From positions 12,276,001-12,340,000 of the forward strand of contig JAGIQG010000018.1 in the NCBI GenBank assembly GCA_024679065.1: DNA of 64,000 bases, read 5' to 3'. The number at the start of each line of letters is the position of its first letter. Position 1 is the first letter of the stretch. Positions 1-64,000 of this stretch are shown one piece after another. The notes below the pieces were generated by a model that saw only the letters and a program-made list of their open reading frames with translations, had not been told where the DNA came from and ran no database searches. This DNA is from Sphyrna mokarran (taxonomy: Eukaryota). The position numbers and the translations under genes are program-made.

Positions 1-666
1 GTGAAGCATTGTAGTGGAAAGTATTGAGGGGGAAAAAGTGTCACCATGTCACAGCTGTAGAGCACTTATGAAAAAAAAGCAAAAACCACATCCACCTTAC
101 AGGAACTGATTGGCCTTATTTCACTGAACAGAGGGCCGGATCCGGAGGATGGGATGGCAGGTTTTCAAAAAAACTCTTCAGGTAAACTGAGTTATGCTTG
201 CAGTTGATTTTACAGAATCTGCTGTGAGCTGTTCTAATCTACTTAAAACTGGTGCTCTGGCCAAATCTGCATTTTCTTCACACAAACTGGTGATGACTTT
301 ATCACAACTTTAAGGCAGCTTTGTTGGAAGTTTCTCTGGCCAATGGAGGATCTTCAGTTCTCCCAACAAAACACTGTTTACACCAGATGTAAAGTGGTGA
401 CCTGAACAGAATCCAAGTCATTTAGTCTTTCCAAGATGCCTTTGTACAGATTCAGTTGACAGACAATATGGTAGTGAATTGCTGGCTGCTTTCATTTTAG
501 AAGATTGGAGCTGGAATGCCATCAAGCTAATTTGCTTCTGCCCTTGGCTGAAACACAGCAGCAAGATAATTTACCCAAAATAAAACAAGCCACTAACCTA
601 GTTTTCAGCATTTGGGCCTGGCAGCATTCATCAACAAACTATCAGTGACAACCAAAAAAAGTTAAT

Positions 667-956
667 AAGTTTATTTATTCATCATAAGTCAGCTTACATT
701 AATACTGCAATGAAATTACTGTGAAAATCCCCTAGTCATGACACTCCTGTACCTGTCCGGGTACACTGAGGGAGAATTTAGCATGGCCGATGCACTTAAC
801 CAGCGTGTCTTTTGGACCTAGAGAGGAAAGTGGAGGAAACTCAAGCAGATACAGGGAGAATGTGCAACCTCCACATCTAACTCCATAGATGATGACCCAA
901 GCCGGGACGCAAACCTGGGTCCCTGGCGCTGTCAGGCAGCAGTGCTAACCACTGTG
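667..956 (-). mobile_element. V-SINE, tail type 2
   Basis: tRNA-derived head, V core, tail ending cattgcagtattaatgtaagc...aataaataaactt. Confidence 0.85.
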
Positions 957-1309
957 GGATAGGAATCAGGGAAGCAGCTGAACTCAAAAGCAGGCTAAGT
1001 AAAGTTCAGGATATAAAGGAGTTTTCTGGTGTCGACCTTTATGATTCTGAATCCAGATGTGCAATTTGAGAACATGGCATTTGAAGCAGGGACGATCCCA
1101 ATTCGCACGGCTAGAGTAATGTAAAAGAACGGGGAGAGGGTAGCAACGCTTTCATTTCCACTACTTGGTGGAGGATGGGTGAATGAGGCAAACCATTTTT
1201 TTCCTCATCAAAATACTTGATGGAGGTGGTAATTTTTAAGTTATAAACTAATATTCAATATATTTCTCCATTTTTAAAATACTTCTTCAACATATAGAAT
1301 TTTCTGATC

Positions 1310-2305
1310 ACTGTCCAGCAATAAACATGCAGAGTCATCTTGGGCACCACACTTAAAAGATGCATTAGAGACAGTGCAGAAAGATTCACAAGAATGGCAT
1401 GATAAACTTCAATTATGTGGACAATCTGGAGAAGGTGGGAACGTTCAGCCTAAAAGGAGGTTGAGAGTACATTTGATAGAAATATTAAAAATTGTGAAGG
1501 ATCTGGATGGAGAATGCTCCCATTAGTGGAAGAATAGAGAACGCAGGATGCTTGTTTAAAGTAACTAGCAAAAGGAGCAATGACAACACAAGGAAAATTT
1601 TTCCTTTGCACTGAGTAGTTATGTTGCAAAACGTACTGCCCGAGTGTGTGGTGGAGGCAGATTCAATTGTGACTTTCAAAAAGGAATTGAATTATTTGGG
1701 AAATCTATCAAGCTACGGGAAAAGACAGGATATTGACTATTGATGGATTGCTCTTGCGGACAGCCGGCACAGATACGACAGGTTAAATGGCTTTCTTTGC
1801 TGTAACCATTCTGTGATAGGGTCTTGGTAAAACCACACCTGGAATGCTGTAAATGGTTCTGACCTCCTCATTAAGGATGGATATACTTGGAATGGCAATC
1901 AAGGTTTCCAAGACTGTTTTTGGCATGGGAAATCATCCTGTCATGAGAAGTCTATATTCTTTGGAGTTAAGAGAGATGATTTCATTGAAAAAAATAATAT
2001 TTAGACTTAACAGGATATAGTGGGAAGGACTGTTTACCTGGATGGGATGTCTAGAACTAAGAATCAATCTCAGAATAAGAGAATGCCAATGATGGACTGA
2101 GATGCTGAGAAACCTCTTGACTCTCAAAGTGACAAATCTTTGGAATTCCTATTTCAATGCTCAGTTGGTGAATATATCCAGGACTGAGGCTAATGGATTT
2201 TTGGATACAAAGAAAATCAAGTGTTGTCATTATGGTGTGGAAAGATGAAGTTGAGATGATGATCACCCATGATCTGACTGAATGGTAGTGCAAAGTATTT
2301 CTTAT
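1310..2305 (+). mobile_element. Two tandem decayed CR1 3' fragments
   Basis: agtgcagaaagattcacaagaatg, ccacacctggaatgctgt and CR1-type tails. Confidence 0.7.
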
Positions 2306-3400
2306 GCTGGAAAGTAATAGTTGTGGATAACAGAAGAGTGGAGGTTATTTCGGTGCTCCTACAGTTGAACATTCACTGTCCAATCTCATGTCTGAGGATT
2401 AGATTCACGGGTGAAGTATAGGATGAGGTACAACTCTTGGAAATGAATACAAGTTAGTAATTGCAGAAATCTGGGGTGAAGGATTCGGAGGGGGCAGTGC
2501 AAAAGAAATGTGAGTTTTTAAAAAAGGGCCTTCTCATATTATACTGTTTGCAACTAAAATGCATCAGTAACTATGGGCAGGCATTTTTTTTTTGCACTTG
2601 TGGACTGAACCAAACGTAAATTGAACAACTGCTGGAAAAGAGGTCGCCAGTCTTTTAAACTGAATCTTCCACTGGCTTGAAGCAAGTGGCTAAGACCTTA
2701 AATATTGCAATTTTGAAAATGTATTGTGTAAATGAGGTTTCAGCAGTTACATTCCACATATTTATGAACATCTATCCTCAGTGAGATATGGCACACATTT
2801 TTCTTTGGGAAACCTTACTCAGAACTAAGGTAATCAAATAAAATTTTCAGATTGCATCAAAACATCAGATTTGACGCACTTTTTTTGGTTAGTAAAGTAA
2901 CTTTTCAGCCTACTTCACGATAACAAGACTATGATTTGCATTATTGGCTTCTTCACGACAGAATATGTTCCTTCATTGTTTAAATGAGTTTATTACTTTG
3001 TTACACATCAATGTATCGTTTTTCACCAGAAGTTGACAGAAATTTTAGGTAGCGCTGTTTATTTCGACAACTGCATCAGAATAATCTTATAAATAAATGT
3101 ACATGTATTTTAGAAATGCAGATGTGTAATTTGTGCAAAGTATCTTCACTCTTGTGGCATCTGGCAGTCCGTGTTAACTCTATCAGCTCTCAGAGTCACT
3201 ATTGTTCAAACGGTTTCTTTATATAACATGACAGTTTCCTAGGACATTCTGGAAAGGATGGCAAAAGCATGCTCATTTCCGGGTTGCACTCCTAAGAGGC
3301 ATCTTCAGGACCCAAGTGCTCCAACTCCCTTCAAATACCAAACATTGAACCATGAACCAATGACTGGTTCATCGACAGTTCTAAGACTATTTTAAACAAA

Positions 3401-3692
3401 ATCAGAGCCAGAGAATAAATCCCTTCAAGGCTGTTTGGCCCATCGAGTCTGACTCCCTGAAAGAGCATTTTACCTTCCCTACCTCCATCCTAACACTGTA
3501 ATCACATGCGTTTATCATGGTTAATCCATTTAACCTATACATCTTTGGACTATGGGAGGAAACTAGAGCACCTTGAGAAAATCCACACAGTCGCAGGAAG
3601 AATGCGCAAACTCCACGATCACCCAAGGCTGGAATTGAATCCAAGTCCCAGGCGATGGGAGGCAACAGTGCTAATCACTGTGCCATGCCTCC
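3401..3692 (-). mobile_element. V-SINE, HE1-like with CR1-type tail
   Basis: Head ggcacagtgattagcactg, V core, tail cgatgggccaaacagcc. Confidence 0.8.
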
Positions 3693-5004
3693 ATCATCAG
3701 AGAGGAAAGAATTTGTTAGCCTCATGGGGTACTCAGATGGACTGATGTCTCTCTCTCTCTCATGTCAGTGGGCTATGGCATCATTCCATTGCAAATGGCT
3801 ATCTGCACAAACTAAGAGAATGTCTAAGCTCTCTCTGCTCCTCTAATTCTGGTCTCTTGTGCATCAGATTTTGATCATTCTGCCAATGTTTCAGCTGTCC
3901 TGGCTGTAAGTCTGAAATTCCCTCCCTCTATTCTTTCACCATGATCAATCTTTTGGCTATCTTTCCCAATCTCCCCTTCCATGGTTTGGTGACAAAAAAT
4001 GTCTTCATTAATATTTTTATCATACCATTCTTAGGAAATTGCTTGAAATATTTTATGTTAAGTATGCTACATATATACAAGTAGTTTGTGCTTAATCTGG
4101 TGATTCCTTCCAAGTGCACCTTGCTTCTGCAGATGCTGGACCTGTGGGTTTAACTGATTATACTCTGGGATGTTCAGAACCACAAACCTCTAGTTAATTG
4201 TAATGGTTCTGTATAGTCTGCATTCCATTTTTCCCCTCAGCCAGGTAATTACAGTCTTAAGCTTTTCAAGTTGACAATCTACAATTAGGGCAGTTCCCAG
4301 AAGGGCCACTTAGCAGGTAACCATGTGAATCCAGATTGTTTCACCACATCCTGTTGTACACAGACCATTTGCCAATATGCATTCTCTGAGGTGGTTGCAG
4401 ACAAACCTATAGACAGACTTTGCCCTTTTTTGGCGGGGGAGGGAGCAGAAGAGCAAAGAGGAAGGAGACAAGAAAATTGCCTGAAGAAATAAAATCAAAT
4501 TCAAAATTTATCTTCAAAATATAATTTTGTAACGAGAGAAAAGAGATGTACGCAAAATATATTCTTCATTAAGCTGCAGTAAATACAAGCATGTCAGCAA
4601 TTGATCAGAGTTGAAAATGATTAATGCTATCAACAGGTTAAACATCTACATGAACTTGTATACCACGTCCTGTGGTCAATGGACTGCTCATTACTTTTAC
4701 CATATAAAGCTTTCTTTGTCTGCTTAAGGAGAGGAAGGATGTGAGTTAAACAAAGTAACAAAGTAAAAAGCCTAGCTTATTTAGTATGAGTAAATGAGAA
4801 AGAATTCTGTGTGCACAAAAGGCTTTACCATTTGGGTCTTACTTTCTATATTTGTACAGAGATATATGACTACAAACATTTTTTGCATGTTCAATGGGTA
4901 ATGCATTGTGAAGAATTGTCAAAATTAGTTTACAGAATAGCAACATTAAAAAAGATACAAGTTAGATAAAGATAATTTAATTAATGTGTTGTACATTCAG
5001 TCAA

Positions 5005-5401
5005 ATATTTTCTTATCCTTTTGGCTAAGATCATTAACTATGATAGAATAAGCTGAACTTTCTCTACATTCCAGCGGTGATGGTAACACTACATTCTGCA
5101 CCCTCTCCTTTCCTTCTCCTCTCTATACTCTACTTGATGGTATGGCACGCAAGAAACAAGACTTTTCTCTGTATCCCAATAGATATGATAATAATAAATC
5201 AATTCAAGGTCAAGCAGGAGATCAAGCGTGAGATCAGGTGTCATGCCTGCTCGTCAACTTGGATGTAATATATCCTTTTTGTGGGGACCATGAATTGGAT
5301 TCATTTTAATTGCTTCTGCAGCAAGGAAAAAGGATCAAGGAATTGCCCTGTCCACTCCATGCACTGGTCTTCTCTAACTCAGGTACGAACAAAATATTTT
5401 T
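5005..5401 (+). mobile_element. U2 snRNA-derived element, copy 1 (interrupted by a LINE tail at about 5034-5207)
   Basis: CCTTTTGGCTAAGATCA (5017-5033) equals U2 nt 13-29; after the insert the sequence follows U2 colinearly to ttgccctgtccactccatgca (U2 TTGCTCCGTCCACTCCACGCA). Confidence 0.75.
5034..5207 (+). mobile_element. LINE 3' UTR fragment (Rex1/Babar-like tail)
   Basis: Ends gcacgcaagaaacaagacttttctctgtatcccaatagatatgataataataaatcaattcaa, resembling fish/shark Rex1-type tails; splits the U2-like element. Confidence 0.5.
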
Positions 5402-6025
5402 CCAAAATCTTTTTTGTCCTGCTTGGCTGAAATTTTTTCACACAAAAATCCATTTCTCAGCAATCAATTCCTCGAATAATTCTCACCCAATTTAACAGGC
5501 CAAAGACCATTTTGTTTTCCTGACAGCTGGACACCATTTCCCAAAGTGCTTTTGAAGTTATTTATGCTTATTCACAAATCTATTCAAACAACAAAACAAA
5601 GGCATTTCTATTAAGCAATGTTCAAAAAAAGTTGCAACAAATGCAGTCCACAAGAAATCACACATTTTCAGAGTCATGATTTTTCACTAACAGTTTACTT
5701 AGAATCTGCATGACCTAAAATCCTTCAAAAAATGCAATTGTGGGTCCAGGTAATCAACCAATTGAAAGAAGTTTCAGTTCTGTTGAATCTGAAACTTCAG
5801 AACTTCATGGTACTTCTGAAAATTAAGGTGACAGTGAAGGATGCAGTTACAATATCACAGGGACACAAAGAAAAAGAAAAAACCCCAACTTAACATGGTA
5901 AAAGATTGAAGGAGCTTTACAACAACCAAATAAAGTTGAACCAAATACTACTGAAAGATTGGTGAACAGGCTATTGCATTTTCTTGGCAGGAGAAGGCCA
6001 CTTCAAGCCATCAAAAAGTTGAAAG

Positions 6026-6322
6026 TTAAAGTTTATTATTAGTCACAAGTAGACTTACATTAACACTGCAGTTGAGTTACTGTGAAAAATCCCCTAGTTG
6101 CCGCACTCCGGTATCTGTTCGGGGACACTGAGGGAGACTTTAGCATGGCCAATCCATCAAAACCAACATGTCTTTTGGACTGTGGGAGGGAGCAGAACAC
6201 CCGGGGGAAACCCATAATGACACAGGAAGAACGTGCAAACTCCGCACAGACACTGACGCCAGCTGGGAATCAAACACAGGACCCTGGCGCTGAGAGGCAG
6301 CAGTGCTAACCCCTGTACCACC
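6026..6322 (-). mobile_element. V-SINE, tail type 2
   Basis: aaagtttattattagtcacaagtagacttacattaacactgca...ggcagcagtgctaacc. Confidence 0.88.
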
Positions 6323-7171
6323 CAGTGGACTGATAGTATTATCAACCGATGAAAATACTATTCATCGACTTTACAATCATACCGTTCGTACCAAATGCAA
6401 CTAACAGAAAGAGAACCTAACTCTGATTCTAGTTCAAATGCTGAGCTGTAAATATGTCCCAAGACTGGAGCAAAGGGGATGCACAAAAACATCCATCACT
6501 CTGAAATGTAGGGCTAATAATACACCAACGTGGAAAAGCACTGCACTGGCCACAAATCAAACACTTTAGTCTATAATCATGAGCTGATTCATTGTCATAT
6601 TTAAAGGGCACTAAGCTTACTTGATACTGCTCTATTTACCTTGATAAATAAAATAGCTCATAATAAATGGACAGAGAAGTGAAACTGAGCACTGCAAAGT
6701 GCAATGTTTCTAATAGGTAACTGAGGAGAACTGATGACTGTTGCTTAAGGCAAAATAGTAAGAATTGCTGAAAGGCTGTGTGTAGTTGCAGTCAATTTGG
6801 ATTCTGGGGGACCAGAACCTTGCATAAACTACTAATAAAGTTTGAGAGAAGCAGAGTATAACTGGCTATACAAGTCTCCTGTTGGTCTACAGAAAGAAGA
6901 GGCAAAGGCATAACTGCTCGTTCCCACACTTAACACATGGAATCCAAATTAAACTAGCTTTAAAAAAATTGGGATTACGATTCCTAGTGAAGCACTGGTG
7001 ATTTAATAATCTGGCAATCCGCCACTGAGTTTACTGGAAACTGTAATATTTAAAAGTTTCTTCAAACGAATGAAGTTAACAGAGTGCTCTCGCAAGATTC
7101 CTGTAATTAATCTGGTAAGGAGAACCAGCATCCGTGAGAAATGAGTCAAAAATAATTTAAACATCTCGTGA

Positions 7172-7450
7172 AGGGCAGCACGGTGGCACAGTGGTGAGCA
7201 CTGCTGCCTCACAGCACCAGGGAACTGGGTTTGATTCCTGATCTGGGTCACTGTAGATGCGGAGTCTGCACATTATCCCCACGTCTGTGTGGATTTTTTC
7301 CAGGTGCTCTGTTTCTCTCCCAGCGTGAAAGATGTGCTGGTTAGAAACATTGGCCATACTAAATTCTCCCTCAGTGTAGCCGAAAGATTCCAATAACTTC
7401 ATTGCAGAATTACTGTCAGCCTACTTATCACAAGAATCAAAAATAAACTT
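7172..7450 (+). mobile_element. V-SINE, tail type 2
   Basis: ggcagcacggtggcacagtggtgagcactgctgcctcacagc head (A/B boxes), V core, tail gcctacttatcac. Confidence 0.88.
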
Positions 7451-7599
7451 GAAATTTTAATTTAACGTACAACTACATGCAAAAAAATGAATAGCAGACA
7501 GATACATGTCTACAGAACATTTTCTCCTATTCAGTAGAAAGGTAGAACTGACTGCAGACAATCTGCTTCTGTCAGTTGCATTCCTTAACATAAGCATCA

Positions 7600-7910
7600 T
7601 ATTGAGTTGTATTTATACAGTGCCTATGATACCCTCAAGACATATCCCTAATCAACGAAGTAGTTCTGAAGTGTACGCATTGCTTAATGTTGGAAATATG
7701 GGTGTGAATTTTCACACGGCAGGCACCCACAGACATGACTGAGATAATGACCAGACTACCTGCTTAAATTTTTAGTTGGGGGATTTTACTGGTCAGCACA
7801 CTAGGGAAAATTCCTCTGCTCTTCATCAAAATACTACTGTCAGATCTTTTACATTCACCAGAGCAGACCTGGCTTCAGATTAACATCTCATCGGAGAGCT
7901 GAGGTTCCTG
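7600..7910 (-). mobile_element. Deu-domain SINE (SacSINE1/AmnSINE1-like), decayed
   Basis: gagataatgaccaga, cctctgctcttc, gatcttttacattcacc and ttaacatctcatc blocks match the reverse Deu-domain consensus as recalled. Confidence 0.65.
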
Positions 7911-10900
7911 AACTGATCATAGACCCTTTGAAATGTGGATCTCGGATGATGCTGTCAGGATAAGGGAGACGTCTGCACTCGGTGAAGTTCTGTATGAAAT
8001 TAAACTCTCTGCACACTTGGAAGTCACACCTCCAATGCAAAAACTAAGAGCTGAGCACTGACTTTTCTAAAATTGGTTGGAAACATAAAACGAGTGTACG
8101 ATTTTAAAAGTCTGCTATAATATTTTAAACTTAACAGCATGCTTGAATATAAAATGGAGATTTTCATCTACTTTGGGCCCTTCTAAAATATTTTCCTTTA
8201 AACAATGAAAACCATGGTACAAACTACAATATATAATAGTGGTCTTCACCTCTAATAATGGTCTTCACTCACAATTACAACGCTCTTTCATAGAACCCAA
8301 GTCTAAGAGTAAACACAATTTATGCTACACATACAGAAATGTCTCTCGTTCAATAAACAGCACCGACATAAATTCATTCAGCCAATCAGCTCTGAAATAG
8401 CAGTTAAAAGCCTTAAATGGACTAAAACCTGTTGAGAGAGTGACCTCTGTTGGAAATCTCTAGAAAACCATATCCACATCAACGGCAGCAGCTGGGAAAA
8501 AAAAATCTACTTATTATTTCCAACTGGCAGTAAATTCAAAGCAAGTCAACCTACAGCGTAGAATTTCAAACTAGGGTCACAAAAATCCCAGAGGATTTGT
8601 GGGGCAATCTTAAGAGTTCCTGAAGTCATTTATTTTCCATTTGTCTGCTCTGAGGGATTGCTGTATTTGTTAATTATTATGTGTTAGAAAGTGATGGTGA
8701 AAGATAGTAGACTCCATCTTCCTCAAGTTAAAAAGCCAGGCTTGTGAGTGTCAATATTTTCATACCCTCCTGAACAATAAAAGATGGAAAGTCTGTGTTT
8801 AAATGAAACAGCCACAGATAAGCACCTTTCATCTCTTATAATGCAAGTCAACTGAACCATAATCCAAGATTCCAAGCTGAAAATCACCCACCAACAACAT
8901 TGCTATTATGGTGGTCAGGAATTTCCTGAGGTGTTACATTGTCTGCTGCAAATGGGAGTAGTTCCAAGAAAATTACTGCCCTGCACATTACTTAATAAAA
9001 ATCAAAGATGGATATAATAACAATGCAGAAACTCTTTCAAGGGTGCAGTGCATGAAACAAATTTGACAGACAACCCATGAAATGCTAATCCACTGGTCTT
9101 TCAGGCACTGGCTGACCAATTATATATAATAGTATTTTCAAGTTTTATTTTGGATTTTCCATAGCTACAAATACTGACTGCTAACATTTCAAATTTCTGC
9201 AAGGAAAAATAAAACAGGCGCAATATCACATTTAGTTTGATAACATTCCTGTGAAGCATTTTGGGGATTTTACTATAAGAAAGATACTTTATAAATGCAA
9301 TTTGATCTTGTTGCTGGCTAAGATTGTAATTCATCCAGTCTTTCAGATCCCCCTTTTATCCTCTTGTGACATCAGAGCAGTACGAGTAGAAATGGGAACT
9401 TACCCAAGAGATTAACGAAATGTGATTTTACCAGCAGAAGTAAATTATTTTTGTCAGGGAAAGAACATTGGGAGTACAAACCTAACCCCCTATTAATTGC
9501 AATCTAAAATAATTACCAAGTCTTCAGTTTTTCAACCCTTCTTCTCCTGGGGGTGATCTGTGCTGCAGAAAAATTCATTCAGGATATTGCGTCTGCAGGG
9601 CAAGTACGCTCAGGCAGAGTTGTCACTAATCTGTGCGACCAGCTGCTAAGGTGACAGTGTGTCAACTTCATGGCAGCCTGCCTGTGAGAGTTTGAGTTTA
9701 CAACCTCAGATTACTAACCCTCCAAGATTATTGAGGAATTTCCAGGAACTGAAGATAAATCCCATGGTCAATGCTGCAAACAGCCCAGGAGAAAAATTAA
9801 ATTGGCATCAGTATTTGAATCTGTGCTATCACTAGTTAACATTGACTCTGCTTAAATCTCAAAATATTAAGACTTGAATTCTACTTTGCTTTTCTTTACT
9901 AGCAACTCAAAGCTTTTTTTTAAATTTAGAGAAGAAACTGGAAGAAGGTACAGCTTTCAGCTTAAATGCTTATCTCTGGAGAATTTAGCATTGGACAGAG
10001 TTCAAATTTCTTTTGAAGCAGTTTCAGAGTTTGAAACTATGGAAACCAAGCTTTTTTCCAAATTTGGGATGATGCTCTCTGTTTCAGTGCAACAGATTGT
10101 TTCTGTGCAAACATACCAACAGTAAACAGATCTGAAAAATGCCTGCAGCATGTCAAACAAAAGTGATAACTTCCTTCTTAAACTTTCTGGTCAAAACCTT
10201 TCTACTAAGCAAATTTTTTTGGAAAGATAGATACATTGTGTTGTGTCAGAAATAGATCATAAAAAATGGAACATGCAAGAATTTGCTTCCTCATTAAAGA
10301 GGAAGTGAGTGTCGATCTGTAACTCCCTTGATAAGAACCATTTCCTCTTGCTCATATGATTCGACCAGGCAGGTTGTCTCTGCTGTAACTTTGACCAAAT
10401 TAGGCAACAATTTTAGATTCAAATTCTAAAGTCCATTTTAACCCTTTCAGAAGGCCCATTTGCTCGAGTAGTTTGAACTCTGGTTTCGAAGTTGCATTCT
10501 CTCTCCGGAAGCCAGTGGTGAGCATTTTAACTTAAAAGGAGCAATAGGGTTTCAGTGGCCCACTAACCCCACATGCCTGACATTGCTTGCTAATTACTGT
10601 TCTTTTGGCAAAATGGTTTGGCAGAGGGGTGGGAAGGAGGAGGGGTATGACTAGCTTGCTTCATAAAATGAAAGCTTCCTTCTAACTGGTAAAACTCCTC
10701 AGACTGTATGAATAATTTGAATTGTGTGCAACTTTATTGAAGTACAACAGGATGAAACACGAACCATGTCTATCATTTGTAAAGTATTTTGCATTCTAAA
10801 GTGGACATTTTCAAATGTGTTATCTTCTCCTACTGAACTGAAGCACTTCAGTGAATATTGATCACTGGAGAAAACGTAAATATCATCCTACTTTACGTTA

Positions 10901-13900
10901 TAATAAATGGAAAAACTTTTTTAATGCGTTTACCAGTTTTGTATGAAATAAAGTATATTTTTGTCAAAAGAAAAGACAACTCCCATTTTAATCGTTGCAC
11001 TGTGATTGCAGCTGATTGGCAATCGTTGGGTGAGGGTAGAATCAGGCTCCCCTTCATAGCTTGCTGACACTTCATGAAGACTGGCCAATTGGGGAAACTG
11101 CACTCCTGTTGCTAGGTACTCATGGAACTTACTCACGCAGAGGAGTTAAGAGGAAGATGCAAAGGAAACAGTTCAAACAAACTGCAACATTGCAAACAAA
11201 GTATTGAGCAGAACACAAAAGGAAACTCATACTGAGAACTTCTGGTGCCGAGAACTCCAATCAAAACTTTGCACCCAATCTTCACTGACAGTCTAGGCAT
11301 TCATACATTCGTAGCAAGTACAATGGATGATTTTCCTTCATAGAGTGAAGCAACATTCCAACTGCTTTATACCTGAGATGGAATCCCGAGCAGCAGACAG
11401 TCACTGGAATATGCAACTTGGCACTGATAAATGAATGCACGCAGATGACACAGAGTTTCATCACTTTGTAAGTGAATCAAAAATCTGTGGTGGATTTCAC
11501 AACCTAATGTAACCTCTGGGTCACTGCAATGCTCAGCACAATCTGCACGAGAGTTAGATAGATAATGCTTTTATTTGCCACAGACAATTCTATTTTGGTT
11601 GCGACACACCAGTCAGGGCGGCATTCAAGCTTCTAAACCCCTCAAGGATCGACAGACCTGTCAACACAATATCTAGCTGTTTCTTAAAACTAGTCCACGA
11701 GAGGTGACCCTGGCAACAATTTATCAATGGGAAGTGAACTACAATCATTACCAGCTGATCACCCGTAAAAGGCATACAATTTGGGAATTCAATCATCTCC
11801 AATGTCCCCCTTACCAGCTGTTCTGAAATAACTCTCCATTATCTAGGGCTCAGTCAGAAAACTACAATGTTCTCATCCACATCCTGACTACCATACGTAC
11901 AGACCTACATCACCATTACCCAAATCTTTGTGGAGCAACTCTGCTTTTCCTGCCATCTCCTAGCAGAATGACTTCAAGATTCCCATCCTCAACTTCAAAT
12001 CTGTGTGCCACATTGCCTGCCATCTCCCCACCATCATGCTGCCCCTGCTGCCTACAATTCCATGCGTGTCTGCTGGTGCAACCATTGCTCCTTCTGCTCC
12101 AGCCAATATCTCATTGCTTGCTCCCTCCAGTACATGAGAATCTGCCCTTCGTCCCTCATTCTCTGGTCTCAGTATCACTGCCTTAGCGTATTCCTCCCTC
12201 TCAAAGCTTTATGGCACTTTCTTCCTGACTGCTTATGCCACTTCATTCTTCCCATTTTTGCTTTCACGTCCACTGACTAATCACCCATGTCCTGTCCAGT
12301 TTCCTTTGATGCAATCAGTTCTACAGAAATCTAAGTATGGAGCTGCTATTTCCTAACGCATGCAGCTTGTTAGACCTCCCTTCACTTACAATTTGCTCAA
12401 AACTGCAACTACTTGTTTTGTCACATGCTTTGATATTTTATTTACTTAATGATACTGGAAAACACAAACTGCTATGCTAACACTTGTGCGTAAGCCATTT
12501 TTCAATTTATAAATTGTGCTTTAAGAACTAGCTTTCTAGAGGGAGGACAAATAGAGTTGGAATTCATATACCAGATCAGAAAAAAGTTTGTTGCAAGGTG
12601 CTGCAATGTGAAATCCTCCTCAGCACATGAAAATCAACTTCAGTAAAAACACAAGTGCATAATTTAAGAGAATTTTATTTAAACTGACATATACAAGATG
12701 CTATTTAGGATACTATGGGGGCTATATTTTCATTATACTTGTGACAGGAAATAATATTTTAGAAGCCATAGTTTAGAAAATGCGTTTCATTCCTTAACCT
12801 CAGTACTTACTATTTAACCACGCATGCATTAAGAAATGCTGATAACATCTCTTGTCTTCCTGTGGTGGTGGTTCAAACTAATAATGTCCTTTTATGGTAG
12901 CTGTCTGAATTCAGCATCAAGGAAATAGTGAAGGTAGAATTTCTGAAGCAACAATTCAGTGTATTGTGACTCAAACTCCAGTATTCCTTTATTTGACAAA
13001 CTCAATGTTACAAACAAGTCTGATAACTATATGGTTGTGGGAGAGGCAGAGGCCATCACAGCCAACATCGACCTTGTCCTACAAGCATGAACACACACAA
13101 ACAAATCCAAATGCACATGCAGTCAATTATTATTATGTGGAATAGATCCATACTCCAGTAATTTCAGTTATTTCAAGTTGCTAATTCTAACACATTTTGG
13201 AGTTCTGATTCAGGATTTAGGAGACCGCCACAAAGAATATGTCGAAACCATTAAACCAAGAAAACAAGCCAAGAAAAAAGTACATTGCAACAACTTCCAT
13301 TTATGTAGCAATTCTGATGCAGTAAAACATGCAAAGATGCTTCACAGTTACACTATCAAAGAATTTGAGACGGCACCAAACAAAGTTGGGGCAGTTGCCA
13401 AATGGCTGGTCAAAAAGGTGGGTTGTAAGAGGCAAGACAAAAGGCAGAGACGGAGAAGTAATTTCAGAGCTTTGGACTGAGACAGATAAAGACATGGCTG
13501 CCAATGGTGAAGCAAAAGAAACCAGGGATATGCAAGGCACCAAAAGTGAAGGAGTTCAGAAACGGAGGTTTTAGGGCTGGAGAAGGTAAAATATCCTGTA
13601 AATTTACCAAGTGGCCATTTATAATCTCAGGCTCTGATCCAAGCAAAATCTGAGTAACATTTGTTGGGAACAAACTACTGTTTATCTGGATTAATCTACA
13701 TATACTACATAGTAGAATATAAACATTTTCTTCAGTTGGCCCAAATACAAGTAAAGGGGTCACTATGTTATTCTTGACCAACAAAGCATCAATTACATGG
13801 CTTTGAATAACATAAGTCAGAAAATGGATCCCAAGTATCTTTGGACCTATCTCCTCAAATTGGAATAGAACTTTAAATGTGCCAGCAGCCCTGTGATATT

Positions 13901-16900
13901 TCAGAATGCTTCATGTTCAGATTGCAGCAGCAACTGCCAGCTGATTATTCAACAATACAGATCACAGGCAATTCCAATACTGTTGTTACCACCCCATAGT
14001 CTCATCTGAACAATTCACTGGATGGCTATTAGAAGCAACTGAGCATATTTGCCACCCTGTTATCTACCCAGCTGAAGTCAACAACCCTCATGCATCAGAA
14101 TTCAAATATGGAATCTCTTGCTTGTATGCATGCCAATGTCCGAGAGACCAAAGCATTTTCGTTTCAGTCATCCGTATTAGTTAAAATCCGAATCCTTAAC
14201 CATAGGTTTAGATAAGTTACCCATCAGTAACAGGGAAAAAATGCAAGTGAGTCAACCATCTCTATCTTTGGTGGGATATCTCCATCAGCCCTACAATCCT
14301 GAGATCCCTGTGCTCCTTTCACTCTGGCTCCTTCTTGTTTCCACCACAGTGGACCCCACTGCCCAAATCAGCGAAACTTACCTGTTTTAGTATTTGAACT
14401 TGGATTCATGGGCGTTAAGCCGTTAAGTATAATTTGACATTTTGCAATTGCTGTGACATACTAAAATATTATTTTTCAATTAAAATTTGCTTTCACCGAA
14501 GTTAAATGCTCTGGACAGAAGAATTGCTGAGTGCACACATGACCCGGATTGAACAATTTGTAGAATGCAACGTCTATGAAGAATATTTAGCCTATCCTCA
14601 AACCATCCTTCCAGTTTCATTTTGTGAAGCTAGTTTAAATGGCAGCTTAAAGGCTAATACCAGGCCAGAGAGGGTTAGAGATCAAGCTGCTGGCTCCCTG
14701 TCCAACTACGAGAACAACAGAGTCAAATTCTGCTGCGAGCGTCACACCTCAGAGCCAGCTTTATTTTCTTCAGCTGCAATCATCCGGATTCTGAGGAAAA
14801 TGCAAGCCATAAGGTGTCACTGATTGGCCCATTTAGAGGAATAGTGCAGCATCATTTATTTTTGAAACCATGGGCTGGCTTGTTGAACTGAAGTGCAATT
14901 TACTGCAAATATTACTTGGTAGATTCATTTAGCAACTGTGAAATTAACCAGCTTGTTGATTTGCATCTGGCTGCATTTCATTAAGTCACATTCATTTTAG
15001 ATACAGTCATGTGGAGAAACTTGGAGATTACAGTCTGCAATTCCTATAGCAGAGTTTTCACTGCTGTGATCTCAAAGGTCACCCAACCATCTGACTAGAT
15101 ATTGGGCAGTGAGATTAATTCCTGATCATGAGACAGTCACTATGGAACTGATTAATCTCGTTGAACCCAAGACACTGTCTGGAGCACACTGAGAAATGAA
15201 TGTTAATATGCTGACCTGAACAGTCAACTTGGAATCAAGAAACATGAACACTTATGGTATTGTTTCTGGAAATGGGGTTCTACTTGAAAGAGATTAATAA
15301 AACAAAACATGAGGAATTATTTCTCTAATTCAACAGAATCAGTAGCGATGCTACTGGAAGAACATAGAAGTATTAATACGAGCTTTAAAACCAACATTAA
15401 AAACACCCAAGAACATAATTACCAAAGTGAAACAATATACAAGCTAAACCAACTAATCCAAAAATGAACAGTTCCCTCCATTTTGTGACATTTATTGGCT
15501 AATCCTTGCTAAAATAAAAGATTGCAGTGTAACAATTTAAAGTATAAGTAAGCTCACATTTAAAAGTCACGCTGCAGAAGAAATACTTACCAACTATGCT
15601 AAGATTGTAAATTCTGTGGATCTGTGAGGTCAATGTCTACAGTCCTTGGTCTAGCAATTCTAGAACAAGGATGATTGTGAAGACAAGGCTGGGATATAAG
15701 TGAAGGGAGAGTTTTTTTTTCCCAAAATATATTCAAAATTATTTATTCTGCGTTGGCACTCATGTAAAGCAAACATAAAATTGATTCTGTACAGCTTACT
15801 ACATATGTAATTGGTTAATGTCCTGGCTACACAATATGCTATGAGGAAGTGAAAACGATGAGAGACTGAAAAGGACTACTTGCAACTTTATTGCTTCCTA
15901 ATATGGAAATAATGGAGATTGGAGCTGCAGCGTGCTAAAGAAACATAGTACACTTTTAAGGAAACATCCACAGGGATGAGAATTAAAACGTGCAAAGACT
16001 GGGCTTCTTGCAGCATTGGGCAGCTCATTAGAAGAAGCGTTAGCATTACTTGACAGAATTTTATTTTATCATTTGTACATTACGTTTTATAAAATAGCAA
16101 ACATGCACCACAAGAACATTTCTTTTTACACTGCATATCTGGAAATGAGATTTGACAGGATCTCAGTGGGCATGACATTTAACGAGCAGGTTCACAGCAG
16201 GCAGCTTGCTCGAATTCAACTAATGGAGCGTACAAAACTGCACAGTGTTTTTTAAAAAAAGTAATAAGGTCTTGCAGAGCATGTAAAAACACTGCACTGC
16301 CAGCACTCATCTTCTCATCAGGCAGTGCAGGCATGCAATAGTCACAACCTGGTGAGTCATTCCACAGGACCTAATTTGATCCTTTTCTGGTTCAGTCTTC
16401 TCATTTTCCCCTATTCTGGGTTGCCACACTCAAAAATCCCCTCACCAACCATCGTGCATGAATGTGACAATCGTACCAAAAGGAAACGAGGTGTCAAGAA
16501 AGACAGGGCATACACACAGACAGAAGTATAAATGTCACTGTTAATAATGGAGCCCTTCTCAGCAACATCACATTCTTGTAGCACTAGTGTGGCTTTGCCC
16601 TTTCACAGTGCCTACACCCATTTTCACATGTACATCTTGCAACGGAAGTCTTGGTTTTTTACATAGGGACCTAGCACAAATACAAAGTTTCAACCATGCC
16701 AATTTTCTGCCACTATCTCCAATTTTCTGCATGTTCAACAAGAAAGTTATGCAGACATTTGGTTCAATATTTTCCAGGTTAAAGGGAAGTGTTTGCAAGT
16801 GGAGATGATCAGTTGAAAACACTTCCAACTGCCTGACACTACAAAAACATTTCTATCACTTCTTTCCCCTGTGTTAATGTTCTGTTTCTCCTCCACATGA

Positions 16901-17692
16901 AGCCATGGATTCTTTGCTGCATTATGAGACTGAAGATGTTCAAAGACTTCTCGTACCTTGTTAGGATGTCATTACTTGCAACTGCAACACAAAAGCGATT
17001 GCCAACAGGATATTCGTCTGCAGAAGGCAAGTCACAACCATCTTAATCCTGTCTTCAATCAGTACTCACACATGCAATAAGGTTCAGTGTGGTTTGTAGA
17101 TCATTTCAAGTGGGCAGTCTGGCGAATTTCCCCCTGCCTAATTCAGGAGCACGAAGGCCAATGGAAGCAGTTTTCACTATTCACAGTGATCAACCAACAC
17201 AGCTTAGTGCAGGGTCGCATCAATGACCTTTTGCTCAATATGACTCAGTTATTCAACTCTTTTTAATGAGTTCAATCAATTAAAGAGGCCAACTGAGCAC
17301 TTGAATTGGTGTTTCCTTTCAATAATGCAAAAGAGTTCCCAAGCCTCTTAGCTGTGCAAATAGAACAGAAGAGTGAATCGCATCAGTGCACTGCAGCGAA
17401 ACATCAAGTGTCCACCTGTGGCAAAACTGGAAACTTTGGCTAGATATGAAAATATCAATTGTTACAGATGGTTCAAAACAAAAATCATTGGACACAGCTT
17501 CAATTGACATAGCTTCCAAGTTCCCTTAAATGTTTCATCTCTTTCCGCCTTCCTTTCTGTTGTGCTGTGTATGAAAATTCAAATAAAAAAAGCAAGTCCA
17601 ATTTAATTATGCATTTTGGCCTTGTTGTCTAGACGGTACAAAGACAGATTCATCTTTACGAAAGAGCAGTTATCAGAAATTAGCAGCTGCCC

Positions 17693-17728
17693 CACACACA
17701 TGCGCACACACACACACACACACACACA
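17693..17728. repeat. (CA)n microsatellite, interrupted
   Basis: A (CA)4 run, tgcg, then a longer CA run, read directly. Confidence 0.95.
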
Positions 17729-18574
17729 TATCCCAACAGATACAGGAGTCAGAGGAGAGCAACGAGGGTGACAAATATAAATGGGTTTCCTGTCTCCCCA
17801 TTCTAGTCACTCCTGTACCTATACAGGTACCAACGCAGAGATTAACTTCAGAGAAGCCAAAATTTAAACCAAGTACACTCAGCACAAGTCAAAACAAATT
17901 ACTAACATACAAGTGGAGCCTTCAACAACTGAAAATTAACTAGTTGCCTGATTTTCTACCAATTTTTTCCATCAATATTACGAGAATTAGTATTTGAACT
18001 TGTTTGGAACAAATCTCTGAAATGAAATAATGAGTATAAGCAAAATTGCACAGTCAACAATTTGAGTTCCTGTAACTAGAGAATAGGGAAATGTGCACCT
18101 CTATAAAAAGTCCTTTTGGAATTAATTCATTTAGCAAATCTTCATGTGCCCTCAGGCCAACCATCTTCAGCTGCTTCATCAACAACCTTCCTACCAGAAG
18201 ATCCGATGACAGCATATTATTTACCACCATTCACGATTCATACAGTGAGACAGTCTTTGTTTGCAGGTAGCAAAACCTGGACAATATCCAAGTTTGCATT
18301 AACAAGTGGCAAGTAACACAGGCTTCAATGACTGAGAATTTAACCATCACCCCATGTCATTCAATGATGCTACCATCACTGAATCACCCACGATAACCAT
18401 CGTGTGAGGTCACCAGAAACTGAACATATAAATACTGTGGCCACAAGCGCAGATCAGAGGCGAGGAATCCTGCCGTCAGTAACTCCCCAAAGCCTGTCCA
18501 CATCTACAAGGCATATGATGGAATACTCTCCACTTATCTGGATGAATGTAACTCTAACGACACAAGTTCAAAAG

Positions 18575-18888
18575 CGGGTGGCAAGGTGGCACAGTCATTG
18601 AGACTACTGCCTCACTGTGCCAGGTCCCAGATTTGATTCCCAGCTCGGGTCACTGTCTGTGCAGACTCTGCGCACTCTCCTTGTGTCTGCATGGGTTTCC
18701 ACTGGGTGCTCCTGTTTCCTCCCTCAGTCCAAAAGATGTGCTGGTTATGTGCACTGACCATGCTAAATTCACTCTAAGTATACTCAAACAGGCACCACAG
18801 TGTAGTGACTGGGGGATTTTCATTGTAACTTCACTGCAGTGTTCATGTAAGCCTACCGGTGACAGTGATAAATCAACTTTAAACTTTA
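18575..18888 (+). mobile_element. V-SINE, tail type 2, inserted in an older LINE
   Basis: Same head, core and tail as the 7172 copy. Confidence 0.85.
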
Positions 18889-20539
18889 ATCCGGTTAAAG
18901 CAGCCCATTTGATTGGCACCCCATCCACCAGCATTGCAAAACGGCAGCAGTGCAGGAAGACAAAAATTCCCTTCTGAACCCACAACCTTGAGCATCTGGA
19001 AGGACAAGTTCAGCACATGAACACCATCACCTGGAAGTTCCCCTCCAAGCCCAAACATGATCCTGACTTTAAAATGTACCTCTGTTCCTTCACTGTCGCT
19101 GGATCAAAATCTTGAAACTCTTTCCCTAACAGCACAATGGGTGTACCTACACCAGATGGATTGCTGTGGTTCAAGGAGGTAGTTCACTACCACCTTTTCA
19201 AAAAGCAGGTAGAATGGGCAATGTATGCCGACCGAGCCAGTGATAGCCACATCCCATCAATTAATTTTTAAAGATCAGTTTATTAACCCAAATATAAAAA
19301 GCATTACAACAAAGGAACAATCTCAAATTACACAAGATTTACACAAGCATTTCTGCTCACCAGTCTCTTATGGGGTAGTGGAGCAAAGGAACCTAGGAAT
19401 ACAAACAAATTACTAAAAGCAGCAGCACATTGACGATATATAAAAAAATCAAATACAGATTTATTTCCAGAGGGATAAAGCTGAAAAGTGCAGAACTTAG
19501 CTAAGTTTGATGGAAATCTTAGTAAGAATACATCTGGAGCAGCATGCTCCATGCTGCTGGCCAGATTATAACAAAAGCTACAGAGGAAATAGAGCTCAAA
19601 AACACTTACCAAGATCGCAGAAGTAAAAGATTTTTTTATATTTATAAAGGCTGATGCTCATTTCTGGTCCTTCGTTCTGCATTTTAGCACAAGAAAATTC
19701 CCACTCTGACTAACAATTCATTTTGCCAATCTGCTGTTATGCAACTTTCAATGTAGATGGGATGAAGGGCACCTTGCAAATCATTTGTGCCCTTGCCATG
19801 GCAGTAACAGCAGCTCTAATCAAAGTCACAATGTCTCTGTGGCTGTGACCATGACCTGACCCACCTTGCTCCTTCTGCAGCCTTTGAACAAGTCAACCAT
19901 ACCATCTGCCTTGACCCCAGCACTGTCACTGCCTTGGCAGCTGGTTTGTCCAGCCTTAGCTGTGCTGTGATTTACTGTGGTTAAACATTGCAAAAACCAA
20001 AACAATCGTATCTAGTCCCTTCCAAGGATTTGTCCCTGTGCTATTGTTTCTATCGTCTTGGGCACATTGACACCATATTTGATCTAGATTGCTTGTATAC
20101 CTTGGCATCCTGGTCCATTAAAAACAGGATTTCTAATGCAGAATCCTCATCACCGATGCCATCCATTTCATACTGTCTTGCCTGGGCCAATCTGACGCTG
20201 AAGCCTTCATCCATGCATCTTCCCTCAATATTCAACTGTTTCAGTGGTGTTCTGTCCAGTCTCCCATCGTTAATCTCCGTAATCAATTTCAGCCCATCCA
20301 AACCTCTGCTACCTGAATAACATGACCCATCAAAATTGGCTTTCCCATCACCTAGACCTTACTGACTTCCATTGTTCCCGAGTATCTTTATGCTTTAAAG
20401 TGAAGATTCCCATCATGTTTTACATTCCTATATGACCACATCTTTGCGATATCCAACCACAATCTTAAACTCTCCTCCAGTGAACACTCCATTTCTCTGA
20501 CACTGACCTCTTGTACAAGTTGTCAATCCACCTATCCCA

Positions 20540-20787
20540 GCATAGTGCAGCGTTCCCGTCATAATACCAGGAACCCGGGTTCAATTCCGGCCTTGCGCAA
20601 TTGTCTGTGTGGGGCGTGCACACCATCCAAGCATACTCGGATTTCCTCCAAGCTTCGTGGGGTGGGGGTGGGGGGGGGTGGGGGATTTAAAGGCATGGGG
20701 GAAGGGCATGTGTGGAATGCTCTTTCAGAGATCTGGTGCAGATTCTATGGGCAAGAGGGCCTACTTTGGCTCTGCAAAGATTCTATG
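20540..20787 (+). mobile_element. V-SINE, HE1-like, internally deleted
   Basis: ggaacccgggttcaattcc B box, G-rich linker, tail tctgcaaagattctatg. Confidence 0.7.
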
Positions 20788-21604
20788 GTAATATGCTTTC
20801 ATCTACATCAGCCTGCGCATGCTTTTCCATTATCCACTTCCCTTTAAACGTTATCTCTTTCACCTAGCTCTTAGTTATTGCTCCCAAAATCACCTTCATT
20901 GGCTCAATTTCCCCACGCACAGTTTAGTGCACAAGAAGCAACACTTTTTACTGTATCCAAATATGTGGCAATAGTAAAGCAAATCCCATTCATTTTCACC
21001 TTGTATGTCTTCCATATTTTGTGATTCTCTTTTTCCCCACATCGAATGCCAAAAAAGATGCACAATATCGAGTGCCATCAATGATAAAGAGGAAAACTGC
21101 ATTTCAGCAAAGACCTACTTTTTTTTAAATCATGCAAGCTGGTTTGGATCAGCTCCTTGTCATGACATCACGTTAGACTTCTGAAGTTGGTGCTGAATTT
21201 GCATGCTTGCCTGGTGTTATTTGTGTCACAATCAATTCCACTTCAATTCCTAGATCTGTATTTATTTTGTCTCGCTCCTAAACTCATCTGCATCAGGAGA
21301 ATCTTTTTTAAAAAATGCAATCTAGTAGAGAGCATGTTTCTAAATATAATCTAACACCTGTCTACAATTATGCAAGGTGGTTTCACACTTAAAGTTAACA
21401 GATGCTATTTTATGTGTACAATTAAACAAGCATTATATACAAGACCCACCCTCCTTTCTTTCTCTGTCACCATTCATAATTTATCACCACCCCAAGGAAC
21501 TTCATTTGGAATTGGAATGGAAATGAAGAACATGCCAGGAAGGAAGAAATTAGGAGATGTTCAGAAATATGGAAGGTTTCAAAAATGGCTTTGAAGTTCC
21601 AAGA

Positions 21605-21975
21605 AAAAGAATGAGGGGTGACCTCACTGAGGTTTATTGAGGGGCATAGGTAAGGTGAATAGCTAAGGTCTTTTCTCTAAGGTGGGGAGTCTGAAGCGAG
21701 AGGGCAGGTGTTTAAGGTGAAAGGGCAAAGATTTAAAAGGAACCTGAGGGGGCAATTCTTCACGCAGAGAGTGGTGCATATAGGAGATGAGTTACCAGAG
21801 AAAGGCTGAGGCAAGTACAACAGCAACATTTAGAAAGCATTTGGTTAAGTACATGGATGGAAAAGGATTAGACGGATATGGGCCAAATGCAGGCAATTGA
21901 GACTAGCTGGGAGGGCACAACGAACCAGTTGGACTGAAGGGCCTGTTTCCGTGCTGTTTTGCTCTGTGACTCTAA
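21605..21975 (+). mobile_element. CR1 (HER1-like) 3' end
   Basis: gaggggtgacctcactgaggtttat...ttcacgcagagagtggtg...gaagggcctgtttccgtgctgt. Confidence 0.8.
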
Positions 21976-22079
21976 AAGCAAGAGATTGCAAATCAAAAAC
22001 TGCTGGGCTCATTGAAATGCCATTCTATCAAGCTCAAACAATGAGCTAACAATTTTAGAAGACAAGAACCTGATTTTCC

Positions 22080-22712
22080 AGGTGTACTACACCAAAGAGA
22101 TAGAAATTTGCTTGATATAAAAAGAGGCTTAAATTAAAAAAAACAAAAATTATGCTAAATCTGCACAACCTCGATTTGACCTCACCAAGAGTACCCCATG
22201 TAGTTCTAGTTGCTTCTTTATACTATAAAAAAAATACGAGTCACTGGACAAAAGTGTAGGGAATATTTATAAGGATGATACCAGAAATGCTTGGGTACAC
22301 ATTTCAGGAAACTTCAACAAGGGGGTCTTCCCTCTCAAAAACAACTGAGCATTGACCTAATGGAAGTCTTTAAAAATAATAAAATCCATGATAGCTTGGG
22401 TACAGAGAAAATATTTCCTCTTGTAGACAAGAGCAAAGCTAGAGGTCATCAATATAAGATAGTCATCAAGGAATCCAATAAGGAATTCACAAGAAACTTG
22501 TTCATCGAGTGCTGAGATGTGGAATGTGCTATCACCTGCAGTGGTTCAAGATAACAGTGGTTGCATCTAAGGAAAAGCAAGTCAAGCATGAGGGAGATGG
22601 GGACAGTTGCAATGGTAGAATTATACAAAATGGGAAGAGGCTTGAGTGGAGTATAAACAGTGGCATGAACAGTGGCCCACTTCTGCACAGTACATCCAAC
22701 ATAATCCTGTGA
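22080..22712 (+). mobile_element. Decayed CR1 3' fragment
   Basis: IDLMEVFK..KIFPLVDKSKARGHQYKI motif in the ORF track. Confidence 0.7.
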
Positions 22713-22942
22713 AATTCTGCAGAAATTCTGATTGGGGGCAGGGAGGGAATGCTCCAAAGCCATAATGGAAAATTTAGTGACCAGCATTTAGACTGATGTG
22801 GGCTTCTATTTGGAACAACAAGGCAATATATTTTGTTTTATTAAACAGGAATGACTTTTGTTAACTCCATTTAAGATTAATTATGACACCATATTTGGAA
22901 CAGCTAGCAACAAAGTGAAAGAAAAATAGCTGACTCCAATAG

Positions 22943-23368
22943 GAAATGCATTTACTCGCAACTTTGATGATCTCAGGGGTCCCAAAATGCCACAAACAAA
23001 ATTAATTACTTCTAAAATTTAGCCACTCCTGTGACATATGGAAATGCAGCAAACATTGAGTGTAGCAATGTCCCAGAAACATCCAGGAGACAAATAACAA
23101 AGTTAAATTTGTTTTGATGATGTGGCTGAAGGAATAAACATTAGTCAGGCCATATTGAGAGTTATCATTCCTCTTTGAGATCCGCCTGAAAAAAGACCAG
23201 TGGAGCTTCAGTTTGAATGATTTGAACTTTGGTCTGACTTGATTGACAGAATCTGGGATTTCAGCGCAGTGCCGAGACAATGGTGCAGTGTCAGCCTAGA
23301 TTATGTGACATTGCTAAAGTAGCACGTGAATTCACAACTTGTAACTCAGAATCAGGAGTGCTACCACA
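22943..23368 (-). mobile_element. Deu-domain SINE, decayed near-full copy
   Basis: gtgtcagcctagattatgtg block and head aactcagaatcaggagtgctacca. Confidence 0.6.
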
Positions 23369-24389
23369 GGGAGGCCAGCAGAGAGTTAGGCTAATGATCT
23401 GAAGAAATGGGTTCAAATCCCACCACCGTCAGTTCCACATTAGTCAAAATGCTAGTCACTAATATTTTCCATTATGCCAGCCGATGGAATTTAAATGCTA
23501 CCAAATAATAAATCCGGAATTGAAAGCTAGTCTCAGTAATGATGAATATGAAGCTATCGATTGTCTGACTCACTGACATCCTTTATTGAGGATTATTCGG
23601 CTACCCTTATCCAATCTGACCTACATGTGCCTTAGACCTCCAGTAATTTGGTGGCTCTTAACCACCCACTGAACTGGTCCAGCAAGCTTCTTAGTTGTGG
23701 CAATTAAGGATAGGCAACACATGCTGGCCTTGCCAGTGATGCCCATTTCTCGTTAAAGAATAAAAACAATTGAAAAAATAGAAGTCAAAAATGGCAGCTT
23801 AGTTGATTATGGATTCTACCCAATTTATTTGTATAATCTCTTGAGGGATTTCCTAACCAGAGGTAGAATCAGTCAGTTAAACTGTTTAACATTTTCTCTG
23901 ATCTGAAAGAGTGTGAACCATATTCCCTAATGTGCAAAAGCATCAAACTGCTTCCAGCTACATTTAACCTCGTCATTTCCAGTGCTTTGGCCAGTACCTA
24001 CCCAGTTTATTTTCAAGCAGTTAATTTAAAACAGCATTTATTACTTTTGATGGTGTTCTTTTCCAGAGTTTTTGAGCTGGCATCCTTAAGGTCAATGGAT
24101 TTTGGATCTGTAATTGGATATCCCACATTTGATACATCAGCAGCACACTATTCCCACTGCACATTAATAAGCAACATTTCCTGCAGTGATGACACTACTT
24201 TTGCATAGCTGGCATGGTATTTTACCATTATCCCAGGAATGTGCTACTGGGGTCCCCAGGAGTGGAACAATATTTTCTGGATCTCTCTAAATACAGTTTG
24301 AAAATCACATCTTTCCAGTTCATAGGCAGTTTAAGTCAGGAGAAAAACATACTGGAATATTAATACCTATGATTTAATAGGGTGATTGA

Positions 24390-24735
24390 TGACGCAATAG
24401 AAGTATTCAAAAACATCAAGGATTTTGATAGAGGAAATAAAAAGCAAGTGTTTCCGCTGGCAGAGGATCTGCAATCAGCAGACAGGTTTAAAGTAATTGG
24501 TGACAGGCTCAGAAGCGAGATGAAGGAAAATTATTTTCCGAAGAAGTTAATTATGGTTTAAAAGCACAAACTGAATGAGTGACGAGACAACTTCAAAAGT
24601 AACTTTCAAAAGGGAATTGGATATCTACTTCAAATTGAAAAAATTGCAGGGGAATGGAATTAATTGGACAGCTCTTTGAAAGAGCTGCTTACAAGCACAT
24701 TGGGCCAAATGACCTCTTGACACAGAAGATTCCAT
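24390..24735 (+). mobile_element. Decayed CR1 3' fragment
   Basis: aactttcaaaagggaattggatat...tgggccaaatgacctc tail. Confidence 0.6.
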
Positions 24736-25129
24736 AATTTTGAACTCAGCAGGAAGAACAGAAGGTCCCAGCTGTTAATTTCTCCACATCTCTCAATGTT
24801 GCTCTGTAATTGCCCAATCACAAGAAGCTGGGCTGAAACTTGCACAAAATGTTTCACCTCATGGAGTTTGCCATTCAGAAGAACAGCTGAAAACCACCAA
24901 ACTTTAACACCCTAAACTTTTCAATTTAGTTAGCTGGATAGCAATGTTACCAAAACATTCAGAAGCGAATGTTGGTACCAATATTTTTCCAGCCCTGGCT
25001 GAGATTTTTTTTGCCTATCACTCTTCAATTGTTACAAAATGCTCCATCTGCTGGCCAAGTTCAGAACAGAAAAACACCAAACTAACACTGACTCATTCAA
25101 GTAACCTCGGAAACACAAGCCCACACTTC

Positions 25130-25412
25130 AGAGAATCCCTGGAATGCAGGAGGTCATTTGGTCCATTCAGTCTGCATCACCCATAATACCACTGAGAGCA
25201 TATCCCCATAACCCAATATCTACCTTGCCAGTCCCCCAACACTAAGGGTCAATTTTTCATGGCCAATCGACCTAACCCGCACATCTTTGGACTGTGGGAG
25301 GAAACCAGAGCATCTGGAGGAAACCCACACAGAATGGAGAATGTGCAAACTCCACACAGTCACCAGAGACTGGAATCAAATCCTGTTCCCTGCTGTGAGG
25401 CAGCAGTGCCAC
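25130..25412 (-). mobile_element. V-SINE, HE1-like
   Basis: tttggactgtgggaggaaaccagagca core; CR1-type tail. Confidence 0.85.
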
Positions 25413-26119
25413 GAATACAGAAAGCAAGAAAAGCTGATCAGCATATTCAAAAGTTGACCACCTCCCAGGATACTGCTTTCCAATCATCCCCAAATGCTAC
25501 AACAGCTCAGAATATGTGACAGTGGCAGCAATACACAAACAGTGGGATTGTTGGAACGTTTGCTGCAGATGTAGCCAAAGTTCAAGGACAAAAAACTAAA
25601 TTACAGAAAGGTGCATGTGTTGTAACAGTGAATTTTGGAATTATTGAAATGCTGATTGCAAGAAAATTATTTTAAAAGGCCATCTGATGAGATACTTTCT
25701 GGGTGACATATAGCTTCATTCTGCCTTTCGAACCAAAAATAATGCATCTTGGGACCGTTACAGATATTCTTTGGATTGAAGTCAGCTTTACTATGCCCAG
25801 TTACATTCATTTGGAATATCAGATCCATCAGGTTAATTTGTGAACAGGCGTCTTTTACCACAAACTTATCCGAACCAATGGAGAGCCTGACTTCCACAAG
25901 GTATGAATGCTTCAATAACCTAAAATTCCTATTCTGACTTGGTGATGAAGCTGCTTCAATTGAGAACAAGCTGATTTGCTTTCGTAAGTACTATCATTTG
26001 GAAGGGCATAGATTAATCAAGGACAGTCAGCATGAATTCAAGGGATGGTCATATCCATCTAATTTGACTGATCCTTTTATTGCTTTCCCAAAATATTCAA
26101 TGAGGGTACCAAGTTTAGT

Positions 26120-26298
26120 GGTAAGATCAGGCGTCAGATCAAGCCCAAGGTGGATGCAAAGCCATATCTCGGCAGCTTAGATCTTACGATTTGTCTCTCT
26201 TGTGGAGACCGTGAATTGGATTGTTAGATTTTGAAGTTCGTTTTTGGCGCAAACAAGGAGTGGATTTGTGTTTGCCTGGTCCACTCTGAGCATTGGCG
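26120..26298 (+). mobile_element. U2 snRNA-derived element, copy 2 (5'-truncated, followed by a V-SINE)
   Basis: taagatcaggcgt...gtttttggcgca...ggagtggat...ttgcctggtccactctgagcattggc is colinear with U2 and shares tgtgg(g/a)gacc(a/g)tgaattggatt with copy 1. Confidence 0.7.
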
Positions 26299-26299
26299 T

Positions 26300-26570
26300 G
26301 GGGTGACATGGTGGCAAAGTGATTAGCACTGCTGCCTCAGAGTGCAAGGGACTCGGGTTCAATTCCTGGCTTGGGTCACTGGGCGGAGTTTGCACATTAT
26401 CTATCTGCGTGGCTTTCCTCCGGGTGCTCTGGTTTCCTCCCTCATTCTGAAAGACGTGCTGGTTGGGTGCATTGACCCGAACAAGCGCTGGAATGTGGCG
26501 ACTGTGGGAATTTCACAGTAACTTCATTGCAGTGTAAATTTAAGCCTTATTTCTGACTAATAAATACACT
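26300..26570 (+). mobile_element. V-SINE, tail type 2
   Basis: ggtggcaaagtgattagcactgctgcctca head, ggtttcctccctca core, tttcacagtaacttcattgcagtg tail. Confidence 0.88.
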
Positions 26571-26941
26571 TCTAAAAATACTTCCAGCTTTGGAACTAAA
26601 ATATTTTTTAAAAATCTACACAGACTTTAGGAAGGCCTTTGAAAGGGTCCAACATGACAGAATAATCAGAAAAGTAAAAGCTGACAAGATTCTAGCCAGA
26701 GGCAAATTATTCCAAATTAGGCTATGCAGCAAAAAGCAAGGGTTTAATGGATGTTTTATGACTAGAAGTCTGTTTTCAGTGGGGCTTCTCGCTCCACTCA
26801 GGCCTCTTGCTTTATATGACATATATTGAAGAACTGGATTTAAATTTGGGGACATGATTCAGAGTTTGCAGGTGATATGCAAATTGTGATTGATGGTGAA
26901 TATACTTTCATTATGGCTGACTGAAATGGCCGAATGACTAA

Positions 26942-27261
26942 AGTATACTTGGTGACCACTTTTGTGCTCATGGAGATGGTGTATTTGGCCAGCACCTTCT
27001 GCAGCTTGAGGTGTGCCACTTGTTGTAGTTGAAGTGCGAGGCCTCAGAGGCGATGCACTTAAAGATGTTGGACACAAAAGAATTCATGACATTCATGACC
27101 TGGAACGAGATCTGGGTGGAATGGTGGGCCTGGGTCAGCACCCAGTACAAGTTGGTGGAATAGCACTGCTGGAGAGTTTTCCTCTGGGTCTTGGTGACTT
27201 AAGTTGGCGACTGCTTGGATGCCTTCTGTGATATGCTGCCCTTAGCCACAAACTCAGATAT
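26942..27261 (-). pseudogene. Histone H2B(-variant) pseudogene, intronless and decayed
   Basis: Translates to ISEFVAKGSISQKASKQSPT*VTKTQRK..YSTNLYWVLTQAHHSTQISFQVMNVMNSFVSNIFKCIASEASHFNYNK / LAKYTISMSTKVVTKYT, recognisable as the H2B fold and C-terminus; ATA at the likely start, in-frame TAA, internal deletion with frameshift. Confidence 0.9.
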
Positions 27262-27939
27262 TCTGCTCCTCTTCAACTGGCCAGAGATCAGGCACAGAAG
27301 ATAGCAATTGGATGAGTCAGGTGGGCAGAAAAGTGGCCAATGGAATTCATTCTGGAGAAGTGAGGGGTAATGAATTTGGGGAGGGAAAGCAAGGCAAGGG
27401 AATACACAACAAATGAGAGAAAACTGAAAAGAGTAGAGAAAGCAAGGGACTTGAGCGTATGCCCACATATTCCCAAAGAGTCAGTGCTTAAGATATAAAT
27501 GATCATCTTCTAAGAATAGAATAAAAGAGCAAGGAGATTCTTATAGAACCATACAAAACACTAGTTAGATTGCAACTGGAATACTGTGTAGAGTTTTCAT
27601 CATTGCATTCAAGGAAGAAGGTACAGAGAAGATTTATGATGGTGCTGTCAGGAATCATGAATTTTAGTTGTGTGCAAACAATGGATTGGATAGGGGTTGT
27701 TTTTGTTGGATCGGGGAGGCTGAGGGGAAATATGATTGCAATGCACAACTGTATAAATGGGCCTTGAGGAAGTGGGTACAAAGGACAGTATTTCCTTGAG
27801 CGATAACTTGGGGACTTCAATTTAAATTAGTTGTAGAAATATTCGAGGGGAATGGAGGAAAAGTTCTTTCACCCAGAAGCTGTTGAGGGTCTGAAATTGT
27901 GCCTGCAAAGGTATGAAGAGTAAGACACCTTCGCTGCAT

Positions 27940-28725
27940 TGTTATGATTCTAGACAATCCCATTGTTACAAACTGCATGTTAAACGGCAGGCACAACCAA
28001 GACAGATCTCCAGGTTTCTTAGTAACCCATCAAGACGTCAATGATCACAGTTATAAAAATTCTTTAAAATTTTGATTTACTCAAGCTATTTCAGCTTTTC
28101 TTCCTAAGAGCTTGGCCGATCCACAGATGACAGATTGACTGTAGTCAAGGACAAACCTCAAAGAGCAAAATATTTCAGATTTCTCTCAGGCGCACCCCAA
28201 GGCCCCGACCTCTTGGTCTTCTTTGACAAGTGAGGTGAACTACATCTAAGACTGCATGTTCATATATTGGCCAGGTTAAACTCCAATGCCAAAACGCTGA
28301 AACTTTCCTGAGCCAGGATGCTGCAAACAACCATTTCTGAGCTTCCCTGAAGTCTCGATCTCCTTAGCTGTACCAAGCAACTACCTCTACTGGGCCTGTG
28401 TGACCTAGCTCTCAGCTACAAATGCTGCCCCTGTGGCTCTGTGAATCAAAACTCCTTGCAGCAGAGTTGTCAACGGTTCCCAGATATTTTCTGAGCCCAG
28501 ACCTTCTGAAGCAGAGCTAATGGTAGCACATCAGATGCATGGTGCTCTGTTTTCTCTGAGGCTGCTCCCAACTGACCTGTCACGTGGGCTCACCTTTGCA
28601 CTGTAAAAACTGTCACCGCTGTTTCTGCCCCCTCTCCAAATAGGTTGCCTGTCCCTGTCCCCTGTTTGTACCAGAATACCCTGCATGCCATGAGCTGTAG
28701 TCCCAAAAACACACATTTCTTGACA
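27940..28725. mobile_element. Solo LTR (Gypsy/ERV-type), 786 bp
   Basis: TGTTA...TGACA termini, 4-bp TSD GCAT on both sides; its removal restores the host CR1 sequence gcat|ttaaaaatgatttggat. Confidence 0.75.
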
Positions 28726-28981
28726 GCATTTAAAAATGATTTGGATACGCTTTTGGAGGGCTGCAAGCTACAGGGATAAGTAGAGATGGAAGATATGATT
28801 CGGCTGGATAGTGTTTTTTGGTTGGCACAAACAAGATTGTTCCCTCCCCCTCTAATTTCTATGATTCTACATGGAGGATAAGTCTGGTTTAAAATCAAAA
28901 ACCTCTGGAACCAAATTCTGGTGAACATTCACATTAAGACCTGCTGTGCATTTCAAACGTTTTCTGTATTTCAAACCTTAT

Positions 28982-29142
28982 GTAGAGATGCCGGCACTGG
29001 ACTGGGGTAAACACAGTAAGAAATCTGACAACACCAGGTTTAAGTCCAACCGATTTATTTGATAGTAAACTCACACAAGAGTTTACTATCAAATAAATCG
29101 GTTGGACTTAAACCTGGTGTTGTCATACTTTTACTGTGTTTG
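28982..29142. mobile_element. Short Penelope-like fold-back insertion
   Basis: Perfect 47-bp inverted repeat (29026-29072 / 29079-29125) with 6-nt loop; TSD aaaccttat at 28973-28981 and 29143-29151; same terminal sequence as the 53775 insertion. Confidence 0.8.
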
Positions 29143-29757
29143 AAACCTTATAACAGAGGGCCACAAACACCATCGTTGATACTAATGACAAAGTTTAACA
29201 GAAATTTTCTGTTACATTTTGATGGAGGCATAATCTCATTAAAAGGTAGGTTAAAATTTCTGCTAAAATGGCTCATAGTAGTTTGCAGCACAATTATTCA
29301 TTAGCCGTTCATTAAAGATTTATCTTTCCATAGTAACTTAATTTACTGGACATGATGGCCAGCTGAAAAATTTAAAATGCATGATTGTGTGTCTGTGGGA
29401 AGAAGGGTATTGTGTGTTCTCAGGTGGACCTTACCAACTGCCTTCACTTCCTTATTAATAACTAATCTCATTCCTATTGCATGTTGGTCCTCTAAAACAG
29501 ACGCTGGGCATGCTCTCTTGCCCAGCTATTTCACAGGCCTTCCACCACCTCAGTCGAAGTGGAAAACAACTTGTGAAACTGCAGAATATAAGCCAGCCAC
29601 CGCACTCAGCAAAGACCAGCAGATCTATTCCACGTCACATTCTATCAAATTGGGTTTTTTTCTTGGTACTTTTTACTGTGCCTCAAATGAACTGGAACTT
29701 GACCTCATATGTGAAACATCTGGAATAGCACTGCACAGGATGGAAAGCTGATGTGAT

Positions 29758-30018
29758 TCTCAGCGCCAGGGACCCAGGTTAGATTCTCATCTTGGGTCAC
29801 TATGTGTTAGTTTGCATGTTTTCCCTGTATCTGGATGGATTTCTTCCGGGTGCTCTGCTTTCCACCCACAGACCAAAAGATGCATTGATTAGGTGCATTG
29901 ACTATGTTAAAATTCTCCTTCAGTGTACACGAACAGGGGCTGGAGTGTGGCAGCTAGGGGATTTTCACAGTAACTTCATTGCAGTGTTAATCTAAGCCTA
30001 CTTGTGACAACAATAAAT
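29758..30018 (+). mobile_element. V-SINE, tail type 2 (head partly missing)
   Basis: cagcgccagggacccaggtt...aagcctacttgtgacaacaataaa. Confidence 0.85.
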
Positions 30019-32280
30019 AGAATATACAAACTAAATACAACTAAGTATAAACTCCAAAAACCACCCTCCCCAACAAAACCAAACTTAGGTTAAAAACTGC
30101 ACACATCTACTGAGATGATGACTATAAAGAAGCAAGGCTAGACCAGAGGATTAGATAGTAACACAAGTGCTGTGGTTATTAGTTTGAGATCACCATCAAG
30201 TCATTTCAAGATTCTTCAGAGTCCATTTATCAGAATTGTTGATTGAAAAATGCATATTTCTACATGTTTCAGCGTCCATGGAGTTGGTCATTGAAATGAC
30301 ACTAAATAAATTATCAATACTTGTTTAATTTTATTACCAATCTTTGCTGCCAGACTAAAGTAAAACGAAGCTACAATAGCAGAAGATTGCCAACCAACAT
30401 ACCAAGTTGAGTAATGCTTTCTCCAGAATTAACCATGACAAGCTAATTCTGGCACAAAGTACTTGGCCAGATTTTGAAAAACAAAAATTGCTTTTGGAGG
30501 GCTCATTCAATAAGGGGAATGATAACACCTTGTCATGGAGTTGCAAGCTTAAATCTCATACTTCACAAACTTGGAGTGTCTGGCCAGCTAATCTGGATCC
30601 ATCCACAGATAAAGACATGAAACAAAGTGTCAAAAAATCATCTCACCTTCATCTAACACTTCAATATTAAAACCAGTTTGTGCTATCTCCTTCCCAAAGA
30701 GAATCACACTCAGTTAATTAAAGAAACAATTTTGAACAGAGCATAAAGCAACATTTATGGGAGCTATGCACTCCCATTAAAAAAAAGGAAGATTTTTATC
30801 ATTTGAAACAGGACAAATCCGCAGCTGCTGCATTAAGACATTTAAAATTCCACCACCATATGACAAATTTAGTGTAACTTAATAAATTAAGTAAAGTTCA
30901 TCACTACTTGCCATATTTTTCTTACAAACTCTGGCACTTTTATAAGCACAGTGATAGCAGGAATCAAATAAAGCCTGGAATGAATTTATGCCAGGGAACA
31001 TCCTGAACATTTCAAACCTAACTGCAACTAGAAACAGATTTAGTACAAGAATTGTGTTTGCTGCATTTTTACATAAACAGCATTCCAAAATGTTTCCAGG
31101 GACATATACTAAATAAACTTGCCTGTAAACTATTAGCTCATTTTTGCACTTTTCTGCTTATAGCTCAATGCCAACACCTGCAATTCCACTGTGCTAACTT
31201 TAATTTCAGTACTTCATTACATCGCATGCCAACTAATGTAAAAGATTCTGCCCCAACAAGTCTGTAAAAATATATTCCTTAAAGAACAGGAAGCAACTGC
31301 CTTCAATATTTAAAAAAAAAGCCTGCAACTCAGTTTCCGTTTGGCACTTTCATTCCACAGATTCCAAGATTTAACTTGCACTTGGCACATTTATCTAGGT
31401 CAGCATAACTTCCCCTTCAATGGTTTCCATGGCTACTGCCTTATAAATTGGATGTTTGGATGTCGGCCAGGAATTAACTTTCAGTGACTGTTTTTCCTGT
31501 TAGATTGAGTACCATGAGCATCTATAGGAATCATTCTGCATTTTCGATAACAAAATGTGCCAATCATATTTTTACAGAAACGATTACATACCCATCACTA
31601 AGTTTGCTCTGTTCTCAGCAGGACACATTCTGCAAAGAACGGGGACCGCAGGGGAAGGTAAAAATCAAGCATTTTTCCACACTGTTTTACAATGCAAGTT
31701 CAAGGATGCAAGTAATACGAAATCACAAAACAGTCATCCTTAATTCTTCGCTAAATAATCTGAACAGCAATTTGAAGTCTCTCCTTCCTTCAAATCTGCC
31801 CATGAAATTAGATCTTGAACCGATTTATCCTCAGACTGTCTCACAAAGCTTGAGTAAAGAGCAACTTGAGATTAATGGATTGGTATTTCGTTTTATTTTG
31901 GTGTAATATAGCTAAATGTAAGCAAGACAAAATTTGAAAAAATGTCCACAAAAGCCTCATAAGCCACATTACCCATTGTTCGGCACACATAAAACGGAAT
32001 CTGACTGGCTTCTCCTCTTCACTTTCTATATCACCACATTACATCTATGTTTTATAATGTGTTGAATGCTAAACACTTAATAATTTTGCCACGAGTGATG
32101 ATTGCAAAAGGTGCAAGCGCGCTATTTGTAACACAAGTGACAAACAGCACATTTAGGGAGGGTGCAGAGCCAATTTCAGAACTGAAATTCTTTGCTATTA
32201 TTAATACCCACCCCCCTACCCGTCCAAACCTGAGAGTCAGATTTTTCCAGTCCTGGAATCTCACATCAACACAGCCCCAC

Positions 32281-32295
32281 AGCACCATCTAGTGG
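32281..32295 (-). promoter_or_regulatory. CTCF-like motif CCACTAGATGGTGCT
   Basis: Close match to the CTCF core CCASYAGRKGGCRC in non-repeat sequence; motif only, no binding data. Confidence 0.5.
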
Positions 32296-33785
32296 GAATT
32301 CCTTACAACTTGGTCTGACATTTGTAAACCAAAAATGAAATACTTGCTTAAAATATCACAAAATAGTTGCTTATGAGTGGTAGTGAACTAATAATGTATT
32401 GCAAGTTATTCAAGTTAGTTGTAAAAATGCACTTCCAGTACAAATAGGAGACTATCTTCCCATATGTTTGCAGCATTTTATGTTCATTTCACTGAACTTT
32501 TAATCCAGTATTCCTGGTGGTGTCAACTAATTGTTTCTCCTGTCTGTCGAGTTCCATATCTCAGTTGTACTTGTTGAATGGGAAGGAGAGTCACTGAGCG
32601 TTGAATAAAGGTCATATTTCCTTTGCCAACAGAAATGTCACCACAAAACACTTTCACCAGCAGTAACGTCACAAAGTAGAGCACAAAATGCCAAAGATGC
32701 GAAAAAGGAAATGGGTCGAAATACAAAGCAGTGTACAGAACACACAAACTTGCTCGGAACCAAAGTCTGACATGCGCAATCAAAACTTCTAAAAAACTGC
32801 AATGTTATAATCTGATAGCAGCCTCAAAACATTACACATACTATTCATAAACCAGTTGAAGTTTTAAATTGATATTCCCCAATTCCAATTGTTTCAGTGC
32901 AAGCAGGAACAGAATCCAATGCAAACTAACTGCTCCAACTAACAGAATCCAACACTGCTAATTGCTTGGACAAAAAAACGTTCCCAGACTTGCACAGTTA
33001 TGATTACACTTGAAGTTTCATTCTGCTTCAGGCAATACAACATTCTACTTGTCAAATTATGTGCATTTTAGTCACAGTGCGTAGACTCAACTCAGACTTT
33101 ATTTCTTGACACAAAACGAGACATGTCTGTATGAAGCAAATAACCCCCTACCTGTTAGATAACTTAACAAGTAGGTACTAAATCCCCCTGTTGAAAAGCA
33201 TGTGTTTTCCCCGCACGACATTGTTCCCAATCACTTGCTTGGGAAATCCATTTCCTCTCTAAGTTGCATATGCCCCATCTTCCTGGCAACAAATTAATCC
33301 TCCTATAAGATACTTGTGATTATGTTCATGTAACATGTCAACTGCAGTTTTAACGACATTCTGACTTGATCTCAGAATGAGATGGCACACCCTTTTCTCC
33401 ATGATTGAATACTTCTCTCTTTTACTCATAATTTCACTAACGTCTTATATTACATTCATTCTTTCTGTACCAGCATTAGTGAAGTGTTAATTATTTGTCT
33501 ATGATACAATATATAGTTGAAAAAATAAAGCAGTTAAAGCACAATATGATTTAAGTTAACATTAAAAAATGATTTGATTTCTAGTTTTACCCTACAGAGG
33601 CACTGATTAATTCTAGTAAATCATACAGTGATGCAGTATTGACCTACAACTATTTTAATTATAGCTGGTAGTTAAGTTACGCAGCACATCGGGAGCAAAA
33701 TGAAATAACTGTCAATTACACATTTTCCAAGGCAAGGCACTAGGGAAATCTGCAGCAACAAACAGTAATCCTTATTAAGGAGATC

Positions 33786-33945
33786 AAAGAACAAAGAACA
33801 GTACAGCACAGCAAACAGGCCCTTCGGCCCTCCAAGTCTGTGCTGCTCATTGGTCCAACTAGACCATTCGTTTGTATCCGCCAATTCCCAGTCTGCTCAC
33901 GTGACTCTCCAGATAAGTCTTAAACAATGCCACTGTGTCTGCCTC
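33786..33945 (-). mobile_element. CR1 3' end fragment
   Basis: aaagaacaaagaacagtacagcacagcaaacaggcccttcggccc is the reverse complement of a CR1 tail with terminal repeats. Confidence 0.75.
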
Positions 33946-34209
33946 CTTATACCCAGAAAGGTATACAAAACAAACTGCATTTTGCAGACAGTATTTTTGA
34001 TTTAATGGCTGTATATTAATGGTGATTTTTAACATCTATGCCACCATTGCATATAACCTTGACTGGACATGACTCTGAAAAACACAATGGACGGTGTGAT
34101 GTCGAACTTTCAATGACTTAATCAGGTTAAAATTCTTCAAGCAATCAAATTTCATACATGCACACTTAAAGGGTGACTGTTCTTTTTTCAATAAGAAGCA
34201 GGTTCTTAC

Positions 34210-34288
34210 CTTTCGACACCGAGGGTTGGGACAGCTGAACATATTGATGTCTTTGTCCAGTAGTGCTGGAAAGTTGCAGAATGGGCAC
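34210..34288 (-). CDS. RNF216: RNF216 exon, 79 nt, IBR first half ([26 protein letters not shown])
   Basis: Matches human [26 protein letters not shown]; acceptor tcccag, donor gtaaga; phase 2-0; last exon found in the window. Confidence 0.97.
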
Positions 34289-34539
34289 CTGGGACAAACA
34301 ACGTGACATAAAACATAAATTTAACCAGTAAATATTCCACATATAAGTACATTTAATTATCCAGTCTTATTACTTAGTATTCAGCCAGCTAGATCCCAGA
34401 TTCACTTTCTGATTTGTGCTGCTCACTGATCTTAGGCAGAACAGCAGTGAGGGCAATTAATGTTGATATCAGCACATTAGAGAGAGAGATAGCCTAAGTT
34501 CAAAAAATGAAGATATCGAAGTGATTTGGGTTCAGTCAC

Positions 34540-36110
34540 TTTCAGGAGTGGTGTACAGGTTCCCAATTTCTAACTTTACAGTAGGATAGCATGTAAAGGA
34601 AGAAATATTGGAGCTTATCAGAAAGGTGTGGCAATAATCATGGGGATTTTAACTTATGTTCAGCCTGGAACCATCAGATGGGCAATGGTAGTGTAAAGGA
34701 GGGAGTTCATAGAATGTTACTGGGATAGTTTCTTACAACAGGACCTTCTGGAGCCAACTACAGTAAGACAGAATAAAATCAGAGAAAAAACACATAATAG
34801 TGCAAAGACTGGTGGCAAATCAGAAGATTGAATAAAATACGGGCAGCATGGTGGCACAGTGATTAGCACTGCTACCCCTCAGTGCCAGATCCCAGGTTCA
34901 ATTCCAGCCTTGGGTCACTGGCTGTGTAGAGTTTGCACGTTCTCCTTGTGTCTGCCTGGGTTTCCTTTGGGTGCACCACTTTCCTCCCACAGATCAAAGA
35001 TATGCAAGCTGAGGTTGATGAGTCGTGCTAAATTGCTCTTAATGTCCCAAGCATAGGTTACGGCAATTTGCTGGGTTAGGGGGACAGGGTCTGTTGGAGA
35101 GTTGGTGCAGACTCAATGGGCTAAATGGCCTCCCTCTGCACTGTAGGGATTCTATGAGAGAAAGCTACCTAAAAATATGAAAACAGATACGATTAATTTC
35201 TACTAATATTTAAACAAGAGAACCAAGTTAACTAAGTGAACATTGGTCCTATAAAAAGTGAATCAGAAGGAGTGCTAATGAAAAGCAGGGAAATGACAGC
35301 TGAACTGATCATAGACCATAGAACCCTACCGTGCAGAAAGAGGCTCTTCAGCCCATCGAGTCTGCACCAAACACAATCCCACCCAGAACTGAACAGATAT
35401 TTTGTACCAGTCTATGAAGGATACAAGTAACATCCCAAATAGCTGGGAATCAGGCAGGTAGAAACTCAGGAAAATTACAACTACCAGAGAAGCGGTACTG
35501 AGTAGATTTTTGGAGCTACGGGCTGACAAATGCTGATCCTGATGGACTTCATTTTCAGGGATTAAAAGTGGCTAGTAAAATATCAGTGCACCACTTTTGA
35601 TTTTCCGAAACTCTACTAAATTGGAAAATAGCAAATGTAATTCCTTTATTTATAAAGGGAGACTTAAAGCAAGAAATTACTATGTGCTAATTAGCTTAAT
35701 ATCTGTTGTGAGGAAATGTTAGAAAGTAACATTAAAGATGTCATATTAGGGCACTTCGAAAAATTCAACGCAGTTTTGTGAAGAGGAAATCACGTTTAAC
35801 CAATTTATTGCAGTGCTTTGAAGGAGTCACACGTGATGTGGATGAAGGGGATCTGATGGGTACACAGCATTTAGATTCCCTGAAGGCATGTGATAAGGGA
35901 CCTCATCAAAGGCTATTGCGGAAAATAAAAGTTTATGATGTAGAGGTTAACATACTGACATGGACAGAAGATTGGCTAGAATATAGGAAACAGTTGTCAG
36001 AAATTAATCTTTTTCTGGTTGGCAGGCTGTAAACAATGATGTGCCACAACAATCTGTGCTGGGGCCTCAACATTTATCATTTATATAAAGGGCTTGGATG
36101 AATATATGCT
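34540..36110 (+). mobile_element. Decayed CR1 ORF2 (endonuclease to RT) fragments with nested SINE
   Basis: atcatgggggattttaac (IMGDFN) and RKSRLTNLLQCFEGVT..LDSLKACDKGPHQRLL motifs. Confidence 0.75.
34841..35157 (+). mobile_element. V-SINE, HE1-like
   Basis: gggcagcatggtggcacagtgattagcactg...tgcactgtagggattctatg. Confidence 0.88.
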
Positions 36111-36180
36111 GGCAGACAAGGTCACTGAAAGAAAATTCATCCAGTTAAATGGAAGCAGAGCAATGAGCAATACATTGATG

Positions 36181-37339
36181 ATTAGAGATTTTAGAGTAGA
36201 TTAGAGCAACACAGCACAGGAAACAGGCCCTTCGGCCCAACGAGCCCGCGCCGCCGTCATAACTATATAGTAACAATTCCATTATCCTATTTTAATTTTA
36301 GGTTATTCCTAATATGGAAGAGTCTCAATGTGGGGACAATTTGTTTCCCAATCAGCCTAAGAGCGAATTTTTGGGATGTGGGAGAAAACCGGAGCGCCCG
36401 GAGAAAACCCACGCAACCACGGGGAGAACGCGCAAACTCCCGCAGACACCGGCCCAATTCCAAGTGTCTGCACAGCTACAGCGATAGTCACTGAACTGTC
36501 ATGGTGCCCTTCAGATGGTCCAGATAAAGCACTCATTTACGACATGAAGCACCAGGCAACCCATGAATCAACATCCAAGAGCTGTCCTCGCACCACCTGC
36601 CGAATGCATGCTCCTTGTTGGTCAAGTATGGACCGAATTACCTGGGGAAAAAAAAGCCATAGTTAAACAGTCCTACTATATCCCTCTATCTGCATACCGC
36701 TCATGTGGCTGTCCAAGAGACCCTTAAACAGCCCTAGCGTGCCTGCTCCCACCACCTTACTCGGCAGTGCATTCCACACCCCCACTACCCTTTGTGTGAA
36801 AAACTGCCCTCTAATATTCGTCTTATACATAGCCCCCCTCACCCTAAGGCCATGACCCCTCGTCCTATCCATTTCTGAAGGTGGAAAAAGTTTACCACCA
36901 TTTACTCTATCTATACCCCTTATAATCTTATACACCTCTATTAGATCCCCTCTAAGCCGACGTCTTTCAAGGGAAAACAACCCCAGTCTATTTAATCGTT
37001 CCTCATAAGACAGTCCTTCCATACCAGGCAGCATCCTGGTAAACCTCCTCTGCACTCTCTCCAAGGACTCCACATCCTTCCGATAGTACGGCGACCAGAA
37101 CTGGACGCAGTATTCCAAGTGAGGCCTAACCAACGTTCTATACAATTGCAACATCAAACTCCTACTCTTGTATTCTATACCCTTTTCTATGAAAGCTAAC
37201 ATACTATACGCTTTCTTTATCACCTTCTCCACCTGTGAAGACACCTTCAGAGACTTGTGAACCTGCACCCCCAAGTCTCTCTGCGTCTCTATACTCCGAA
37301 TAGTTTTACCTTTTATCCTATAACTCTTATAGGATATAA
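36181..37339 (-). mobile_element. Young 5'-truncated CR1 LINE (ORF2 C-terminus) with a V-SINE core in its 3' UTR
   Basis: Uninterrupted ORF with CR1 motifs LYRTLVRPHLEYCVQFWSP and FSLERRRLRGDLIEVYKI, stop at 36663; CR1 tail gggccgaagggcctgtttcctgtgctgt; perfect 13-bp TSD caatacattgatg at 36168-36180 and 37340-37352. Confidence 0.95.
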
Positions 37340-37497
37340 CAATACATTGATGCATTAAAGAAAATAAGGTCTAATTAACATAAGCTTCTAAATAAAGGCA
37401 ACCCAGTCACTCGTGATTGAACATTCAAGTCCAAGCCTGCAGCATTTGCGATTCAACTCTGTTTTGGAAGGACAAGCTTGGTTAGCTCTCAGTCAGA

Positions 37498-37512
37498 CCA
37501 CTAGATGGAGCA
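37498..37512 (+). promoter_or_regulatory. CTCF-like motif CCACTAGATGGAGCA
   Basis: Close match to the CTCF core; motif only. Confidence 0.5.
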
Positions 37513-37944
37513 GCACTGCACCTTGCAGTAGGAATTGACAATAGATTCAACTCTTGTCTCCCACTGGAGCTTCAAGTGCAATATTCGAAACCAGGCAAGG
37601 TGCAAAAGTAAAATATTACAAAAAGAAAAAAAATGACTTATTAACTGGAGATGACTAAGATGTTCACTCTAAAGGAAATAAACCTAGTGAATCTTTTCTA
37701 TGTATCAGGAGGCAGGTGAGGGATAGGGTTTTGAGGTGCACGGTGGGGAGTGTACACTTCACTCCACATGCAGAGTCACCAAAGCTGCATATAAATGCAG
37801 CAAGACTTTCTAATTCTAGCGCTCCTACTTTTGGGAAATGTAAAAACTTGCACGTTACACAGTGTCTTTATCTTTTACAAACACTGCTTTTGAAGTCAAG
37901 TCAGCAGATGTGACAGCAAGTTTGTGTGTAAAGTTCTACAAACA

Positions 37945-38250
37945 GCATTCCAGAGATGAGGTACACAATCTAGTCTAGCATTCCAGTGCAATATTTGATG
38001 GGGTTCTGCACTTTAGATGGTGGTTTCTTTCAGATGAGTCATCAAAACCAGCATCTCAGCTGGCCCTATTTAAAGAACACAGAAGTTATCCTGGGTATTC
38101 TGGTCAATATGTACCCATCAAACAATATCATTAAAATCAGATTGTCTGGTTATTACCATGATTTGTGGGACCTTGCTGTGGACAAACTGGTTCCTGTGTT
38201 TCCTACCTTGCAACAATGACTGTGACTAACATCTCTAGTTACAAAACAAT
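37945..38250 (+). mobile_element. Deu-domain SINE, decayed
   Basis: tctttcagatgag, ctggtcaatat, tttgtgggaccttgctgtggacaaactgg blocks. Confidence 0.65.
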
Positions 38251-38466
38251 TTTGGATCGTAAAAATTTTTATTATTCCTTAAATAAAGTGAAAGCCAATA
38301 CTGTGCAAGTAAGCTACACTTTCAGATCAAACAATTGTTCAATATAAACAGTTAGTAATTCCATGAAAAACTCGCATTTGTGCCTAATGAGCTAGATGCT
38401 GGTTGAACACTGGTCAAGGTCTGTTTAATGACGAAGTGTAGAAGACAGTGTGTGTCGGATACCAAC

Positions 38467-38615
38467 CGTACTAGTTCATCAGCACAGGCTGTAGCAATCG
38501 CCTCCTCTGCTTGACGTTCATAGTATTTGCATAGTATGTTCTCTGGTAATACTTTTTCCAGTTCACCATTGAGGAACGTGCAGCTACAGCAACTATCCAT
38601 ACAGCTCAACTGGGA
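38467..38615 (-). CDS. RNF216: RNF216 exon, 149 nt, RING1 end and linker (SQLSCMDSCCSCTFLNGELEKVLPENILCKYYERQAEEAIATACADELVR)
   Basis: Matches human [22 protein letters not shown]...ADELVR; acceptor tcccag, donor gttggt; phase 0-2. Confidence 0.97.
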
Positions 38616-39781
38616 CTGGGAACAAAGGAAAACAGATACAAATATATCACAAAACACATCAGTTTGATTGGTATTGAATGTAAGGGGGCCAAACAGTTTT
38701 GGTTATCAAAATTGTATTTGTTCATAAAATTAATTAGACACAGAACTGAGTTGCAAAGTATCTTAAATTATCAGAACATGATCTTCATTGCTAGTGCAAA
38801 CTTTGCACTACACAGAATGCCAAAAGAACCACAACCTAAAAAAACTATTAATTGCTGCTTAATCCCAATTCATCAAGATTTTTCTCTCAATTTATACTCA
38901 ATTCTCCTTTATCTCTCAAGAATTGTCTTCCCTGCTTTATCTCTGATCCTTCACATCATATTCCATCTCAGCTTCACAACTTCGATTTGTCTCGACACCT
39001 CATTTAAGCACACGATCCTGATGGACTTCATGCTGTTTCTCCAACACCACAGCTGAGAGACATGTGTTTGCTTCCATCCAGTCAGTGGTAACTTCATCCT
39101 GGCATACACTTTCATGGGCCACATGCTAATATCTCAACCAAATGGCTGTTGTTCGTATTTTTGCCAGGATAGCGAATGCCAATTAGCACCTGAAGTATTT
39201 ACTTGGCTCACCTAAATTCTGCACAAGACACTGTGATTGTTGGTTAATGATCAGAAGTACTAGCTTCATGTCTTTTCCTTTCTCGACCCAAAGGCATGTG
39301 GAGGAAGATAAACTTTAGCACCCCTACTATTGCATTCTAGCAGTTCAAATACTGTGTCTTTTTGATCTGTTCAATATTGTCCTTGTGCTTCCCTTAATCT
39401 TCGGTGCACTGTGCCTACATTTAAGCCATATTTCCTTATTGTCAATAAAGAGCTAGTGCCAATTGTCATGGCATCAGATCACATCCTCAATTAAAAATGA
39501 AAAATTAGCCCGCAGTTTAGCTTTCTGTAATAGATATCACATTTTAACTTGTTAATCATACAAATACAGTACAATGGTGAGGAAACCAACAGGTAGCACA
39601 ATTTCTTGCATTGTTAATAGGCAACTTACTACAAAACTTGGCACAGCTTGTACAATGAAACAGCTGGAACCAGGTAATGTCACAAAAAGGTACATGATTA
39701 TGGAAATTAAGCTCTTTTTATTCCAGGTATGCACTTAGACCTTAGGGACATAGCCTCTCGTTTTTCAAATTGCATCCTTAC

Positions 39782-39919
39782 CTTGCCAGCTCCAAACACA
39801 GCCTCCTGTGCATATCTCACGAGGCATTCTTTACAGAAGAGGTGACCATCACTACATTGTGTCAACTCCTCAAAGGCAAATTCTCCATAACAACAGCCGC
39901 ATTCAATCAGCTGTCCATC
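39782..39919 (-). CDS. RNF216: RNF216 exon, 138 nt, RING1 first part ([46 protein letters not shown])
   Basis: Zinc-ligand Cys/His pattern of RBR RING1; near identity to human; acceptor ttacag, donor gtaagg. Confidence 0.98.
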
Positions 39920-41174
39920 CTGTAAATGGCAAGAATTGGATTTAGTGCAGATTCATTTTGTCCACATGCTGGATAGCATACTTTTGACAATTTGACTTTT
40001 TTTTGTATCGTTAATTAAGTCCAAGTAAGTTGAATTAAGCAGCTAGAATAGAACAGTCCTGGTAGATTTTCCAAGCATATTTTGAAATCTGTCATTTCTA
40101 TTGAAACCATCTTGAATTCTGAATAGAAGGCAGTGATGAAGGATGTCGATTAATCTAAACAATGCTTTATTTGCAATATTTGTGCTGACTGCATCAATCA
40201 CTCTGGCTTGCTGTTAATCGTACCCATGGCATTGTTGATCAATATACCTAATCTCCATTTTGAGGTCTTCATGAACAAAATTACTCCAGCGTTTTCATGG
40301 AGTTCAGCATCTCCATGGACGCCCTGGAAGTTGCATTAGTGTTTTAGCAAAAAGCAGGCTTGTTTGAACCAGACAAAAACACTACAATCAATTTGACTAT
40401 GGACATTCAAATGGAGAAATGCAACCTAGAATTCAGCAGAAAAAAAGCAAGGCAATACAACATACACAATTTTGTTTTGAAGAGGCTGTTTTATCAATTG
40501 CTGTTAGTGACTTCAGTTATAGGGATGCAGGAATATCTGCATTATTAAAGAGATAATTGGCTGCTGACAGTGTGATAATTCTGAGTAACAGTTCAGAACA
40601 ACAGTAAAGCTGTTCTTTCTATTCCAAAGAAAACAACCGAATATTTGCACCTTAAAGAATTGCCTTACAAGAAAAACATTTAAAAATTACTTTTAAGCAT
40701 GTTGGGTTAGAAATTCTGGCATGTCCATACTTAAATCTTAAAGACAGGGAGTTTGAAACTTGGGCCTCAATAGAATGAAGACAGTGTGTGGGAGGAGTGG
40801 AAAACAGAGTTTAAAAATAGGGCTACAGGTAGCACACATATATGATGGTTGGTGTGGGAGATGTTGGTTGAGGAGGGGGAGCAAATATGGAGCGTTTGGG
40901 GATCATGCGTAAACAAGTGCTTTCTGCCCACTATTTTGGAGTCTCAGATGTTCACCCGGCACCTGAAAAATAGCCTTCTATGCTATCCAATTTCCAAATC
41001 CTGAAGAATGTATTGCAAATGCTTGATCCCACATTTTCCTGATGAAATCAGGTGACATCATTCAAAATTGCATACAATGCATTTAATGATCAAAACATGT
41101 AGATCATTCAGAAAGCTTTTCAAGGGAAAGGTGAATGTTATTTTAACTAAATTAAAAATCCATAAGGTACAAGA

Positions 41175-41280
41175 TTTTAAAACAAAAAAAGCGCTAGAAA
41201 TGACAGCAGCTCCAGCAGTATCTGGAAAGACAACTTAACATTTTGGTCTGACCAGCCCTTTATCAGAACTGGAAGGGGAA
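41175..41280 (-). mobile_element. Old Penelope terminus fragment
   Basis: gctagaaatgacagcagctccagcagtatctggaaag...ccctttatcagaactgg, similar to the 51495 terminus. Confidence 0.4.
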
Positions 41281-41623
41281 AACAGAACTGACGTAAGAAC
41301 AGAAAGAGGAGGAACATGGGTTGGCAAAAATTCAACATGTTTGCATTTAAATACAGCATTTCATGTAACAATCCAATGCACAGATGATTCTTAGCGTGCC
41401 TATTTTCAACTAGAGTCCAAAGGGCAGAACAAATCACAGAACAAAATCTGAGGCGATGCATCGGTACTTAAATGCACAAATGGAACAGATAGCTCTCAGC
41501 ATGGCTAATTTTGAAAGAAAACAAAGTAACTTATAAAAGATTTATGAAAATTGGTGCTACTCCAAAATTGGAAATGACACAGTTAATATGCTGACTTAGA
41601 AGTATTATCTGTCTTGTGCTTAC

Positions 41624-41674
41624 CTTTTGATATTGTTCTTCATTCATTTGCATAGCAAATTGAAAATCTGCATA
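41624..41674 (-). CDS. RNF216: RNF216 exon, 51 nt (YADFQFAMQMNEEQYQK)
   Basis: Matches human HEDFLLALQMNEEQYQK; acceptor ttgcag, donor gtaagc. Confidence 0.96.
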
Positions 41675-42904
41675 CTGCAACAGAGAGAGATTTATAAGTA
41701 CGACTCCAAGAGTGAATTGCAAACCATCCAACTTTTGAAATTTTCTTTGCCTATTGCTCTTCCCCCACTTGGTGGTCTTTATTTAAGGCTCCTTTTTGAG
41801 ATACAGTTCCATAAAGACCACAAATCCTCCAGCATCCAAGCAATTTATTCATACGTAAAGTTGGGACAGTTAAATACAGGACCAGCATATCAGGACAAAT
41901 CCTGTCATCATACGGGCATTTGCTGTGGGAATCAACAGATAGCAATCTAGAATCGAATTCTCAGTCCCTTCCTAAACTGAGGTGCCAAGGCTCACTGTGA
42001 CAGCCACATCCTGCCCACATGAAGGTCAACCAATTCAGCTGGAATAGTGAAGTCCAGACTATGACGCAGTTACTCATTGCATGAACTGGTTCGGGTGCCA
42101 GGAAGCTGGCAACACAAGCATATTTTTTTTCTTTAATGTTCTCTTGAGTTTTGAAAATATTTATTCCCAAAGTTCAAGAGTTGGTCGCTAAGTGACACAT
42201 TTCAAATGGATATTTTTTATCCCAATTTTCAAAAAATAATGACAACTTTTTTTTTTTATCCTTATCCCTCAAAATCCATACTTACTCAAGCGTGCAGTAG
42301 GTCCTGAAAGGGTTGTATGTTATTTCAATTTGGTGCAAGCTTCTTAAGATTTCTTTTGACTCCTTCCCAAATCAGCCTCCATTTTCACATCCAACCCCAA
42401 AAACCCCCTTCAGGCAATATGCAATCCAACTCACATGAGAAATGGTGCAAGAGATCCACTACAACATATTTAAAATATGGGCTATAGTATAGAATTAGAA
42501 AGCAAAACAGAAGAAAGAATGGAATGGGAAAAGGATGTGAATTAGAATTGGGAATGGGGAGTGGGCAGAGACATGGTAAAATTAAGCTGTTTAAGTCACA
42601 AATATGATTTAAGCACAACTATGCTTGTGTGAAAATGTATACTTCACATGGAAGTTTTCCCACAGAGAAGTAAAAAGATAGACTTGTCATAAGCCTATCG
42701 CGTTCAGGCCAACTCAACTAGTCCTGCTCCCTTCTCTTTCCCTGCAACCATGTAAACATTTTCAGTTCAGATAAACAACTAAATTCCTTGTGAAAGGCAC
42801 AATTTTCCAGGTTGCAGACAGTTTTGCAAATAAGTGTCTCCTCTGATCACCTTTGGTTCTTCTGCCATTCATCTTGTATCTACGTCCTAAGGTTCTTGAC
42901 CCTT

Positions 42905-43250
42905 TTTGTATTCATTTGTGGGGATATGGGCATTGACAGCTATCAATGGGCAATATTTACTGCCCATCCTTTGTTGCCCTTGCTCAGAGGGCAGCTGAGA
43001 GTCAAATTGCTGTGGCTCTGGGGTCGCATGTGGGCCAGACAGCAGACTTTATGCCTTAAAGGACTTCAGTGAATCAAATGGGTTTTTCCAACAATCGCAA
43101 AGGTTTGATGGTCATTGTAGATTCTTAATTCCGATATTTTTTGTTGAATTCAAATTCCACCATCCGGGATTCGATCCGGATTCCCAGGACATGAGCTGAG
43201 TTTCTAGTTGAATAGTCTCATGATAATACCAGTAGGCCATTACTTCCCCT
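42905..43250 (-). mobile_element. tRNA-derived SINE of a third family; another copy at about 23375-23760 (+)
   Basis: ttgaattcaaattccacca...gggattcga head; gggcagctgagagtcaa body shared with the 23.4-23.7 kb copy. Confidence 0.6.
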
Positions 43251-43445
43251 TGCACCAATGGAAACAATATTTCTGTACCAACTCTGCCTGGATCATTAGA
43301 TTTTAAATAGCCGTCACATTTTTTTCTCAAGCTTCTCTACTCTAAGGAAAATAGTGCTATCTTCTCCAATTTACCCATGTCACTCAAGTCACTCACTCCT
43401 GTTTACCCAATGAAATTGACTCTTCCCTAATTGACTATTTTTAAA

Positions 43446-43757
43446 ATCATAGAATCCCGACAGTGCAGAAGGAGGCCATTCAGCTCACTGACTGCATTGA
43501 CACTGACAGATCCAGGTCCTTTCTCTCAACCCTATCCCTGTAACCCCATACATGCCAAATCCATCCAAACTATACATCGTTGGACACTAGAGGGCAATTT
43601 AGCATAACCAATCCACCTAACTTGCACATTTTTGGACTGTGGGAGGAAACCTCTGAGGAAACCCACGCAAACACAGGGAGACCCATATAGTAACCGAAGG
43701 CTGGAATCAAACCTCCGTCTCTGACACTGACGCAGCAGTGCTAACCACTGTGCCGTC
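43446..43757 (-). mobile_element. V-SINE, HE1-like
   Basis: atcatagaatcccgacagtgcagaaggaggccatt...cagcagtgctaaccactgtgcc. Confidence 0.88.
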
Positions 43758-44424
43758 CTACTCTCGATTGCTCCTTACTTTTTTACATAGTTCATTTTAT
43801 CTTTCAGAACCAGATCCAGCAATGCCTCGTCCCTCAAAGAACTGGAAATATACTGGTTAAAAAAAGTCTCCTGTAGACAATTCAGAAACTCCTGTCCCTC
43901 TCAGCCTTTCACATTTTTATATCCCAGTCTATATCAGGATAGCTGAAGACCCTATTATCACTTGTCTTAATGTTCTTGCACATCTTCATAATCTCCCTAC
44001 AAATTTACTCTTTTCTATGTCTCCCGCTAGTTCGTAGCATATAGAAGATACCCAGTATCTGACCCCTATTGTTTCTTAACTCCAACCAAATTTTCCCATC
44101 TAAAACATCTCCTTTCTCCAGTACTGTAACATTCTCCTTATTCAATACTGCCACACCCCACCCCATTTATCCTTATTTATCTTTCCTGAACATCTTGTGT
44201 CCAGGTTAAGGGTCTTTTTCATCTGTAACAATCAGAGGTTTCCCTCTCACCATCAATAATACAATGCAGGACAATGCCTTTCATCTGGATTCAAGATAAG
44301 AAAACAGAATCCTGGCCACAAAATATTTAAACCACATCATTTAAGATAAACTTTTAGGATCTTGGAGCTTCCAGTTCAGTACAATTCCGCAAGTGCACAT
44401 TCTCCTTCTAAACATGTCATTCAC

Positions 44425-44564
44425 CTCTTCCATCTCTTTCATCTTCTGATGGAAGAACTTCAGTTCTTGTCGCACGAGTGGATGAAGGCCATCCTGCTCA
44501 TACGATCTCCAGTGTCGTCTTTTGTTTTCTAGAAAGCGCATCCGTCTCTCTATTTTAAAGGCAC
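44425..44564 (-). CDS. RNF216: RNF216 exon, 140 nt ([23 protein letters not shown]...QKMKEMEE)
   Basis: Matches human [20 protein letters not shown]; acceptor cctcag, donor gtgaat; phase 1-0. Confidence 0.96.
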
Positions 44565-45472
44565 CTGAGGAGAAATGTATTACACAGCTAGAATGAAAAG
44601 TTTTCAAGTTTAATCTTTCGAGCAGTGCAAAAATGAATATATAAATGCATATTTTTGTAAATCTAATGCACAAGCCTATTTTGATTTTCAAAATTCTATT
44701 TGTTGCAGACAGTTAACATGTACTACATATTTACATGGTTTCAAAGTGAATGAAGCACACAAAAGCAATGTTTAAGGTCATACTGAAATACTTAAACGTC
44801 AGTGGAGGTACAAACTCATGGCGTAATCAGGGATATTATGGCAACACTATCTGGCTTTCATTATAATGGTGTTCTTGGAAGACTTTAAACTGTTTCCAAT
44901 GAGTGGGATTAAAACAGAGTCCACAGCAACATGAAGGTTGCCAAGCACAATAAAAGGACACATTTCCATATGTTAGCAGATATCTTCTCCCAGACTGTTA
45001 ACAAAAGTGTTACCTTGGGTTTTCAATGCAGGAGTCGTTATGACAAATCCCGCAAGGAAGGAAAAAGATGTAAATAATCTGTGGTTTTTCAAGCTGTTCT
45101 TCAAAATGACTGCCAACGTTCCAATTTGAATAGGTTATATCTGAATATTGCAATGTTTTTGCAAATGTACTGGGAGATGTGTATTGTATGCATTGTGATA
45201 CATAAACAAGTAACACAATCAGAATGTGAGATACATGATGCGTATCAACGCCCACCCCAGTACTTGACGTTTGTGGCAAGGAGAGATGGATTGTTTTTCC
45301 GAATTACTCAAATGAACTACAAATGGAATTGGAGCCCACCCCATTCACTTAAATGCAACAACAAGCACTTAAAAATTATGGCTAAATTAGATTTTATTAT
45401 TTCAAGGAACATTAATCCAAACTGTCAGAACAGCCATGGGTGTTCCATACAGTAGCAGCTTTCATTCCTCAC

Positions 45473-45587
45473 CTTGTTCAAATTTAAAATTGATTGAATT
45501 AGATGAGCTCATTTCTTTTCGTCTGCTCTTTTTCTGACTGGATTGTGGTGAGTTTTCCTGCCACTGCTTAATGGCATCTGATAAGGC
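45473..45587 (-). CDS. RNF216: RNF216 exon, 115 nt ([39 protein letters not shown])
   Basis: Matches human ALSDAIKKWQE...IDFKFEQG; acceptor ttgtag, donor gtgagg; phase 0-1. Confidence 0.96.
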
Positions 45588-47449
45588 CTACAAGCAGCAA
45601 GAAAACAATAAAATAGCAATCACAGCGCACAGGTCAAAGAATAAAAAACAGTTGGTCTTAGATTTGTCATTCATAAACTAAATTACAAAGGAAAAGAGGG
45701 TACTCATGAAGTTCCTATGGTTCATTAGGTGAGTGCAATTTTTTTCTAAATGGAAGGAATTCCTAAGAGGCTTTGACCCTACTAAAGATGTTACTGCATC
45801 TAAATTAATTCCTTGAAAAAGTTAAAACTCAGTTTACTTAATGTACGATTCAAATCACAAATGGTAGCATTTAGCTTGCTGCAATCATAAAAAATGTTCC
45901 TCGGAGCAACAATTAGTTTTGTAGTCTATTCAACTGAAAATAAAAAGCCAGATTACATAATGAGCGATTAAATCACCATGCAAAACTGGAGGGCAGCAAC
46001 ACTTCAATCATTTTGTTCAAATGACCTCAGCTTGTTTTTGTGCAAGCATTAAGCGTATTCCTTGTGTAAATCAACTCGCCAGGCTAAGAACCAAAAACGT
46101 GTTGTCAATACGTCAATCATCTTCCCAGGTATACTGAACTCAGCATAAACGTACAACATCCAACGTTTAGGGAACAATTTTGAATCCAACATTACTGACA
46201 CCCATACTTAGCTCACAGTTCAGTCTTAACTTCAGCCACTAAACTGTATATCCAGATCAGAGAACACGGTTAATATCTTGTCACAAGAATCGAGTGCTGC
46301 AAAGGTTGGACATTGCAAAACAACATTTTGTATTTTTCCCTTCACTCAATTTTGTTGCTTGCCCTCCAATTCCAGATATGTTAAGAATTTGGATTTCCAT
46401 CATGCCTTAATGTATTAAAATGTCAAGGCATTTCAGGAGACCCACTGTGCAAAATTTGATACTGAGCCAGATAAGCAGACATCATGACAGGTAAGTAAAA
46501 ACTGAATGAATCAATAGATTTCAAGAGAGGAGAGGAAGGAGAGCAGCAGAGCGGCAGTGAAGTCAAGGGAGGGGATTACATGCTTTAAGCAGATACAGCT
46601 GAAAGCATGGTTGCCAGTGGAAGAGGCGTTTTTCAACACAAACCACTGGACAATACAAGAGCAGGAAACAAGCCCAATTTTTCTTTAAAAAACACAGCCT
46701 AAGGCAATGAAACAACTTGTAGTTCTTTCTACTGCCCCAGCTGGGATCAGCATTCATAGAGCAGAGATAAAGAGAGATTTGTCCCTGGAACCTTCTTGGT
46801 GTGCATGGCTCATCTACTAATAGCACACACCTATGACTGGTTAGTTTAAAACCCAAACTTCTCTTATAGTAGCATGCATCAAATTGAATTCTCCATGGTC
46901 TTTGGTCTGCCATTATTATTTCATCTGCTCTAGGTGATAGTAGGGCAACATTCAAATTCTTGAGTGGACACAGATAGTCCACTCCATTTACATACAGCAG
47001 GTTTGTGCAGAGTATGCTTGAATGTCTTACTCACAATAAACCTGTTGTTCTTAAAATTAGTAAAATATGAATCATTTTCCAACTGTGTATTTTCCAAAGA
47101 CATTAAATAAACCAATTTTGCAGATAAAATCAACTTCAACAAGATTTTAGCCTGAACCTCCAATCTAAGTACCTCATGCCATTATTCCTGATCACGGTCT
47201 TGAGAATACTTAGCAGAAAGTTTCCACAGCCCTCTATAACCAAACTTCATTTACTTCACACATTGATATAGGAGCAGGTAAATTGCAGAACATGACAGTG
47301 CATATTACAAATGTTCATATAACATTGCCATCTAAATGTCAGTACTGGGGTTGATCCTTTATCTCTTCAGTACGGTAAGTAATCAATAAATAAACTAAAA
47401 ACAGAAAAAGACCAAATAAAAACCAGGAAATGACATCGGCAGTGCAAAC

Positions 47450-47614
47450 CTTGCGGGTGATTGCATAGTGTCCCTTGAGCTCGTGTAAAGCCCATTTGAT
47501 GTCTTGACTGCTTAACATTTTGAAATCTGCCATGAGGAGGTCAGAAGCCTGAAGAAAACATTGCTGGTTCACAGGAGCAAGCTTTGAAAAGTCAAAAAAA
47601 TCCAGTTTGGGTTT
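47450..47614 (-). CDS. RNF216: RNF216 exon, 165 nt ([11 protein letters not shown]...[18 protein letters not shown])
   Basis: Near identity to human [31 protein letters not shown]; acceptor gaacag, donor gtttgc. Confidence 0.97.
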
Positions 47615-47990
47615 CTGTTCAATAGAAAACATACATATGTACAAATTTATTAGTGCACAAGAATTGTTCAGATAGCTATCTTGTACCTGCAGGAAAACTG
47701 GCACAAACATGTTGCTGGCCACTCAAAACCATTACTAAGTGGGGAAAAAAATTAAAGAACACTCACCAAAGTAAGTCAATTCTAAAGTACCAAGTTTTCT
47801 TTAACCCGACAGATTCTCGCCCCACTATTCCCATAATCAGAACAATTTAGGCTAGGCACTCTGTCATGTCCCTCTAGCCCATGGCATGAGATAAACCTGC
47901 TGCAGATCAAAATAGTTAAACCCCAATTTCCCCCGAACACTTTAGTTAAAAGAATATTCAATATGGAATGACAAGAATAAGCCAAGTTAC

Positions 47991-48081
47991 CTCTTCATTA
48001 CTTTCAAGCAAACTGCTGCTGTACGTGAAAATTAAATTCTTCTTCGGATAATCTGGATTTTCCAGGAGATGGTTGCACAAG
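47991..48081 (-). CDS. RNF216: RNF216 exon, 91 nt (LCNHLLENPDYPKKNLIFTYSSSLLESNEE)
   Basis: Acceptor tttcag, donor gtaact; matches human LCNFLLENPDYPK; phase 2-0. Confidence 0.94.
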
Positions 48082-49278
48082 CTGAAAATAAAGACAGAAG
48101 ATGAGTTAGGATTTGTGTAAACTCACAAGCAGCTTCCATTTTTGTTGAACTGAAGCACAGAATCATCCATTCAGTGTTATTAAATGATCTCTGCTTAGTC
48201 AATACATCAAGGGTGGAAGAAAGAAAATATCTTGAATGGAAGCCAATGTGGAAGTTCCAATGTACTCTGTAACCACAGAGGATTTGGTACCTTTAAAGAT
48301 GTTTTCTCTTAACTTATATTTTCTCCAACTCTCATAAACATCATCAATTAACATTTTGTAACAATCAGTAGCCAGTCCTTAAGATGATATATCATCTCAT
48401 ATCCCTCAGCAATTCTATGAAGTACACAGTTTTGGTTAATGTCTTATCTTGCCTTCTCTGATTTAATGGCAATGTTCAATGTAACACTACAGGGAACTAC
48501 AAGTCGAAAATCACAAGCTGCTACAAAACAAACACTTCATAAAATTGCAGGAGGGCTGTGGGGAATTTATTTCTTTGTTTCACAAAATCTCTCAGGTTTG
48601 TTTGTTAAAAAGTACTTCCAGCTTGGCAAAAAAACTGGAAATGGAATAAAATCTCACATGGCTCATTAACGATCAAGATTATGGGTATGTGGAGAACATT
48701 TTTTGCCATTCTCAATCAAGTTTTAGACAAGCATCATCATCATCTAAGTGTTTCCTTGGAGCAGCAGCTTTCAGTTTCTAATACACACAAGTGAATCTTA
48801 TCCATGATTGTGGACAGGCAAAGTGAGACAAAGAAGGGTGTTCAGCCATAAGTGATGTAGAACAGGAAAAGGAAAATTATTCTATTAAGGGATCCAGGAG
48901 AGAGGGATGCAGAAGATGCAAAGCACCAGGGTTTGTGCCTTGGCTCAAGACACTTTCTGTTGCACGTGATGTGGCTAATTATCCATGACCATGCTGAAAA
49001 ACATGAATTAAGCAACGTTTTAGTTTTATTCAATAATTATGGCATGTTTTAAATATAACCTACATCTCCTATCGCCTACCAGGAGGGAAGAAGAGGAAAT
49101 GATATTTGAATTGAACATGGCCGATGTCAGCAAGGAAGTGAAATCTCTGGGACACAGGAAGTTTCCATGTTCAGTCATCTGATTACAGGAATATGCCATT
49201 CCAGGGCTGAGTCGTTTATAACCACAAATTGAAATTGGGATATAATGTTCAAATGAGCCTTTATGGGGCAGATGAGCT

Positions 49279-49552
49279 GAATCACAGAACCCCACAGTGC
49301 AGGAGGTCATTCGGCCCATTGACCACAATCCCATTTCGACCTTAGGTAAGCTTAGTTCCCTAATAATCCCTTGAAACTATTATATCCCAGGGCACTAAGG
49401 ATCAATTTAGCATGGCAATCCACCTAACCCACACACCTTTGGACTGAGGAGGAAGCCCATGCAGACAAACAGAGAATGTGCAAACTCCACACAGATAGTG
49501 ACCCAAGTTGGGAATCAAACATGGGTCCCTGGAACTGTGAGGCAGCAACCAC
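49279..49552 (-). mobile_element. V-SINE, HE1-like
   Basis: gaatcacagaaccccacagtgcaggaggtcattcggccc...gtgaggcagc. Confidence 0.85.
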
Positions 49553-50389
49553 TCAGAAAATTATAAATTAGTATGGATGTCATAAAATTAAGAGTAAGCA
49601 AAATCAAAGAAACATCCTAGATGATCAGCTTGCCCTGACATATTTCATTGTTCTGAGCACATGTTTGAAAACCATTGGCCTGCTGTCCGAGACATCTTTC
49701 AGCAACCACACTGGCTCATTCTTCTGCCAACACCATTCCTCAACTCCGACTTGAATTTTATGCATGACTCCTATTTTAGTGATGTCTCATAGATCCGCCT
49801 CTACCTACCATGGCAGACTTTACAGATAACTGACATTTGGGCAAATAACACAGTCGATTCCTCATTGTTCATGCTGCTGCTGTTCAAGCAGTTTCTACTC
49901 CCAAAGCCAACATGCCTCATTTCATTACTGTTGAAATTATACTCAAGGTACCCATTTCTGGCACTGTGATACCTGTCCCTGACTTCCTTGGGGCTCTGCT
50001 ACTTTCTTTGAATCCTGCGCTCTCCATCAGTGTTAGAATATAACCAATGGCAGCATACTGTGGTAGAAATAGGAAGCAGATGGATTTGGTGGGATGCATT
50101 AGTGGTCCAGGGCGTACTCCCAATGATTGTATAACGAAGGATCTTTATTTAACCTTTACTTTGAATTTACCCTGTGGAGTTGATTTTTTTGTTTATTATT
50201 GCATGTTACCGAGGACTGTTGATGCCAGATGAACAATCAGCAAAGTTTTCTGTTAAGAATTCTACTGTAGACTATTCATGGTATAATAAGCATTTTACAA
50301 AACGATAGTTCTGCAACTTAGTGCTGAAGTGGAGAAACAAAGAATGAATGGAGACAAGATTAATTAATATACGAGGTTATGAAGGAATA

Positions 50390-50575
50390 AGAACAAAATA
50401 TGCTGAAAATTTTCAGCATGTCAGGCAGCATTTGCAGAGAGAGAAGCAATGAAAGCTAATCGACCTGAAACTTTAATATTTTCTCTATCTGCCATTACTG
50501 CCCAGCGTGGGGTTTTCCACCATTTTTTATTCTTCGTTCAAGTTTTCAGCACTTCCAGTATTTTGCTTCTGTATT
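50390..50575. mobile_element. Old Penelope-terminus-derived imperfect palindrome
   Basis: tgctgaaaattttcagcatgtcaggcagcatttgcagagagag followed by a degenerate reverse copy; related to the 51495 terminus. Confidence 0.45.
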
Positions 50576-50902
50576 ATGCTGCAAGGGAATGTGGTCGGGT
50601 TGTAAGTAGAAGGTGGAAAGGAAGAAAGACGAAGAGAATGGAAGCAAACATAGTAATTTGCTTGAGCAAAGAAAATAACAACAATCAGGTCAAAAAAAGC
50701 CAGATGGAAAACCAATGGCATTAAGAGAATAAATTCATGGAAGATAGACAGTAAAGATCCTATAACTTAATATAAGCAATGGCATGCCAGATCCATTTTT
50801 CTTAAATTTTCAAAAAATGTTCATGTCAAGATTGTAAGACAGTGCATCTCACTCAAATGTTTTCTTAGACAATAAAACTGCTAATCCTTCCCTCAACAAT
50901 TA

Positions 50903-51125
50903 TAGAGTCATAGATTTTTACAGCATGGAAACAGGCCCTTCAGCCCAACTTGTCAATACAACCCTTTTTTTAAACCCCTAAGCTAATCACAATTGCCTGC
51001 ATTTGACCCATAGCCCTTGATACGAATCTTAACCATGTAATTATCTAAATGCTTTTTAAAAGAAAAAATTATATCCATCTCTATTACTACCTTTGGTAGT
51101 CTGTTCCAGACACTCTCTACCCTCT
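50903..51125 (-). mobile_element. CR1 3' end fragment
   Basis: atagagtcatagatttttacagcatggaaacaggcccttcagccc tail. Confidence 0.75.
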
Positions 51126-51494
51126 GATTCCAATCAAGCCAATCCTTTTATGGATGCACAGAGAATTAATCTTGTCCCCAAGTGGTGAGCAATATGCCCC
51201 CATTAGCCCTGGGCATTAACACATTTTTCAAATAAGCCTACTCATCTGAAACTGAAGACTCATTTCTTTTATGACCCACCCCTTAAAGTTTCCTCACACT
51301 TGACTCACTTCATCAACCTCGACTTACAGATAAATGAAAAGGTAGTCTTTTAAAATAATTCCCCTGGAATTCCTGGGCTTAGAAGGTTTGGAGGGGCTTT
51401 CCCCTGGATTGCCAGAAAAGTCGTGACCTGTGGGGCATTCTTGCTCTACTACTTTGTTGCACTTATAGCTGACACAGCAAATAGCTGGAGCACA

Positions 51495-52265
51495 AACACA
51501 AAATGCTGGAAAATCTCAGCAGGTTTGGCAGCTTCTGTGCAGAGAGAATAGAGCTAGCATTGAGTCTGATAACTGTTCATCAGAGCTGAACATATAGAAA
51601 AGAGGACAAGATTTATACTGTAAGGATGGCGGGGTGGGGGATAAGGGGAGGAGAGAGATATTGACAAAGAAATCATAGACAGAAGATAAGGAGAATTTAA
51701 ATGATGATAAAGGCTGAGAATGGTACTAATAGTGTCCATTAAGACACTGGAATGTGTTAAAAGGTAACCTGAGCATGTGACAGATGGCCTTAGTGGGGTG
51801 GAGTTGCAGAGGTGAGGGGGCAATGAGAAATAAGATGAAAAGCAATATTTTAGAAGTAGACAAATGGAACAATGGCAGAAATGAAAATGAAAAATAAAAA
51901 TATTAAGTAATAAAAGCAGATTCATCAGACAAGAAGAAATGAAATAAAATAAATGGAAATGGGGTGGTGTTGGAGGTGGTGTTCACGCTCTGAAATTGTT
52001 GGACTCAATCTAAGTTTGGAAGCACCTAATCAGAAAATGAGCTGCGGCTCCTCCAGTTCCCATTTCACTTCATTGGAACACTGCAAAAGGCCAAGGATCG
52101 TCATGGCGACAAGAGAGAAGGGTGTTGCTTTGAAATGGCAAGCAATAGGAAGAACTGAGTCCTGCTTGCGGATGAATCAAAAGTATTCCAACCAACAACT
52201 GTTGAGTCTGCATTTTGTCTCTCCAAAATAGAATAGACAACATTGAAAATGGCAAATGCAATAGA
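51495..52265 (-). mobile_element. Decayed Penelope-like element (GIY-YIG C-terminus, pyrimidine-rich UTR, terminus)
   Basis: Minus strand ILGLLQCSNEVKWELEEPQLIF*LG resembles the PLE endonuclease end; terminus aaaatgctggaaaatctcagcagg; degenerate CTGATGA at 51577-51583. Confidence 0.65.
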
Positions 52266-53170
52266 TCAGCTTTGAACCCCTATTCCTCTTCAACATGAAG
52301 CATAATGTCAACCAAGAACATACTAAGTTCCTGGTATATCATTTCCATGTTTTGGTTTGGGATGAAAGTCTCTTTTATAAAAAGATTTTGATGTCTTGGC
52401 AGCACTGAGAGAGACTGTTTGCTTAAAAATAAAAAAACAGACAAATATTTTTTCTTAATTGGTCAAATGGGCCCCTGAACAGGACAAGCATCAGGGCCCA
52501 TGATTTCTCTCCTGGGCCTTCATTCTATGATGCAGTCATACACTTCTCAGTAAATCATTTGGTTAAAGTATGGGGTAGAAGGGGAACAACTTGAATACAA
52601 TGTCAAGAGAAAGGATATTTTTGAAAAGTTAATACTGAAGTACTGCATTCAATTCTGGGCTTCACATTTTTATCAGAATGTCAAGGCCTTCCAAAGATTG
52701 GAGAGATTTGTTGGAATAGAACAAGATACAACAGGTTTCATGTTAAATCAAGAGACTGGAGAAGCTGTGGTTGATCTCCTCAAAGCATGAAAAATCAAGA
52801 GGAAATTTGATAGTGATGTTCAAAATCATGAAGGATTCTGATAGAATGGCTAAGGATACGGAGGCAGAGTCAGGGAACGAGACTAATTGGCTAGCTCTTA
52901 CAAATGGTATAGGTGTGATGTGCCAGATAGCCATCATCTGTGCTGTGCTGCTCAATGATTGCAAAAATTCAATCTCATCAGATATTGTCCTAATCAGTGT
53001 TTTGAGGAAACTGATTAGCAGAGACGGCATTGTTTGGGAGAACCACCAAGAAAAATACCACACAGTGAAACAATGACATTAAATATTTTAAATTAAGATC
53101 CCACTACCATCTTTTTCTGTTGATCACAAAGCTTCTGTTCACTTCCAGATAATTGTAACAATTTACTTAC

Positions 53171-53247
53171 ACATTCAAATCCCAGATTTCATGTGTCATA
53201 ATCAGTTCTTCAACAAACTGTTCTTCTATATCAGGAAACAGATTTAC
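53171..53247 (-). CDS. RNF216: RNF216 exon, 77 nt (VNLFPDIEEQFVEELIMTHEIWDLNV)
   Basis: Acceptor ttgcag, donor gtaagt; resembles human [26 protein letters not shown]; phase 0-2. Confidence 0.93.
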
Positions 53248-53679
53248 CTGCAAGAAAAGCCAAGCTAAATTGAAATGGCATTTGAGAAAAATGAAATCTT
53301 GGTTAGCAGAATATCAGATGTAAGAAGAGTTTACTGTCCACAAAACTAAACTGAATTTTTATTACTCTTATGCACCCGAGACATTACTCTGTTAACCCAA
53401 TGCCATGATGAATAGTTCTTGATGAATAGTGTGTTCTCAAAGTTGGAGGGGGCAAACTACTTTTCCACAGTAGTCACTTTCTTGTAGCTTCTAAGATTGT
53501 CTATTTATTGCAGGCTATAGCCATCATTTACCGTTCAGCTGCACGCAGGATTCAAGGCAACAGATTAACACTGCAGTATTCCATATCTTTACAATGAAAA
53601 GGTTTTCAAACCATTATTAGTCTGGTGGGTTCAAAACCAAACCAGCAGATCTCAAAGGGCAATTTTTAAAAATTCAATT

Positions 53680-55160
53680 GCAGAGTATCGTTAGCAAGGC
53701 TACTGTTCTGACTATTCATAATAGCATTCCAAAAGTGACAAGCCGTCTTCTTCAACTGCTATACTCCATTTGATAGTAATCATGATGTAGAGATGCCGGC
53801 GTTGGACTGGGGTAAACTCAGTAAGAGGTCTGGCAACACCAATGTTAAATCCAACCGATTTATTTGATAGTAAATCTGCTAGCTTTCGGCGTTTGTGCCT
53901 TCGTCAGGTGAAAAAAAATTGGTGTTGCCAGACCTCTTACTGAGTATACTCCATTTGATGCAGAGACTTTCACAGTGTCGTCAGGGAGGGAATTCAAAGA
54001 TTTTGACCCCAGTGACAGTGAGTAGGGGCCGGACATAGTTTCAAGTCAGCATGCAACCTTAGTAAGCTGCTTCACTAAACCTTGCACATGGTACATATGA
54101 CATGTGCACTAGTGGTGAAGGGAATGAGCGGTTGAGATGGCGATGGGGTGCTCATCAAGCAAGCTGCTTTATCTTGGATGGTATCAATCTTCTTGAATGT
54201 TACTGGAGCTCCATTTTCACCCAAGCAAGTATGGAGTATTCCATCACATTCCTCACTCTACAGATGGTGGAACAGCTGTGGGGAGTCAGGAGATGTGTTG
54301 CAACAGAATTTCCAGCTCTGACCTGCTCATAAAGCCAAAGTATTTTCCATTGATTCACAATTGACTTCAACTTTGCTAAAGCTCCTTCTAAACTCTGCCA
54401 AATCCTGCCTTGAACTCAACAGTAGTCATTTTCTCCTCATCTCTGAAATTCAGCTCTTTCACCCATTTTCGGACTAAGACTGCAATGAGATCTGCAGTCG
54501 AGTGGTCCTGGCAAAGTGTAAACTGAGTATTGGTGAGCAAGTTATTGCTAAGTAAAAAGCTTGCTAGAACTGCTGACTGTAACATTGCTGATGATTGAGA
54601 AGAGTGACGGCACAGTACTTAGGCAGATTTTGCTTTTTTGTCAACATGCAAATTTGGGTAATGTTCCACTTTGTTGGGTAGACGTCCAAGTTATTGCTGC
54701 ACTGGTGCAGTTTGGCTACAGGTGCAGCTATTTTTGAAGAACGAGTCCTCAACACCACAGTGTTGAAGCTAATGGGGCCTTTGTTGTATTAAGTGCACTC
54801 ATGTCAAATGAACTGATATTAGCTCAAGACTGGTATCAGTGATGATGGGGGCATCAGGTGGTGGTTGAGCTGAAACCTGGTCTTTGCCATATATGCTGGA
54901 TTCTGCAACATTGTGAATGAAAATGTTTGTTGAGCCTCTTGCTCCAATTATTTGCAACTGTCCACCACCATGCACAATACAGTAGAGCCTTGATTTGATC
55001 AGCTGAGAATGGGCTCCGGATGTTATGTTCATAACATGCTTCTTTGTTGTTGTTGTGCATCTAGTCCTGTGTTGTAACTCACCTGGTTGACATCTTATGT
55101 TTAGATATGCCTAATACTGCTCCTCTATGCTCTCCTATGCTCACTGAACCAGGGTGCAGT
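53680..55160 (-). mobile_element. Decayed CR1/L2-superclade LINE ORF2, host of the 53775 insertion
   Basis: NNLLTNTQF..QDHSTADLI..EFKAGFGRV RT-like motifs; related pieces at about 18150-19260 (+) and 57640-57840. Confidence 0.65.
53775..53944 (-). mobile_element. Short Penelope-like insertion with partial inverted end and hammerhead-like core
   Basis: 15-bp direct repeat tatactccatttgat (53760-53774 / 53945-53959); 28-bp perfect inverted repeat (53816-53843 / 53918-53945); minus strand CTGACGA-A-GGC-acaaac-GCC-GAAA. Confidence 0.8.
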
Positions 55161-56289
55161 CAGGAATACGCTGAGCCATCAGTTTATAGAGCAAGAAAAA
55201 AATACCTATATTGGAAAGCTGCCAAAAGAAATTCTTTTACAGTCAAATATCTGTCCAATTCCTTTTAAGCTCTTAATAATAGATTATCCTGCTCCTCCTC
55301 TGCCATCTCCAAATTGGATTATCTCAGTGAAGTCAGCTTTCTCATTGCTGCAATTAAATATTACTTCACATTTCTTACAAGGTCACTTTGCACATGACTT
55401 CGACAGCAGCTTACTTTCAGGCAGCGCTTTCTGCTAAAACAGTTGCTAAAGGAAAAGGAAATGTTGCTACACTGAAGCAGAAAAAGATGCCAATACGGAT
55501 TTTGACCAATGCTCCAATAAACACACTACAGGACAACCCACTCTCTTCCAGGTACTGAAACAAATCAACACAACAACACCCTTAGTGTTTTAAAATGTCC
55601 CAAGATGCTTCACAGGAACAAACAAATAAACACCAACCCTCACAAGATGAATGATCAAAAACTTGATCAAAAGTAGACTTAATAAAGCGCAGCATTTTAA
55701 ATGAAGAGATGGAAACACATAGCAGTGAATTCCAGATCTTCAAACGTAGGTAAAAAACACATCTGTTAGCAGCAGACTAATGAAAATCTGGGATGCTTAG
55801 GGATCTCAGTGAGGTTTTTGATCTGGGGGTGATAATAGAAATGGAGAGGGGCAAGTTGGGGAGTTGAAAGCTAGAATAAGAATTTTAAAGTTAAAATTTG
55901 TTTATTGTCACAAGTAGGCTTACATTCACACTGCAATGAATTTTGTGAGAAAATCCCCTAAAACTTAGATTTGTCTGGCTGGGAGCAAGAGGTCAGGGAG
56001 TGATGCAGTGGAGAGGATAACTTCACGCCATCACAAAATATTAAAAAATTTTGAATGATTTTTTTTTTGTGTCGATACTTTCCTCTTGTCTTCTGTCCCT
56101 CAGGTCGTCTTAAAGTTACTGCTTCAAATCTGCGGTATAGGAAGGAATGCATAACCATGAATTGGCACTTCTAACTGGATGAAAATGACAGGTGTGCCTG
56201 ATACTTCTCCTGCCACATCCTCTTATTAATTCCCCTCCTTGGTGTTAATGGAGGAGTGAACAAAGAAAAACAAAAATTACCCAGGAATA

Positions 56290-57630
56290 GGCCCTTCAGA
56301 CTGCCAGCTGACTATGCTGTCCGACTGAATTAACACCCCCCCCCCGACTCTTCCAGGGATCATATCCCTCAATTCCCATCCTATTCATGTATTTGTACAG
56401 ATGCCCCTTAAAAGTCACAACTGTGTCCGCTTCCACTACCTCCCCGGCAGCGGATTGCAGGTACCCACCACGCTCTGTAAAAAATCTCTTGTACATCTCT
56501 TTAAACCTTACCCCTTGCACCTTAAACACATGCCCCCTAGTAATTGACTCTTCCACCCTGGGAAAAAGCTTCTTATATCCACTATGTCCATGTCTCTCAA
56601 TCTTGTGGACTTCTATCAGTTCACTTCTCAACTTCTTGCCATTCCAGTAAGAACGGTCCAAGTTTCTCCAACTTCTCCTCATAACTAATGCCCTCTATAC
56701 AGGCAACATCATGGTAAATCTTTTATGTATCCTCTCCAAAGCCTCTACATCCTTCTGGTAGTGTGGCAACCAGAATTGAACACTATATTCCAAGTGCAGC
56801 CGAACTAATATTGTATAAAGCTGCAACATGACTTGCCAATTTTTAAATTCAATACCCCGACCAATGAAGGCAAGCATGCCGTCTGACTTTTTGACTACCT
56901 TTTCCACCTGCATTGCCACTTTCAGTGACCTGTATACTTGTACACCCAGATCCCTTTGCCTATAAAAATTCTTAAGGGTTCTGCACTTTTTGTATGTTTC
57001 CTATCTGTATTAGACCTTCCAAAATGCACTACCTCACATGGTTCATACACAGAAGCACCTATCTGCAACCCTAACTATAGAGTCCCCTATAACTATTACT
57101 CCAGTCCTCTGTCCCTCCCTGGTTATCAAAACCACTGCTTTGGCTGCTGCTGCTGTTATCCCCTGATAGGATAGCATATCAACAATATGCAAAATGGTAT
57201 ACTTGTTAAAGGAGGGGGATGATCACAGGTGATTTCTACATTGACTGCCTGCCGTTTCAAGTGGTCGCTCATCGATCTGCCTGCACCTTCGGTGTGACCA
57301 CATCTCTAAAGCTCCGATCTATGACACTTTCCCTAAGTGCATCCAACTGCTGCTCCAACCTGTCCACGCAGTCTCTGGAGAGTTGCAATTGGCTGCACTT
57401 CCTGCAGATGTAGTCATCCAAGACACTGGAAGCATCATAGATCTCCCGCACCTCTTACCTTTACCTCATCACAGTGGTCTTTTTTTTTAAAAAGATGGAA
57501 GGAGGGAAGGAAGGAAGGAAGGAGGGAAACACCAGTGTAGCGTTTTGGGCTTGCCACTCCTCAACACCAGATCTTCTGCTTCCCACTTCTTGGTGCATGT
57601 CGCTGGTCCAACTTCCCTCAGCTGCTTCTA
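56290..57630 (-). mobile_element. Internally deleted CR1 LINE (5' UTR and ORF1 start joined to ORF2 3' end and tail)
   Basis: ORF1-like DDYICRKCSQLQL..ESVIDRSFRDVVTPKV and GDSIVR motifs, then near 57040 a jump to ORF2 CEVVHFGRSN..QLYTILVRLHLEYSVQFW and a CR1 tail. Confidence 0.85.
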
Positions 57631-58114
57631 CCAGATCTACTGGAGTCGAGGATATGCCGTGTTGTGAAGTTTAAGTTAAGGATGTTTACTATATTTTGCT
57701 GCTGCTGATGCCACTGTGCCTGATGGATGCGCAGTTTTGAGTTGCTAGATCTCTTTGAAATCTATCCTATTAACTAAAATGGCAGCTTAACAACAACATA
57801 GTGCAGAGTATCCTCAATGTGAAGACAGGACTCTGTCAATATAAATCTTTTAAATATCCAATTTGACTAAAAAATCGGAATGCAATATTTTATGAAACGT
57901 TAACCTTTGGGTTCTGTGCTGCTACACTGGAGTCCCCAGTTATCAGAGTTTAGGATATCAAAATAGATCATAGCAGGCTTCAATTGACAGCATTATTTTC
58001 CAAGTCAGAATTCTGGGTTTCCAGCTTCAGTCCAGTATTTCAATAAAGAATTGAGGTCTATGCTACACTGGAAGAAATGCCACACTCACATGTCAACCTT
58101 CAGATGTGATGGAA

Positions 58115-58860
58115 GCAACATTGATAGATTAAATAAAGGGGCAAAACTGTGACAAACAGAATTCAAAGTATGGAAATGTGAGTTCATCTAATTTGGACTT
58201 AAAAAGAATAGAGTATGGTACGACACAAATGCTGGAAAATTGGAAACAATGGAGGTACAAAAAGACTGGGAATCCAGGCATATAATCATTAAAACTTCAT
58301 GAACATGTACAGAATATGATCACTTTATCTAGTGCAGTGCTAGCTTTTATATCTAGAGGAATAAAAGTCATATTTCAGTTATACAAAGTTGTGTTTGACT
58401 ATATCTAGAATACTGAGAGTAGTTCTGGGCACTGGTGGCCTTGGAGGAAGTGCAGTGTCGATTTGTTAGAATGAAGCTCTGAGAATTAAGCTACAGGAAG
58501 AGACTAAACAAACCAGGGCTGTATTCCCTAGAACTTAGATGATTTGAAAGGTGATTCAAAATTTAAGGTATTGAAGCGAACAAGTTGGGCAGACTGGAGG
58601 AAACCAAACACAACAGACTAATTGGCTTCTTTGAGTCAGAACTTTCAGGAGCGAAATTAGGAAACAGGTCTCCATGTAAAGAATAGTCAAAATTTGGAAC
58701 ACTTCTGCTAATGGCAACTGATTGCCGATTTTATTTAACCAAATATATTAATAAAAAAGGAAAAGGAAGTGAGTGGAGTTAGGCCACACATCAGGAATAA
58801 TTTCAGTGACTTGTAGATCAGACTCAAGGGGCTCAATAGCTTATTCCCACCTCTAATATT
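58115..58860 (+). mobile_element. Decayed CR1 3' half
   Basis: aaatgtgagttcatctaatttgg, ctagaatactgagagtagttctggg and tail motifs. Confidence 0.65.
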
Positions 58861-58959
58861 CCGATGAATTATTTGCTCTCAAATATTCAATGAACAACTC
58901 ATGTTTAAAACCTGACAGAAACCAGGAAAGTATTCCTTTTTTGATACAGTGGTTTCATA

Positions 58960-59470
58960 ACAGCATAAGTAATAAAAGCAGGAGTAGGCCATGCAGCCTA
59001 TTGAGCCTGCTCCGCCATTTAACAATGGCTAATATGACTGACTCACTTTCCTACCCATACCCTTAACTCTTAACTATCTTGTTGATCAAACATCAATATA
59101 TTTAAGAACAAAGTGACTCCATTGTTCAATACGGAAGAGAACTAATGGTCCTCTAAGAAGAGATTCTTCCTCAACTTCAGTTTAAAAATAAGAGGTCATC
59201 CATTTAAGACAGTGTCTCCTTGGTCTAGATTTCCACGACAGGAAAGATCGACTTAGCAGCTATCCTTTCAAGACCCCTCAAGATCATCCATGTTTCAATA
59301 TGATCACCTCTCGTTCTTGTAAACTCCAAGTATAGGTCCACCCTGCTCAAGCTTTCCTCATGAGATACCTCTTTCACTCCAGCAATCAGCCTCATGACCC
59401 TTCCCTTTGAGTTGTTTCCAATGCAACTATATTCTTCCTAAGATAAGTAGATGACATAGTACACCATGCT
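58960..59470 (-). mobile_element. Decayed CR1 3' end
   Basis: agcaggagtaggccatgcagcctattgagcctgctccgccatt tail. Confidence 0.7.
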
Positions 59471-59609
59471 AAGCATGCAATCTTACCCATGCCCTGTACA
59501 GTCGTTTCTGCGACATGCAGAGGAAGCATGTTAGGAATCATGAAATACATTCATCTGAAACAGGTTAAACTGACTGAAGAGAGATTCAATTACAAAGATA
59601 AACACTTAC

Positions 59610-60221
59610 GGTTTCTTTCACGAGTGACTTCAAAATCTCTTGGCCTTCACCAGTTGACTCCTCAAGATTCTCCAAGCCTAACATATTATCTATTAAACTC
59701 TCCCCTTGGTTCGCCTGCCCAACTTGCTCATGATCAACCTGCTGAACTTCTTCTCTTACAGCTTCCTGTAAAATGTCTGGTTGAGCTAACACAGAGTCTT
59801 GCTCCTTCACTAGTATCACAGATGCTTCTTCCTGTGTTGCTTCCATCACTTTTGCTGCTGGAAAAAGAGGAATGGCCAGCAGTTCAATTTCATCAGTTTG
59901 AACATTTGGACCCTGCACATCCTGAATAGGACCAAGAGTAACTCCAGGATCCACCTGATTTTGTTCTTCATTCCTTTGTGCAACGTGATGCTGATCCCCT
60001 GGGGCAATCTCCTGATTTTCACTGGCTCGCTGAGGAGGAGCGTGGTCAGGTTCTGCCTTTTCCTCTACCATATTTGACATAAATCTAGGTTGAGCCACCA
60101 AGATAGACCTCCTCTCTTCCTGAAAGTTTCCTTTGCCTCCATGGTTTTCCCCTTGCTGCACACTTCGCCATCCAGATGCAGGTTGGATGATGATAGGAGG
60201 TCGAATTTGTCTAACCGGGGT
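59610..60221 (-). CDS. RNF216: RNF216 large N-terminal coding exon (612 nt, phase 0-0; TPVRQIRPP...ILKSLVKET)
   Basis: Open 204-codon acidic/Gln-rich frame; acceptor tcttccag|ACC and donor ACC|gtaagt; ends LVKET as in human RNF216 and joins the next exon in frame. Confidence 0.88.
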
Positions 60222-60949
60222 CTGGAAGAGATTTGACAAAATACAAGTAGTTAAAAATTAAGTCTGAAAAAGTGAATGTCAAATTTCTAAATATATTAAA
60301 TGGGCTTAATGAAACATCAGCAGGAATTAATGGTGCAAGTCTTCTGTCTATACTTCAGTAATGTTCCCATGGTGGAATGGACATAACTCAGGAGAAATTC
60401 TGGACCGTATATTTCTCCTCCTCTTTGATCCCAAGCTCTTTAGCTGTCACTCAGTTTTCTTCAGAAATGCAAGCCAAATGCAAACTTGTATCAGACTTTG
60501 AACATCATTTCACTTCATGAATGATAGATAATAGCATGATGCAATGCACTACAATTGTCACTATCCTCAGTTAGATATTTTACCTTATTCATCTTGCTCA
60601 GGTGAAACGGCCCAAATAATCGAGCACCATCTGCAAATCTGACTCATTAGTGCTGGGCCAGTATCTTTGCCAGACAAGAATACACTTGCACATCAAGGAG
60701 TCCAACCCTAATTTTTGAAAATTCATCAAGCTGAGCAAAACCCACTTGGGAGTTTAGAGTGGAGATGAAATAATGTGGAAAAGAAAACAACTTTAAATAA
60801 GTCCTAACTTAAACAGCTTCAAGTTATCAAATGACTCATGAAGCAATGAACAGAAAAACACAAAATCAACGCCACTTTGCAATAATTACAGTACCGATTT
60901 TATTTGAATTAGCAAAATGGATAATTCAACTTTTTCAGCTGAATTGCAT

Positions 60950-61508
60950 CATAAGAACATAAGAAATAGGAGCAGGAGTAGGCCATCTAGCTCTTCAAGC
61001 ATACGCTGCCATTCAATATGACTGATCTGAAGTGGATCAGTTCCATTTTCCTGCTTCTTCCCTATAACCCTGAATTCCCTTGTCTGTCAGGAATCTATCG
61101 CCCCATTTCTTAAACATATTCAACGAGGTAGCCGCCACCATTTCAATGGGCAGAAAATTTCAGAGATTCACTACTCTTTGAGTGAAGAAGTTCCTCCTCA
61201 ACTCCGTTCTAAACTGCACCGCTCCCCCTCCCCAACTTATTTTGAGAGTGTGCCCTCTAGTTCTACAATTCTCTCTAAGCAGGAAGAATCTCTCAACCTC
61301 TACCCTATCTAGCCCCTTCATCATCTTATATGTCTCCATAAGATCCCCCCTCAGCCTTCTAAACTCTAACGAGTAGAGGCCCAGTCTATTCCATCTCTCT
61401 TCATAAAAGCTAACCCCCTCATCTCCGGTATCAGCCTGGTGAACCTTCTCTGTAATCCCTCAAGGCCAATATATCCTTTCCCAAATAAGGGGAACAAAAC
61501 TGCACACA
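60950..61508 (-). mobile_element. CR1 3' end
   Basis: cataagaacataagaaataggagcaggagtaggccat tail and ataagatcccccctcagccttctaaactc (EFRRLRGDL) motif. Confidence 0.85.
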
Positions 61509-63239
61509 TGTTTTAGTTTAGTTACATTATATATTTCACCACGCAGTTGACTTGGACATTCCCATTCAACAGCTTAATAAACGATTGAGATTAAGAGTGC
61601 AATGAAGCAACAGGCAGATTGTTGATTAGACAACCATAACATGATTATTGAAAAAAAAAAGGAAACAAACAATATCTTGAGGTAACAAAGAACAAATACA
61701 GACCAGGGAGCTCTTCCATTCAAATAGATCATGACTGATTGGTGACTAAAACCCATTTACCTGCTTTTGAACCATTTTCCATGATAACCTTATCCGATAA
61801 TCTCATTCTTGAAAGTTTCAGCTGACCCAGCAATCAATCATAACACTTTAGAAAAGACTTGCAGTTTTCTACAGTGCATAGGAAGAAGCAGTTCCTGATT
61901 TCATTCTTAAATGACTTAGTTCTCATTTTTAGATTTTGCCCCGTTGTTGTGAATTCACACTCCAGAGAAAATAGATTGTTCTCATCTATCACAACAAATT
62001 AACTTAAAATTAAGCTTCACAATTAGATCAATAGTCATTCTTTTGTCTTAGAGGAAATATACAGGGTTACATGGGGTATACAGCACAGAAACGGCTTACT
62101 CGGAGTAAGCAGTCCATGCCTGTGTTTATACAAATCAAATTTTGGCAGACTGGCAATGTAACCTTTCAAACTGGTGGTCAGTGTGCATTGCACCATTGCC
62201 AAGTCTTTCATTGCTCAGACTGAAGACAGTATTCCTGATAGATATTAAAACACGCTCTCAAAAACCATGGAGTAGCTCCCCCAATTCTCACCCCATTTCC
62301 TCACTTTGTGTTTCAGACCTGTGATAAAGGTTGCCACTGCATTACCTTCGTTTCTAAACTGTATTTTGTGTGTCTTCACTCACTTTGTGTATAATGAAAT
62401 CCTAGCCACTTTCATTTCTCTAATTTGAAGCTTTTCAATTTAGAAAATATTTGAATTTGAGTATCTCATGTCTAAAGTAAGTGACTTCAGTTCCCTATTC
62501 ACCACGGTTTTGCTCACTCAATCTGTCTCCCTTTAGAACTTCTTACTCATCTGCACCATTTGCTCTGACTCCTAACTTGGTGTTATCCTCAAACTAGGAT
62601 ACAAACAAATGCCATTTGTTCATCCAAACCATTGATAAATGTGGTGAAATATTGAGTCCGCAGAACAGTTCCAGAATGTGTTTATCCACGGCTGTCTCTG
62701 GTCTCAATATTACCACCTCCATCGTAACCAAAACTTACGTAGCACTACTAGCATAATAAAACATCCCATGGATCTTCAAAGAAGTGTAATCTGACAAAAT
62801 ATGACACCAAGATACATGAAGATATCAGGACAGATGACACTGAACTTTAAAGAGATATTTTTAGGGGAACATCTTACATGCAGAAAGAGGCAGAAAGATT
62901 TAGGAAGGAGTTTCCAGAGCTACAGTCTAGGTATTTGGACTGAAAGAATGGGGGGAAAAGAGTGTAGATTCAAAGATTGGGGAGAAACAAATGGAGGGAG
63001 GGACAGAGGTGCAACAGAAGAGTATTACAGGGGCAGTTGGGGTGAGCAGGGGAATTGAAGAGGAGGGGAATGGAGAGAAGAAGAAAAAATACTCCATCAA
63101 TGTAGGAAGTATTGAATATTTTGAAAGGTTAATGCTGAAATATCCATCTTACAAACTGGATCAAAGTGAGCCAAAGAATCAGAAAGATTAAATATTATAG
63201 CATGAAGGAATTTTTGTACAGTATTGTGCTTCTTGTGAA

Positions 63240-63425
63240 AAAAAACATTCCTACTAAATACCCAATTTTTTTCATTATCTGGTCACTGCGAGAGTTTGCT
63301 GTGTGCAATTTAGCTGTTATACTGTTCACAACAGTGACGGCACCTCCAAAGTACTCAACTGGCTGAGAGTACTTGGGGATATTCTGAGATCAGAAAAGAT
63401 ACTTTTTAAATGCAAGTTGTTTTTT
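63240..63425 (+). mobile_element. Deu-domain SINE 3' part with L2-type tail
   Basis: ttgctgtgtgcaatttagctg...acaacagtgac...aaatgcaagttgt. Confidence 0.6.
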
Positions 63426-63471
63426 TTCAAGAAATAGGATAACGGTGGTGGAAAATAGAAGGACTGCCATG

Positions 63472-63697
63472 CACAACAGTCCAAAGACGTGCGAGTTGGA
63501 TTGATTGGTCATGCTAAAAATTGTCCTTTGTGTCCTGAGATGTGTAGGTTAGAGGAATTAGAAATTAGTAGATGAATGTATAAAGATAAGGATATGGGGG
63601 TAGGATCTGGGTGGGATTGTGGTTGTTGCAGACATGATGGGCCAAACAGCCTCTTTCTGTACTATGTACAGAAAGTTGGGTTTCTATGATTTCTGTG
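63472..63697 (+). mobile_element. V-SINE 3' half, HE1-like
   Basis: cagtccaaagacgtgcg...gatgggccaaacagcctctttctgtact. Confidence 0.75.
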
Positions 63698-64000
63698 ATC
63701 CATTATGGATAAAAGTCTGAGAGGTGTACAAAAATTTATTCAAAATATTTGGGCAAATGGAGTTAGAGCACATACATTTCATAAGTGTACAAGAACTACT
63801 TTTTGCCAACCAATTCAATTTTATTAAACATCCAAGATAATCAGGCTGAATGGGGTTAATCATCTGACATTAAATGACAAATCAACATGGATACGTTGTA
63901 AATGTTATATTTGTTTATAATAGCTTGTGGAACTGCAGTGCATACAGACAGGCACATTAACATGTTTCAAAGAAAGAGGTACAAAAATATATTCTAAATG

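Follow-up and report, generated by a model that had tools for sequence, protein, structure and literature searches.

A dispersed repeat family rebuilt from U2 snRNA in Sphyrna mokarran, best read as a SINEU-like retroposon

The two U2-like segments found in a 64,000-nucleotide stretch of the Sphyrna mokarran genome (contig JAGIQG010000018.1, positions 12,276,001 to 12,340,000, hereafter the window) belong to a dispersed, inactive repeat family that was rebuilt from the whole U2 snRNA. The family is best read as a SINEU-like retroposon whose origin is independent of the crocodilian families, the SINEUs being compared by description. We propose, with a probability of roughly 0.7, that its members are the dead copies of a non-coding repeat, which an L1/Tx1-type LINE copied via RNA and whose source copies lay inside U2 genes, where RNA polymerase II transcribed them. 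The elements read directly from the DNA are the family, the succession of its subfamilies from A to B, the ends of its copies, a new hairpin, and the presence of a further family (C), of LINE ends and of one B copy at nt 38/39 of U2. The features of the window are the following.

5005 to 5033, plus strand: 5′ head of copy 1, U2 nt 1-29 (5017-5033 exact, 5005-5016 decayed)
5034 to 5203, no strand assigned: unrelated, very common repeat, a 170-nt insertion splitting copy 1 (BLAST)
5204 to 5401, plus strand: body and A/T-rich tail of copy 1, subfamily A (profile scores, identity, tree)
5219 to 5266, plus strand: decayed family hairpin in copy 1, placed by alignment (the hairpin was tested on other copies)
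26121 to 26297, plus strand: copy 2, subfamily B, truncated in 5′ close to U2 nt 20, with an interruption towards the 3′ end
26136 to 26184, plus strand: decayed family hairpin in copy 2, placed by alignment
26297 to 26575, plus strand: abundant tRNA-type SINE inserted into copy 2 (BLAST)
26587 to 26614, plus strand: probable 3′ remainder and tail of copy 2 (10/11 match to the end of B)

Both copies align colinearly with U2, as the initial annotation had it, and the 17-mer that it singled out at 5017-5033 is identical to nt 13-29 of L031, one of the U2 genes of this genome. Copy 1 scored 140 bits with the profile of subfamily A (built without locus L084), 73 with that of B and 38 with U2, and its identities were 84.4% to A, 77.2% to B and 71.4% to U2. 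For copy 2 the scores were 162 bits with B, 96 with A and 12 with U2, and the identities 89.0, 79.8 and 71.6% respectively. In 600 kb of randomly picked genome pieces, BLAST found the repeat splitting copy 1 another 29 times, the longer hits at 70-82% identity. A target duplication around copy 1 is possible (5002-5012 versus about 5391-5403), and is indistinguishable from the tail. The SINE in copy 2, which may resemble shark HE1/V-SINE, produced 125 BLAST lines over the window and 600 kb of random pieces. Behind it, at 26587-26614, the match to the B end is followed by an A/T/A tail; this match is short, and its identity as the remainder of copy 2 is uncertain. Elsewhere in the window, a long near-perfect inverted repeat at 29011-29139 is matched by several miRNA hairpin models below their cut-off; it is probably formed by two pieces of one common repeat in opposite orientation.

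The two window copies are 69% alike (110/160) and come from different subfamilies. At 25 aligned columns A and B agree and both differ from U2: the derived base was found in both copies at 19 of these, and 7 of the 50 copy-states were those of U2. Shared derived changes had been claimed from the two copies, and are thus borne out. In alignments of 30 loci for each subfamily, the unit measures ~220 nt and is colinear with U2 over its whole length, from nt 1 up to the 3′ end. It contains reiterated AGATCA units and a duplicated AT-rich stretch ahead of the Sm position, has lost 8 nt of loop IV, and closes with an A-rich tail. The reiteration of AGATCA noted initially is therefore family-wide, except that one unit of copy 1 is probably a duplication from the 170-nt insertion. 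The extra AT-rich stretch is also a family feature, as a duplication. As for the Sm-site region, a T-run does occupy the Sm position, but it is preceded by G and not by the A of U2.

How large is the family? First-look searches of the 2.77-Gb genome returned 2,148 candidates with copy 2 as query, 480 with copy 1 and 5,287 with a near-consensus copy (40 candidates scored per query); the counts of 2,148 and 5,287 are far from the few hits that would have spoken against a family. A diagnostic 21-mer absent from U2 had 352 exact genomic matches, and its reversed control none. Using the pooled identity to the consensus outside the 21-mer at 30 of those loci (85.3%, four of the loci being of a further family, D), we estimate about 9,800 copies; averaging per copy instead of pooling leads to 16,000. 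A sample of 599,900 bases chosen at random contained two family matches, against 0 for the reversed control, from which a similar copy number follows, with a wide error. The high copy number suspected from two occurrences in 64 kb is therefore real, at an estimated ~10,000 copies.

A tree with the true U2 genes, which had been suggested as a check, separated 14 U2 rows from 51 family rows at 100/100 (65 rows, bootstrap not settled). Within A, to which copy 1 belongs, lies the nested subfamily B (95/88), to which copy 2 belongs; A is the older subfamily and B the younger, one succeeding the other. The family thus shares diagnostic changes foreign to U2 and forms its own branch relative to U2 genes and pseudogenes, as expected for amplification from a modified master. 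None of the top 30 copies exceeded 93.9% identity to the consensus (B, the best of these 30), from which we conclude that the family is inactive. Near-identical family words also occur in the DNA of several organisms, and the U2-derived radiation of this genome comprises at least four families. The idea that the copies are independent decayed U2 pseudogenes, which exist in this genome and which the mere 69% likeness of the window copies might evoke, is refuted by the 21-mer count, the separate branch from U2 pseudogenes and the shared duplications, deletion and 25 derived columns, and deserves next to no credence.

Subfamilies A and B are not a working U2. Their branch-point motif is changed, 8 nt of loop IV are deleted and the Sm position is altered, so that none of the motifs of a functional U2 variant (branch-point pairing, loop IV, Sm site) is intact. 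Near-consensus copies scored 31-32 bits with the Rfam U2 model, whose cut-off is 46, and a scan of the whole window with this model (RF00004) matched neither copy. Between the two origins first offered, a SINE or retrocopies of a variant U2, the SINE is favoured over an intact variant gene, because these working motifs are lost and no intact, promoter-bearing variant gene was found.

In their place, the family has a new 50-nt hairpin, in which the duplicated units pair with the former stem II region. Its z score is −2.9 in A, −4.1 in B, and −3.2 and −2.8 in two versions from family C; the same stretch of U2 lacks it. Over 39 copies, 85.8% of the hairpin cells were paired, against 31-45% in slid controls, and cells altered on both sides numbered 64, against 27 in shuffles, the structure being derived from the consensus of the same sequences. 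This covariation stems from about three or four source sequences, and therefore represents a handful of events rather than 39 independent ones. We infer that the hairpin may have been under selection in the source RNA, where it could have offered the LINE protein a hold or have masked the working sequences of U2.

The copies carry the marks of retroposons. The sequence shared by A and B copies stops at U2 +1, with nothing common upstream, and 10 of 26 copies of the pattern-picked set (30 loci minus 4 of family D) are 5′-truncated. Target duplications of at least 12 nt flank 7 of 104 copies (A, B and C), compared to 1.2% of 821 shuffled pairs; in locus L003, a 16-nt duplication ends exactly at U2 +1. 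The majority of copies have no clear target duplication. Tails contain a poly(A)-signal-like hexamer in 45/61 B and 10/33 A copies, and a T-run followed by an A-run in 26/61 B and 15/33 A copies (background 3.4%), a layout which is also that of the 3′ end of a LINE in this genome. The family is thus described by a U2-derived 5′ part, a length of ~220 nt (below 500 nt), dispersion in many copies with shared non-U2 changes, a 3′ poly(A) tail and occasional target-site duplications, all of which characterise the SINEU class. Of the three retroposon hallmarks that had been called for, the A-rich tail is common, target duplications are occasional, and the association with a LINE is clear for C but thin for A/B.

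This association is as follows. LINE 3′ ends adjoin family copies at L080, L112, L117 and L121, and at none of 60 random 10-kb pieces; two of these loci, L112 and L117, hold stacks of LINE and C copies with target duplications. Conversely, among 20 LINE loci picked by their protein, one has C behind it and two continue with U2 at nt 39. Family copies also neighbour each other: a second family match lies within 1.5 kb at 17 of 117 loci (one of them present twice), or 13 once two split copies, one U2 remnant and one weak hit are excluded. All 13 pairs are on the same strand and often of different subfamily; the estimated copy density predicts about 2. The LINE carries a zf-RVT domain, from which alone its clade is known. 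The named relatives of its protein are all from sharks and rays (best 71%), which marks the host as an elasmobranch, and a comparison with protein clusters retrieved only zf-RVT clusters of unnamed proteins. Considering this domain and a C-terminal motif, we take the LINE to be of the L1/Tx1 group. No intact element was present among the 150 candidates scored out of 1,442; the longest open frame in these 150 is 491 aa. Co-location with the LINE is clearest for C and thin for A/B. We consider it likely that the proteins of this LINE mobilised the family.

The true U2 genes, identified with RF00004, form four near-identical units of ~8 kb at C949:17326629-17351148 (L031-L034), and ordinary U2 pseudogenes are scattered in the genome. 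Near the array, a fifth, 5′-truncated copy and two split U2 genes were also seen. Family C (1,868 candidates) opens with U2 nt 1-38 and a unique piece; another head of U2 follows, then a pair of hairpins and lastly an A tail. The first 75 nt of the C consensus are predicted to fold back over an intact U2 branch-point motif. In the U2 cluster, at C949:17389775-17390226 (L099-L100, L107), a C copy splits a U2 gene at nt 38/39, and promoter-like DNA, with homology to the region upstream of U2 genes, is kept ahead of this split gene. At L203 (C557:766560-766636, minus strand), U2-promoter-like DNA is followed by U2 nt 1-38, the first bases of C and a broken piece of LINE coding sequence. The upstream U2-promoter-like match of a third C head is weak and partial (E 0.002). 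Two more C copies, L124 and L051, are followed by U2 from about nt 39 and have no promoter, as expected for retrocopies of a read-through RNA.

Exact junctions between a tail and U2 nt 39 were found 8 times (1 in the control): three involve LINE 3′ ends, one a C copy, one a B copy (L237), and three are unclear. L237 is the sole A/B match in the genome to a stricter tail-to-U2 junction pattern. A continuation of U2 from nt 39 follows the insertions at L236, L238, L242, L052 and L258, the first four being stacked LINE 3′ ends with short U2 stubs from nt 39 between them. Family D (loci L028:960-1480, L217, L223, L226 and L228) has a U1 head (E 1e-4), a piece of U4 (nt 23-47, 22/25) and a B-like body ending before the Sm position. 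Families C and D thus reuse the A/B hairpin, with added U2, U1 and U4 pieces.

We then come to transcription. SINEs transcribed by RNA polymerase III have no internal oligo-T, according to the available part of PMC4494074, and T4 and T5 runs lie inside A, B and C, which makes such transcription unlikely. A U2 promoter was found in front of A/B at 0 of 117 loci, and the promoter searches matched only U2 genes and C-headed loci, no A/B locus among them; such searches could miss a source that is old or absent from the assembly. In four runs guessed to be RNA, the contigs contained only divergent family pieces within longer records, which is uninformative on free small RNA. The heads of A/B extend to about U2 nt 31-35, short of 38, so that template switching to U2 RNA fits equally well. 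In two B copies, L022:1459-1497 and L029:1454-1491, an extra piece of U2 nt 1-47 lies in front, with no promoter. We put transcription of A/B from U2 genes at about even odds, and rate it higher for C.

Taken together, these data are consistent with the following cycle. An L1/Tx1-type LINE would copy the family RNA into new sites. Once inserted into a U2 gene at nt 38/39, a 5′-truncated copy would gain the first 31-38 nt of that gene as its new head; this would account for the reiterated AGATCA units. RNA polymerase II would then transcribe the source copies sitting in U2 genes behind the U2 promoter. In its full form, the proposal is that an elasmobranch lineage of promoterless SINEs parasitised U2 genes, being dropped at nt 38/39 by the LINE, transcribed from the U2 promoter and renewed in its head at each round, with a hairpin selected to hide the splicing sequences; this complete version we advance tentatively, as slightly less than an even bet.

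Two other explanations were considered. A SINE moved by the LINE could have been transcribed passively from upstream promoters of the host or of transposons, its heads being acquired by template switching and the insertions at the U2 site being dead ends. Passive transcription and template switching were both proposed for SINEU, whose heads are explained by the latter (Kojima 2015, available part of PMC4494074), and the extra U2 nt 1-47 pieces of L022 and L029, which lack a promoter, agree with this, as do the family pieces inside long contigs of the runs guessed to be RNA. However, read-through from outside promoters would leave a common sequence upstream of U2 +1 in some copies, and there is none; moreover, C starts with exactly U2 nt 1-38, and L124, L051 and L237 carry U2 nt 39 onwards behind the tail, as if derived from a split U2 gene. 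We regard this scenario as unlikely. Somewhat more improbable, in our opinion, is that a single, rapidly evolving variant of the U2 gene, under an snRNA promoter of its own, gave rise to all copies by retrocopying. It would be a master gene as for BC1/ID, without any cycle through U2 genes, and this source, an RNA gene of the host, would be lost by now or was not found. The coincidence of the copy ends with the 5′ and 3′ ends of U2, the single succession from A to B, the compensatory changes preserving a structure and the rarity of A/B at the U2 site are all compatible with such a gene. They are outweighed by the altered branch-point motif, loop IV and Sm position (31-32 bits against the Rfam 46), by the lack of any A/B locus with a promoter or, in the top 30, above 93.9% to the consensus, and by the reworking of the same hairpin with U2, U1 and U4 pieces in C and D, an evolution in the style of SINEU.

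The preferred reading, a SINEU-like retroposon transcribed from U2 genes, can be compared to known systems. SINEU-1 to -3 are described from crocodilians only, and their transcription was left open (Kojima 2015, PMC4494074, available part). As presented there, SINEU-3 resembles A/B in being short and nearly all U2, with shared rearrangements, a poly(A) tail and internal oligo-T, and in being old (85-91% to consensus), inserted in tandem and likely partnered by a Tx1-type LINE. It differs by a ~50-nt internal U2 deletion, a ~40-nt non-U2 end, ~1,600 copies and Mariner-N4_AMi as target; judged by this description only, A/B have neither that deletion nor that 3′ end, but are U2 from end to end, with internal duplications, the new hairpin and ~10,000 copies in an elasmobranch. 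SINEU-1 and SINEU-2 recall C and D, U1 or U2 heads having been added recurrently, as C and D add U2, U1 and U4 pieces to the same body. Two differences are that their transcription was left open, whereas C is found here within promoter-bearing U2 genes, and that a U4 piece, present in family D, is not mentioned for them in that part of PMC4494074.

Keno, of the Tx1 clade, and Utopia are LINEs targeting U2, behind whose insertions U2 resumes at nt 39 (PMC4640811, available part). This is the junction seen here behind C, one B copy and several LINE ends, and a weakened specificity outside U2 genes is common to both cases; Keno and Utopia are autonomous and coding. The snRNA retropseudogenes moved by L1, which occur in this genome too, share U2 sequence, A tail and target duplications with A/B; but each derives from U2 itself, whereas A and B share derived changes and form subfamilies. 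In the literature we found no paper on snRNA-derived SINEs in cartilaginous fishes, and none is mentioned in the available parts of PMC4640811, PMC5381603, PMC5499810 and PMC7245038; the family may already be catalogued in Repbase or Dfam.

The family points to an independent and larger radiation of snRNA-derived SINEs outside crocodilians. It inflates the annotation of snRNAs in shark genomes and, being present in several organisms, also provides lineage markers. With a family member lying directly behind a U2 promoter, at the known target base of a LINE, the question of transcription becomes testable. If true, the parasitism of U2 genes would answer how snRNA-headed SINEs are transcribed, and the class would have arisen a second time, independently.
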